NCBI GenBank assembly: GCA_964106645.2
Contig: OZ067040.1
DNA: 64,000 bases
Reading direction: 5' to 3' (one strand)
Source of the DNA: Podarcis pityusensis
Lineage: Eukaryota
Both the position numbers and the translations under genes were made by a program. This document shows positions 1 through 64,000 of this stretch, one piece after another (position 1 is the first letter of the stretch; the number at the start of each line of letters is the position of its first letter). The notes beneath the pieces were generated by a model. That model was not told the DNA's origin. It saw nothing but the letters and a program-made list of their open reading frames with translations, and searched no databases.

Positions 1-458
1 GAATCTGAAGGGATGCAATGTGCCTGATGATATCACATGGAACTGAATCTCACAACTGCAGTGCCACCACCAAAAAGGCTCTGTTCCAAGCAAACACCTG
101 CCTTGTGCAGGCCTGGCTGCTACAAACTTGATGCAGCCTTGTAGACCTGCAGGAATCTGAATCAATTTTCCATATATCATAAAATGTTAAATTTTAGGCC
201 CTGTTTATGTAGTTTTCAAAACCGCCATGATGACTTGGTCTGTAACTCAGACACAAGAATGACAAAAACTTAAATAACTCACAGAAACAGAACACAGCTA
301 CAACTTCACCTGCCTAGATAAACTGCAAACTATTAATTATAAATTTTGCTTAGGGTATTAGTATCCCAGTGCAAAAAAAATGTAAAAATCTGAAGAATCC
401 CAGGTAAAATATATTTCTGGGTTTTTGATCATTGTCTCCCTAAGAGACTAAATGACTA

Positions 459-673
459 CAGTGGTACCTCGGGTTAAGAACTTAATTCATTCTGGAGGTA
501 CATTCTTAACCTGAAACTGTTCTTAACCTGAAACGCCACTTTAGCTAATGGGGCCTCCCACTGCCGCCGAGCGATTTCTGTTCTCATCCTGAAGCAAAGT
601 TCTTAACCCGAGGTACTATTTCTGGGTTAGTGGAGTCTGTAATCTGAAGCATCTGTAACCCGAGGTACCACTG
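459..673. mobile_element. Tc1/mariner (Tigger-like) MITE
   Basis: TIR CAGTGGTACCTCGGGTTA...TAACCCGAGGTACCACTG with TA target-site duplication; second copy at 3668-3891. Confidence 0.9.
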
Positions 674-2249
674 TACTGGGCAATAAACCAACTATGGTTG
701 GTGTTTTTAATGTGACATGTATTTTCCTTCCTGACTGATATGCAGTCTTGTTAATTTTCTTCATCATGATGGAAATACACTGATGCTGGATTGTTTTGTA
801 TGAGGCAGCCCACCTCAGGTGGCGAAAGTGCAAGAGGCGGCTCCACCTGCCCCACCAGAATGCTTCCTTTTTCTGAATATTGGCAAGAGGTGGGCATTCT
901 AGTGCATGGCACTGCTGCTGGACGAACATTAACGCCTTATGGAACGCCCTATCTCTCGCTGTGTCTGGCAAGAGGGAAGGCTTTCCAGGGAACAGCAGTG
1001 GTGGTGTTGGGGCAGTCAGAAGTGGTGTTGGGGCAGTCAAGTGCTGGCTGGGGGGTCAAGCGCAGCACAAGTTAATTGTCGATGTGCTCACAGCCCAAGT
1101 AACCCTGTATATATGAATATGAATACTCACAACAGGGAAGTCGGGCATTCATGGAACTGCCTTTTCAAAGGCTGCATCTTGGTCTGAGTCTTGCACATGC
1201 TTCATTTTGTACCCTGGAAGATCCCTATAGTATTCAGAGAATACTTACAGTGACATCACTGTGGTTCACACAGTTATGTTAAGTTTGGCATGCCCATAAA
1301 TCTCTTGCAAGATCAGGAGGCTTATGTTCTTCGGGTATAATTGAGCACAGGCTCTGTTCTGTATATTTTACAGCTACCCACATTAAAACAAAGATGAAAG
1401 TATCCCCGAAAGACCCCTTTCTTGCCCGACGAAGTACGCCACACCTAAAGGCACTAACAAGAATCATGTTTGAAAACTGCTCAGAAGTGGTTTGCTGTTG
1501 GGAAAGTGCAGGGAGGGGAACTCTTCAAAAACCCTTGCGTTTCATGGCCGTGTTTCCTTTTTAAAGAAAACGTATAACTCCACAAACCCTCTGTCCAAAA
1601 TACACACAGCACTGTTTCCAGTCAACATTCCCACCTATGGCAAGTACCAAAAAAAAAAAAAAAAAAAAAAAGCAACAAAAATTGATAAGGGTCTCCAATT
1701 ATTGCATTCTTAACAGACATATCCCAGGACACCTTTTAAACAGACATTCCTGAAATCGAAGGCAGAACTGAGGGATGAATGGAAGTCTACAACAAAGAGG
1801 CTTGGGAGGCCAAGTGACTTGGAAAAGCCACACAGTTCATGCCAGTGGCTACATTCCTAAAGAGGACAAAGCCACACAAAAGGTCTGGGAGCTGCAGAGA
1901 TCAAAACTCTCAGCCAGAAAAACCAGAGCAAAAGGAAGGAATAAACGAAACCACAGAGCAGAGGGCTGTTGTGTGTGTCTGTGTGTGTGTGTGTGTGTGT
2001 GTGTTTTCCTCCAGTGAAACTTCTCCAACAGTGCAGCCGTCAATGAAATCAAAAACCTCCATCGAGGTCACCTTTTTTTAAAGGAAATCAAGAAAGGCTG
2101 GGATCGGGTGGCTTGGATCCTTCCCGTATTCCCTGGAGCTTCAAGATCTGCTCCGCTCCTTCCTACCACTTCTTCTGCATTACTGGGCTGCGGGGTCTCT
2201 ACACAAGGCGTCCAAACTTAAACTAAGCTTGTGGACCTCAGCCAAGATG

Positions 2250-3450
2250 CCTGTGTAGACAAAACACGAAAGGTGGCGGCGGCGCGGACAAAAGAGAAGT
2301 CTGCACGGCACCGGTAGCAAGAGACCCAGACCCGCCACGGGCTGCAGACAAAGGAGTGCGCTGGGGGCCGCAGCAGCCGTCGTGGTTCCTCCCCCCCCAC
2401 CCCCCAAAAAAGCCTCAGGTATCCTCCCCTCCCTGGGAGTCTTGCTCAAGCCCCGCGCGATAGACGTGGCTGTCCACAGGAGCCAACTCTCCCCCGGTAA
2501 AATAGTTGAGCCCCCCCCCAAAAAAGTTGCCATTCAAATAATTGGTGCGCGCGCCATGTCTTGGGATCGATGATGCGGGGCGGAGCTTTCCTCGCGCGTC
2601 CCCGCAATATTTTATTCCAGTTGCGCCCCCCCCTTTCTCTCAACCCCCCCCCCGCAACTTACAGGATGGTGGTCTGCGGCGACACGGCGGGGACGCTCTC
2701 GAGCATGAGGTGCATGCAGCGCACGGTGGTGCGGAAGCAGAGGCAGCGGCTGGGGCACCAAACGCTCCCCCTCGGCGGAGAAGGAGGCGGCGGCGGCGGC
2801 TGCTGCTGCTGCTGCGGGGAAGCGAGGGGCAGGAGGCTTCCGAGCAGGACGCCGAGGCAGAGCCCGGGGAAGGCAGCGCCCGCTCTGCGCCGGGCCATGC
2901 CGTCGAGCAAAAGCCGAGCGGAGGAAGGGGGGTGCGGGGAAAGAGAGAGAGAGAAGGGAAAAACAAGAAGGAAAGCAGGGCGAGGAGAGGTAGCCGAGGC
3001 AGCTCTCGGCTCTGCTGCCGCTGCTCTCGCTCCGGTGGTCGAGCCGGCGGCGGCGGGGGCTGCAAGAGGCGAGCCAGTCGCCAGCGCGCAGCCCGGAGGG
3101 GGAGGAGAAAGAGGGGACGGCGGCAGGAGGGGCCGCCTCAGCCAGCCAGCTCGCTTGAAAGCAGGCAGCAGCTTCGCCGCGCCAAGGCCGGGGCTTTCCC
3201 CTGCGCTCGTCCGCCTGGAGCAGCGCAATGGAGGGAGGAGGAGGAGGGGGCTTCTGGTGGCCTCTTCTTCCACCCCACCCCGGCGCCAGCGGTGGCAATG
3301 GCTGCTGGTTTTTTCCCGCCAGCTGCGAGGAGGGAGAAGAAAACCTCCCCTTATGGCCACCACACCTGGCGGAGGGAAACACAAAAGACCCCCACTTCCG
3401 GCAGGCGTAGTTCAGCTGTGGTCGGGATGGCGACAAAGAGCCTTCTTGCG
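2250..3450. promoter_or_regulatory. CpG island / PXDN promoter and 5'UTR
   Basis: Sharp rise in GC and CpG content over exon 1. ETS/GABPA-like CACTTCCGG at 3393-3401 and YY1-like GATGGCG at 3426-3432. Boundaries approximate. Confidence 0.85.
2663..2898 (-). CDS. PXDN: Peroxidasin, first coding exon (signal peptide + LRR N-terminal cap)
   Basis: ATG at 2898 gives [28 protein letters not shown]...[33 protein letters not shown], matching the peroxidasin LRRNT motif. Ends in a phase-2 donor CT|GTAAGT at 2663/2662. Lies in a CpG island; synteny with MYT1L fits. Confidence 0.96.
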
Positions 3451-3667
3451 GCCACTTATTTTACAGCACTAACCGCTCTGCAAATGGTTCCCAGTGTTGG
3501 TATTGACCTGTAAAGCTTTACAGGGCTCAGGGTCTCAATATTCTCTCCATACAAACCAGCCCAGGCCCTGCAATTGTTACCTGTCGTCCTTCGCTATGTC
3601 CCCCGCTCCCAGAGAGGTTCAGAGGGTGGCAAAGACATTCCTCTTTACCTATAGCTATTAAATAATA

Positions 3668-3891
3668 CAGTGGTTCCTCGGGTTAAGTACTTAATTCGTT
3701 CCGGACGTCCATTCTTAACCTGAAACTGTTCTTAACCTGAAGCACCACTTTAGCTAATGGGGCCTCCTGCTGCTGCCGCGCCGCTGGAGCAGTTTCTGTT
3801 CTCACCCTGAAGCAAAGTTCTTAACCTGAAGTACTATTTCTGGGTTAGCGGAGTCTGTAACCTGAAGCGGATGTAACCTGAGGTACCACTG
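3668..3891. mobile_element. Tc1/mariner (Tigger-like) MITE, same family as 459-673
   Basis: Same TIRs and internal sequence, TA TSD, same orientation. Confidence 0.9.
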
Positions 3892-4309
3892 TACGTGGCC
3901 TGAAAAGATGTAGGGGAGTGAACTCTTTACATATGATGATGATTAAGTTATTATTGGGCTGCCTGTCAGTATGCTTTTACTATGTTTTTATGGTTGATGT
4001 TTTGCAATGTGGTTTTCAATGTTGTACACTGCCCTGAGAGCTTTTGATAAATGGCAGAAAAAGTGGCATGGAATATAAAAGTGCTCCTCCCTCACATTTA
4101 ATCGTTTCTTTATGAAGTGGCAGCATTTGGGAGGCAGAGGGAGATGGCGATGGAAGAAGGGGTGTGTGTGAAAGCCATTTCTCCTGCTTCATTGGTCATG
4201 TCTGAACATATCTCCCTAGTTACATTTCAAATGGTCACGGAAGGAAAACCTTGCATATCTCTGTGGTCCCAGTAGGTGTGGGGTCATCTCTGTGTGCGGA
4301 TGGGCTATC

Positions 4310-4428
4310 GCTGCCTTTCTCAACCTTGGGTCCCCAGGTGTTGTTGGGCTACAACTCCCATCATCCCTGCTAGCTAGCGATGATGGGAATTGTAGTCTAG
4401 CAACATCAGAGGACTCAAGGTTGAGAAA
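4310..4428. mobile_element. Short palindromic hAT-like MITE
   Basis: ctttctcaaccttgggtcc...ggactcaaggttgagaaag inverted ends; internal ctacaactcccatcat/atgatgggaattgtag palindrome shared with 17488-17623. Confidence 0.7.
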
Positions 4429-4563
4429 GAAAGCTGTCCACAGAAAGCTGTCTGTGGACAAACGCCAGCACCCTCGGCCTGAAAGCGAGATGAGCACCGC
4501 AACCCCATAGCCGCCTTTGACTAGACTTGACCGGTCAGGGGTCATTTACCTTTTTTTTTACCT
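4429..4563 (+). mobile_element. Sauria SINE 3' fragment
   Basis: aagctgtctgtggacaaacg...gcgagatgagc...tttacctt tail, homologous to 18354-18671 and 43848-44159. Confidence 0.8.
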
Positions 4564-6809
4564 GCAGGCAGGGAGGGAAGTGCATGCTCCCACGTAAGAC
4601 CCAGTAAAGACACAAAGCACCAATGTTTGGGATCAAATAAGGCCACAACTTTTATTGATTACAGATGTAAGCTGGTTTTGGTGCAGGCATTGGGTGTGTA
4701 TCCTGAAATCAAGCAGCCACCGCCTGATGGATAGTAGCAGTAGACCACTGCCAGGGGTCACCAGCACATTATCTTGCAGGAATACAGAGTATTTTCCTTG
4801 ACTTAAGAGGGAGCTGCATCCATCTATCACCTTCAAAGTTACTCCCTGAGAGTATGATGTATTGGTGAGCGAGTGTGATTGATATTGAACAGTTATCTTG
4901 AAGTTAATTATGGCAAGGAATAGTCTTGGTTAGGACCTGATGCTGGAATTGTATTTTTAAACAGAGAAAAACTTCCACAAAACAGTGGCATGTTTTATTC
5001 TCTCACTGAAACTTACAGAATATAATTTGAAGCAGCTTGTTATCAGAACCAAAAGTATTTGTATCAAAAGCCAAATTAAGTGCACAATCACACACACACA
5101 AAGTTCAATACTATTTCTAGGTCAACATGAACTTTTTCTCCTGAGTGTTGTGTAATACCTTGAGGCGGCCAGTGTTAATGTTTATTTAAATGTACTGATA
5201 ATACTCCAAACGGATGTAATAGGAATGTCCAATTTGTGACATATTTATACTTTTAGTTTTAAACACATAATTTGCTGGCAACGGTCAAAGGGAAGCAAAC
5301 TTCTGCCAAAGTCAGAATGATGCATATTGTGTGCTAGGAAATCTTAAAAAGTAAAATAGAAAAAGAAAGAAAGACATAATTTACATCTGGAGCAGATTTT
5401 TGTTTATTTACCCTTTGCCTGAAACAGGATGTTCTGTGTCAATAAAGATTATGGGGTTATGGCAAAATGTTCTAGAGCAGGATTCTGATAACAACCAATG
5501 ATTCTAATATCCAATTAGCTGGGGGGGGGGTGTTGGCTTTTGGAGGAGTAGAAAACCTTCAACTGATTGCTTCTTCTGAAAGCCAACTATTTTCCAGGCA
5601 CTATTCAAGATGTATGTAGAGCAATTGGAAGATAAAGTCTAAGTTGGCTGAAGCTAAATCCAGAGGTGGAGGAGGTAGCCAAATCATGGCCAACAGAATT
5701 CTTACCAGTTATTACCTTGGCAGACCTCCTTCTGGAGACTTCCAAGAATGAAAGATGATTCTCTACTTTCTGGATAATCCAGACAGCACAACTTTGTTCC
5801 TTCCCAGCAGTACAATCAGAGGCAAGTCCTGCCAACGTTTGATTCTTCTGTACAGGAAATGGTGTGATAAATATGCTAGAACATTATCTAAAGAAAAACC
5901 AATGTTTTGATGTAACTATTTGAGCGGTAGCTCAGTAGGAAGAACAAAGATTACCAGGAGGAAAAGTGAAACACAAATGCACGACAAATATGAGCCTGAA
6001 TTGAACAACAATAATATATTTTGCAATGTGAGCAGCTGGGGAAAATATTTAGGTATTTCACATTATGGTCAATTTGCAATCAAAAGCAGGTTCACAACGT
6101 GAAAAAGGCTTGCATCACAAGTAAAACATCTTTCATGACTTGCCTCACAAAAATCTGGAATCAAATCAATATGGTGGTCCATTTTAGGCGAATTCTGGAT
6201 AAAAATGATGGGGTGTTACCTCAAGATGACTTGAAACCAGTGAAGTTGTGCTTATTTCTGGCAACTAAAGAACTATTCAGATTCTGGCTACAATTTCTGA
6301 TGTGCTTCCTTGCACACATTCCTGCTTTATCTTGTTTTTTGTCCAATACTGCCACTTGCTGGTTTTCTCGCCACACTGCTACCATCTTCAATTGGTTGCC
6401 CCATGAGTAGGAATGCAGTTTATGGAAGTTTTAATTTCACATGGTTATCATCACACAGCATAACATTCCAGAAGAAAACACATGGGGCGAATTTGCTTCA
6501 GGTTGGTCCTGGCAGCAAGCTGCATATATTTAAAGAATGCATAAAGCCCCGGGATTAATGTAACCAGCATTTTAAAATTCTCATTTCCCGATTTTCTTAT
6601 AAATTAACACAACAGTCATCTATGGATATTCTTTTGCTTTCTCTGTATAGTTATTTATAGAAAATTCTGGGTTCCACCCCCACCCCTTGGCAGAGAATAT
6701 TTTAAAAGAGAAGGGACCTCTTTTTTAAAAAAAATATCAATGAATGAATGGATATTTTTAACTCCAGTCTTCAAAAACAAGAAGCGGAGAGAGAGCGAGA
6801 GCGCACAAT

Positions 6810-7135
6810 TTGTTGGTCCTCATCTGCGGCCAGGCTGGGTTCAAGACATATGAAGTGATATACAGCTCAGGTCCAGTCTATGTTAAGAGATTGCCTTATG
6901 CTTTATACACTCAGCAGACCACTATGGTCTGTGGGAAAGTTTCTCTTGCAAAGTCCAAAGATCTCAGAACTCAGGGTAGGGCTTTTAGTTTGGCTGCCCC
7001 TGTTCTGTGGCATGGCGTTCCTGGCAAGATATACCAGGCACTCAGTCCCTGCACTTCCCAGAAACAATGGAAGACCATTTTTGTGCTCATAGGATTTCTC
7101 AGCTGGATAAACAGGTCTTTGCCATGGGTGTCTTA
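6810..7135 (+). mobile_element. Old L2 LINE 3' fragment
   Basis: Degenerate RAFSLAAPVLW motif, similar to the RAFSVVAP(T/A)LWN motif in the younger copies. Confidence 0.6.
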
Positions 7136-7788
7136 ATTTGTATTGTTTAATGTTTGCTTTAAATGCATTGGCTGGTTTTTGTTTGTTTTGTTTTTTGCTT
7201 TGTTTTGTGTTTAACTGTTCTTTGCTGTTTTTATCGTACATCATGTGTCAAAGGTGATTACTGAATTATTCATTCCTGAGGGATCTCTTGACACTTCAAA
7301 ACAAAAATCTACTGAGAACCGTGGTATTCTTATAGAAGTGTATTTTGCATTTTCATCATTTGCTATCATAGATGGTCAAGTCCCAGCTTTTGAAGCCTCA
7401 GTTGGAAAGCATGCAGAAAAAAAGATAGATGGATGGATAGATGGATAGATAGAGATATGTAACTGTATGTATGTGTGCATACATGTGCAAGGGGTAGTAA
7501 AATCAAAATATGGGAGGGGGGAACATGGGACATTGGGTGGAATAAACATCAGTGATGAGAACCTGAGCCCAGCATGGAAAGTTAAGTGTAAGTAGATAAG
7601 GTCCAGGTATTGAAATGATAAAACCTTGCACCTAACGGATATAGTTGTCAACAATTCTGAGTAAAGAGGAGCTATTAAAAATGTAGGTTCTGATAACTTC
7701 GGCTCTACTACTCCAGGTTGGTAGGTGTTTCTAAGAATGAGTCTGTTGAGAAATGAAGAATCTGGCTAGATAATGCAAAACTATATAT

Positions 7789-8121
7789 ATTGTATTTTTT
7801 GTGTGTATAAGACGGTGCTTTTTGCTTAAAAAAAAAAGGCCAAAATTGGTGTTATCTTATACACGGATAGTGAATGCAGAGCGGGAACGTGTGATTAATG
7901 GCAGCAGCAAGCAGGAGATGGGCAGCGGTGACTGGGTGGGTGATTGGTGGCTGCAGCAAGGCCTGCTGGCAATTGGCTGTGGCAACTGGGCAAGCGGTTG
8001 GTGGCTATGGCGAGCGGGCAGACAATTGGTGGCTGTGGCAAGTGACTGGCAGTGCTGGGCAGGAGGGTTAGCGATTGGCGGAAGTGACCTGCCTCACCCA
8101 CATCCTCACCCCCAAAAGCTA

Positions 8122-8158
<37 letters not shown>

Positions 8159-8654
8159 TATTATTTATACCCCACCCATCTGGCTGGGTTTCCCCCACCA
8201 CTCTGGGCGGCTTCCAACAAAATATTAAAATACAATAGTCTGTTAAACATTAAAAGCTTCCCTAAACAAGGCTGCCTTCAGATGTCTTCTAAAAGTCTGG
8301 TAGTTGTTTTTCTCTTTGACATCTGGTGGAGGGTGTTCCACAGGGTGGGCGCCACTACCGAGAAGGCCCTCTGCCTGGTTCCCTGTAGCTTTGCTTCTCG
8401 CAATGAGGGAACCACCAGAAGGCCCTCGGCATTGGTCCTCAGTGTCCGGGCAGAATGATGGGGGTGGAGATGCTCCTCCAGGTATACTGGACCGAGGCCA
8501 TTTAGGGCTTTAAAGGTCAGCACCAACACTTTGAATTGTGCTCGAAAACGTACTGGCAGCCAATGTAGGTCTTTCAAAAGTGGTGTCAACCTAATTTCTT
8601 AATTTTGGTGTTTTAAAAAATACATGGGGGTGTCTTATACACAGAAAGATATGG
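7789..8654. mobile_element. Tigger/pogo-like non-autonomous DNA element carrying a nested L2
   Basis: Left end tgtattttttgtgtgtataagacg and right end gtcttatacacagaaagatatgg are imperfect inverted repeats; a related left end occurs at ~14546. Confidence 0.6.
8121..8589 (-). mobile_element. L2 LINE 3' end (5'-truncated) with (ATT)n tail
   Basis: Translates to TPLLKDLHWLPVRFRAQFKVLVLTFKALNGLGP...RAFSVVAPTLWN, the typical L2 ORF2 C-terminus; microsatellite tail at 8121-8157. Confidence 0.9.
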
Positions 8655-8830
8655 GTGTGTGTGTGTGTGTATAGGATGAGAATTCAGTTATTAAAAAGGA
8701 GAAAGAAAGGTGCCACTGCAAAGTTTGGCTGAATATATGAGACTGCCAGTACCGTGGGTGAAATCAAGAAAGGTAACAATGGATTAGAGAACAGCTGTGC
8801 TACAAATGTGGCAACACGTTTGTTTGTTTG

Positions 8831-8852
8831 TTTATTTATTCATTTATTTATT
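8831..8852 (-). terminator. Candidate MYT1L polyadenylation signal cluster
   Basis: Four AATAAA hexamers on the minus strand, with TGTA about 40 nt upstream and GU-containing sequence downstream. They sit in an (AAAT)n repeat, so could be coincidental. Confidence 0.5.
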
Positions 8853-11220
8853 TAGAGTAAGATGTGTTCACATCCAGCATGACAAAATTTGTACAAATTT
8901 CACAATTTAAAAATGAAGTTATCACAGCAACTTGTGATTTCACACATTTATAGCAAAATTAAAATGTCAACAAACCCATGCCGTGTAGTACAAAAATAAA
9001 TCAAACCTCAGTTCCACAGAGAGCACAATAAGTAGTTTATACAAAATTCTGTCTTAATAAATGAGCACTTAAATCAAACTCAAGAAAAATGAACAATAAG
9101 TTAGAATAAATAAAACTCTGATGACTCACAATAATTTCAGATGAAAGGTCAGCATTCTAATATGTGACACTTTTTTGTGTGTGATCCCTATATAATAGTC
9201 ACAGATATCTTTTGATTTGATATTATGTACCAACATTAGATGAGCAGCGCGGATTTGTGCTTAAAATCCCTTTTTCCCATTGTACATAGGTGATAACGAT
9301 AAGAATCCAAAACTGATACTATCTATTACTCTACGGAAAGCATTACTATATTGGCAAAGAAGCGGCAGACACAATGCAGTGAAAAAAAATGCATATGCCC
9401 TTATGAACAATGAGAGCCCTAAAAGGAGGCTAGGGCAAAAAGTACAATATATATGGCAGAAGGTGAACGACAAGCACCTTGCTTCAGCTCTCAAAAAGGC
9501 AATTCTAAGCATGGCAGCTACAACTAATAGCACAACAGAAAAAGGAGGGCACTATACAGAAGAAGACACTGCAGAGCCCCAAAAGTAATTACATAATCTT
9601 CTCCCAGCTAGTTATTAAAGTCCTCGTGGAAAAACTGTAAGCTTTTTGTACAGTGAATAGTATAAAGTGCCGCTGGGATATACATATATTTATACATATA
9701 TATATATACCGAGGTTGAGTATTGTATCAGAATATTTGTTGTGAGATCCCTGTAGCAAATATTATTGGACGAGCCCACGTCGGCTTCCACTCTAATTTGT
9801 TCAAATTTAGTGTCACAAAGCGAATGACACACGAGATTGCACACCTCCGTATGGATATATAGGGCAAGGTAAGTGCAAATAGTCAACTGGCACATTGTGG
9901 GGACAATGACCCTGTAAGTCCTGTTCTGCTAAAAATATTTTATTTTATTTATTATTATTATTTTATTATTTTTTACAAAACCCATCTTTTTTATTTATTT
10001 TTTTCATAACAAAATTTTTCAAAGTACTTTTGTACTTTCTGCATAACATCAAGACATGGAAGGAAAAGATATGCTATCAAATCGAAATCAATTCAACATC
10101 CGACATACACGACACGCCATCTGAATTACTAATTTAAATGGGAGGGGGGGAAACAAAAAAATGCCGCAAGAAAAAGTGGTCTTATGCATACATATAGTGC
10201 AGTTATTTTGAAGAAATAACAATCAAATCTGAAAAGTACAATACGTCTTTTTTTTTTTTAGCTTGAAATGATGCAATTTAAAGCAAAAAGTGCCAAAGTA
10301 TATTTAGTTACATTAAATTTTCTGATTGCATTCATTCATTTATTTTTATTTATTTTTTGCAATAGGTAACAGTAGAACAAATAGATAGCATATGGAAATG
10401 CCACAGGAATAATGATTGTACGCCAAAAAATAAAAATAATAACCGTAACCCCAGAACCAAAACAGTAAAAAAAAGGGAACAAGGTAAAAAAAAACCAGGT
10501 TAACTGAACTGCATTCTATTTCCTACGCAGGGTAGCAATGAATCCAGGCCAGTAACTACTGTAAAGATAAAACTTAGGGGTTCATTCCCAAATTAAAAAC
10601 TTTTTTTTAATGGCAATATTTCTTTAAAACTATTGCCTTTGTATTAGGAAGGAAAGACTGAACTTCTGAAAGATGAACTACAATGCTGTAACAGATAACT
10701 CAGAGGGAAACTCTAGGAGTCCTGGAGAAACAGAGGATGTTGGCTCCAAAGTGTATTTGAAAAGAAAAGTTGATATCTTCATGTTGTCCACCTCTGATAG
10801 AGCTCCTGTCATTATGGAGGTTCCCATATTCATACCATGTAATGCTTAGAAGTTAATTAAAAAGTGCTGTTTAAGCTGCTTTGAATCTTCTCTCTCAAGT
10901 TTCCATGGCTTGATGTTGTCTTACAATAAATTACTCCTTTTACATCTCACATCTAATTCATGCCCTTTGCTTGGAATTAAAAACAAAAAAACAAAACAAA
11001 ACAAAAAAAACCTTCTTTTTATTGCCCCCCGCCACATACCATCCTCTGAAAACAAAAGTCACACAATATTTCAAGCATTGTTCAAAAATAAAGCATTTTT
11101 GGCAACCAAATCTTGCTATGAAACAATATGCACACAAAATGTAATTTCTTAAATCCCATAAAATCCTCCAGCAATGAGACAAAATGAGAGTGTCTAAAAA
11201 GTGGCCGCAGACTGCAACAT

Positions 11221-11364
11221 NNNNNNNNNNNNNNNNNNNNNNNNNNNNNNNNNNNNNNNNNNNNNNNNNNNNNNNNNNNNNNNNNNNNNNNNNNNNNNNN
11301 NNNNNNNNNNNNNNNNNNNNNNNNNNNNNNNNNNNNNNNNNNNNNNNNNNNNNNNNNNNNNNNN
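11221..11364. other. Sequence gap (144 N) inside the MYT1L 3'UTR
   Basis: Run of N. Confidence 1.
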
Positions 11365-11645
11365 CCAAAAATGTGCATACATTAGCAGCTATAAACATTA
11401 CATGGCATATCACACTATGTCAGCTTATATGAAAACGTACAAAATGTGAATGTATTCAAAAAACTATTCTGCAGTTACTATCTTTAAAGCAAGACATAAA
11501 ATTATCATGAAGTCTTGTAAGCATAACACTGTTTTAAACAGAAAGAAATATATAACACTTTCTGGTAAATTACAGCAGCAAAAAACAAGAGGCATCATTT
11601 TTTTTTTTTTAAAGGTAAGATTTTTTTCACCACTACAGCAGCTGC

Positions 11646-11786
<141 letters not shown>

Positions 11787-12110
11787 CTACGAGATATTAA
11801 ATAGTAGTTCATATACAACTTTTATTTGCTTAATGGTATATTCATTTATGCATAACAAACTATCACAGCACATTGACACCATTTTCTTAGCACATTAAAA
11901 AGGTCTAGTTTAGCGCTTACTTAATTTTTACAGGAGACATCGGAATTGGCCCACCGTGTCTTTTTTTTTTTTAGCAGTTAAATTTATCTCTATGGTTTCA
12001 GGGTTGATACCGCAAATCTCCATCGGGCTGAGGAGCCATAAATATAAAAACAAAAAGACATCTACTGTATGAGGTGAAGGAGACCGCCAAATTCCTTAAC
12101 TTGTGCCTCA

Positions 12111-12374
<264 letters not shown>

Positions 12375-12560
12375 CTATGAGCCAGTGCAGATCTACGGTA
12401 CTTGGAGGGTGAAGTGCATCTTTTGCTGTTCTATAGCTCATCCAACCTTCCAGAACAGATTTCAGGGAGCAAAAAATGCTCAGGAGGAAGGAAGAATCAG
12501 TGACATTCCTTTCCTGGCCTCTTCCTCTGGTCTGTGTTCTGTGTTCAGCGTTCCACTTAT

Positions 12561-12993
12561 GGGTGATTCCACATCAAATCAATGCAAAAAACAAGGGTTT
12601 TTTCACCAACCATCTCATATTTTGATGAAACTTGGTGTACACCCTTCCCTTATGGTTGAAAGAAACCCCCTTAATTCCCCCCCCCCTCTGTCTCAAACGG
12701 TTTTAATTTTATAGCACTTTGAAGTTTCCTGTAAAATTTCTAAGAGATCTGATCATTGGTTATGGGGGGGGGGGGAATGTACACAAGGGTATCTTGTGCC
12801 AAGGGTCTCAAGAGGGACAGACAACACAGATTTAACAAAACTTTGAAGTGCTATAAAAATTAAAACTATTAGAGATGGGGGGGGGGGAATTAAGGGGGTT
12901 TCTTTCAACCATAAGGGAAGGGTGTACACCAAATTTCATCAACATCTGAGACGGAGGGTGATATGACCTCGTTGAAATGACGTGGAATGACCC
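12561..12993. mobile_element. Long-TIR MITE (~170 bp arms), TTAT TSD
   Basis: Termini gggtgattccacatcaaatcaa / ttgaaatgacgtggaatgaccc; near-perfect inner arms ttggtgtacacccttcccttatggttgaaagaaacccccttaattcc and its reverse complement; TTAT on both sides. Confidence 0.85.
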
Positions 12994-14056
12994 TTATGGA
13001 AACACTGAACCCAAGCCATTATGTTCTGCCAAATCTCCTGGGCTTGACGTCTCACAATAAAGTACTCCTTTTACACCTCACATCTAATTCATACTCTTCA
13101 CTTGGAATTAAGAAAAGCCAAGTTTTGTTGTTTTAAAAAAATCGTGCCTACCACATACCATGCTCTGAAAAATATATATATAAATCATGCAAATTGTTCC
13201 CCGGCCTTACAATGGATTAGTCCATGTCCATTTTTATCTGTAGAAAACTACACTTTTTGAACCATCTACGTAAACTAAGAACAGATGGAAATAGATATTA
13301 AGCAGCAGTCAATGACCAAAACTAGATATGACTTTAAGCTTATTTTTAAACACGTGCTCGCAGCCTCCTTTTGTTTTCAAAAAAAGGAGAGCCATCCCTC
13401 CACCCTGGATCAGGGCCACAGCAAAGGGTTCCTTTTCGCCACCCCCATTGTCCAACAATTGTCTCCCTTAAACTGCTTAAAAATCGGAACAAATAAGCAC
13501 TTTGGGGCAGGAGACCATTTTTGCAAGGAAAATGGAGATGGGAAAATGGTTAAGTGGCCTCTTCCCCTGCAGTGCAATTCAGATCCAAGTTCGGAGCACC
13601 ACAGTTACTTTTTAGGAGAAAAGGAACATGGCCAGTTGCGATTCAAAACAGTACTTAACATCATGGATAGTTTGCTCCTTTGCACAATGTAGCATCTAGC
13701 GTGCCTGAGCAGAAAGCTTGGACCATTGATTTCTGGTGATCTGCCTTTACTCTCCCCCCCCCTCCATCTATCATCCATATATAAGAGAGTAAAAGCTGTA
13801 CATATTCATTTAGAACAAAATCCTTCTTTAACCTGATGGTTTTGATTATGATTTCAGGGAGAAATGTTTGCAGCTGCCATGCTAGGGAAGCAGTACCAAA
13901 TCACGGTTTTCTAACCCCGCATACGGTTTTTAAAACAGGGCAAACACATTAAGGAAAAATTGGGAGAAAGAAAATAAAATATCCCCACAGAGTGCGACTA
14001 GCCTACTTATTTATCTTAATCCAGTCATGTAAAAAACCATTGGATTTAGGACTTTA

Positions 14057-14260
<204 letters not shown>

Positions 14261-14545
14261 TCAGTAAAACAAAAAGGTCAAAATGGTTACATCTCATGGG
14301 ATATTCCATTTTAAGCAGAGCCTTCCACAAGCTAAGGTAAGAACATTCTAAGGGGAACCAAGACCGTAGGAATCCACCCGCTGGCAAAGTAACCACACGT
14401 GGAAGATTCTGTAAGGCTTAATGGTCTCCAGCTCTCTCCCCTGTTGCCCAGGCCCTGTGATGGGTCACTGAAGGGAGTGGCAGGTCTCTGCATACTCTTC
14501 ACATTTTCATCCTACCCAACCTGTCAAAAAAGGCATGTAGAATAT

Positions 14546-14720
14546 ACTGTATTTTTCCGTGTATAAGACGCCCCCATGTATAAGACGACCCCTATTTTTT
14601 GAGCCCCAAATTAAGAAATAAATATTTTAAACACCAAACGGAACAATATTGATATTTTATTAAATATTCAAAACACTGGTATATTTAGTACTGTATATTT
14701 AAACATGAAACAGTGAGGCA
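14546..14720. mobile_element. Tigger/pogo-like element, left-end fragment
   Basis: ta-ctgtatttttccgtgtataagacg with a tandem tgtataagacg repeat; same family as 7789-8654. Extent uncertain. Confidence 0.55.
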
Positions 14721-16093
14721 AGCTGTGTAATGGCGGCTGCTCCTATCAGCTCAGTGTAACTCCACTGTAGCTGCAGCTCCAGCTCTCCCGCCTGTGTGCT
14801 GCACTTTTGTCTCAGTATTTACGGTATGTACCGTATTTACTCCATGCGTGCTGGCAGATGCGAACACTGATTGAGGAGCTGCGACTGCCAGGCCTGCCTG
14901 AGTGAGTGCGCTTGGGGAATGAAGGGTCTGGGTAGCCAGGGGGCGGCTGAGGGAACCGGGTGGAAGGGACAATGTCCGGAGTGGGGGCTGCTGGGGGAGG
15001 GGAAGTACCAGACCAGTGTTTGTTGTGAGGCCAATAATGAGGGGAGGCTGGGGGGAAAGAATATGGCATTAAATTCATATTTCCATCTAATGTGCACTTT
15101 TTAGAAAATGCAGACTGTAGTCATTGGCTGGGGATGGGGTGGGGAGATGACTGGAATCACTGAAGGTGGGGAGGACGAATTTGACCCTCCTCACAAGCTC
15201 CTGATGAAAACCACTTCCCCACAGATGCAATTTGAAATGGGGAGGGGGCTCTTCATTAGCACCATACAGCTAAGTTTTATTTTTTTCTTGAGATATTTGT
15301 TCTTGTCTTTCTTTCATATGAATGATATGTAAGGTTACTGAATTGTTGCTCGACATCTCGGTTCTTTTTGCTCATCCATAGCTTTCTGGCATAGTTTTGG
15401 GTAAAAAAGGCAGGGTAAAAATGATGAAAATAAAATTGATAAAAGTATCCAAGTTTCATCATAACGCCAGATGAAGTGATTATATTATATGAGCTTTTCT
15501 GGCCATACATAGTATAATGGAGCAGATTAAATACCCATGCCAAACGTATAATTTGGGTTAAAGACAACAGGATATTGTGGGAATTTTAGACTTAATGGTT
15601 CCCTTTTGATGGTAATGTGGTATTTCAAAATCCAGCCATGCTAAATTTGGGGACCCTCTTCGTCAGTCTGATGAATGAGGCTCTGTACTGGAAGGAGAGG
15701 AATTCTGGTAATTCCAAGTGCCTAAAGAACTTTGAGCCAAGGCTGCACTGCTTTGCAAACTTTCCTTGGAGTAAGATGCAATTAATACAGAGGGACAGGT
15801 TTCTGAGCAAACATGCATATGATTGTGCTTCACATGAGCTTTCTGCTTTACAATGGCAGCACAAGTCACAGCATAGGTGTTCTCTGAAGCACGTTCAGAA
15901 GCTGATTTTTTGCAGCAGCAGCAAAATCACTTCAGTGCCGTACACTGTAGCCTGATGGCACTTTCTAGAAGGACTCCAAGATTGTGTTCAGAAAGACTCC
16001 TTTGTAATACCATAGTGAGCAAATTATTCTCACAGTGAGAGAGTGAAGTAAACAGTGATAGCTGCATCTCATTTAATCCACAACAATTAGCTA

Positions 16094-16345
<252 letters not shown>

Positions 16346-17487
16346 TCAGACAAGAAGAGGAAAAATATAAGACTTAAAAATGGAAAGGGAAAAAAAACCT
16401 AGTTACTTTTGTACATCATGGTATGTCCCTCTTCTCTTTGTCTAATTGGCTGATGTTGCAATAACTTCATTCACTGCCTAAAAACACTGAAAGGTAGAAG
16501 AATGCTAGTTTTTCACTAAACAAACAAGGAGAATGGTGCCCATACTTTTGCCTCATATACAAAGGGTAGAGACTTATTTTTATAAAGAAAGCTGTGACTC
16601 TGGGGATTATAGTTCAGCTGCGGGGAAGATGCCCATGTTCATCTGTCTTAGAACCTAGTTTTTCTTACCAAATGACAAGAACACGCATTTCATATAAACC
16701 CAGTTTTAATAAATCACAATAGTTATAGTTAGAACACACACACCTTTTTGCAACAAATTTTCCCCACGGCAATGAAACCTATATTTATCATTCTTATTTA
16801 AACTACCTCAAAGGAATAAATATGAATTTATAGCTTGTATCTTATCCCAAATAAGTGATATGCACCCTATTTTAAGCTTGAGGGATTTGAGCTGATTTCA
16901 TTTCATTTGCAGGTTCAAATATAAATGCAGAAACATTTCCTACCATTGTGTAACAATAGGGCAGCTCCTGAAAAGTTTGTCACAAGTTCTAGATGAGTTC
17001 TAATCAAAAATCATATAACCATTCTGTATTTACAAAATAGTATGAGGGAAATTTTGCTGGTTAGGAATTTGAATGCAGGGGGTTGGGCTACTTCCGTCTC
17101 TACAATTCTGTGATTCTATGAAATATACTGTATTAGTAAGGGTATGCCAAGAGAACATGGCACAAACTAAGGACCAATTTAGAGTTTTAATTGTTTTTTT
17201 ACAGTGTTATTTTTCTAGAAAAAGAGGTGTCAGAACCCATCATGTATAGTATATAATATTTATGTATATTGTGGGGCAGATTGGAGTGAAGGCACCTGAA
17301 ACCAGTCATAGAGTTTGCATTGGCCCTCCAAGTATTTATCCAGGAAATGGTTTGGCAGGGCTGGCCGAAGAAATTTTGCTTCCCAAAGCAAATCACCACT
17401 GGCAATGGAACAGTGTCCTCTCCTACACTTGAGGGCTGTAAGCAAGGTTATGGGGTGCATACACAGATCCCTCACTATCTACTAAAT

Positions 17488-17623
17488 CAGGCATAGGCAA
17501 ACTCGGCCCTCCAGATGTTTTGGGACTACAATTCCCATCATCCCTCGCTAACAGGACCAGTGGTCAGAGATTATGGGACTTGTCATCCCAAAACATCTGG
17601 AGGGACATGTTTGCCTATGGCTG
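17488..17623. mobile_element. hAT MITE
   Basis: TIR caggcataggcaaac / gtttgcctatggctg; perfect 8-bp TSD tactaaat at 17480-17487 and 17624-17631. Confidence 0.92.
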
Positions 17624-18353
17624 TACTAAATGAAGCACCCACTTCATTCTTACTAATGGGTTGGTCCCACAGTCTGGTTAGTCTGGTTAGAGGAACAAAC
17701 TTTGGGGACTTGGCCTTTGGTTCAAAGCCTTTGGTACTGGTGGGCGGGGGAAAGGAGGACACTCCAACCTGCTACTCCTAGATGAATAATCTACTAAATA
17801 AACCCAGAACAGAGAGGTGGCAGCCTGAGTGCACCAAAGGGAATGAGAGCTTGTGGGCATTGGAGACATCTAACTTCAGCCTTTAAGGACAGAAACTTGC
17901 AGGAATGGTGCTATTTTCATGGAAGCTACTTTGCACGAATCTTTTGGCTCCAGGATCCTAGTAAGAGAAGGTTTGGGGCACTGGGGGTGGGTGGGTAGCC
18001 CTAAACAAAGAATAGAGAGAAGCAGATAGGTTAAGGTGAAAGATGGCAACTGGATTGAATGACCCAGTTCTAGGTGAGCTGGTGGCCATCAAATTTTCAG
18101 CCAGTTCACTCTGTAGATAGCAAAATCACAGAATCATGGCCCATCTGATTTGTTGTCTTTCTGTACTTTTGCTGTATTGCTTGCTTTATTAATATGCTGT
18201 TAACTGCTTTGGAAGTCTTTGGGCCAAGAAACGCAATACGAATGAACCACAATGTAACATGTTTTTCCCATGTTTTTATCTCACGTTTTATCTCACGAAT
18301 TGTAGGTTTGGGGACTATGGGGGGTTTGATATTTGCTATCTACTGTTAATATA

Positions 18354-18671
18354 GGGACGCGGGTGGCGCTGTGGGTTAAACTACAGAGCCTAGGACTTGC
18401 CGATCAGAAGGTCGGCGGTTCAAATCCCTGCAACGGGGTGAGCTCCCGTTGCTCAGTCCCAGCTCCTGCCAACCTAGCAGTTCGAAAGCACACCAGTGCA
18501 AGTAGATAAATAGGTACTGCTCTGGCGGGAAGGTAAAGCGGCTTAGTCATGCTGGCCACATGACCCTGAAGCTGTATGCCGGCTCCCTCGGCCAGTAAAG
18601 CGAGATGAGCGCCGCAACCCCAGAGTCGGCTACGACTGGACCTAATGGTCAGGGGTCCCTTTACCTTTTTT
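18354..18671 (+). mobile_element. Sauria SINE, near full length
   Basis: tRNA-like head gggacgcgggtggcgctgtgggttaaa...ggttcaaatccc, tttacct tail, 13-bp TSD tactgttaa(t/a)ata. Confidence 0.92.
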
Positions 18672-19742
18672 TACTGTTAAAATAAGACTGACTGGGTGTG
18701 TGGAATCTAATTTTTGAGTTGTCCCTCACTTTCTTGAGAGTATAATCTTAGCACACACCTGGAACTTCTGAGCACTCTTTAAAAGATGTCTTCCATGCCT
18801 TGCATGCATGTTTTTAATTTTATTAAAGGCAAGTTATATTATGGAGAAAAGTGAAGGAATAGAAAAGGAAAGCAAGCTAGTTATGCTTTAACTATTTGTT
18901 TGCTTTGATGTTTGTACTGATATTTTCTAATATATTGCTCACAAAAAAAAAAAAAGCTGGGCCAATTTAAAGCCTGGGTGAGGTTCACAAATGTAAATCC
19001 AAATTAAAAAAAGGAGTGTATGAGACTGACTACTAAGAAGACAGGGCTCAGATTAGATTCAGAATCTAATCTTAAACCATCTTTAACCATCACAATTTCA
19101 TATATTATGAATGCAAAGATTAGTCGCAATATATTAAGGAGATCTTCCATTTTCTTGCATGTTATTTCGTTTCCTCGGGCACTAGAGGCCAGTCATAATA
19201 ATTAGTCTGGTGGAATATAATAAGGATATAGATTTATAGGCAGACTTCATTTCTGTTTATAGTGCTTTAGGGCATAAAATGCCAGCTAGTGAAGATAAAT
19301 CAGATCTTATTTGCTTTACTCATCGGCCAGATTACTCAACTGTCACTTCCATAGTTCATCATCTGAAGGAAAGTTGGTTACTGTTTGGTGGAATACGCTA
19401 TAATGGAATTTAGTCTCATAATCATGCATATTGCTTGAGTCTGAAACGGAATAAGGATTCAATCCTGTCACCAGTTGAATGTCGGTAACTAACAACGAAT
19501 GAGCAAATGCATGACTTCAGTCTCATTGTTATTTGAGCTCTTTCACAAGAGGGGTGGGAATCTCCATCCCGCAGGCCAGTCTTGGCTCACCAAGGTGTCC
19601 ATGTTGAGCTGTGAACCAATTTCCTCCACCTGGTGACATCAGTTGCTGGGTGCAGGGTCAATCCTTCACCAGCATGTTGCCTCAGCATGTGAGCATTGCA
19701 GCTTGCAGGGCTGCACTCTGACTCTCTGATCACTAGCTGGCA

Positions 19743-19915
19743 GGTAAAGGTAAAGGACCCCTGGACGGTTAAGTCCAGTCAAAGGTGACTATGGGGTGTG
19801 GCACTCATCTTGCTTCAAGCCCAGGGAGCCAGCATTTGTCCACAGACAGCTTTCCGGGTCATGTGGCCAGCATGACTAAACTGCTTCTGGTGCACAGAGG
19901 ACCATGACGAGTGCC
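19743..19915 (-). mobile_element. Sauria SINE 3' fragment
   Basis: ggtaaaggtaaagg is the reverse of the tail; tttgtccacagacagctttccgggtcatgtggccagcatgactaa core. Confidence 0.85.
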
Positions 19916-22343
19916 TGCTTTTGAGGCTAGAGCTACTGAGCTCATTTCTAGGTTTAGGCCACCAGCTTCTCTAAAGATTTATTTTTCATGCTGCATAACA
20001 AACTTGGGACTATTTTGTTACAAATTTCAGAAGAAGAATCTACCCTCTGTTTTTCATCACTTATGGCTTTGACATGTTATGCTAATTATTAACACCCCAG
20101 AACTAACTCCGCACGCAAATATCATCTTAACAAAACCGCAACATACTTGAAAGAGATGTGTAGCTGAGGTGAAGAGCTTGGGCTATATCTACTCTTCCAA
20201 CAAAAATGGTCTGGGAATGGTAGCATATGGAGTGCTACCCCCCTAATCATCAAACTACAATTTCCTGGGAAGAAGAAGCCAGTTAAATCTGCAGTGTAAA
20301 TTCATTCAACGTATATAAGAAACTTAATCGGAGGACACCCTTACAAACATGAGGAGAGACTGTTTCTCACATGAAAAAAATATAATTAGTGCAGAATATG
20401 TGGAATAAATGTGAGGCTAGTTTCGTGCAAAGAGAGAAGAAAAGAAAGCATTCAGTCTGAACAGAATTTTAAAATAAATAGACTTTGGTGCACAAAGAAT
20501 TAAAAGCAAAACATTTAACTCCCCAAAGTCACTCATTGTTCTAAAATAATTCCATCCAAGAGAAGCAGTGTTTCATTGGATTATTTGTTGGTTGTATAGG
20601 ATAATATGCATAATCGCACATAAGATAGAAGCTTTTCCTTACTCACTCCTGAATCACAGATCCTAGATTACAAGAGGGATTAGTTTGTATTCCTGCTATG
20701 GTCCGCTCTCTCTCTGTGTGCTTTTTCTTAAAAGCATTCTAATGCCTAGTAAAACTTAAGTTGGTTTTCACAAAGACATAATAATTTATAGTTCTGCCTA
20801 CTCTGGAAGGAACATTCACATGGTTGGCACAAGGCTTAAGAATCCAGGTGAGCTAAATTGTTTCTTTCCTTTGTCAGAACACGTTATCAACAAACCCCAC
20901 AGATTGTGAAAAGATTTATCCTGGAGACTGATACATGTCATATGCCTAACTCATAAAGTTGTCCAACACAACAGCTCAGAACTCAACAACACACCAGGCA
21001 ACGACAGGCTTTCCCAGCCTTTGTCATAGAGTTTTAGTCTTGTTTTAAATGCATTTGCTGCTTTCGTGCTTTTAACTGTTTTTCATTATCTATTGCATTT
21101 CTCACCTTGAGATGGTGGTTTAGAAGGTGATTAATAAATTAATTGTAATAAGAATAAGAGTAATGGTGTCATTGTCTTGGCTCCGGTCTTGGGTCTTTGA
21201 AAGGGAGGTCTTTCCAGGCTGAAGTACTACAGAAACTGCAGTGGCATGCAAGCCCAGGAGATACATAAAGGAAATGAGCTCCATAGCACTTACATAGGTA
21301 TGATCTTCTGCCTTCGGCTGGTATGCTTCCATGCCATAACCATATACAGGAGCAAACTAGGCAGTATACTATGTGGTTCATCGGAATACAAATTTATTGT
21401 TTTTTTATATATTTAATAACAGAATTTCTATTCCATAGTGTAAGAACTCTTCAGGAATGATAGAACTATTCTGATTCTCCTCTGCCCACCCAGCCTTCTC
21501 CTGTGTATGGAGGCAGAACAGGACAGGTTTGTTTTGGCTAATTCTGATTTGTTCCCGCTCATTCTGCATTAAGTATTAGATTTAGAAGTGTGCCTGTTTA
21601 ATATGCTTTTCTTTCCTAAGGGATCTCTCTCTCTCTCTATATATATGTAAATATAATCTACTTTCCACAATCAACAGTCAACAAGTTTTGAAACTGCTCA
21701 TTGGCATCACCATCAGGACGACACCAATTAGCTACCACTAATTGTTCTATAGCTTCAGTAAAAGGGCTAGTTAACTTAGGTAAAACATTTCCCCCTTTCA
21801 ATACCTTTTCTCTCTCTCTTCAGAGTTCTCGGGTTAAGGCATGTTTGAAGAGCATCTTTACTAACTTTGGACAAGTGAACCATAGGCAAACTATGTTCTG
21901 CTAGCAAAAAACTTACAAAAACCATGGAGGTTTGTACTTGGAGATGGCGCAGATTAGAACATCTAGTTGAGTTTAGGCAAATCTAAGCTGCAGATTCTCT
22001 AATAAAATTAACATAAGACTAAAACTAGCTGCCTTGAAAGTTTATCAAATAAAAACCAAAGATTGGCACACGGTACTTATTTGTTAATCTGCTTTAAGAA
22101 AACAATATTGGGGTCGAATCATTATTATAAGATTGATAAGGTCTAATTTGTTTCAAGGGTGTCATAAACATGAGCTAGGTAGTTCTATCTAGCTTCATAC
22201 CTAAGAAATCTTGGTTGACTCTTTTTTTCACAGAATAACGTGTTAAAATTAATTTAAAGAGATTTGCACACCGTGGCCAATGGAGAGCTTATTTCAAATA
22301 AGGTACAGTTAGATAGGAGGGGAAAAACCTCTGCAGTTACTTA

Positions 22344-22607
<264 letters not shown>

Positions 22608-24139
22608 TCATATACCTGGCAGCCTCTACAACAAAGTCAAAATAAATCTCACATAAAAAAAGAACAACCATGCTTTATGGCTTAAAAGAAAAAGCAAACA
22701 ACAACAACAAAAACCCCCACCAAGAACACCAACAAGAAATGCAACACAAACATAAAAGATGCTAATGGAATTGGGAACATTCCACTAACAAGCTCTGTGT
22801 AAATGTAATGTAATGTCGACACAGTGGGATATGGTAACCGCCAACCTAGCAAACCTTTGTTACTGACCAGGTCTGCACATAACACCAAGACATGTTTGTT
22901 TAAGAAACCATGAATTAACCATAAATTGTTTCCCAGATTACCGAAGGAACTTTGGCTTATTTCCCCAAAGTTTAGTCTGATTTCCAGCTCCTTTTCCCTT
23001 GTGTGTTTGTAACACGGTGAATGTTGTGGAGTGGGGTGGCCAAACAAACCACTATTAAGGAAGGGCGCTAGTTTCACACAGAGTGCCAAGCCATAAATGA
23101 AATACACCAAGGTTTGCCAGTCAAGAACAAACCAAGGCTTCTTAATGTGGTTAGTTGGCAGTAAATAGGCCATAGTTAAGTTGCTGGCATAGAATGCTAA
23201 GTCATAATTTAATAAACCATCATTTACTAAAGCAGGGCTTCGTGTTATGTGCAAAACCAGATTTGTGCCTCCCTGGGTGATAAACAGTGAACGTGCTTGT
23301 TAGTGAGAAGATCCCGGATTTTTCATGCAGACTTTGCCAACTGCTTTTATAAAATAGGAAAGTCTTAAATTTAGTACCCAGGAGTTGTGATTAGAACTGA
23401 ACGTTGTGTGCAGGTTTGGCTCTGCTTTTGTTATTATGAAACAGACACAAAACAAAACCAAAAAAACCCCCTTATGTTTCTCATTGTATTTTAAATTGCC
23501 CCTTAAAATGACAGCTTTTAAAAAATTCATGTCCAGTGCAGGGTGTGGCCAATGATCCTAGAGAGCCATACAATATTATAGAAAACCTCAAAGAGCTGGG
23601 GAGGCAAATGGTATGCTGTACATACAAAGAAAGCGGCTGTGTTGCACAGCTGTCCTGCTGTTGGCTATAGGAAGAGAAAGCATCCGTATGCTCTCCTCAA
23701 ACTTCTCCCATGGCTAGGCACAGAAAATCTGTGAGTGCCCGAGACTCTAGATTATAGATGGGCAACAGACTCATGTGTGCATATTCTTGATCAAAAGCAC
23801 AATGCATCCACCAGCTTCTAGTTCATTTGTTCATTGTCTTCAGTAGAAGTATTTGGTCAGATGTTGAACGAATACTATGAAAGCTGCATTTAATTCAAAT
23901 CTTTCCAGGCACATATGTGTGTGTGTTTGTATGTATATGTGTGTGAATATATATGAGTAGATATATATGTATATATATATTTGTGTGTGAATGCATGCAT
24001 ATATGAAGTCGTACAGATTTAAAAACAACTAACTTGCATGTAGAAGTGTCTTATTGTCATTCAAATATGTATCCAAGAAGAAAACAGGCAGAAGAGATAG
24101 CTGAGCATGTTCATAAGAAGTTGACTAGATTCATGCTTA

Positions 24140-24238
<99 letters not shown>

Positions 24239-26087
24239 TCATTTCAAGACTGAACACCTTAATTCTAAAAATAATTCTCTTAAGTGTCCTAGAGAATTAA
24301 ACTTTCTGCAAAAGTTACTTGCAGACGACATCATTTCTGCATTGACTTTAGCAGTTCTATTCACACCACAAGAGGGAGCGCATGAATCATGATTTCCTCT
24401 CACTGCAAAACGAAATTGCTTTCCAGGACCCTTATGGACCAAGACCCTTGGAAGACAAGGACAACTGTGCATTAAATCTCTTGCTAATAGTGTCTCCAGC
24501 TATGACACTGATGGGCTTCAGAAGAATGTGAGTCGAGAAAGTCAGAAAGCTATGTGTAATTTATGGCCAAGGGGGAAGGGAAAGGTAAAACAGAGAGGCA
24601 AGTGGTGTATGAATCATTTAAAGAAGACACAAAAACCTTTTCAATTCCCTTTCCCCACAGTATATTATTTATTAACACATGGGGAAGCCTTTCTGTTTTC
24701 TATAGTGTAACTGGAGGTTGTGATGCATTCCTTCTTTCTTATGAAGAATTCGAAACTTTAGGGCTGGTACTTGATGCAAATTGTATTGATCACAATATCA
24801 AAACTAGAATGTGGCTTCTCATTTTTAAGCAGGAGTGGTTTGCAATATGAATGAGGCCCAGGCACTTTGAGGCATGCCATTATAACACATCTTTCTTATA
24901 AAAAAAGAGTTTGAATTCATGATATCAATTACTATACTCATGGAACTGTTGCTTTCATGGCAATCTAAATTGGGGGGGCGGATAGCATTATTTATCAGGG
25001 TAGCTCCCTTTTCAACCATTATGTGTTGCTCGTGCCTGAGTCTATATATGTACAACTTGTATATGTAGTCTGGGTCTTGCAGAATTGACATTCCCTGATT
25101 ACACGGAGTCCAAATCATGCATGTTGTCAGCACACAGGCCCTGTGCAAACAGGCACAGCTAATGCAAGGAGGGTGGGGAAGGAAACAGCAGGTTCAACCT
25201 CAGCTCCCCTCCACATATTCATTGAAAAATAATGTGACAAAGTCCAGCGAAAAGCCAGAAGTTAGAAAGGGTTAGGAACCGGACATTATATGAAGCGTAT
25301 GCAGACCTGGTGCCAGAGGTGAGCTAGACCAGGCACTGGTCAAGGACCCAGTTGGCTCAGAAGGTTTCCCATTGGTCTTCCCTTGTTCATCACTCTTCTT
25401 GCTGGGCCCCCAGAGCAGTTTCAGTGCTGCAGTTGTGGTCGTCACCCACCATGTTTAATTAATCCAAATGAACCAGCCCTATGCCTATAAATTCTTACAG
25501 ATCTATTTTATAGGTATAGGGAACCACAGAACTTTATGATGTTTAACATCTAGAATCCCAATGGGACCAGGACTATAGACAAGTCCTGTTCTGGTTGTGG
25601 TGGGTGAGTGGCGTTCTTTGGTGACACCATGCCAAGGAACCCGTGAAGTCTGCCGCCAGCCCCATTTATAGGGCTGCTGCAGAAAGGAACATTTGCATCA
25701 AAGCTTCCCCCCACCCCTTTGTGTAGGAATACAATATCATCACATTTGCAAACTTTCTTGCTGCCGCCACCAATGAATGAGGTGGACTGGGAATGAAGAA
25801 ACTTAGAACATAATGCTGTCATGACATATGATAAGTATATATCTACAAATCACACAAGGAAGAGAATTTGACACAGGGATAGAGGTTTTAGCCATAGGCC
25901 CATGGTGCATGTCATGTGTAGTCCTGACTTTAGTTTATGAGAGGCCTTTTAGTAACTGGGACTTGGAAACTGAATCTCCTTGGTAACCTGATTCTAAAGG
26001 AGGGTTTTTGAACAAAATAAATCAGGATTCCTGGAGGCCCAAGTCACCTCCCACCTGATCATGTTTGCTTCTTGTAACTTCTCCTAA

Positions 26088-26380
26088 GCTGCATGCACAC
26101 AATACACTTAAAGCACCCACCCAGCCCCGCAAGAATGCTGAAAGCTGTAGTTTGTTGCTCACAGAACTACAATTCCCAGCACCTTTAACAAACCACAGTT
26201 TACAAGATTTGGGGTTTGTGTGCTTTCAGTGTACGGTGTGCAAACAGCCTTGGTCACTGATACATTATTTTAGAATGAGATTAGCAACAAGGGCTGCGTA
26301 CACACTGTACATTTAAACCACATGGCTTCTCCTAAAAAATCTTCTGAACTGTAGTTTGTTAAGGGTGCTGGGAATCATAG
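26088..26380. mobile_element. Two adjacent degenerate palindromic MITE-like elements
   Basis: cacaatacacttaaagcac / gtgctttcagtgtacggtgtg inverted ends; ttcccagcacctttaacaaacca matches the reverse of tagtttgttaagggtgctgggaa. Confidence 0.55.
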
Positions 26381-27708
26381 CATAATCCTTTCTACCTGTG
26401 AACGTAATCCTTTCTACCTTCCTATGGATATTGGCATGTGCTTAACTTACCAGTAACCAGACACAATCAATGTAAGCACATTTTAAGGTTATTTACATGA
26501 TATGGATTGGAGCAGCTTGTGTATGGACCAGCTGATGTGGATGTGAATAAATATGGACTAGCTGAAATATCAAGTAATAAGAAAACAATTTCCATAAAGT
26601 TCCGGGCATTTTAGCATATATGGTAGATTGTGTCAAGAACTGCATTAAACCAAAACCGGTAATGCTACAGCAAGAAGTGATCTGTCTGTTTCAAATGTTA
26701 TGTCTAAAATGAAACTTCCTAAGAAGCCATGGCTTGGACTCTGAGACTCTGTGAGCATAAGTCAAATGAAAGGACCCTCCTGTTGGCAAGAAGCAAAGGT
26801 GGGAGATGTTGATTTCCACTGAAGCCCCCTGAAAATATTGCCCAGAGTTTTGGGGAACACTCTGGAATAATGTGGGAGTGATGCAGGGGGCTGCAGGTGA
26901 AAGGAGGAACTGATGTAATCCTCTTGCTCCATCTCAGTTGTGAATAGTTATGGTTCTGAAATCCCACAATGCTAGAGACTCTCATTGTTTGTCAGTTTGT
27001 TTTAGGAGGGTGGCTATCATCATCATCATCATTTTTTTAAGCCTGAAAACTGGTAATAATTCAACCGTAACCATGTGCCCCTTTTACAAATTTGTGATGG
27101 TGCTTTTATATTGACATTTAGGTGTGCTTTTTTTGTGAGCTGTCTCAAAGATCCGGTTGAAAATGCAGGTTGAAATATAATTTTTTCAAAAGACAAACAA
27201 AAACCAGGAAGTTCACAAAGAAGTATCTGAAGTAATAAGTAGGGAGATAGGCACCTGTAGCAATATTTCTTTTGTGTGAGGCCGAACTCCATGTGACAAC
27301 AGTCACATGCTTGAAACAATCATTCCAATTGCTTTGGGACTTTTGAACCCTATTATACTGGCACCTTAATTTGTCTGTGCATTTGATGTGGCTGAATTTT
27401 GCTGTGGTGTTTGTTTTGAGTCTATAAATGAATTGTAACTTTTTATTTAATGTTGCCATTACCAGTTTTCAATATAATGAGTTGTTTGTACCTGAGTATC
27501 GATTTGTTTTGAGACTTACTCATTTTTACAATGGACTTAGTTGTTGGCTGGATCTGTTGTGAATACACACTGAGTGCAGTAACTGAAGATACTTGACAAG
27601 CACAGCTCCCCAACGCCCTTTGCTGGTGGGCCTTGTGATTCAAGACCAAGACCAAGTCGACCCATGAAATGGAAATCACTGTGATAAAGAGCTCAACATT
27701 TTACATAC

Positions 27709-27771
27709 CTTCGATGTGAAGCATAATTTCCGGTAATATGCCCAGAGCCATCACAACCAGGTGTGGGACAC
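27709..27771 (-). CDS. MYT1L: MYT1L C2HC zinc-finger exon ([20 protein letters not shown])
   Basis: ttttag|G acceptor and AG|GTATGT donor; 63 nt, phase 2-2. Confidence 0.97.
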
Positions 27772-30700
27772 CTAAAAGAAACAAGAGAGTTGTTTGAGTA
27801 ACTTGTTTGGGAGACATAAAAGCCTACATCATCAGAAACCTTGGCATTTGCCCAGTTGTGCTTACAGTGGAAATTCCATAAAGCCTCTTTCACTGAACAT
27901 TTGCCAGAGATAAAAAAAAAAAACCCCTTCCAAAGGCCTATATAGTCAAGTATGATTTTTCCAATGGCCAACCAGATAGGAAGCCCACAAGCACGAAATG
28001 AGTGCAATAGCGTTCTCCTGCTTTTGTGTTGAAAATGCTATTAATCACAAGCATAAATGTGCTTGTTTCTAGGTCACCCAGTGCCAGTTCCAGGTTTGGG
28101 GTGGGAGGTGGTGTCTTTTGGACAATATTCTTTCTGTGAGTTCGCCTCCTTGTCTTTGCCATTGTTGCTTTTGTCCATTCACTTGCTTTTCCATGGGCAA
28201 ATCTGACCACCTACCCAAGGGAGATGACAAGGGTGTGTGTAGAGATTTATTACCCCACCTCATTCCTCTGTAAGGGGATGAGGGCAGGCAACAGTAAGGC
28301 AGATTAGCAGCAGAGACTCCAGGGTTTAGAGTTGAACTCCCTACTGGTTTGAGTTTCTTGGAAGATGCCTGATCATACCAGACCCTGCAATCCCCTCCCC
28401 AGCCATCAGCTCCTGGATATCTTCAGTATCAACAACAAATGACCCAAGTCTCTGAATTTGCAAACCCACAACAGGAAAAGGACAAGAACTGCACTGATGT
28501 TAGCGTAACAACGGCAACATTACATGCTAGTCGTAATATTTCGCAGGTAATTAATGTACATCGTCACAGCCAGGCAATGAATGATGTTGATTTAGCTAGG
28601 AAGATTTCTTCACCAGAGGAAATGTCCTTCTAGCAAGGCAGAAGAAAGCTAGGCAGGACAAAACAACAACAAAAAGTATACTGCCCTCTTGTGGGCAAAA
28701 GCCAAGAATTTTATTATTATTTTTTTTTACTTGCCTAATTACTTAAAAACATTGTCAGACTTACATAATTTATAGAAAGCTCAACTCCTAGTATCTTTAG
28801 GAATTCACCATTTTACAGCCTAGAGAGTTTTACCTCCAAAAAACAAAACCCCAAACAAATCCTAAACAGAAACATGTCTGAGTTCATTCAAATCCTGGCA
28901 ACTATCTAGTTTAATAACTTTTCTCTGGATTTCTAAGTCTACTCCGTTTTTCTGCTCTTCTTGTTAATCACAAATATTAAAGCTTGAAGGCAGCAAGTTC
29001 ATATAGCTGAGATTTTATTCCCCCCCCCAACCTAATGTGGCCCGTCCATTCTTCCTTCCTCTTCTCTCTCTCTCCCTCCCTCCCTCTCTTTCTCTCTCTC
29101 TTTACATATCCCACCCGTGTCAGGATACAAAAATAAAGTGGGCAAAGTACCCCTTTGCAAAGCCGCATGCAGCATTTGCTGAACAATGGAGGCGGGAGAA
29201 GGAGTTCACCGGACCCACAAAGTGGCATGACATTATTAGCTCAAGCCGTGTCAGTTGGGGCTTGTGTCAAAAGAAGTTAGGCTCTGCGACCGCTTCTCAC
29301 TTTCCCTGCCATGTCCTGTCGTAGTGTATAATGCCACTGTGCCATGTAACATGCCATCACAGGACAAAGCTACCCAGTGGGACAGTGATCTCCCTCACTT
29401 TTGGCAGGAAAAGTCCTGTAGGCCCGACTATAGCATGGTTGTCATGGCGATGCCACTGGTGTGACTGCTCTTTGCTTCTCCACCCCTCCTCCCGCAACAC
29501 ATTTTTATTATTTTTTTAGACTCTCATCTAGCACACATTTTCAGAATCAATGGATGATTTAATTATGGCTTTCCAGCTCTTTAAGGCTGTGGTTTACCCT
29601 CCAGTCAAGAGACTCTTTCTGTCTTTCTTTCTTTTTACATTAAACACACTTTTCAGAACTGGAAAATGCTTCAGTTAAATCTCGTTGTTTTTTTTCAAAT
29701 TCCAGGGCTGCCGTGCAATTCCATTTTGCAGTGTTCCTATGTTCTGCAGCACTGGGTGTAAACTTCTATGTAATTCAGAATTATCTCAGGGGTGTGTGTG
29801 TGTGTGTGTGTGTGTGAGATGTTTTAAAGATCCAAGCTTTCCCTCCACCAGACTAACCAGCAGCAATTCTGCCGAGTGGAACTTCCTTTGCTAACAAGCT
29901 GACAAATCTGAGACTGACCTAGAGGGCAACTTTTCATTAAGTAGCAAACTGCTCCCTTCTATAGTATTAAAAGGGAGGTAGGGGGAGGAAGAGATCACAT
30001 TCATTATCTCAGTTCACGACTCATTTATTAACTTGGTATTAGATTAACTAGATTACATTTCCCCCACAAATTTTATTTTCAGGAGAAAGAATGATAAGAT
30101 CAGTGATATGTACCCCCATTCATACAGGCACTGCTTCCAACAGCATTCTCCAGGGCTACTGACAGAATGAATTATGTTCTCCTCACCTCACTTTGGGCTG
30201 AGTTAAGAGATTGTGACAGTGGGAAAAGAGAGAATAAACCTATGAACTGAGGAAGTGGTCAACAGACAAGTCCTTTCAGAAGCACTTTATGGTAACATAT
30301 TGAGGATCCAAATCTGTAAGAATGATCTTGAAAGCACTGCTTGCTACAAAGGCATTTTAAACTGAAAGCCTTTCTAGGTTTTTATTTTTTTTAATTACTC
30401 AGAACTATGGAAAACTACTTATAATAATGAACTAATTAAGATGTGCCTGTGTTCACATGAAAACAATTTCTTGCTATTGTTTGCTGCACTGATGAATTGG
30501 TGAAGAAATGTTAACAAAATCCAAGTTAGTGCAAAAAAGGCAATAGGATGAAACTTTTAATAGTATATACCTATATTTTATGCAAATATCCCAGGATTGG
30601 CACACTGAAAAGAATACTGGGACCAATTTTTTTGATGTGCACCATCAGTAAACACAGGTAAAATGCTCAGGCACTGGATGGTTAGAAAAAGTAGAAAAAG

Positions 30701-33700
30701 TGGTAGAAAAAGTAGAACTGCAATGGGTTACCCACCCATCAGTGCCTTGACATTTAGACCCAGATGCTGTTGTTGGCCTCTGTCTGTTTCTAGAGACAAT
30801 GGAGTGCACCTCCAAGGGCAGAGTCAAAATGGAGAAAAGACTGGCCCCAAATAACCATCAAACCCAGAAAACAGGCAAACCCTGCAAACATAACCAGGGT
30901 GGGAAGCAACTGTTCTCCAAGAGGGCATTTTCAGGTAAGAGAAGATGGAGCTTGAAGGGACTCACTCTGTAAAAAGACAGTTATAGCCAAAACACATAGC
31001 AACTTCTCCTTTGACACACAATCTGCCACTCTTCCTCAAATACTCAAATGTGGTGTATGATTGACCTAAGACTCAATTTTTGCAGTTTGGAAGCCTAATA
31101 GCTCAGATAGTGGGATAAAAAAACGTTGCAAGTGCAGATTCACATCATTGTTAGAATAAGCCTCTGGCATGCATAATTGAATTGTCTCAACCTTTTTACT
31201 TTGCCTGGATTGCAGCTGTGGGGTTTTAGTTTAGTTTTGTTGTGAGTTTGTCCTGCAATAGCTCCACCAGAAGCTGAAATCACCACTAGCCAGGCAGCAT
31301 TCGCTGCAGAGCTGGGCTGAATTATGTCATACCCAAATTGTGATGTAGGCCTGTGGTGGTGGAACCTAGACATGACTTATGCAAAGACAAACAAACTGCA
31401 ATTCATGTCCCCCCCAAAATACAAGTGGCATTGGAGCTCAAGTAAACAGACTCTCCATAACTAACATGCAATGGCTGAAGACGGAGGGATCTCTGATGAG
31501 AGCTCCTGTGGTTCAAATGCAAAGGCTGAGTGCTCGAGAAGGAAGCTGTGGAAGCTTCCCAGCTGGAGGAGGAAGCAATATCAGCAGGCGAGCAAGGAGG
31601 AAGAGGCAATGTTGATATATTATCAACATTTCGATTCACTAGTATTTTAGAGATAGACGTAATATGAAAACAGAACTCACAGCACAATTAAAGTGGCAGT
31701 GCGGTGAGTTCTCTATACCTTATCTATGTTTCTAGCCTCAGACATACTAGAAGGGAAAACATAACGAGTGCTACTCAAGCAAACAACACATCTGCCCTGG
31801 GCCAGCACAAGACATTTTGGCACCTCAGGTGAACCACAAAATGGCATCCCCCTCCTTGCCAAGGAAGAAGGGGTAAGTGAAGATCTACATCAGGAACGAG
31901 GGGGCAATAAAGATCTACATCAGGATCTGGTGCCCCTGTGGATCCTGCCTCTTGAGGCAATTGCCTGACCTTGCCTCATATGTGGTTTGGCCCTACATCT
32001 TCCTCTCATTCCAATAACACTGTGGGTGATATGGCCATCAAACTTATAAAAGGCAAAAGGACCTTCTTAAAGAAGTGGGCATTCAGTGTGCCAGCTAATA
32101 AGTCATAGGGTGATGTGTACCAAATGTGTACCACGTAACCATACCTTAGTGTAGTGCTTTAGAACCATTGGTAAATCAAGGCAAATACAAAATGCATTGG
32201 AGTGGAGATTTTGAGGGGAAAGTCACAAAATGAGCTGGGATTTAGTAGAGGAAGATCACTGCTCTTGATCCCATTGAAGACATTGCACAATTTAGGCAAG
32301 AGTACTTTAATCCTGTTAAGGATTAAACACCATTCAGTAAGGTCACATCATGTCTTTTAAACGAAGTGACCAAGACATTTGAAACAGCAGCTTTGACTTG
32401 ATTTTGATCATACATGTAGGAGACCAGGGATGGAAATTATTCAGTAAGGAAAAAGGAAATAAGAAATATCGTCCTATCGCATGGTACTTGAGTGCCTCAC
32501 ATATAAGGATGGGGCTTTTGAAGCTGATCTAGAAGGTATTAGGAAGCCAAGTCACAGCCTTAAGGAGATGTGAGATGATCAAATCATCAAAAAGTGGGGA
32601 GGATTTTGTTGCAGGGATTCTGGACTGACCCAGAAGAAGGATAATGCCAACGAAAAAGCAACTGTAATAGCAAGGCAAGAAGATTACCAGGATATGGGCA
32701 AGGATTTTAGCAACAGGTAGAGAAAGCATGAATAGATTTTGCAGTTGTTACTGAGGGAAAGAAATGAAGAACTTTTCAATAGCCTGTGCTCAGAGGGGAG
32801 AATGAAAGACTGAACTGATGGTTCACAGAGACAAAAGATAATCATTGATTTTATCTGATATATAGATGGCGTATTAAGACTGTCAAATTCTCTAAGCAGA
32901 AAAAAGATAGGTAGTTCATTACCATAAAGTTGTATCAGCACATAATTTTTCTATAGATGTAAAGTTTAAGGGGAAAATAAGATGCTGAACCATAAACAAC
33001 TGAAAAGGTAAATAAAATATTTCTATTGCAATTTCTACAAACAGACAGTACTTTTCAAAGCTTTGCTTGGGTTGAAGACATTTTACATCATTCAAATAAG
33101 ATTGCATGCTTAGGGGTGTAGAAATAGGCTGCTGAATCAGCCATGCAGAGCAGAAGGAAAGCCAAAGGTTAAAACGGGAATCAATATTGAGATGAGGAAA
33201 TGAAAATGATTTGTGCAGCAGAAGGAAAGGGAAGGAACACCACTATGGAGTCAGGGAAAGCCCATATTCTGGTATGGCAGAATCCCACAAAACCATAATT
33301 AACACCATGGCTAGAAGACACAAGATGTACGGGGGTAAAGATCAGATGAATCACCACTAGCCCCAAATCAGGTCCACTGTCAGCTGAATCAGCATTACAG
33401 GAACCCCAGTTCTTTACCTGTATGTAACAATATGGATTGTTAGTTGCTAGGCAATGTCCTCAAAAAAGAAACCGTGGAAGACAAACTTTCTAAATAAATA
33501 AATATATTGCATTTATCAGTCACCTCACAACCATTGTTCTCTGGACTGACTTGGGAGAGATTCATCTCCTAGTCCCCCACTGTGAAAAAGTTAAGATGGC
33601 AAGTTCTGAACCAGTGGTTTCAAGATTTGATTTGTATGCTAGTTGTAGATTTGGTTGTCCACTAGTTATCTTGCTTAAGGCAATCATAAGGTGTAAAGAG

Positions 33701-33837
33701 TTTTGACAGAGTTTTGATGTGAGAAAGCAGGCAGTAAGTGGTTAAGAGCTTTTTCCCCATACTACTTCCCAGCCATACTACTTCTGTGGGTGATTTACGG
33801 GGAAAGTTAAAGCCTCATGTGCTCTTGATGCCATAAT

Positions 33838-34076
33838 GAGTTTGGATTTGATATCTCGCTTTATCACTACCCGAAGGAGTCTCAAAGCGGCTAACAATCT
33901 CCTTTCCCTTCCTCTCCCACAACAAACACTCTGCGAGGTGAGTGGGGCTGAGAGACTTCAGAGAAGTGTGACTAGCCCAAGGTCACCCAGCAGCTGCATG
34001 TGGAGGAGCGGAGACGCGAACCCGGTTCACCAGATTACGAGACTACCGCTCTTAACCACTACACCATGCTGGCTCT
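33838..34076 (-). mobile_element. tRNA-derived SINE with L2-like tail (different family from Sauria SINE)
   Basis: Minus strand starts agagccagcatggtgtagtggttaagagcgg...ccgggttcgcgtctcc (A and B boxes) and ends ttagccgctttgagactccttcgggtagtgataaagcg. Confidence 0.85.
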
Positions 34077-34389
34077 CAGCTAACAGGAATATAAAGGGGG
34101 GAGGGAGGGGGAGCCAGTAAAAATAGAGGGGAGGGGTGAGAGACTTGTGGGATGTGGAAGAGAAAAAGAGGGGCAATATTGACCTGTGATGATAGAGAAG
34201 AGAGACTAGGGAACCTTGTGGAATTAAGACAAAGGGAGCAGTTGCAGAACCAGGCGTTGTGCTTCTCAGTCCCTGACCAACCCCATAGAATTAAAAGACA
34301 ACTGAGACCGGTTTGGATCTTGACAGCTCCCCTTTTAAGGCATAGAAAATGAACAGATCCTGTAAAATAATAAACAAACAAACCTCCAT

Positions 34390-34550
34390 GTTTATGCCAC
34401 CGAACAGGGGTTCTTAAGGAGAAGGCTATTGTTTTCAAGCCCTGTTGTGGTCTTCCTGGGAGGTGACTGACTGAGCTCTGTAGGAAGAAGGATGTTTAAC
34501 CAAATCGACCATTGGTTTCCTCCAGTAGGGCTACTTTTATGTTCTTATGG
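34390..34550 (+). mobile_element. Old CR1-type 3' end fragment
   Basis: Ends in tccagtagggctacttttatgttcttatg, a CR1-like terminal repeat; degenerate. Confidence 0.5.
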
Positions 34551-35488
34551 GATTTCTTAATGTTTGAATGTGGTGGGACAATGGGAATCCATTTGTTTGC
34601 ACTTCTGCTCAGCTTTGTATGCAAATGCCAACTGGGCGGACGCAGCTTATTGCTGAGGGACTCTCAGGGCACTTCCTGACTGTTTCTATTTGCGAGAGGG
34701 ATTTTGTCACATACTGGCAAAACCAAGTTACACAAATACAGTTGATTGGGGGCGTATTATGCAACACACCAGCTTCCATTCGAAAGAGGCCCACTGTGAT
34801 AAGAAAAGTAATGGGGAAACAGTGTAAAGTGTGGGATAACACTTGCTTTGAAGCAACGTCACCTGCTCTCCCTGCAAACAAATCAGAATGAATGCTCAAT
34901 AAACAGGTTGTCTTTAAATCATGTCTTTAAAACATGATTCAGCAGAAGCCCACCTACTCCTTTGGTCCAACGCTGATTAGGATGTGCCACATCATTTCTT
35001 TGCTTCCGTTGGGCATCGTCTCTGGGCTCATCCATTCTTGCGACTAACTTGCGCTTTCTACTGTAGGCATGGATCCGAGGTATTTTTCATTTGCCCTGAA
35101 GCTTTCCCCAGGAAAAAACGCTGTTTACTGCTGAATTGGAACAAGTGTCAATCCGCAGAAAGCCTGACTGACGTTTGTTAAGACTTAGCAGTAAACGGCA
35201 GGTATTCCTGGGTAAAGTGGCAGGACAGACGAGAAAGCCCCCCAGACCTGTGCCTAGAAATCACAATCTGCATGGCAATCCTTAAGTGTTTTTACCTGAG
35301 GATTCTATCATTAACTTCCTTCTATCTACCCCCTCCTCAGCAGATGTACACAAATCTTTAGAGTATGTGCACAGATCTCCACAGTGGATATGCACAGATC
35401 TGTTGCAGGGGGCTGTGTACCTGAGTACATCCCCCCGTGCAGGAGTGTGCAGTGACTACATCTGCTTTTGGCACCCCTGCTACTGGCA

Positions 35489-35702
35489 TGCAAGTAGATA
35501 AATAGGTACCACTCTGGCGGGAAGGTAAACGGCGTTTCCGTGTGCTGCTCTGGTTCGCCAGAAGCGGCTTAGTCATGCTGGCCACATGACCCGGAAGCTG
35601 TACGCTGGCTCCCTTGGCCAATAAAGCGAGATGGGCGCCGCAACCCCAGAATTGGTCACAACTGGACCTAATGGTTAGGGGTCTCTTTACCTTTACCTTT
35701 AT
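35489..35702 (+). mobile_element. 5'-truncated Sauria SINE
   Basis: Core and tttacct tail; 10-bp TSD tactggcatg at 35481-35490 and 35703-35712. Confidence 0.9.
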
Positions 35703-37010
35703 TACTGGCATGAGACCCCTAGAGGGTTAGCCAAGGATGAATGTGGCCTCAATTTAAGAACTGGTTTGCCAACCCTGATTAAAATGAATGTGCCAGAAAA
35801 GTTACAAACATACAGAATTGCAGGAAGGGAAAGCTCCTCAACAGACATAGAATTATAGGTACTGCTATAGCGTGCTTATTCATGATGAATGGCATATCTC
35901 ACACAAGAGCACTTATCTTGAAAAGTGTTCTGAGAGAACTAGCTAAGACTCACTTCTAGGCTTCAAACTATTTTATTGGAGACTATCAGGGGGTAATGTA
36001 ATTGGGTTACCTATGAGCAACTGGTGTGCTAGTTTTGGTCAGGGCTTACAGAGGATGTTGCTCTATTTCTTCTCTTTTGCCCCCCAGAAACAGCCGCTCA
36101 GAATTTCCTGTTACAATCTCTTCTGGGCACAGAGGTGTTAGCTTTCGGGGGCGATGGACGGGGGGGGGGCGGACGCTGCATGCGCAATGTTCAAGAGGAG
36201 CTGGGGTGGAGCCAAACATGGCGACAGTGCAGCTTCAATGGCTGGTGGCTCCTGCCACTGTAACTGAATGCAGGCTGCTTTAACCCACATTCTCCTCAGT
36301 GGCAGGAGGAGGAGGAGCCAGGAACTGAAGTTGTGTCATGCTTGGCTCTGCACTCAGCCTCCTTCACCCTCTGATTTTTTGGGACACTGGAGAGGGGCTT
36401 GGAACTCTCTCAAAAAAATATTAGGGGAGACCAAAAGTGCTTGGCCCCCATGAGTTGGCGCCTCTCTCTGGGTAAGATTCCAGAATACCCTGTTGAGCAG
36501 ATCATGAGTTACCTGTTTGGAAATATGATTGAACATAATACTGCGAGGCCTGCAAATTTGATTGTGTAAAGGCCTAGAAAATTAGGAAGGCTACATGCCA
36601 AAACTGGGCCTTTTAGTGGCTTGCCAAGACCGTTTTTAAGTGTTAACTTGGGAAATGTTCCCTGTTATCTTCTGTTTTACACCAGTAATGTACATAATAT
36701 TGTTTTGTTATGGCCTGGATGGGGGTTTTTTGGTTGTTGTTTTTACAAATAAATTGATTATTGATAGGGTCTACTAATATTCCTAAGCACAAGTAACTTG
36801 GAAGAAAACAGCAATGAGTCTTATGGAAATATATTCTACTAAAATTAGTAAAACTGATGGTAAACAAAATGGAATAAATCTATAGCATAGAGAGTACTTG
36901 AAAAGATTCATTGGCATTATGCACATATGTGCAGGATGGCCACAATTAGGCATTTGCAGTGTAATCCTGGACATGTTTACTCCTAAGTAAGTCCAACTAT
37001 ATTCATTCAG

Positions 37011-37193
37011 ATTCAGGTCGGTAGCCATTCTGGTCTGACATAGTCAAAACAAATTTAAAAAATTGTCCAGTAGCACCTTAGAGACCAACTAAGTTTCTTC
37101 TGGGTATAAGCTTTCCTGTGCATGCACACGAAACCTTATACCCAGAACAAACTTAGCTGGTCTCTAAGGTGCTACTGGGCAATTTTTTTAATT
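37011..37193. mobile_element. Penelope-like inverted fragment
   Basis: ccagtagcaccttagagaccaactaagttt...cttagctggtctctaaggtgctactgg palindrome flanked by a 13-bp direct repeat tatattcattcag. Family name from recall of squamate Penelope termini. Confidence 0.7.
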
Positions 37194-40100
37194 TATATTC
37201 ATTCAGGTTTACCCTCAGGTAAGGTGCTTTGGAATGAACCCTAAGCTTGATACTTGAGACAAGCAGATCAGCAAATATATTTACAACAAAAAGAGATATT
37301 AACTTGACTAGATCATACAATTCATGTTATTTATTAAATAATTTAGAAATGAGTTTTCTATGATTAAAATTATTACCGACATACTAAACCAAACATGATG
37401 TTTTGTAAGAAACTGTAAGAAAATTATGAAAAATTATAAGATTAACAGGTTACATATATTAATAAAATGTCATTAATTGAATTGATTTGATTTAGGTTCC
37501 CATTGTGAATCCCATTGATGCCATTACTTCTGAGTTATTAGGTCTACATATTTATGTTTTATTGTTTAATGAGGTGGGGCACTAATTAGATTTATCTTCA
37601 GATGTATAAGTACAGTGGGATTCCTGATTGAACATCATTTTCCATGGATATATTCTACTTGGATATCTATTGGGATCTGTGTCTCAACTTAGCATACCTA
37701 TTTGTGTGTATACTAAAGAAACATTGCACTGGTACATTAGGGTATGAGCTGTACTGACCTGTAGCTGATTCTATGTTGATAGGAGCATGGGTATTTGGAT
37801 ACTGGCAAATGGCTTAGACTCTATGCTTCATGAGGATATAGTGATCTTGGCTTTGTAATACTGTATCTGACTGTGACACTATAGTCTCAGTCTGGAATAT
37901 TTATAATGCTGAGAGATTGAGAGGGTGACTTTTCATTCTGCTTAAACTACAAAATCTGGAATGAGATCCCAGTGAGACGCTTTGAGTAAGCCCCAAATGA
38001 AGCAGGGCTTTGTTTACAGCAATTTCTATTTAAAGCCAAGTTTAATCACAACATGACAATCCAACCTTATCCATTTTATGCAAGCCCCACTAAATTAAAT
38101 TAAATTTACTCTGAAGAAAGTGTACATAGGATTGTAGTCAAAGTAAATAAAGGTGTCCGTTTGAGGGCACCATGTAAAAACTGAATAAGTTTGCAAAGTT
38201 TTAAAGGAAAATAGCAAGTTAATTAATGCTGCAACCCTATGTATATTCTTGGAGTACATCCTACTGAGGTTACTTTTGTGTAAACCTGTGTAGAACTACT
38301 CTGTAGCTCTTGCTGGCTTTCAATGTGATCACCTTTCGAGATGAAATCTTAATTATGAAGTTCTTGGAAACTACAGCCACTTCAAACATGACATTTTTGC
38401 TACACAATCAGTATGGTGTATGGGACAATAGTTAATTTTGATATAATTATATGAGTTCAGTATCTCCTATATGTTGGTATCTGGACTATAGTTTCTCTGT
38501 GCAATGAAGTTACATAGGAGTATGCAACTCTAATCGTCTCTTTATACCACCTATGCAGAGACAAGGGCAAATGGTACCCCAACATAATGCAGCTGGGCCA
38601 GAAGCCTAGTCTACTAGGGTACTGTGTGGGCACCACTGTCATGTGTGAACCAGCCATAGTACTGGTATGCTGTACTGGGATCTGGGCAGGTGGTGATTGC
38701 TTTTAGATATTTCTGCTTATAATCCCACGGCCTAAATAATAGATCAGTTATACTTCTGAATTGCAAAAGTTGTTACAAAACCCCTTGCAATTTTTTTTAA
38801 AATTATTTCATTTACAGGTATTGAAATTTTCAAACAATTGCCAAACAACCGAAACAAAAATAGAGTATTCCATAAATCCCCCATAGACTCCCCCCCTCCC
38901 CTTTGTGGGTCCTTATGTTAATATTTTACCTCCTGCATCTTCTCTATTAATCATTCCAATCCTACTAATAATTTTAATTGCTCGCAATTTTTGAGGCATC
39001 TTAATATCACAGTAATAATAACCCTATTTATGGGGTTAGGTGGGTTGGTAAAGCTCATTGCAGGACTTGGATGGGGATCAACAGTGTTCGTAACATTGGT
39101 ATACACACAGATTGGTAGAGGGGGCATTTGCTTTTTCTGGCCACACGACAGAACCTTCATGTTCAACCTGAAGCTTATGCAGGCTCTGTTCAGAGTTACA
39201 GATGAATACAGGAAGGTCAGTAGGGAAAGGCCAGTGAGTTCAATCACACTCCATCTGTCCATGCATTCATACCCATAGATATGGCATCAAACAGGGACTA
39301 AACTAATTACAGTACAGTTATATTTTGTAGAGTGGAAACAAATGCTGAATTGTCGAGTGGGTGGGTGGGAACATACTGCGTACTTTAACCTGCAAACTGC
39401 AGTGGTACCGTGTTACTGCACTAGTTCAGTGCCTTGGCCCAAATGTTGATATAATCCACACTCCAATTATTCATAGGATAATTTCTTTGCTTGTTGAACC
39501 ACACACCCATAAAATTGTCCGCAACTGGGTTTTAGAACTGAAGGCGTTCTACTAGACTATTTAGCAGGCTGACAATGGCAGAGCCATCAAGGTGGAACCA
39601 CCTACTAACAGAAGGCATCATATGCCAGGAAACCTCCTCTTTCACTGGACTAATATTCATTATTAATTCAGGGCCATCAGACTCCATGTATTTGAAAAAC
39701 CGAAAAACAAGAGTTTAAAAACATCTCTCTCACCTGATATACTGAGAAATTCCAAAATTCAGCCTGGCAAATTCTTATAGGCTGGTGACATCACCAGTCT
39801 GGATCAATGCACAAGCAAGATCCAGCATGAGAGGGGTTTGGGGTTTGTTTTTGAGAAACTTTTAGATCATTTATCATCTTCCCAAGAGTCTTCTCCCAAA
39901 TCAGAATTAATGGCTTCTGGAATCTGCCACCAGAATGCATTTCCCTAACTTAGTGATTTTGTGAAACTCAGCTCAGTAGGACTTGTGCGCAAAGTAATTC
40001 CTTTCTGTAACGATCAACCACATAGTTTTAGTCTTTCTTCATCCCCCTTCTTGGCTGCTGACTTTTACATGCATTTGAAATAACCTCAACACAGCACTAA

Positions 40101-41062
40101 ATCTGTGGGCCACCAGACTTCTGTGGCCCTACATGGGCCCTATGTGGCAGGGCTGCAGCCAGCAATTGAGATCCACAAAGCAACCTGACAAATATGAACA
40201 AGGCATTTCCCATTAGTCTCTTTTTCTTATATAACTCCCAGCACCAACCGCAGGAAGGGCTGATGACAGCTAAATCAATATATGTAGATTTCTTTTGTTG
40301 CTGAAGAATAAAATGATAGGTATCAAAGTACTTTCTGGCACTTTGGATTTGATTAACTGAACAGTCTCATTGCAGGAAAAAGGGCAATAATAGTATTTAG
40401 CTAGTTATCAAGTTAAACCAATAGTACATGGTGGATAAATGTATAATACCCTTTGATTAGAAATTAATCAAGTGCCCTGCCTTTTATCTAACCTGTGCAA
40501 TTGGGAAAGGAAGCAGGGCATTAGGCTAGATGTACTCTAGCTTAGATACATGCGTGTGAAGCATGCAACAAATACTTCAATGGACTTTAAAGGTGTGTTC
40601 TGCCACATATGCACAAGTTGAAAAATAAAAACTACACTTAGCAAGGAGGGTAGTTCTCCACCAAATGAAAGGTGAGCCATATTTTATTCTTATTCAATCA
40701 AACTGTTCTTTACATAATATCCTATCATATTTTGCCCTCTCAAACCTCTAACTCTAATAAAATCCATTCACCCAGCAATACATTTCTGTGAAAAATCTGC
40801 CTGGCCTGTTGGATTTATTCTGTCTCATTATGTGCTATCATGCACCCTATATTAAACATTATCAAATGTTTTGTAGCATATGGACAATAAAATCCACGAA
40901 GCAGCTTGGCTATAGAGTTCATATATATTATATGCATCAATATTCTCTCTGTTTCTCTCTCTCTCACACACACTATATACAGGAATGGTTGCTTCTGAGT
41001 ACCAGATGTTGTTATGTATATGCAGTTATATCACTGCATCATGGGCTCTGTAATCTGCAATT

Positions 41063-41343
41063 CTACACTGAGGTCCAGCGCCGAGGGCCTTCTGACGGTT
41101 CCCTCCCTGCAAGAAGTGAGGTTACAGGGAACCAGGCAGAGGGCCTTCTCGGTAGTGGCGCCTGCCCTGTGGAACACCCTCCCTTCAGATGTCAAGGAAA
41201 TAAAACAACTATCTGACTTTTAGAAGACATCTGAAGGTAGCCCTGTTTAGGGAAGTTTTAATGTTTGATGTTTTATTCTGTTTTTAATCTGTTGGGAGCC
41301 ACCCAGAGTGGCTGGGGAACCCAGCCAGATAGGGGTATAAATA

Positions 41344-41378
<35 letters not shown>
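41063..41378 (+). mobile_element. L2 LINE 3' end with (TAT)n tail
   Basis: Same family as 8121-8589 (EGLLTVPSLQEVRLQGTRQRAFSVVAPALWN). Confidence 0.9.
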
Positions 41379-41539
41379 GCCAAGGCCTTTTTAATGTTTA
41401 ATATAGGAAGCATGGCAGAATGTTAGGGACTAGTCATAATCTGATAGAAACGAAATAGATACCAGTAAATCCCTCACACCATCAGCAGATGGTAATTCTG
41501 AGCCTACTTAGATGGTTGTTTTCAGAGGCTGATGCTTGG

Positions 41540-42400
41540 GGATTATCATTTGGCCTTGTGGGGCCTTCAGTGCAGGGTTCCTCAATTCCTCCTGTCATGC
41601 TATTTAGCATCTACCTGAAACCACTGAGTGGGGTCATCTGGAATTTTAGAGTATGTTGTCAGCAATGACGCATAGCTCTACTTCTGCTTTACATCTGTAG
41701 GTTGGGAAGCAGATGTGCTGGACTGAATAAACTGAAGCTCAGTCCAGAGAAGACTGAGGTGCTGTTAGTGGACAGTACCATATGAATGGATAGGAGGAGG
41801 CCTGCTCTTGATGGAATTACATGCCCTCCGAAGGAATGGGTACGCAGCTTGGGGTACTTCTGGATCCACTGCTGTCATTTGAGGCTAAGCTGGCCTCGGT
41901 GATGTGGCATGCCTTCCATCAGCTTCAGTTGGTGGCCCAGTTGCATCCTTATCTGGACAGGAATAGTCTAACTACTGTTGTCTATGCTCTGGTAACCTCC
42001 AGATTAGATTACTGCAATGCATAATATGTAGGGCTTCCTCTGAAGTTCAGAAACTTCAGCTGATGCAGAATTCAGCTGCCATGTTGCTCACCGTGGAAAG
42101 ATGGTTTGAGCAAATGACACCAATCCTGGCCCGACTACACTAGCTGCCAATTAAGTTTCCAGGCCTAATCTAAGTGCTGGCTTTGACCTATAACGCCTTA
42201 AACAGGTCAGGACTGCAATACCTCAAGGACTGCCTCTCCCGATATGAACTGACCAAGACCCTGTGCTCATCATCTGAGGTCCTTCTTCATGTGTCCTCTC
42301 CACAAGAGGCCCAGAGGGTGGCAACATGAGAATAGGCCTTTTCTGCAGTGACTTCCCATTTGTGGAATGCTCTCCCCAGGAAGCCCTGGTGTCTTTATAT
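41540..42400 (+). mobile_element. Degenerate L2 ORF2 (RT C-terminal) fragment
   Basis: LGVLLDPLLSFEA...LVTSRLDYCNA and downstream L2 motifs, with stops and frameshifts. Confidence 0.85.
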
Positions 42401-42924
42401 GTCTTTATTTATCTTCCTCTGTAACCAGGCCTTTGACCTTCTGTGGCCTTTTAGAAATAGGATGTTTTTGATGTATTTCTCTTTCCTTTTGGTTTTAATG
42501 TATCTACTGTATGTGAGTTTTATTGTCTATTTGTTTGACTACAATCTGGAGAAAACACAAATGACTGTTTGCGCCGACTGAGAGCTAAAGAGCGGTTTCC
42601 TCCTGGTGGAAAGCTGTGGGACAAGAGGAACTGTGGATTAGCCTTCTGTGAACTATTAACAAGCTTGAGCTGTACTTTTATTGGCATAGATGCATTTCAT
42701 CCACTCAACCTGTGGAAGGGAAGGGCCCTTACTTGGCGAAATGAAAGAGACAAGCACTTATTCTAGTTTTCAGGGCTGCATTTGGTGCTTCTGCCTTCCT
42801 GACAGAACATTAGGGAAGGAAAGGGAAGCATGGAGACTTTCCTTAGCAGGGGTTCCTGTATGTATGTATGTATGTATGTATGTGCGTATGTTTGTATGTC
42901 TGGCAGGAAGCTGGAAGAGAAGGA

Positions 42925-43016
42925 TACAGTGGGAAAGTGGCAAGGGGGAGTGCCTGGCATGCTCTGGTCCATGGGGTCACGAAGAGTCGGACACAACTAA
43001 ATGACTAAACAACAAC
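42925..43016 (+). mobile_element. RTE/BovB-type 3' end
   Basis: gcctggcatgctctggtccatggggtcacgaagagtcggacacaactaaatgactaaacaacaac is the characteristic BovB terminus. Confidence 0.85.
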
Positions 43017-43847
43017 TGCTTTGCTTCTCTAAGCTTGATGCCTTTCACTTGTCTCATGGGCACCCGAGTTCCCAAGGAACAAGCCTGCCACCAAGTTTCT
43101 AGTTTTTGTCTTCTGATATTTTTGGCCCTGCAGCTGTCTCCCAGTTCCACTGGCAAAGCGGCACAAATGCTCCTGTTTTGGAATGCAAGGACAACCAATG
43201 CCAGACTTTGGAATATTTTCAGTTGTGGAGCTTTTTTACTGAAGTCCATGCACTGGTCATCATGCCTGAAAGGGTGGTTTTTTTGTTCTTACTTCCTTTA
43301 TGTGCATGGCCCTGATAATTCTTCCACATCAACATCTTCAGAATGGTGGTGAAGGTGATAATACTCTGGCAATAATCTGATTGGCCAGGAAATACACCTT
43401 GGAATACCCAGAGTTTCTCTTGTTGCTGCGGCAAAATGAAGAATGGGACCTTTTGCATGATCCCCTGGTGCTTGATGCTGACTTCAGGGCTTTCCCTTCC
43501 TTCCTGTCACCCTCCCTGGGGGCTTTTCTATGACTATGTAGGATGGATTCCAGAAGAGAGGAGGAGGGAGGCAGGTGGGGCGAACCAGGTCTTGCTCCAG
43601 CTGGGATAGAAATGAGAGGAGTGGGAAGATTTGTTCCTGCCTGGTAGTTTTAATTAGGGCCCCTCAAGATGACCTATTAATTGAGCATTCTTCCCAAATA
43701 GCTTGCACAATGCTTACATGGTGGTTAAACTGCGTCTTGTCTTTGTTGAGCATTCACGCTGATTTGTTTACAGGGTGATTATATGAAAATGAGCATTGTC
43801 CTGCATTCATCTCATTTCCTTACAGAGTGTTTATGTGTTTTCCTGTA

Positions 43848-44159
43848 TAAACCACTGAACCTCTTGGGCTTGCTGATCAGAAGGTCGGCGGTTTTATCAG
43901 AAGGTCGGCGGTTCAAAAGCACACCAATGCAAGTAGATAAATAGGTACTGCTGTGGCAGGAAGGTAAACAGCATTTCCGTGCGCTCTGGCTTCCGTCATG
44001 GTGTTCCATTGCGCCAGAAGCGGTTTAGTCATGCTGGCCACATGACCCGGAAAGCTGTCTGTGGACAAACACCGGCTCCCTCAGTCTGAAGCAAGATGAG
44101 CACTGCACTCCATACTTGCCTTTGACTGGATTTAACCATCCAGGGATCCTTTACCTTTA
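43848..44159 (+). mobile_element. Sauria SINE with internal duplication and deletion
   Basis: Homologous to 18354-18671; atcagaaggtcggcggtt is present twice. Confidence 0.88.
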
Positions 44160-46676
44160 TTTGTTCATCCCACATTTTTCAATGCATTACCCTGTCACTT
44201 CTCAAGCTGCAAAATGACTTTTTTTTTTAAAGTGGATTTGGTGTGTCAGGGTGACAGAGCATATCAATCCATTTTAAATGCACAAATTTAACATACTGGT
44301 ATATGACTGACTCCTGACATTCCGGAGGTGCTCTAAGTTATGGTGCTGATATTTTGCTGAAAACTGCAGAGAAGCTGACAGTACAGTCTGTCAGTTGATC
44401 AGTCTCATCATTTTCAATACAGATCTGATTGCTGATCAGATGTGGCAATGAGATCTTTATAATTTCAGTATGGAAGCTTACTGCAAGGAGAACAGTAGAC
44501 ATCCAGGAGGCAATATCCATCTGGTAATGACAGAGGAATCAAAGAAGGAGTTTGAGATTGTCTCTTCCTAATAAATCTTCAGAATGAAGGAGTAGGTGGT
44601 TACCTTCAGGTAATAAACCAGACAGGCCAAAAAGTGCATCTTGGAATACCCAGAGCTTCTCTTGTTTCTGCTACAAATGGAAGAATAAGATTTTCTTATC
44701 TTTTTCATGATGCTCCTTTCTGAAAGTGACAGCATTCCCCACTGGAGCAGGAATCTAAAAGTGACAAGTTGAAGATGCCCAAATATAGGTTCAAAGAGCT
44801 CCACACACTCATCAGGGAAGCACCAGTTCTGCTACAACACTCAGAAATATGTGGTAACTGGGCTGAGACAAGAAAGCCACCTCTCTCACTGATGAGGTTA
44901 GAGGACTGAGTCTATCTCATGGACATCTTAAACATCTCATTTGCAAGTGCTTCAAAGCCTGGACTCCCTCCAATGTTGCCAGTCCTTTAAAAAATCAACT
45001 GCATATTGGATCTTTGTTCTGCAAAAGTGACGGCATCCTTAGCTCTAATGTCCTTTAGGCACTTCTCCGTGGAATTAATATACTTTCCCAGAGTTTTGAT
45101 AAAAACCATTTGTGTGAAATGGTTTAAAAGCTATTTGAACTGTTTTATTATACAGTACATACTGACTGTTCAGAGGACTCATGGGCTAAACACTGTTGTT
45201 TATGACGTGAATAAAGTCACAGGGAAAGCAAAAACAGATGATACTGATGTATCCTTGATTTGCTCTTTGTTTTAAGAAAAATGTCTCTCACGTGGGACCA
45301 TCTCTGTTTGATAGCAGTTGTGATGGTGCTTGGAATTCTTTCTGTTGCCAAAAAGATCTGATTAAACTTCAAAGGGACACCTGAACTTATTTATACCAAT
45401 TCAAGTGTGTTCTCATTTATAAATACTATTATGAAGAGTTGAATGCAACTCTGATTTTATCCATGACATCTTCCAAAGCCAGATGCTCTTTAGGTCTTCA
45501 GTACTCACATAAAAATCCTTCTTGGAAAGTTCTCTCTGGCTGCTTCTGTACTAGCAAATTTCTTTGACATCATTCATTTATCTTGTTTTTATAGGCCAGA
45601 GATATCCAATATAGTGATGAGAGGGGGGTCTTGTCGTCTGGGCCAACCGGGACCTCCATACATACTGCTCAGGCTTGCCCCCTAGAGAAGTACTTTGGTG
45701 CTGCTAACGCAACAAAAACAATGTGGGAGGCAGCAATTATGAGTTACCAATTACCACAGCCACAGCAGGTGCTGTGATTCTCCATTGTTTTGACTTCACC
45801 CCCAGAGGAACACTCCATTGTCTCTCAAGACAGACGGATGCCAACAAAATGCTTCAACTACATCCAAGCAATAAAGAACCTGGGGACGGCCTTGACCCTT
45901 CTTGATCCTGTTGCCATGTGTCTCCTTCTGATCTGTGTCCTTTGGTGTACTCTAATTCCTTCCAAATGTCAGATTTATTAGATTATGAACTCCACTGAAG
46001 GATCTGTCCCCAACCCCACTCAGCTTTTTGGAATCTGGCGCCAGGTGCCCGCAGTTGAGATATGAAGTGTTATTCTAATCTAGCACTATGCTATCCTAAT
46101 TTCAAATCTTTCACTGAAAACAGGACACTAAGGAACTTAAAATATAAACGAACATTAAGGTTTGCATTTCCTACTTCCACCAAGTAAGTTTATTTGTCCT
46201 ACAGGGAAATAAAAGCGACCTGAAAATCTCATGTATTGAAAGAGCCCCTGTTTTTATCTGCTCAACAACTGCTCAATATTTATTCAAATGTTCTGCATCA
46301 GAAGGCCAGTAGTTCAATTTCAAAAACATTGTTTTAATGTTATTGTAATTCTAAGGTCTTCACCACTTCCTCTTTAAAACACAGCATCACAGATGCTCTC
46401 CTACGTCATGGATGAACAGCATGGCATCCATAAGGGCTATGAATCTCTGCCTAGCCTGTGCCTGCTGTGACATCACAGCAATCAGCAACCTGTGACAGGA
46501 CAACGTCCACAGCCTGTGGATCATAGTCTGTGTTAGTGTTTGATATCCACATGCCGTAAGAAGCTCAGTAATGTATCAGTAGCTTTGTTCAGTGTCCTCT
46601 TATATTCCGAAACTTCTGTTTGCAACTGCTAAGAAAACAATTTAAAAAGAAAAAGAGAGGCATTAATTATATCTTA

Positions 46677-46784
<108 letters not shown>

Positions 46785-47240
46785 TTAAAATAAGACCTTC
46801 CAAACAAACACAACGTTAAAAAAAAAAATTAATAAAAAAAAATATTGTAATGCAGAGAAGCGATGGGGCGGGCAAGTGCTGCAATACTGAATTTTGTAAC
46901 ACAAGTTAACCCTCTGAATATATTTAGGTATAAAGCTTTATTGCTGGTGTTATCAGATTTTTCCCCCTAATAAGTTTGTAGGTATAACAACAAAAAAAGC
47001 ATTAGTGATCCATGGGTTAACTATCTGAAAAAGTTTTAGGAAATTTAAAAATGTTTTAGTAGTAGTTTTAAAAGAAAAAAGACGTTTATACAACACACAA
47101 ATCAGCATGCTCTTAAGATCAACATTTATTACTCAAAGGGTTAACACATAGTTCAACATTTTTACTTTGACAGCATTGTTGAGGTAAGCTGAAAACAATA
47201 AATTGAAAAGACAGAATCCACCATGAAAAAAATGAAGTCA

Positions 47241-47422
47241 NNNNNNNNNNNNNNNNNNNNNNNNNNNNNNNNNNNNNNNNNNNNNNNNNNNNNNNNNNNN
47301 NNNNNNNNNNNNNNNNNNNNNNNNNNNNNNNNNNNNNNNNNNNNNNNNNNNNNNNNNNNNNNNNNNNNNNNNNNNNNNNNNNNNNNNNNNNNNNNNNNNN
47401 NNNNNNNNNNNNNNNNNNNNNN
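47241..47422. other. Sequence gap (182 N) in a MYT1L intron
   Basis: Run of N. Confidence 1.
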
Positions 47423-47686
47423 CCTACCGAAAAAGCTGCAAAATGAACAGAATTCAATGAAAATGGCGTCTCAGTACGATATAGCATCATTAAGGACAAG
47501 CAGAGACCATGTTAGCTTCATCACTTAAACTTAACTGACAGTCTGAAACATTTATATGCTGCAAATGCTGCATGCTCATACTGCAAGGCATATATGTATT
47601 TGTTTATTCAAGTCAGACAACGAAAGAGAGAGAGAGAGAAAGGTTATAAGAGGAGTAAAAAATAATTTCACCTCACATTATGCTTA

Positions 47687-47917
<231 letters not shown>

Positions 47918-48071
47918 TCACCCCATTCACTTCAGTGGAGTAAATACTTCCACATATGAATTGGATGTCCTGCGCCTTCAGCAAATCACTACTTTGGAAG
48001 GATTGCAGACTACATCCTCTGCGATGAAGTGAGAGGAACAGTCTGCATGAACATGCGATTCTAAGTGCATA

Positions 48072-48445
48072 CCGTATTTCACTGCATAACGGTCGCATGT
48101 TTTAATGCTGATTTTTCCTTTCAAAAAAAGGGCTGTGTGACTATTATGTGTAGGAAAACCCGAGGCACAACCATTATGTGAGGAAAAACCTGAGGCGCAA
48201 CCATTGTGAGGAAACAATTCTTTATTAATGAACATACTTATGTTTCTGCTGCTTATTATTTGTTTTTGGTGCATCACTCATTGCAGTTTCTCTCACCCAC
48301 CCGCTCCCCTCACACCTTTGCTTGGTACAGAGAATGTGTGCTGAGTGCCCCTGTGACTATTATGCGGTAAATCCTTTGGGATCAATTTTAGGGACTGAAA
48401 AAGGGGCGTGGGACTATTATGTGATGGCGACCATTATGAGGTATT
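48072..48445. mobile_element. Tigger/pogo-like DNA element remnant with subterminal repeats
   Basis: ta-CCGTATTTCACTGCATAACGGTCGCA left end; about six copies of a GCGACCATTATG-like motif, the reverse complement of the inner TIR. Right terminus missing. Confidence 0.6.
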
Positions 48446-50300
48446 AGGGCTGCTTCATAGGCTACCACAGTAGTGTGGTTGCTACTCAAAGTTCATTCCA
48501 TCTGTTGGGAACTTCACGTTGCTGCTATCACTTGCGCAAGGAGGTCACCGCATGGATTGGTCCTATTGCATAGAAGTCTCTTCATCCTCGGCTGCACACA
48601 AGGGAGAGATGTGCATGTATTTTATTTACATGCTGCAGTCCCAATCCATGTGATGAGATTGGTACATAAAGTAGCTACACGGAACGGTTTCCATATGGAA
48701 GTCATTTTCACCTGCAACCAAAAATTGCCACTTTTTATTTTCAAATTTGGTGGTGTAATTTAGAATGCGTGAAAGGGAATTTATTGCCGATTTAGAATTC
48801 ACCTTCGTTTATTCAAATGGCTTGTATGGGAAACTTCAAAATGTCAAAACCACATTTTATATAGATGTTTGCTAATATGGAGTAGCATGGAGAAATAGCC
48901 GAGAATTAGGAACTCTGAATGTAGGTATAAAAACTTCTACCGTGCTGGGGTGGAAATTGCAATATGCTTGTTCTGTGAAGTTGTTCTTTTGGGTATCAGT
49001 ATCAACCACCCTCATTTTATGAATAGTTATGTACAAAAATCCACTGGGGTTTTTTGGGTTTTTTTTGTAGAATGAACATATGTGAAGACTTTACTCTCCC
49101 ATATATAACATATTATCCAGAAAAACACAAACATAATAACAGAGTCAAATAATTAAATATCCAAACATAGTATTTGATATTTCATAGTTATATGCACAAA
49201 TGACGCCTCAGTTCTAAATTACTGTTCTTACTAAGTATAGTTTGTAGGTTAGAATTCACAGCTCTCCACATATTGAATTTGGAAATGTTCAGATTAATGA
49301 GCTGAGATGCTTGGACACAAAAATTCCTGTAGATGGCAGTCTAATAAAAAATATGAAAGTTCCGCTTCTGCTTGGTTTGCATATACTATCTTTTATGTAT
49401 TTTCTCCTATTTTAGTGATAATGTATACAAAGCATATTCCATCATGTCTCATTTAAGCCCCCCCCCCCCAAAAGAAGAAGCTGTGCCATCATTTATTGAA
49501 CGAAGATTGATATGACAGCACAGGAAAAGTGCATATAAGATCAGGCAATCAAAATGTACCATCACCAAATTCCTTGACACTAAAGTCTGGGACTGTAAGA
49601 TCATGTCTGTATTACAGAAGCTTGACTATAAATTGTGCTAAGGAAAAGTTAGAACCTAACAAAGATAAACAGCACCATCATAAATAAAGCAGCACCGATG
49701 ATTACCAAAAGCCTCCTTTCCAAGCAACAATGGAAAATACAGCACATTTTACCTTTTTTGTCATTTGGAAATTTGTAATGAAAATATAGTCACTAACGAG
49801 ATTCTTCGTCTCCTTTCTTTTCTACCACTTTCAATGTCTGCAATGTCATCACAGCAACAAGAACACGGAAATAATCCCAAGCAGTTTACTTTTTCCCCCA
49901 TTATGGTGAATGGCTAACAGCTTTTTCCAGTATAAGGACAAAAAAATAGGCTATCTATGTGACATGTCTTCTGCTCTGTTAGCAAAGCAGTTTCTATATG
50001 TCTGCATTCCTTAATATCCCTGAATATGACAACCAAAGTTGATAAGCTAGGCAAGTTAGTTGCACAAAATTGCAGTCCCCTGTGTTCATTCTAAATTGAA
50101 CTTAGATAACCAAAGTATACCTTGAATTTCTGCAATGGAAATCAGAAGGATATGGAAAATGAGCACATAGTTAGTAAAACAATTTCTAGTTAAAATATTT
50201 GATCAGATGTCAACCATAGCTGCTTGTGGGTAAATCATTTCCACCACCACCACCACTACTTCTTAGAAATTCAAGGGAACAAAGCATGAAAGAGACATAC

Positions 50301-50537
50301 ACTGATTTCTTTTGAATCATCTTCATCTATCCTACTAGGCTTCATTTTTGTGTAGTCCACCGGCAAATCCCAGCAGTCACTCTCACTCAGCTGGTAACAC
50401 CTGTTATTCATCACAGCCTGTTGTTGCGGCGACATTGGTTCTAGGGGCGTCAAAATGGTGCAACAGCCATCTCGTTGCCGCTGCTTGTTCAAGCTCAAGT
50501 CTAACGTTCCATTTTCATCAACTTCCATATCAGGGTT
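50301..50537 (-). CDS. MYT1L: MYT1L coding exon ([15 protein letters not shown]...DSKEIS)
   Basis: aaacag| acceptor and |GTATGT donor; 237 nt, phase 0-0. Confidence 0.97.
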
Positions 50538-53500
50538 CTGTTTAAAAACACACACATGCCAAGGGTATAGAGTTCAGTTTGTTGTCATCAATTATTTCCC
50601 AGCACATACAGAGTTATAACCAAAAGGAGTGCTCCATTTACAATTCTGCTTCCTGGCAATACTGCTGTATAATCTCTGCAAAACATTTTCTTGTTGCAAA
50701 TTCTGCTGTCTTGATTTTAACTCCTTGACATGTCTAGTTCTTTGAGTTAACAACTATATGAATCTGATATGGCCTGAAGCGCCTTAATTAGGTGAGCAAT
50801 CAACAACAGAAGCTTAAACGTTAAATATCAGCAAACCTTTCAAATGCTAGCAACTGTGGAATCAGAAAAGAGAAGTTTTAAGTACTAAACAAAAAACACA
50901 AAAAACATACCATTCTCAACCAGTAACACCAACAGGCAGTTTCATGGGACTGGCCCCCATAAGCCTCTTTGTACTGTGCTTGCCACCTCCATATAAAGTG
51001 GAAATGTATTCAAACCACACAGACACCCCATCACAGACATTCAGTGATAAACTGCCTTTACATTCTACAAAGTCCTCCTTTATAATCATCTCAGCTTGGG
51101 GAAATGAAACTGGTACTGACATTCCCTGCAGCGATTGAGGAAGTGTGCTGGGAAAGTGAGGCATTTTCTTTCCGCCTTTCTACCTTTCCTTCTCCCTCTT
51201 TTATTTCCTTTTGCAAGTGAAGCAAAAATATCACACACACACACACTATACACACCTTCGAACCTTTGTTTTCCTAAAGCCAAAATGCACACAGCAATTC
51301 ATATTTTAAGAGAGAAAGACCCTTCTCCCAAGAAATCTTATTTCAAGCGTGGCTCTGCTTCCTCATGTTCTAGCAACCTGCTTTCCTTACAGTAATAAAA
51401 GCTTCCAGAAGACACTCCAAGAGAAAATATTTTCCCCATGCTTATTACCTAGAAAAATCATACATCACAATCCTGCTTGGATACTGTTTTTAATAGACCA
51501 AACTTGATTATTTCCTTGATGGTGATTTGGTGTGGCATTTACCTTCCCAGGAGTACCATTTCGATTTTAATAAAAAGGGAAAACATTGGGGAAGGGGGAA
51601 TCCTCTTTTAACTTAAAAAAAGAAAATGCAACATCTCCCGGTGATGTTACTTAAATTTCTTCTACCTAAACTGGATTAATATTACATGCCAGGGAAAAAT
51701 AGGTTTTCCTCTCTTCTGTATAATAATACAATGAATTCAAGTAAGATGAAAACAAAAGCTTTCTCCTTTTCTCTAAATTGACATTAATTATTTCTAATAG
51801 CTACTTTTGGGATAAGCTGTATTATCCATTTATCTTTATCTTTTGTTAAAGAAAATTTCTCTGCAAAAAGCAGAATATGTTTGCCAGACACAAAGTTCAC
51901 TTATAGCTTCAAAAACTTGGTTTGATTCACCCTCTGAGTGTTTGTTTGTATAGCCATCTAGTGGTCTCATGAAGGAAGCATAGGTTTGCTGGGAAATGGT
52001 TTTAAACAAGCAACATCTCATTAACTCTCTGAACCTTTTTTTTGTTTTTTGTAAAGATGAAATTTCTTCACATTTTTTTTTTAAGAGTCTTATTTCTTTT
52101 CTTTTTTTAAGACTGAATAAATTATTTAAGTACACGGTCCTAATTGTAAGGATTGCTCCTTTTTGTAATTAGTTCCTTTAGGCTCTGCCAAGTGGTTGTT
52201 AATCTATTAAGTGTTCACTAACACTTATAAAGTGGTGTCAGGCTGTGCAGCACGACTGTGTTGTGTTGAGCTGCATACTAGGGCTACTGAAGACACCTGG
52301 GATAGCTTTATATTTTCAGACTAAGGTCTCTCAGCATTAGTGACGGACAGACAGACTTAAGTTCAATCCATCCCAGTTTTGCGTGAGGGTAGAATCAAGT
52401 CTATCCTGTCCCGTTTCTAGGTGAATTTTTAAGGGGAAGTCTTTTAAAATCCACATGGTGTGGGGTTGGGGTTTTTTTTTTAGCACCTGAGTATTTGTTC
52501 CAGGTATTTGTACTTACTCTACCGCATTTGAAGTGTGGGGGTGTCAAGGAACCTGACACTCAGGCTTTGGGTGGCTAGATAAACATTATTATTTTTAACC
52601 CAGTTTTAAAGGGCAAAAATCATTTTTAGAAGAGCAGCCCTCAGTCGCCCCTCATAAAGGATTGTGGATTCCAAGCTGGACGCGTGATCCAGATATGTTG
52701 ATTCTCCCAGATCGAATCAGGTGAGTCTGCTTTGGAGTACAGGTTTGGCAGATTTCTCCTCCATGCCTAGCTCTGTGTAAGAAGTGTGGTTCTGACTAGC
52801 TAGCTCCCATCTTTGTGTACAGATACACGAGCAAAACAGGCCTTTCGATTAGTCAGTAGGGGTGCGTTAGCTCCTCATGTTGTTGGGAAGCCTAGCTCAG
52901 TATAGATCTCTTTTCTCCTCCCAAACTTCCAATGGGAAACAGTTGGTATTTGGGGCTACCTGAGTTTGCACGCTTATTAGCAACAGGACTAACAGCAGTA
53001 ATTCCGAGTCCCCACTACTGATGTGTCATTCAACATGGGCAGAACCCTCAGATCTCAAGTACCACCATGGGGAGATTCTCAGAAGTGAGAAATCAGAAAG
53101 CTATTTTCAAGTCCCACACCAAAGAATGTGGAAAACAAGCCTTAGTTGCTAACATAGAATGTTCCTTAGGGTCAGGGTTGGAAACAACAGTTTTTAAACA
53201 ACATCAAAACACTAATGCATGAAAACAAAGGAATGTATTTTTAAAATGTTTTCCATTGCTTCCAAAAATTTAGATCATGGCTTAAAGTTTTTTGAAATAT
53301 TAAGCTGTAAATAAATGTACTTAATTATTTTTTTAAAAAAGTGGGTAGTCACAGACTTTCCATGGAAATGGAACATCTACCTTCAGTAAGTCTTCAACCT
53401 TTTCAGACTCAGGGCCCACCTTTAAACCCAAACATGCATTTCAAGACACATTTCTTAATTTCTAAGCATAAATCTGTATAATCTTAGGTCAGATTTTTCA

Positions 53501-54113
53501 ATATGTTCAAGACACTATTAAGTGAATATTTATCACTGGACGTAGCAGTTTCCAGGGAGACACAAGCACCACACAAAACATACGCGCAACATACAAGATG
53601 GAGTATGGTTGAAGTTTGAAGTTGTGAGGCGAAGTCACTAATCTTCCTACTGCCCTGCTAATGTTTATTTGTACACACATTATAAAAGTAGGCCTACTCA
53701 GGAGTCTAATTCTGCTGTGCCAAACCACTCGTACTTGCCATGCAAAACAAATCCATTGCCAAATTATAATTTAAGTAAAAAAAATAAAATAATACACCAA
53801 TAAGCACATTAAAGCTATAGCACAGACTGTTCAGTGAATTCAGCTGACATAACCTTTGTAGTCTCCGCAGACCTCACCAGTTAAGGAAACATTTAACAAT
53901 AACAGCAGGCTTTTTATTCGTTTCCACCCTGTTTTTTAAACACTGTATTCTGAGCTAGATCATATCAGATGGTTGCTGCTGGACTACCATAGCAAAGCTG
54001 CAAGATGTCACTGCTAGAATTTATATGGAGAACAAGATTAAGCATCCTTGGAAGCTCTTGCTGTATTTATCATAGATGATTAGTATGATGCCAGTGCAGA
54101 CAATAAAGCGTTA

Positions 54114-54539
<426 letters not shown>

Positions 54540-54562
54540 CTATTAAGGGAGGGGGAAACCCA

Positions 54563-54564
<2 letters not shown>

Positions 54565-54601
<37 letters not shown>

Positions 54602-54786
54602 GGAACCGCTCCTGATAATTTTATGATATGTGAGTGTGGCTTCTTTTGCACAAGAAACCTGGATGTGATACTGCAAAGAAGCAGAGTGATAATCTCCAGA
54701 GTATTCTGCAGCGACACTCAGATCAGTTTTATAGCAAGCAAAATGTGCACAATGCACTATAAGGAGGGCTTTTAAAAAAACAAAAA

Positions 54787-54822
<36 letters not shown>
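54565..54822. repeat. Inverted microsatellite pair (GT)17 ... (AC)17
   Basis: (GT)17 at 54565-54598 and (AC)17 at 54789-54822. Confidence 0.95.
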
Positions 54823-54825
<3 letters not shown>

Positions 54826-55369
54826 CTGTTAACTGTTGGCAGGAGAAGAAGGAATGCACTGCCCCAGGAAAACGGGAGAACTTGCACAAAGCTCCTAATT
54901 CACACTATTTTCTGGGGGGGGGGGGGGCTGACAGAAAAGAAGCTCACTGAGAAGATAATATGCTCCTCTGTGTTGCCTTTGAAAGTGTTGCTACCTAAAC
55001 AGTACATTAAGAAGGCATCCCCTCATGAGCTGAACCTGGAACTATTGGAATTCCTTTCTCACCTACCCAGCCAACTGTTTATGTAATATTAAAAGCTATT
55101 ATGTCTTGACATAATATTTTTTTTGACAGCGTCTAATATACAAAGGTTGGTTCAGATGTAATGTCAAAAACCATGGTACCTGAAAGTTTTGCCTGTGGGG
55201 CAAATAGATGGTATTGGGGCAAGAATATAATCAGGAAAGTGGCACAGCGTTAAGGGGTAAAATTTCCTAGCCCAGTTCTATGGTTTTGATCTGAACCCAG
55301 CCCCTCCCCCTGCCAATTGCAATGACTATTTAATTTCTAAACGCCTCAGGAGACAAGAACGGAAGGGAA

Positions 55370-55570
55370 AGGTACTGGATCAGGCTAAAGGACCATCTAC
55401 TCCATCATTCTTTCCTCACAGGAAGCTCACAAGTAAGGACCTCTACACACTTGGTCTATGCATCTTCTAAAGCTATCCAGGTTCATGGCCATCACTACCT
55501 CTTGTGAGAGCAAATCTAATAGTTTAGCTATGCCCTGTGTGAAGAAGTGCTGTCTTCTGTCTGTCCCGAA
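55370..55570 (-). mobile_element. Old CR1 3' fragment
   Basis: ctggatcaggctaaaggaccatcta...ggccatcactacctcttgtg...tgtgtgaagaagt pattern typical of a reversed squamate CR1 3' region. Confidence 0.6.
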
Positions 55571-58500
55571 GAGCCTTTTCACAAAACTTCCATATCAACA
55601 TCTAGTTTTGCATGGTGCAGATGGAGGGAAGGATGGGAGTTTCAAAGCAATGTCTGGGTCCCACAAAAGTCTATGCATAAATAGATCCTAAGCTTCACTG
55701 GCCTAGGCAGTCTCTCTGTTTTAGAAGTGGTCATGGTGATTCAAACCATTTGATTTTAGGCATCTAAGTTGTGTGCCTTTTTGCATGCTATACCAATATC
55801 ATTTATTATTTTTTTTTAAAAAGAACCCTTCTTACTGTCACTACTTTATGTTCTGAGCACGCATTGGTCACCTGAAAAAAATTTTATGATGATCTTTGAC
55901 ACAAGCTATGGCTCGATATTAACAAAAGTTCAAACATTCCTCAGTTAATATGCCAAACCCTTTGCTCAATTTTCATTTTTAATCATCTGGCACCATAAGC
56001 TGATGTTTAATTTCCAGATACTAAAATAATCACAGATATTTAGACAACATTGTCTATTCAGAGAACAGCTCAACCCATTATTTGTCCCTGTAATACTGAA
56101 ATAATCAATATGGCTCAATATATAATTTGTTGACAATATGAATGCTATGGGGGAAGTGTTGGGGCATGTCTGAAGAGGAGAAAACTCAGGTTCACCTCAG
56201 ACACTACAAAAATACTTTAGACCATATTTCTTTTTCCATCTCCGACATCAACACAATGAAAAATTACAATTCAACAATCAATACGCCACCAACTCTACAG
56301 AGATCCATTGGTGTATTATCTATATAGTCAGATACATCTGCTTGCTACAAGCACACATGACACAATATCATGGGGACAGAACAAATGTTTTGTGTACAAT
56401 AGCAAGAATGTACAAAGAAAAAAACTGAGGTTGAAAAGGAAGCACAATTAATTTGAATGTCAGCACAAATCCTATTCTGAAAAACACTTGTTTCTTCTCC
56501 TACTCCTTTTGACTTTCCCCAAGTCATTCCTCATTTCCTTATTATTAAACCTCTAACTTCTCTGCATCCAGTCTCTTATTTGTTTCTATTGCACAACCTA
56601 TGATCTGCCAAGTTGAACACAGCCCTTCATCAACCATAAAGGTCCAGCCGGACCTCAATAAACCCCTTTTGTTGCTTGCTTGAGACTTGAAAACAAATGC
56701 ATTCTCTGTGTTGACACCTTCCCCAGTTGTAGACTGTCCCTTCCCTGGAAACATGTCTGCCTTATGGCATTTTGGCACCAGACAGAGACCTGTTTATTTG
56801 CCCAGACATTTATGGGTTGTTAAGTACAGTTATGGCAAGTTGGCCATTGCTTCAGTTTGTGTCTGAACCATGACTGAATTTTAGAGTTCTGTTTTTATTG
56901 TCTCATAATTGTTTCAAATTGTTGTAGTTTTCAATTACGTTGTAACCCATCCTAGATTGATGTGATGAGGAACTGGCTAAGCACATATTTTTAAACAAAA
57001 TATCAGGAGAAGGGGTGATAAGGATATGACTATCACAATCATATCTATTTATAAGTTGTACAGAACTGGTCAAATGTAAGTTCCCTGGGCCAGGAAAAGC
57101 TTACTTCTGTATTATATACTAGATTGCTGCTGAAGCATAATAGACTACTTATTAGTAGCACCAGCAGTGCAATCACAACATTGGTTGGATTAAATCCCGG
57201 TACTTCTGCCTAACTAGGCTGTGTTTTGATGGAATTATAGCTATTCTCATCCAGTGATCTTCTTTTCTTGCTTAATTCTAAATACAAGTGAACAGATAAG
57301 AGAAGAAATTTGTGTCAGGACTGAAGGTTGCATCTAACAGTATAACTGCATGAGCAGAACAAATACTGTACATGCAACAGAACTTCTTCTCCCTCTCCCC
57401 TCTCCTGCCCAATCTGCTCTTCCTAACCTTCGAGAGCAAGTTTCGGGTGTATCTGTGTAAGGGGAGGAAAAGTTCCACTGTGTGAGCAGAAGTCATTTGT
57501 CATGTTCAAAGACTTTGTTGGATACAAATCCTTACATTGAGGGTTGACCCTACCATTAGGCAGAGTGAGGTGGCTGGCTCAGGTGACTGAGTTCGGCTGT
57601 CACGAAAGGGCAGAAAATAATTAATTTATTGTCATTTTTATTTTATTTTATTTTATTGCTAGGGAGAGATGCTTGTGGTATTTTCTGCATCATGTGCCAA
57701 AATAATTTGGCCAGTCTTGGTTACTATGCACCTTGACTTTAAGAGTGCCACCATTTGCTGCTCTGCCTCAGGCAGCAAAACGTCTTGGATGGCCCCTATT
57801 AGCCACTTTGTACTTTCAACATTAACATCAATACAACTACTGTAGTAACCATCACAACACCTTTTTATGCCTCACATACAATACAGGCCAACTTCAGTTC
57901 ATACTTATTAATAAAATGTTCTCTCACCTTGCACAGTGCAGATAAGCCCCATTTAGATGTTCTCCATCACTGACAATCCAGTTCAACAAATCCTCACGGA
58001 ATAAGCCTACACCTTAAGCACGTTCTTAGGCTTCTGGCCTCCCCTAAGAATGCTTAAGTTCTTTAGTGAATTGAGGTCCTAAAAGGGTAATTCCTTGGTC
58101 CTTACTACACTTTAATTTATACAAACTATCCATGCCAATTCTTGTGTGTGAAGGCTTCAATGCATACACACAATAGCTGTAATCCCTTTCAAAACCCCAC
58201 TAGTTCCTCAAAAACTCTTTCATACCGGTTTTATGAAATTTGTGTATAAATTGACATGAGAAAGTAAAATCATGGCTAGGCTGCCATTTATTGCCCTGCT
58301 TCTGCAAATGAAATCCATTACTGGGTTTGCGTGAAGCATTACCATAGTGTGTCAGATAACAGACTTTGTAGACTTGTTTTTCACTATATACTCATCCTTT
58401 GTTTGTTTTTTTTAGAATAAAAAAGAACTCAGAAGATGGGTGTGTATGTGTCTCATACCTGCGTTTCATGTCTTCCCCCAAATAAAGATAAATTAAGTTA

Positions 58501-60243
58501 TTGTCCAATAACAAGAGAGCACTGTACTAATCAGTCCAACAAATGGAACCTGATATCGTTATCTATGTTTGTTACATACAAAAACAACACTACCACAGAA
58601 TTTTGTTGTGGAGTCTAAATATGCGTATCGGCATCGGCACCTGGCATTCTCACACAGTTGACAAGGCCTCAGGGTCTTGGCAAGACTCACACATGCTGAC
58701 ACCTGTCTGGTGACCCCTTTTGCTGGGCACCTTGTGTTGTGAGCAGCTGGATAGGGAGTGCTCTGTATTCCAACACAGTGCTGCTCCAGGTATAGTGTGA
58801 ACTATAATCTAAATTATGTCAGGATTGGCTGTGGGTGGGAAGGGATGCAGAATTACCATACAAACAGGTCCCAGAAACACTCAAGCCCTCTTCACCATGA
58901 TGCACCTAGAAAGTTGGGCAGACTGCACACCTCCCACTTTGTCTACACAGAATTTCATTACAGTCCAAAGACAGGATTGCTCAAAGCGTCATCTGTTACT
59001 CTAGATACTGCTGGCATGCTTAAACAGGCAACAGAAGTTTCTTGCTTTATTTAAAGAATTTACAACCCCCTTTTTCTACAAAACCTTATACCTTGAAGGT
59101 TGCCTCACAACAAAACGATGCGAGCATTCTCCAGTTCATATATCTTTCACTACTTTTCACACCGATCTCACTCTATGTCTGTTCCAAGATGTTAGGTCTA
59201 TTGTGGATTTGTTTGGACTATGGTTAAGATTGTCACTTGGACATTACTGTACCTCTTCTTCACTGCTAGAAACCAGATTGTTTTACACTGACATGTTGTA
59301 TATTAAAAAACTGAAGTGAAAACATGGCACACATCTCCCCTCCCTCCTTCTGCCCACAAAGGTCTAGTAATCATGTGAAGTCTCAGTGCTAATCTATATT
59401 CCACAATCATTACACCCCCCCGCCGCCCCCTGCCAAAGTAGAGTCATCAGCAGAATCAGGTGATATATAATAATTACAGGTTTTCCAGCACTACCCTCCT
59501 TCAGCCCCAAAAAACACCCCATCAAGAATTTGGTAATATATTAGGGCCATAATTAACATGACTAACAAAAGGTGTTGGAACTGCAGCTAAGTTCAACACA
59601 TTTTCATTTCTCAAACCTCAGAGAGCAAGCACATTATCTTTGTGAGTTAGCAAAGCATTACATAAGCCATAATTCTGGCTCTCCTAGACATTAAAATGGA
59701 TGCTAAACCACATGGCCTGGGGCCACTGCCCATTTGTATTGCAAACTTAATAACAATAATCCACCAAACTCAATCATTAGACATTATTTGGGGAGGGGAG
59801 AAACAAAGCAATCCAGAATCCAGCATGATATAAAGTTTTTGACATGTTTGCATGAAAAGTTCCAGGCAACACCATCATCAAATGAATAGAATTCCCTTAA
59901 TATAGCAGAAGTCTGCTTATCTGCTTTAAAAACAAACAAAACAAAAACACATCCTTATTCTTGTTGCTTTTCTGCAACCTACCGTTGGCCAATTATGTCA
60001 ACCTTGTGTAATTAAGGACCAAGTGATATTGACCTGTGCCTCAACTTTTTCAGCCTAACGGATCGGGCCGCAGAAGCAGTTGTGAGTCTCAAGGCTACAA
60101 TTTCTGACATAGAAAAAGGCAGAAATCATACCATTTTTATTACTACCAAGCAGGCAGGTGAGATAAATAGACTTCCGCTCTATTACATGGGCATGAACAT
60201 ATACAATACTCAGATGCGGTCTGCATAACCCACACCATTGTTA

Positions 60244-60534
<291 letters not shown>

Positions 60535-60752
60535 TTAGACAGATAGTACACAATTTGAAGCCTTGATAGTAACACTTCTTACAGTTTGTTTACTGCACAC
60601 AAGCGGCAGCAATGCATTTATTTATGTATTTAAGCGCTTAAGTTGTGTTTTAGCAGGACACCTTCCTTCAACAAAAGCCCAGAGAAAACAAATTATAATT
60701 ACACCACATGTGGCTAATAGCAAAAGAAATAGGGAAATGGTCCTATTAAACC

Positions 60753-60783
<31 letters not shown>

Positions 60784-61558
60784 CACACACAGAGAGATAT
60801 GTTCACACAGAGATATGTTCCCTTGCTATATGAGGCAATAAGGGGAGGAGCATAATTACAGCAGCTCTGCAAGGAGATAGCAAAAGTTACCTGAGCATAT
60901 TACATGTGCATATAAGTTTTGGAGCAATAGCAATTCCAGGGCCTACCTGCCCCTGGAATAATTTCTAAATCTAGGATAATCAAGGTGTGGGCAATGAGTC
61001 CACATGTGCTTTGATATCTAGTGCGTCCACCAACCTCCTGAAGTCTGCTCATTGAACTATACTGCCACTGGCCCGACATTTAACATCACTAAAATTTTGA
61101 ACTGGTTAGTGCTGGCACCATCAGTCTTTTCAGCTCCCCAAGAGGGCATAATGGTTGACATGCCTCCTTTACACATACTTTTTTCTCACCTACCATTAAG
61201 AAAAGGAAAATGCCATATTGGCAGGCTCGTGTGGTGAGATCAAACAGACCTTTTTAAAGTTCTGTGATTTGACTATTTTGCTGTTTCTTTGCAGTATCTA
61301 TGGTCTTATTTCAACTGCTGTTGACCTTAGCATTGCTGGGAACTCATTATTGCAACAAATCATGGCGTGTAATACTGTGTATAAAATTAGAAGCTTCCCA
61401 CAACCCCTCCCCCGGAAGAGACCAACTCACGTCTCTTCAAAGGTGAGGGGTGGTGGGACAAACTCATCCCTGATAAGTGTGGCAATGTCATTTTCAAGTG
61501 CTTCCCCACTGCAATCATAAAATGGCAAATATATAACAATGCAAAATTTAAAAACATC

Positions 61559-61592
<34 letters not shown>

Positions 61593-64000
61593 AAAAAAAA
61601 CCCTTCTAAGCTGAAATAAAATACAGATGGCAGATTTGCTCCAATGCATGACTGTAAATTTGTTAAAGGAAAGCCTCAACTGCACTATCATGGATGGGAG
61701 CTCAAATACGTATTAGTTCGTTTAATAAGATGGTCTGATAATATAGCTTGGCCTCTCAAAGTGAATGTGAGAAATGTCACATAACCATAAACTTTTAGAC
61801 TTCCAAAGTATTATTTCGTTGGAATTTAGGTAAAAGATATGTATGTATAAATAAGATTTTATTACTCATCCACTTTGATTTTATTTCACATGCTGGGGTG
61901 GAAAATTACTTCTGAGAGAACAGAGCCCAACAGTGTTCTGCAAACACAGAACCAAGATCAATAAAGCAAAAAGCTGCTTTAAACTATGAAAATAGAATTC
62001 ATATACTGTGCCGTCAAAACAAGTGCTAATTGTACACTGGATCACATATTCTGTAAATCAGATTTCTTCTCAAAAGGCTTTTAAAAATGTATCCTACTCC
62101 ACTTGCAGTGCAAAAGGGAAATTTCCCCAGGAAGCACCACCTCTGTGGGAAATCCTAAGTAACCTGACTTCAGTTCTGGATGCCAAAGGCACCACCATTT
62201 TACTCAGCTTGAAGACAAAAAGGCAGAAGCATGTTGTTGCTGCTAAGGACACATCTTTAGGTCAAGGTGTGCAGCAAAACAAAAAACAAAAAAAACCCAA
62301 CCCCCCAAAACTTGGGCGCTTCTTATGGGTTACCCTGTTTGAAATCAAGTTGAAGGTAATAACAGCAGTCAATACGTGCTTAGCCAGCACAAATATCACA
62401 GGGCGAGCTTCAGAGTTTTCATCTTAAGAGCTCTTACAGGAGAAAGGCAGCGGAGAAGTCAAATCTGAGGTGACAATGTAACTCAGATCACCTATCAAGA
62501 TCTGAAAGGCACGACAGTCCCAGCGGCAAAAGCAAAAGTGCCAAAACATCTATTTGAGGAATCTGTCAAAAGCTCAGGTGCTGCTTCTTATAAGAAGCTT
62601 CCTTTGCATGGCATTTGACTTTGCACTAAAGAAATTCTGGTTCGAAAGCAATGGCAAGGCTACACCAGCTTTGTTCTGTTCCTCTTGGCAGCTGCCACGG
62701 AAGAGTCTTATCTGTGGTACTGCTGTTTTGATCAACAAAGGAGTTTCCCCCAAAAATTGTTTCTGAAGTGGAAGAGCATGTGGAACACCAAACCCTAAAT
62801 CTGTAAACTCACATCGTATTTCTGAATGATGAACAAAATCAGCCATGCTTCTTCTTTGGAAAAATGATCTTGTTTTTCTAATGGCATGGAGAAAGCACAC
62901 TAATACATATGTGATTTCTGCGCCTAATTTAACTATCCTTCTCCCCTCTCCCCCCCCCCCCATTTTTAGACTGTAGAAGAAGCCAGGAAAAAATAATACC
63001 AGGGAAACTCTGTAGTGTTTGGCTTTCAAATAGTGGCATTCACTATTAGCAAATTTTCCCGTGCTTTGCATTTTCAGTCTTCCAGATTATGGAGTGAATT
63101 GCAACAAAACCTGCAGTTCCAGGGCAGTACTAAGTGCATTTTCAAATACCATTTGAATGAAGATTAGAAACATCATTAGTAGTAAAACCACCACAAGATT
63201 TCTAAGCTAAAACACGATTCCTGCTTTCTTTTGTGTATGGACGATACTATTAAAATGTCTTTGCCACTGGATTTGCATTGCCATTGGATTAATGAGAGAT
63301 CTGAAGGCACTCTAAAGGTAGCTTCAGACATCATGTTTGTGGGTTTGCTTTTGACATCACTGTAAGTCGTAAATGCATGTGGAAATGAATCCAAAATAGC
63401 CCAACATGTTTTGACCAAACCCTCAGCTTTGAGCTTGAGTTTTGGCTGGATTTTTTTCAGATGATTCAGTATCAGGAGGCCACTAAAAATGGTCATTAGA
63501 CATGTCACTGTGAGAGAGGAAAGCAAAATCTAAATCTATACCTTCAAGTGAAGCCATTCTGTTAATGTTTATAATGAACTAGTTTCCTGACAGAAAACAT
63601 AGGAAAACTCTCTCTTTTTTCCTAGGGAATGCTGTGTACATCTACATATATGCATTTAATTAGAAAATATTACAGCAGTTGGGTGACCTACACAGCACAG
63701 GACATAGCCTTAGGATCCTGACTCTCAAGATTCCCAAGAAAGGTAACTGCTTCAAGGAAATGCTTATAGGTTCTGCACAGGACAACCTAGAAACTGTATT
63801 CCTGAGGAATGAGATGAATCATGAATTATTGGCAGCAATAAAACTGTAAGCCATATGATGGTGTAACTTTATCATTCTTTTTAGAGAGAATAAGAAGCCA
63901 ACTAAACCTCAGTGGGTGGTTTTCATTGTTAAATCTAAGAATGAAAATACTTTTGAATTAGAAATCCATACTGGCAAACTAAAATTTTGAAAAATAGGGC

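What the first reader, a model, noticed from the sequence alone, without database searches (positions are those of the whole stretch)
47241..47440. Probable hidden zinc-finger cassette exon of MYT1L inside the N gap, with tandem in-frame acceptors
Seen: on the minus strand the sequence entering the gap reads ctgttcattttgCAG|CTTTTTCGGTAG|G-NNN, a pyrimidine tract with two AG acceptors 12 nt apart (exon start 47435 or 47423). Spliced to the upstream phase-2 donor (AC|) they give ...DLIT- or ...DLITFFGR- without a stop. The next visible exon (46746) starts with an orphan finger tail, LSGCP, whose CPxPGCxGxGH...HR head is missing. The finger-head exon at 27709-27771 begins with the same tag|G and is 63 nt, which fits in the 182-nt gap. 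GCATG (RBFOX-type) motifs flank the gap at 47571-47575 and 47106-47110. Established: the paralog MYT1 has a complete finger at this position (7 fingers), whereas canonical mammalian MYT1L has 6. Inference: this lizard keeps an alternatively spliced seventh finger that would change the C-terminal DNA-binding array from 3 to 4 fingers.
Basis: partly seen in the sequence, partly recalled or inferred. Interest (0 to 1): 0.75.

Follow-up and report, generated by a model that had tools for sequence, protein, structure and literature searches.

The report
Optional seventh zinc finger in MYT1L
The unreadable stretch in this lizard's MYT1L gene, a neuronal gene regulator, likely hides a small and probably optional exon that would add a seventh zinc finger; public gene models already list this exon from sharks to many mammals, so it is not a lizard novelty.

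Summary
The flanks are as described; the N letters were not read. Public MYT1L proteins answer most of the question. A 21-residue C2HC finger head sits between DLIT and LSGCP in 186 of 478 labelled proteins, from sharks to mammals, including 6 of 6 Podarcis muralis records; 276 skip it, and 36 of 153 taxa show both forms. MYT1 and ST18 of this genome carry a 63-nt exon of the same phase at this position. So a 63-nt exon starting at 47423 very likely lies under the N and is already annotated. Inclusion rebuilds a double finger like MyT1 F4-F5 (PDB 2MF8). Not supported: the FFGR acceptor (0 of 578 proteins), RBFOX control (AGCATG, chance P=0.26) and a lizard-specific retention. Skipping in lizards is unproven, as no RNA reads were laid. 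Of residual interest: no inclusion in 35 murid or 7 haplorhine records, and Gly-to-Arg in all 73 laurasiatherian inclusion records. Ten paper searches found no description. The scan had not noted this before.

The parts
47688..47809 (-). Upstream MYT1L coding exon (end of the MYT1 domain, ...KKDLIT), phase-2 donor AC|gtaag
   Evidence: sequence; 100% identical to P. muralis and Pogona records
47424..47465 (-). Acceptor region: pyrimidine tract, CAG (G at 47436) and TAG (G at 47424); two branch-point-like yTnAy motifs, A at 47458 (22 nt before the CAG) and A at 47444 (8 nt before the CAG, 20 nt before the TAG)
   Evidence: which branch point is used is inferred, untested
47361..47423 (-). Predicted 63-nt phase-2/phase-2 cassette exon for a C2HC finger head; only its first base (G, 47423) is visible, the end at 47361 is inferred from the length in orthologues and paralogues
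   Evidence: inference (no finger head in the visible part of the 941-nt intron)
46678..46746 (-). Downstream exon: finger tail LSGCP plus linker [18 protein letters not shown]
   Evidence: sequence
27709..27771 (-). Head exon of the next finger (63 nt, tag|G...AG|gt), the partner of the predicted finger in the double-finger unit
22347..22566 (-). Exon with the last two finger heads of the C-terminal array
47571..47575 (-). GCATG (AGCATG); at chance level, not counted as a regulatory element
47106..47110 (-). GCATG (AGCATG); at chance level, not counted as a regulatory element

Best explanation
The N stretch likely covers the ancestral 63-nt MYT1L exon, predicted to start at 47423 after the TAG acceptor, that would encode the head of a C2HC zinc finger and complete it with the LSGCP tail of the next exon. 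The exon has the same phase on both sides, so it can be left out without a frameshift. Inclusion gives a seven-finger protein whose C-terminal array has four fingers, with a first pair built like MyT1 fingers 4-5; skipping gives the textbook six-finger protein with an orphan tail. The exon predates the MYT1/MYT1L/ST18 split (inferred from the same phase, length and place in both paralogues), and gene models show both forms from sharks to mammals, so it most likely works as an old splicing switch that adds or removes one major-groove finger (inferred; binding effect untested). The upstream CAG is most likely a cryptic AG lying too close to the second branch-point-like motif to be used much (inferred).
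For: Orthologue records: 186 inclusion, 276 skip, 14 incomplete, 2 other among 478 labelled of 578 proteins; 36 taxa both forms, 40 inclusion only, 67 skip only, 10 no call. P. muralis 6 of 6, Pogona 4 of 4, Python 1 of 1 include it. The window's exons match P. muralis P0019 at 100% in 7 of 10 exon hits, the others with mismatches at exon edges, and the only piece of this part of P0019 without its own place in the visible window is the cassette; no finger head in the visible intron even at E<=10. MYT1 (G000:C6:7028205-7028267) and ST18 (G000:C7:40087663-40087725) have a 63-nt head exon ending AG|gt, 187 and 601 nt before the tail exon; the predicted MYT1L spacing is 614 nt. The visible G at 47423 completes AC|G = Thr, as orthologues need. 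The inclusion form aligns without gaps to MyT1 F4-F5, PDB 2MF8, E 2.3e-47; Pfam zf-C2HC counts 7 stretches in tenrec and ferret inclusion forms and 6 in mouse.
Against: The exon's letters were not read in this genome. All isoform evidence is from automatic gene models, not reads: no reads or contigs were laid from four runs. The three squamate skip records (Gekko kuhli, Phrynocephalus, Phrynosoma) are single GenBank predictions and no squamate species held shows both forms, so the exon may be near-constitutive in lizards. The sample is biased: one search was aimed at inclusion forms, only 120 hits per search and 15 members per cluster are listed, and isoforms of one species are not independent. 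Functional weight may be small: a fragment with only the two central fingers works like full-length MYT1L, and patient missense changes cluster in the central fingers (PMC9307810, passages).
Confidence: 0.8

Rival explanations
1. The exon is there but is constitutive, or nearly so, in lizards; lizard MYT1L is simply a seven-finger protein like MYT1, and skip forms in reptile gene models are projected from the human and mouse proteins.
For: 11 of 14 callable squamate records include it and all three skip records are single gene predictions; P. muralis 6 of 6.
Against: Both forms are annotated within one species in 36 taxa on both sides of squamates: sharks, gar, bichirs, arowana, eel, emu, pigeon, Dromiciops, tenrec. 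Only 4 of at least 23 numbered Pogona isoforms were seen. The unusual acceptor, with a CAG 12 nt upstream, fits a weak site; none of 9 other acceptors checked has an AG nearer than 25 nt.
Confidence: 0.12
2. Both acceptors are used, giving a third isoform with FFGR between DLIT and the finger (+75 nt).
For: The CAG has a good pyrimidine tract and a yTnAy motif 22 nt upstream; the 12 nt are in frame and free of stops.
Against: 0 of 578 proteins held, P. muralis included, have 1-10 extra residues before the head. An in-frame, stop-free 12-mer needs little luck (about 1 in 3 for frame). No DNA of other species was seen, so the CAG may be confined to lacertids and this test is indirect.
Confidence: 0.15
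3. The exon has decayed or been lost in this lineage, and the N hides only non-coding intron; the protein has six fingers as in mouse.
For: Loss or silence looks possible in other lineages: 0 of 35 murid and 0 of 7 haplorhine records include it; divergent heads occur in salmonids and eel.
Against: P. muralis, identical in the visible exons, has it in 6 of 6 records; an acceptor with the right next base stands right at the edge of the N; the spacing matches ST18.
Confidence: 0.05

Closest known systems
Annotated MYT1L inclusion isoforms (e.g. UniRef100_A0A670IZJ1 Podarcis muralis; XP_078245182.1 Pogona; XP_045150167.1 tenrec; XP_013975828.1 dog; XP_015213621.1 gar)
   Same: Same place, same 21-residue insertion between DLIT and LSGCP.
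   Different: Nothing known to differ, except the upstream CAG of this window, for which no record shows use. These are automatic gene models; I found no paper on them.
MYT1 finger 4 (F4-F5 pair, PDB 2MF8) and the first C-terminal finger of ST18
   Same: 63-nt phase-2 head exon before an 'S(L/V)SGCPLADK' exon in this genome; gapless alignment of the inclusion form to 2MF8; PMC5597252 (passages) describes 2MF8 as MyT1 fingers 4 and 5 on DNA.
   Different: MYT1L has skip forms on record. Whether MYT1 or ST18 ever skip this exon was not tested, because selected for inclusion.
Canonical six-finger MYT1L/NZF-1/Png-1 of human, mouse and rat (1+2+3 fingers; PMC9307810 passages; PMC10742566 passages)
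   Same: Equals the skip form, with the orphan LSGCP tail (P0072, P0074).
   Different: Lacks the finger head; the papers seen mention no seven-finger MYT1L.
6ZF/7ZF isoforms of Myt1 (Myt1a/Myt1b; PMC3139087 passages)
   Same: A family precedent for isoforms that differ by one finger.
   Different: There the passage points to a separate promoter and start for the seven-finger form (that the extra finger is the N-terminal one is recalled); here an internal cassette changes the C-terminal array.

Membership tests
MYT1L orthologue | MYT1 domain, C2HC fingers and coiled coil, closest to MYT1L and with MYT1 and ST18 elsewhere in the genome | tested here: met
   exons map to P. muralis MYT1L; two paralogues on C6 and C7
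C2HC (CCHHC) zinc finger, Pfam PF01530 | C-P-X-P-G-C-X-G-X-G-H-X7-H-R-X4-C (consensus quoted in PMC10742566) in the window's own sequence | tested here: inconclusive
   Only the tail (LSGCP) and the first base of the head exon are visible; the head lies under N.
C2HC (CCHHC) zinc finger, Pfam PF01530 | Same consensus in orthologue inclusion forms | tested here: met
   Met in P. muralis and most taxa; laurasiatherians and catshark have Arg for the consensus Gly but still score as a finger.
C2HC (CCHHC) zinc finger, Pfam PF01530 | Binds zinc and AAGTT-type DNA | not testable with these tools
   Inferred from likeness to MyT1 F4; the single-sequence model was of no use (pLDDT 43).
Frame-preserving cassette exon | Length divisible by 3, same phase on both sides | tested here: met
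   Flanking exons join in frame; 21 residues in orthologues; 63 nt in paralogues. The donor in this window is not visible.
Frame-preserving cassette exon | Both inclusion and skipping in one species | tested here: inconclusive
   Met at gene-model level in 36 of 153 taxa, in no squamate; no reads laid.
RBFOX-regulated exon | (T)GCATG enriched near the exon, above chance | tested here: not met
   No TGCATG in the visible intron; two AGCATG, P=0.26. The N part and conservation across species could not be checked.
Tandem alternative 3' splice site | Both AGs used in transcripts | tested here: inconclusive
   0 of 578 proteins carry the extension; no junction reads.

The most novel reading that the evidence does not exclude
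MYT1L carries a splicing switch kept since the origin of jawed vertebrates that adds or removes a MyT1-F4-like finger in its C-terminal array. The 'six-finger' textbook picture comes from the two lineages in which it was studied, murid rodents and simian primates, which would have silenced the exon independently, while Laurasiatheria fixed a Gly-to-Arg change at an otherwise invariant finger position. Mouse and human would then be the exceptions for a major neurodevelopmental gene.
Probability: 0.35. Interest if true: 0.55.

Novelty: already known. Interest (0 to 1): 0.3.

Why it matters
As a feature of this genome it is an exon that RefSeq and Ensembl-type models already list for Podarcis muralis and many other vertebrates. 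It matters modestly because the papers seen treat MYT1L, a neurodevelopmental disease gene and neuronal reprogramming factor, as a six-finger protein. If the seven-finger form is real and common outside mouse and human, it offers a natural test of what one more finger does to DNA recognition by this family, and of why the exon is changed (Gly-to-Arg) or missing in some mammals. The impact is capped by evidence that the central finger pair carries most of the function (PMC9307810).

Tried and rejected
RNA: no RNA holder on record was listed for the stretch; three contig runs guessed to be RNA and 12% of one raw RNA run gave 0 laid records on 47423-47900. The tool says this can be false, so it is no evidence either way and junction counts remain open. 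AlphaFold on P0043 without an alignment: mean pLDDT 43.4, not used. The 50%-cluster search did not run because its queue was full, so invertebrate and lamprey relatives were not surveyed. A search aimed at simian clusters and a cluster look-up brought no full-length human protein; human rests on 2 partial records (P0101, P0187). RBFOX reading rejected. The 'highly conserved novel exon' of human MYT1L in liver (PMC9380957, passages and S3 Data row) is 324 nt long and first in its transcript, so it is not this 63-nt internal exon. A mouse islet Myt1l cassette event (PMC8395343, passages) is not identified there. The mammalian alternative end after SSQELK has no tblastn hit in the window. A-to-I recoding of the Arg codon back to Gly was considered; one search gave one unrelated listing and no DNA was on hand, so it stays a guess; a CpG transition is a simpler guess, also untested. 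Gamsjaeger 2013 and Mall 2017 were not held and are known here only through citing passages.

Full report
Observation. The window holds the 3' half of MYT1L on the minus strand: P. muralis protein P0019 maps exon by exon from 60507 to 11649. The letters under the N were not read, so everything about the exon itself is inference.

What orthologues show. A search with the upstream exon gave 326 proteins, 120 listed; 36 of these have a complete 21-residue finger head between DLIT and LSGCP and two more have a cut one. Two more searches and three cluster look-ups raised the set to 578 proteins. I labelled 478 by species from the printed names; the other 100 are MYT1 paralogues or unnamed records and were left out of the table. 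Result: 186 inclusion, 276 skip, 14 incomplete, 2 other; of 153 taxa (some lumped by genus) 36 show both forms, 40 inclusion only, 67 skip only, 10 no call. Inclusion is on record in cartilaginous fishes (7 of 11 taxa), ray-finned fishes (8 of 9), squamates (3 of 6 callable), turtles and crocodilians (3 of 5 callable), birds (14 of 21 callable), marsupials (4 of 5), tenrec, Laurasiatheria (29 of 53), rabbit, non-murid rodents (5 of 11) and slow loris. The peptide is identical from zebra shark to P. muralis to rabbit, which points to purifying selection (inference). These are automatic gene models, one search was aimed at inclusion forms, and lists are cut at 120 hits or 15 members, so the counts show presence, not frequency.

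What this genome shows. The only part of this region of P0019 with no place of its own in the visible window is the cassette, and a relaxed search of the visible part of the 941-nt intron finds no finger head. MYT1 on C6 and ST18 on C7 (names from likeness to named proteins and PDB 2CS8) each have a 63-nt exon, one base plus 20 codons plus AG|gt, 187 and 601 nt before their 'S(L/V)SGCPLADK' exon. A 63-nt exon from 47423 would end at 47361, inside the N, 614 nt before 46746. The visible G completes the Thr codon that orthologues need. I put the chance that an intact exon lies there at about 0.93.

How it most likely works. Shown: the flanking exons join in frame with or without 63 nt; the inclusion form aligns without gaps to the MyT1 F4-F5 pair of PDB 2MF8, described as a DNA-bound double finger in PMC5597252 (passages); Pfam counts seven fingers in inclusion forms and six in mouse. 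Inferred: inclusion turns a 3-finger C-terminal array into 4 and restores a MyT1-like double-finger unit, which would raise affinity or lengthen the site read; skipping leaves an orphan tail. Against a large effect: the 200-623 fragment with the central pair acts like the full protein, and patient missense changes cluster centrally (PMC9307810, passages). Whether this lizard skips the exon is open: P. muralis 6 of 6, Pogona 4 of 4 and Python 1 of 1 records include it, the three squamate skip records are single predictions, and four runs gave no laid reads.

Tandem acceptor and RBFOX. The CAG 12 nt upstream is real and in frame, and none of nine other acceptors has an AG closer than 25 nt. But no protein among 578 has extra residues before the head. 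Two branch-point-like motifs lie 22 nt before the CAG and 20 nt before the TAG; with the second, the CAG is only 8 nt away, a distance at which AGs are usually passed over (recalled knowledge). I read the CAG as a cryptic site; minor use is not excluded. The GCATG motifs are AGCATG and at chance level (P=0.26); the label 'RBFOX motif = TGCATG' is recalled.

Lineage pattern. All 73 laurasiatherian inclusion records (29 taxa), and one catshark record, have Arg in place of the Gly of CPxPGC; that Gly was present in 2214 of 2214 other fingers in the 438 proteins then held (many are near-duplicates). No inclusion was seen in 35 murid records (11 taxa, with the X1 isoforms of Acomys, Arvicanthis, Mus pahari and Rattus rattus) or in 7 haplorhine records (4 taxa; human only 2 partial proteins). 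This is suggestive only: X1 isoforms also skip in some species whose relatives include the exon (Ursus arctos, Mustela nigripes, Octodon), and no full-length human isoform set was seen, so a human inclusion form is not excluded.

What is in print. Ten searches combined MYT1L with seven zinc fingers, cassette exon, isoform, exon skipping, long-read, RNA editing and Rbfox; none listed a paper on this exon. I read passages of PMC9307810 and PMC10742566 (six fingers), PMC3139087 (6ZF/7ZF Myt1), PMC5597252, PMC8395343, PMC9380957 (plus supplement files 1-12 searched in part, 16 and 33) and bioRxiv 2024.11.28.625692 (one passage; its supplements were not seen and may list human MYT1L isoforms). Subscription papers are mostly outside the library, so absence from print is not established.

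Verdict. Novelty: already known at the level of gene models, not found in the papers searched. Interest 0.3; the comparative story (old switch, change in Laurasiatheria, possible loss in mouse and simians) has probability about 0.35 and would deserve about 0.55.

Noticed in passing
orthologue proteins, e.g. P0093, P0201, P0233: Gly-to-Arg at the conserved CPxPGC position in all 73 laurasiatherian inclusion records and, apparently independently, in catshark; pig also has Asn-to-Thr and beaver Ala-to-Val.
   Followed up: partly
orthologue proteins, Muridae and Haplorhini: No inclusion in 35 murid and 7 haplorhine records; possible independent loss in the two lineages that set the six-finger picture.
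   Followed up: partly
window 27709-27771: The next finger-head exon is also 63 nt and symmetric; 4 of 456 records skip it (two tenrec, one salmon, one skate).
   Followed up: partly
window intron 27772-46677: 44 of 456 records end or diverge after SSQELK; many mammalian ones share an alternative end of about 20 residues, which has no tblastn hit in this window.
   Followed up: partly
window 11221-11364: The second N stretch lies about 280 nt past the last codon (11649), so in the likely 3' UTR; no coding exon of P0019 is missing there.
   Followed up: no
P0235, P0237 and cluster members: Divergent cassette heads in eel myt1la and salmon copies (several changes), perhaps relaxed selection after genome duplication.
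   Followed up: no
G000:C6:7003001-7068000 and G000:C7:40060000-40102000: MYT1 and ST18 paralogues with the same exon layout as MYT1L over the C-terminal finger array.
   Followed up: yes
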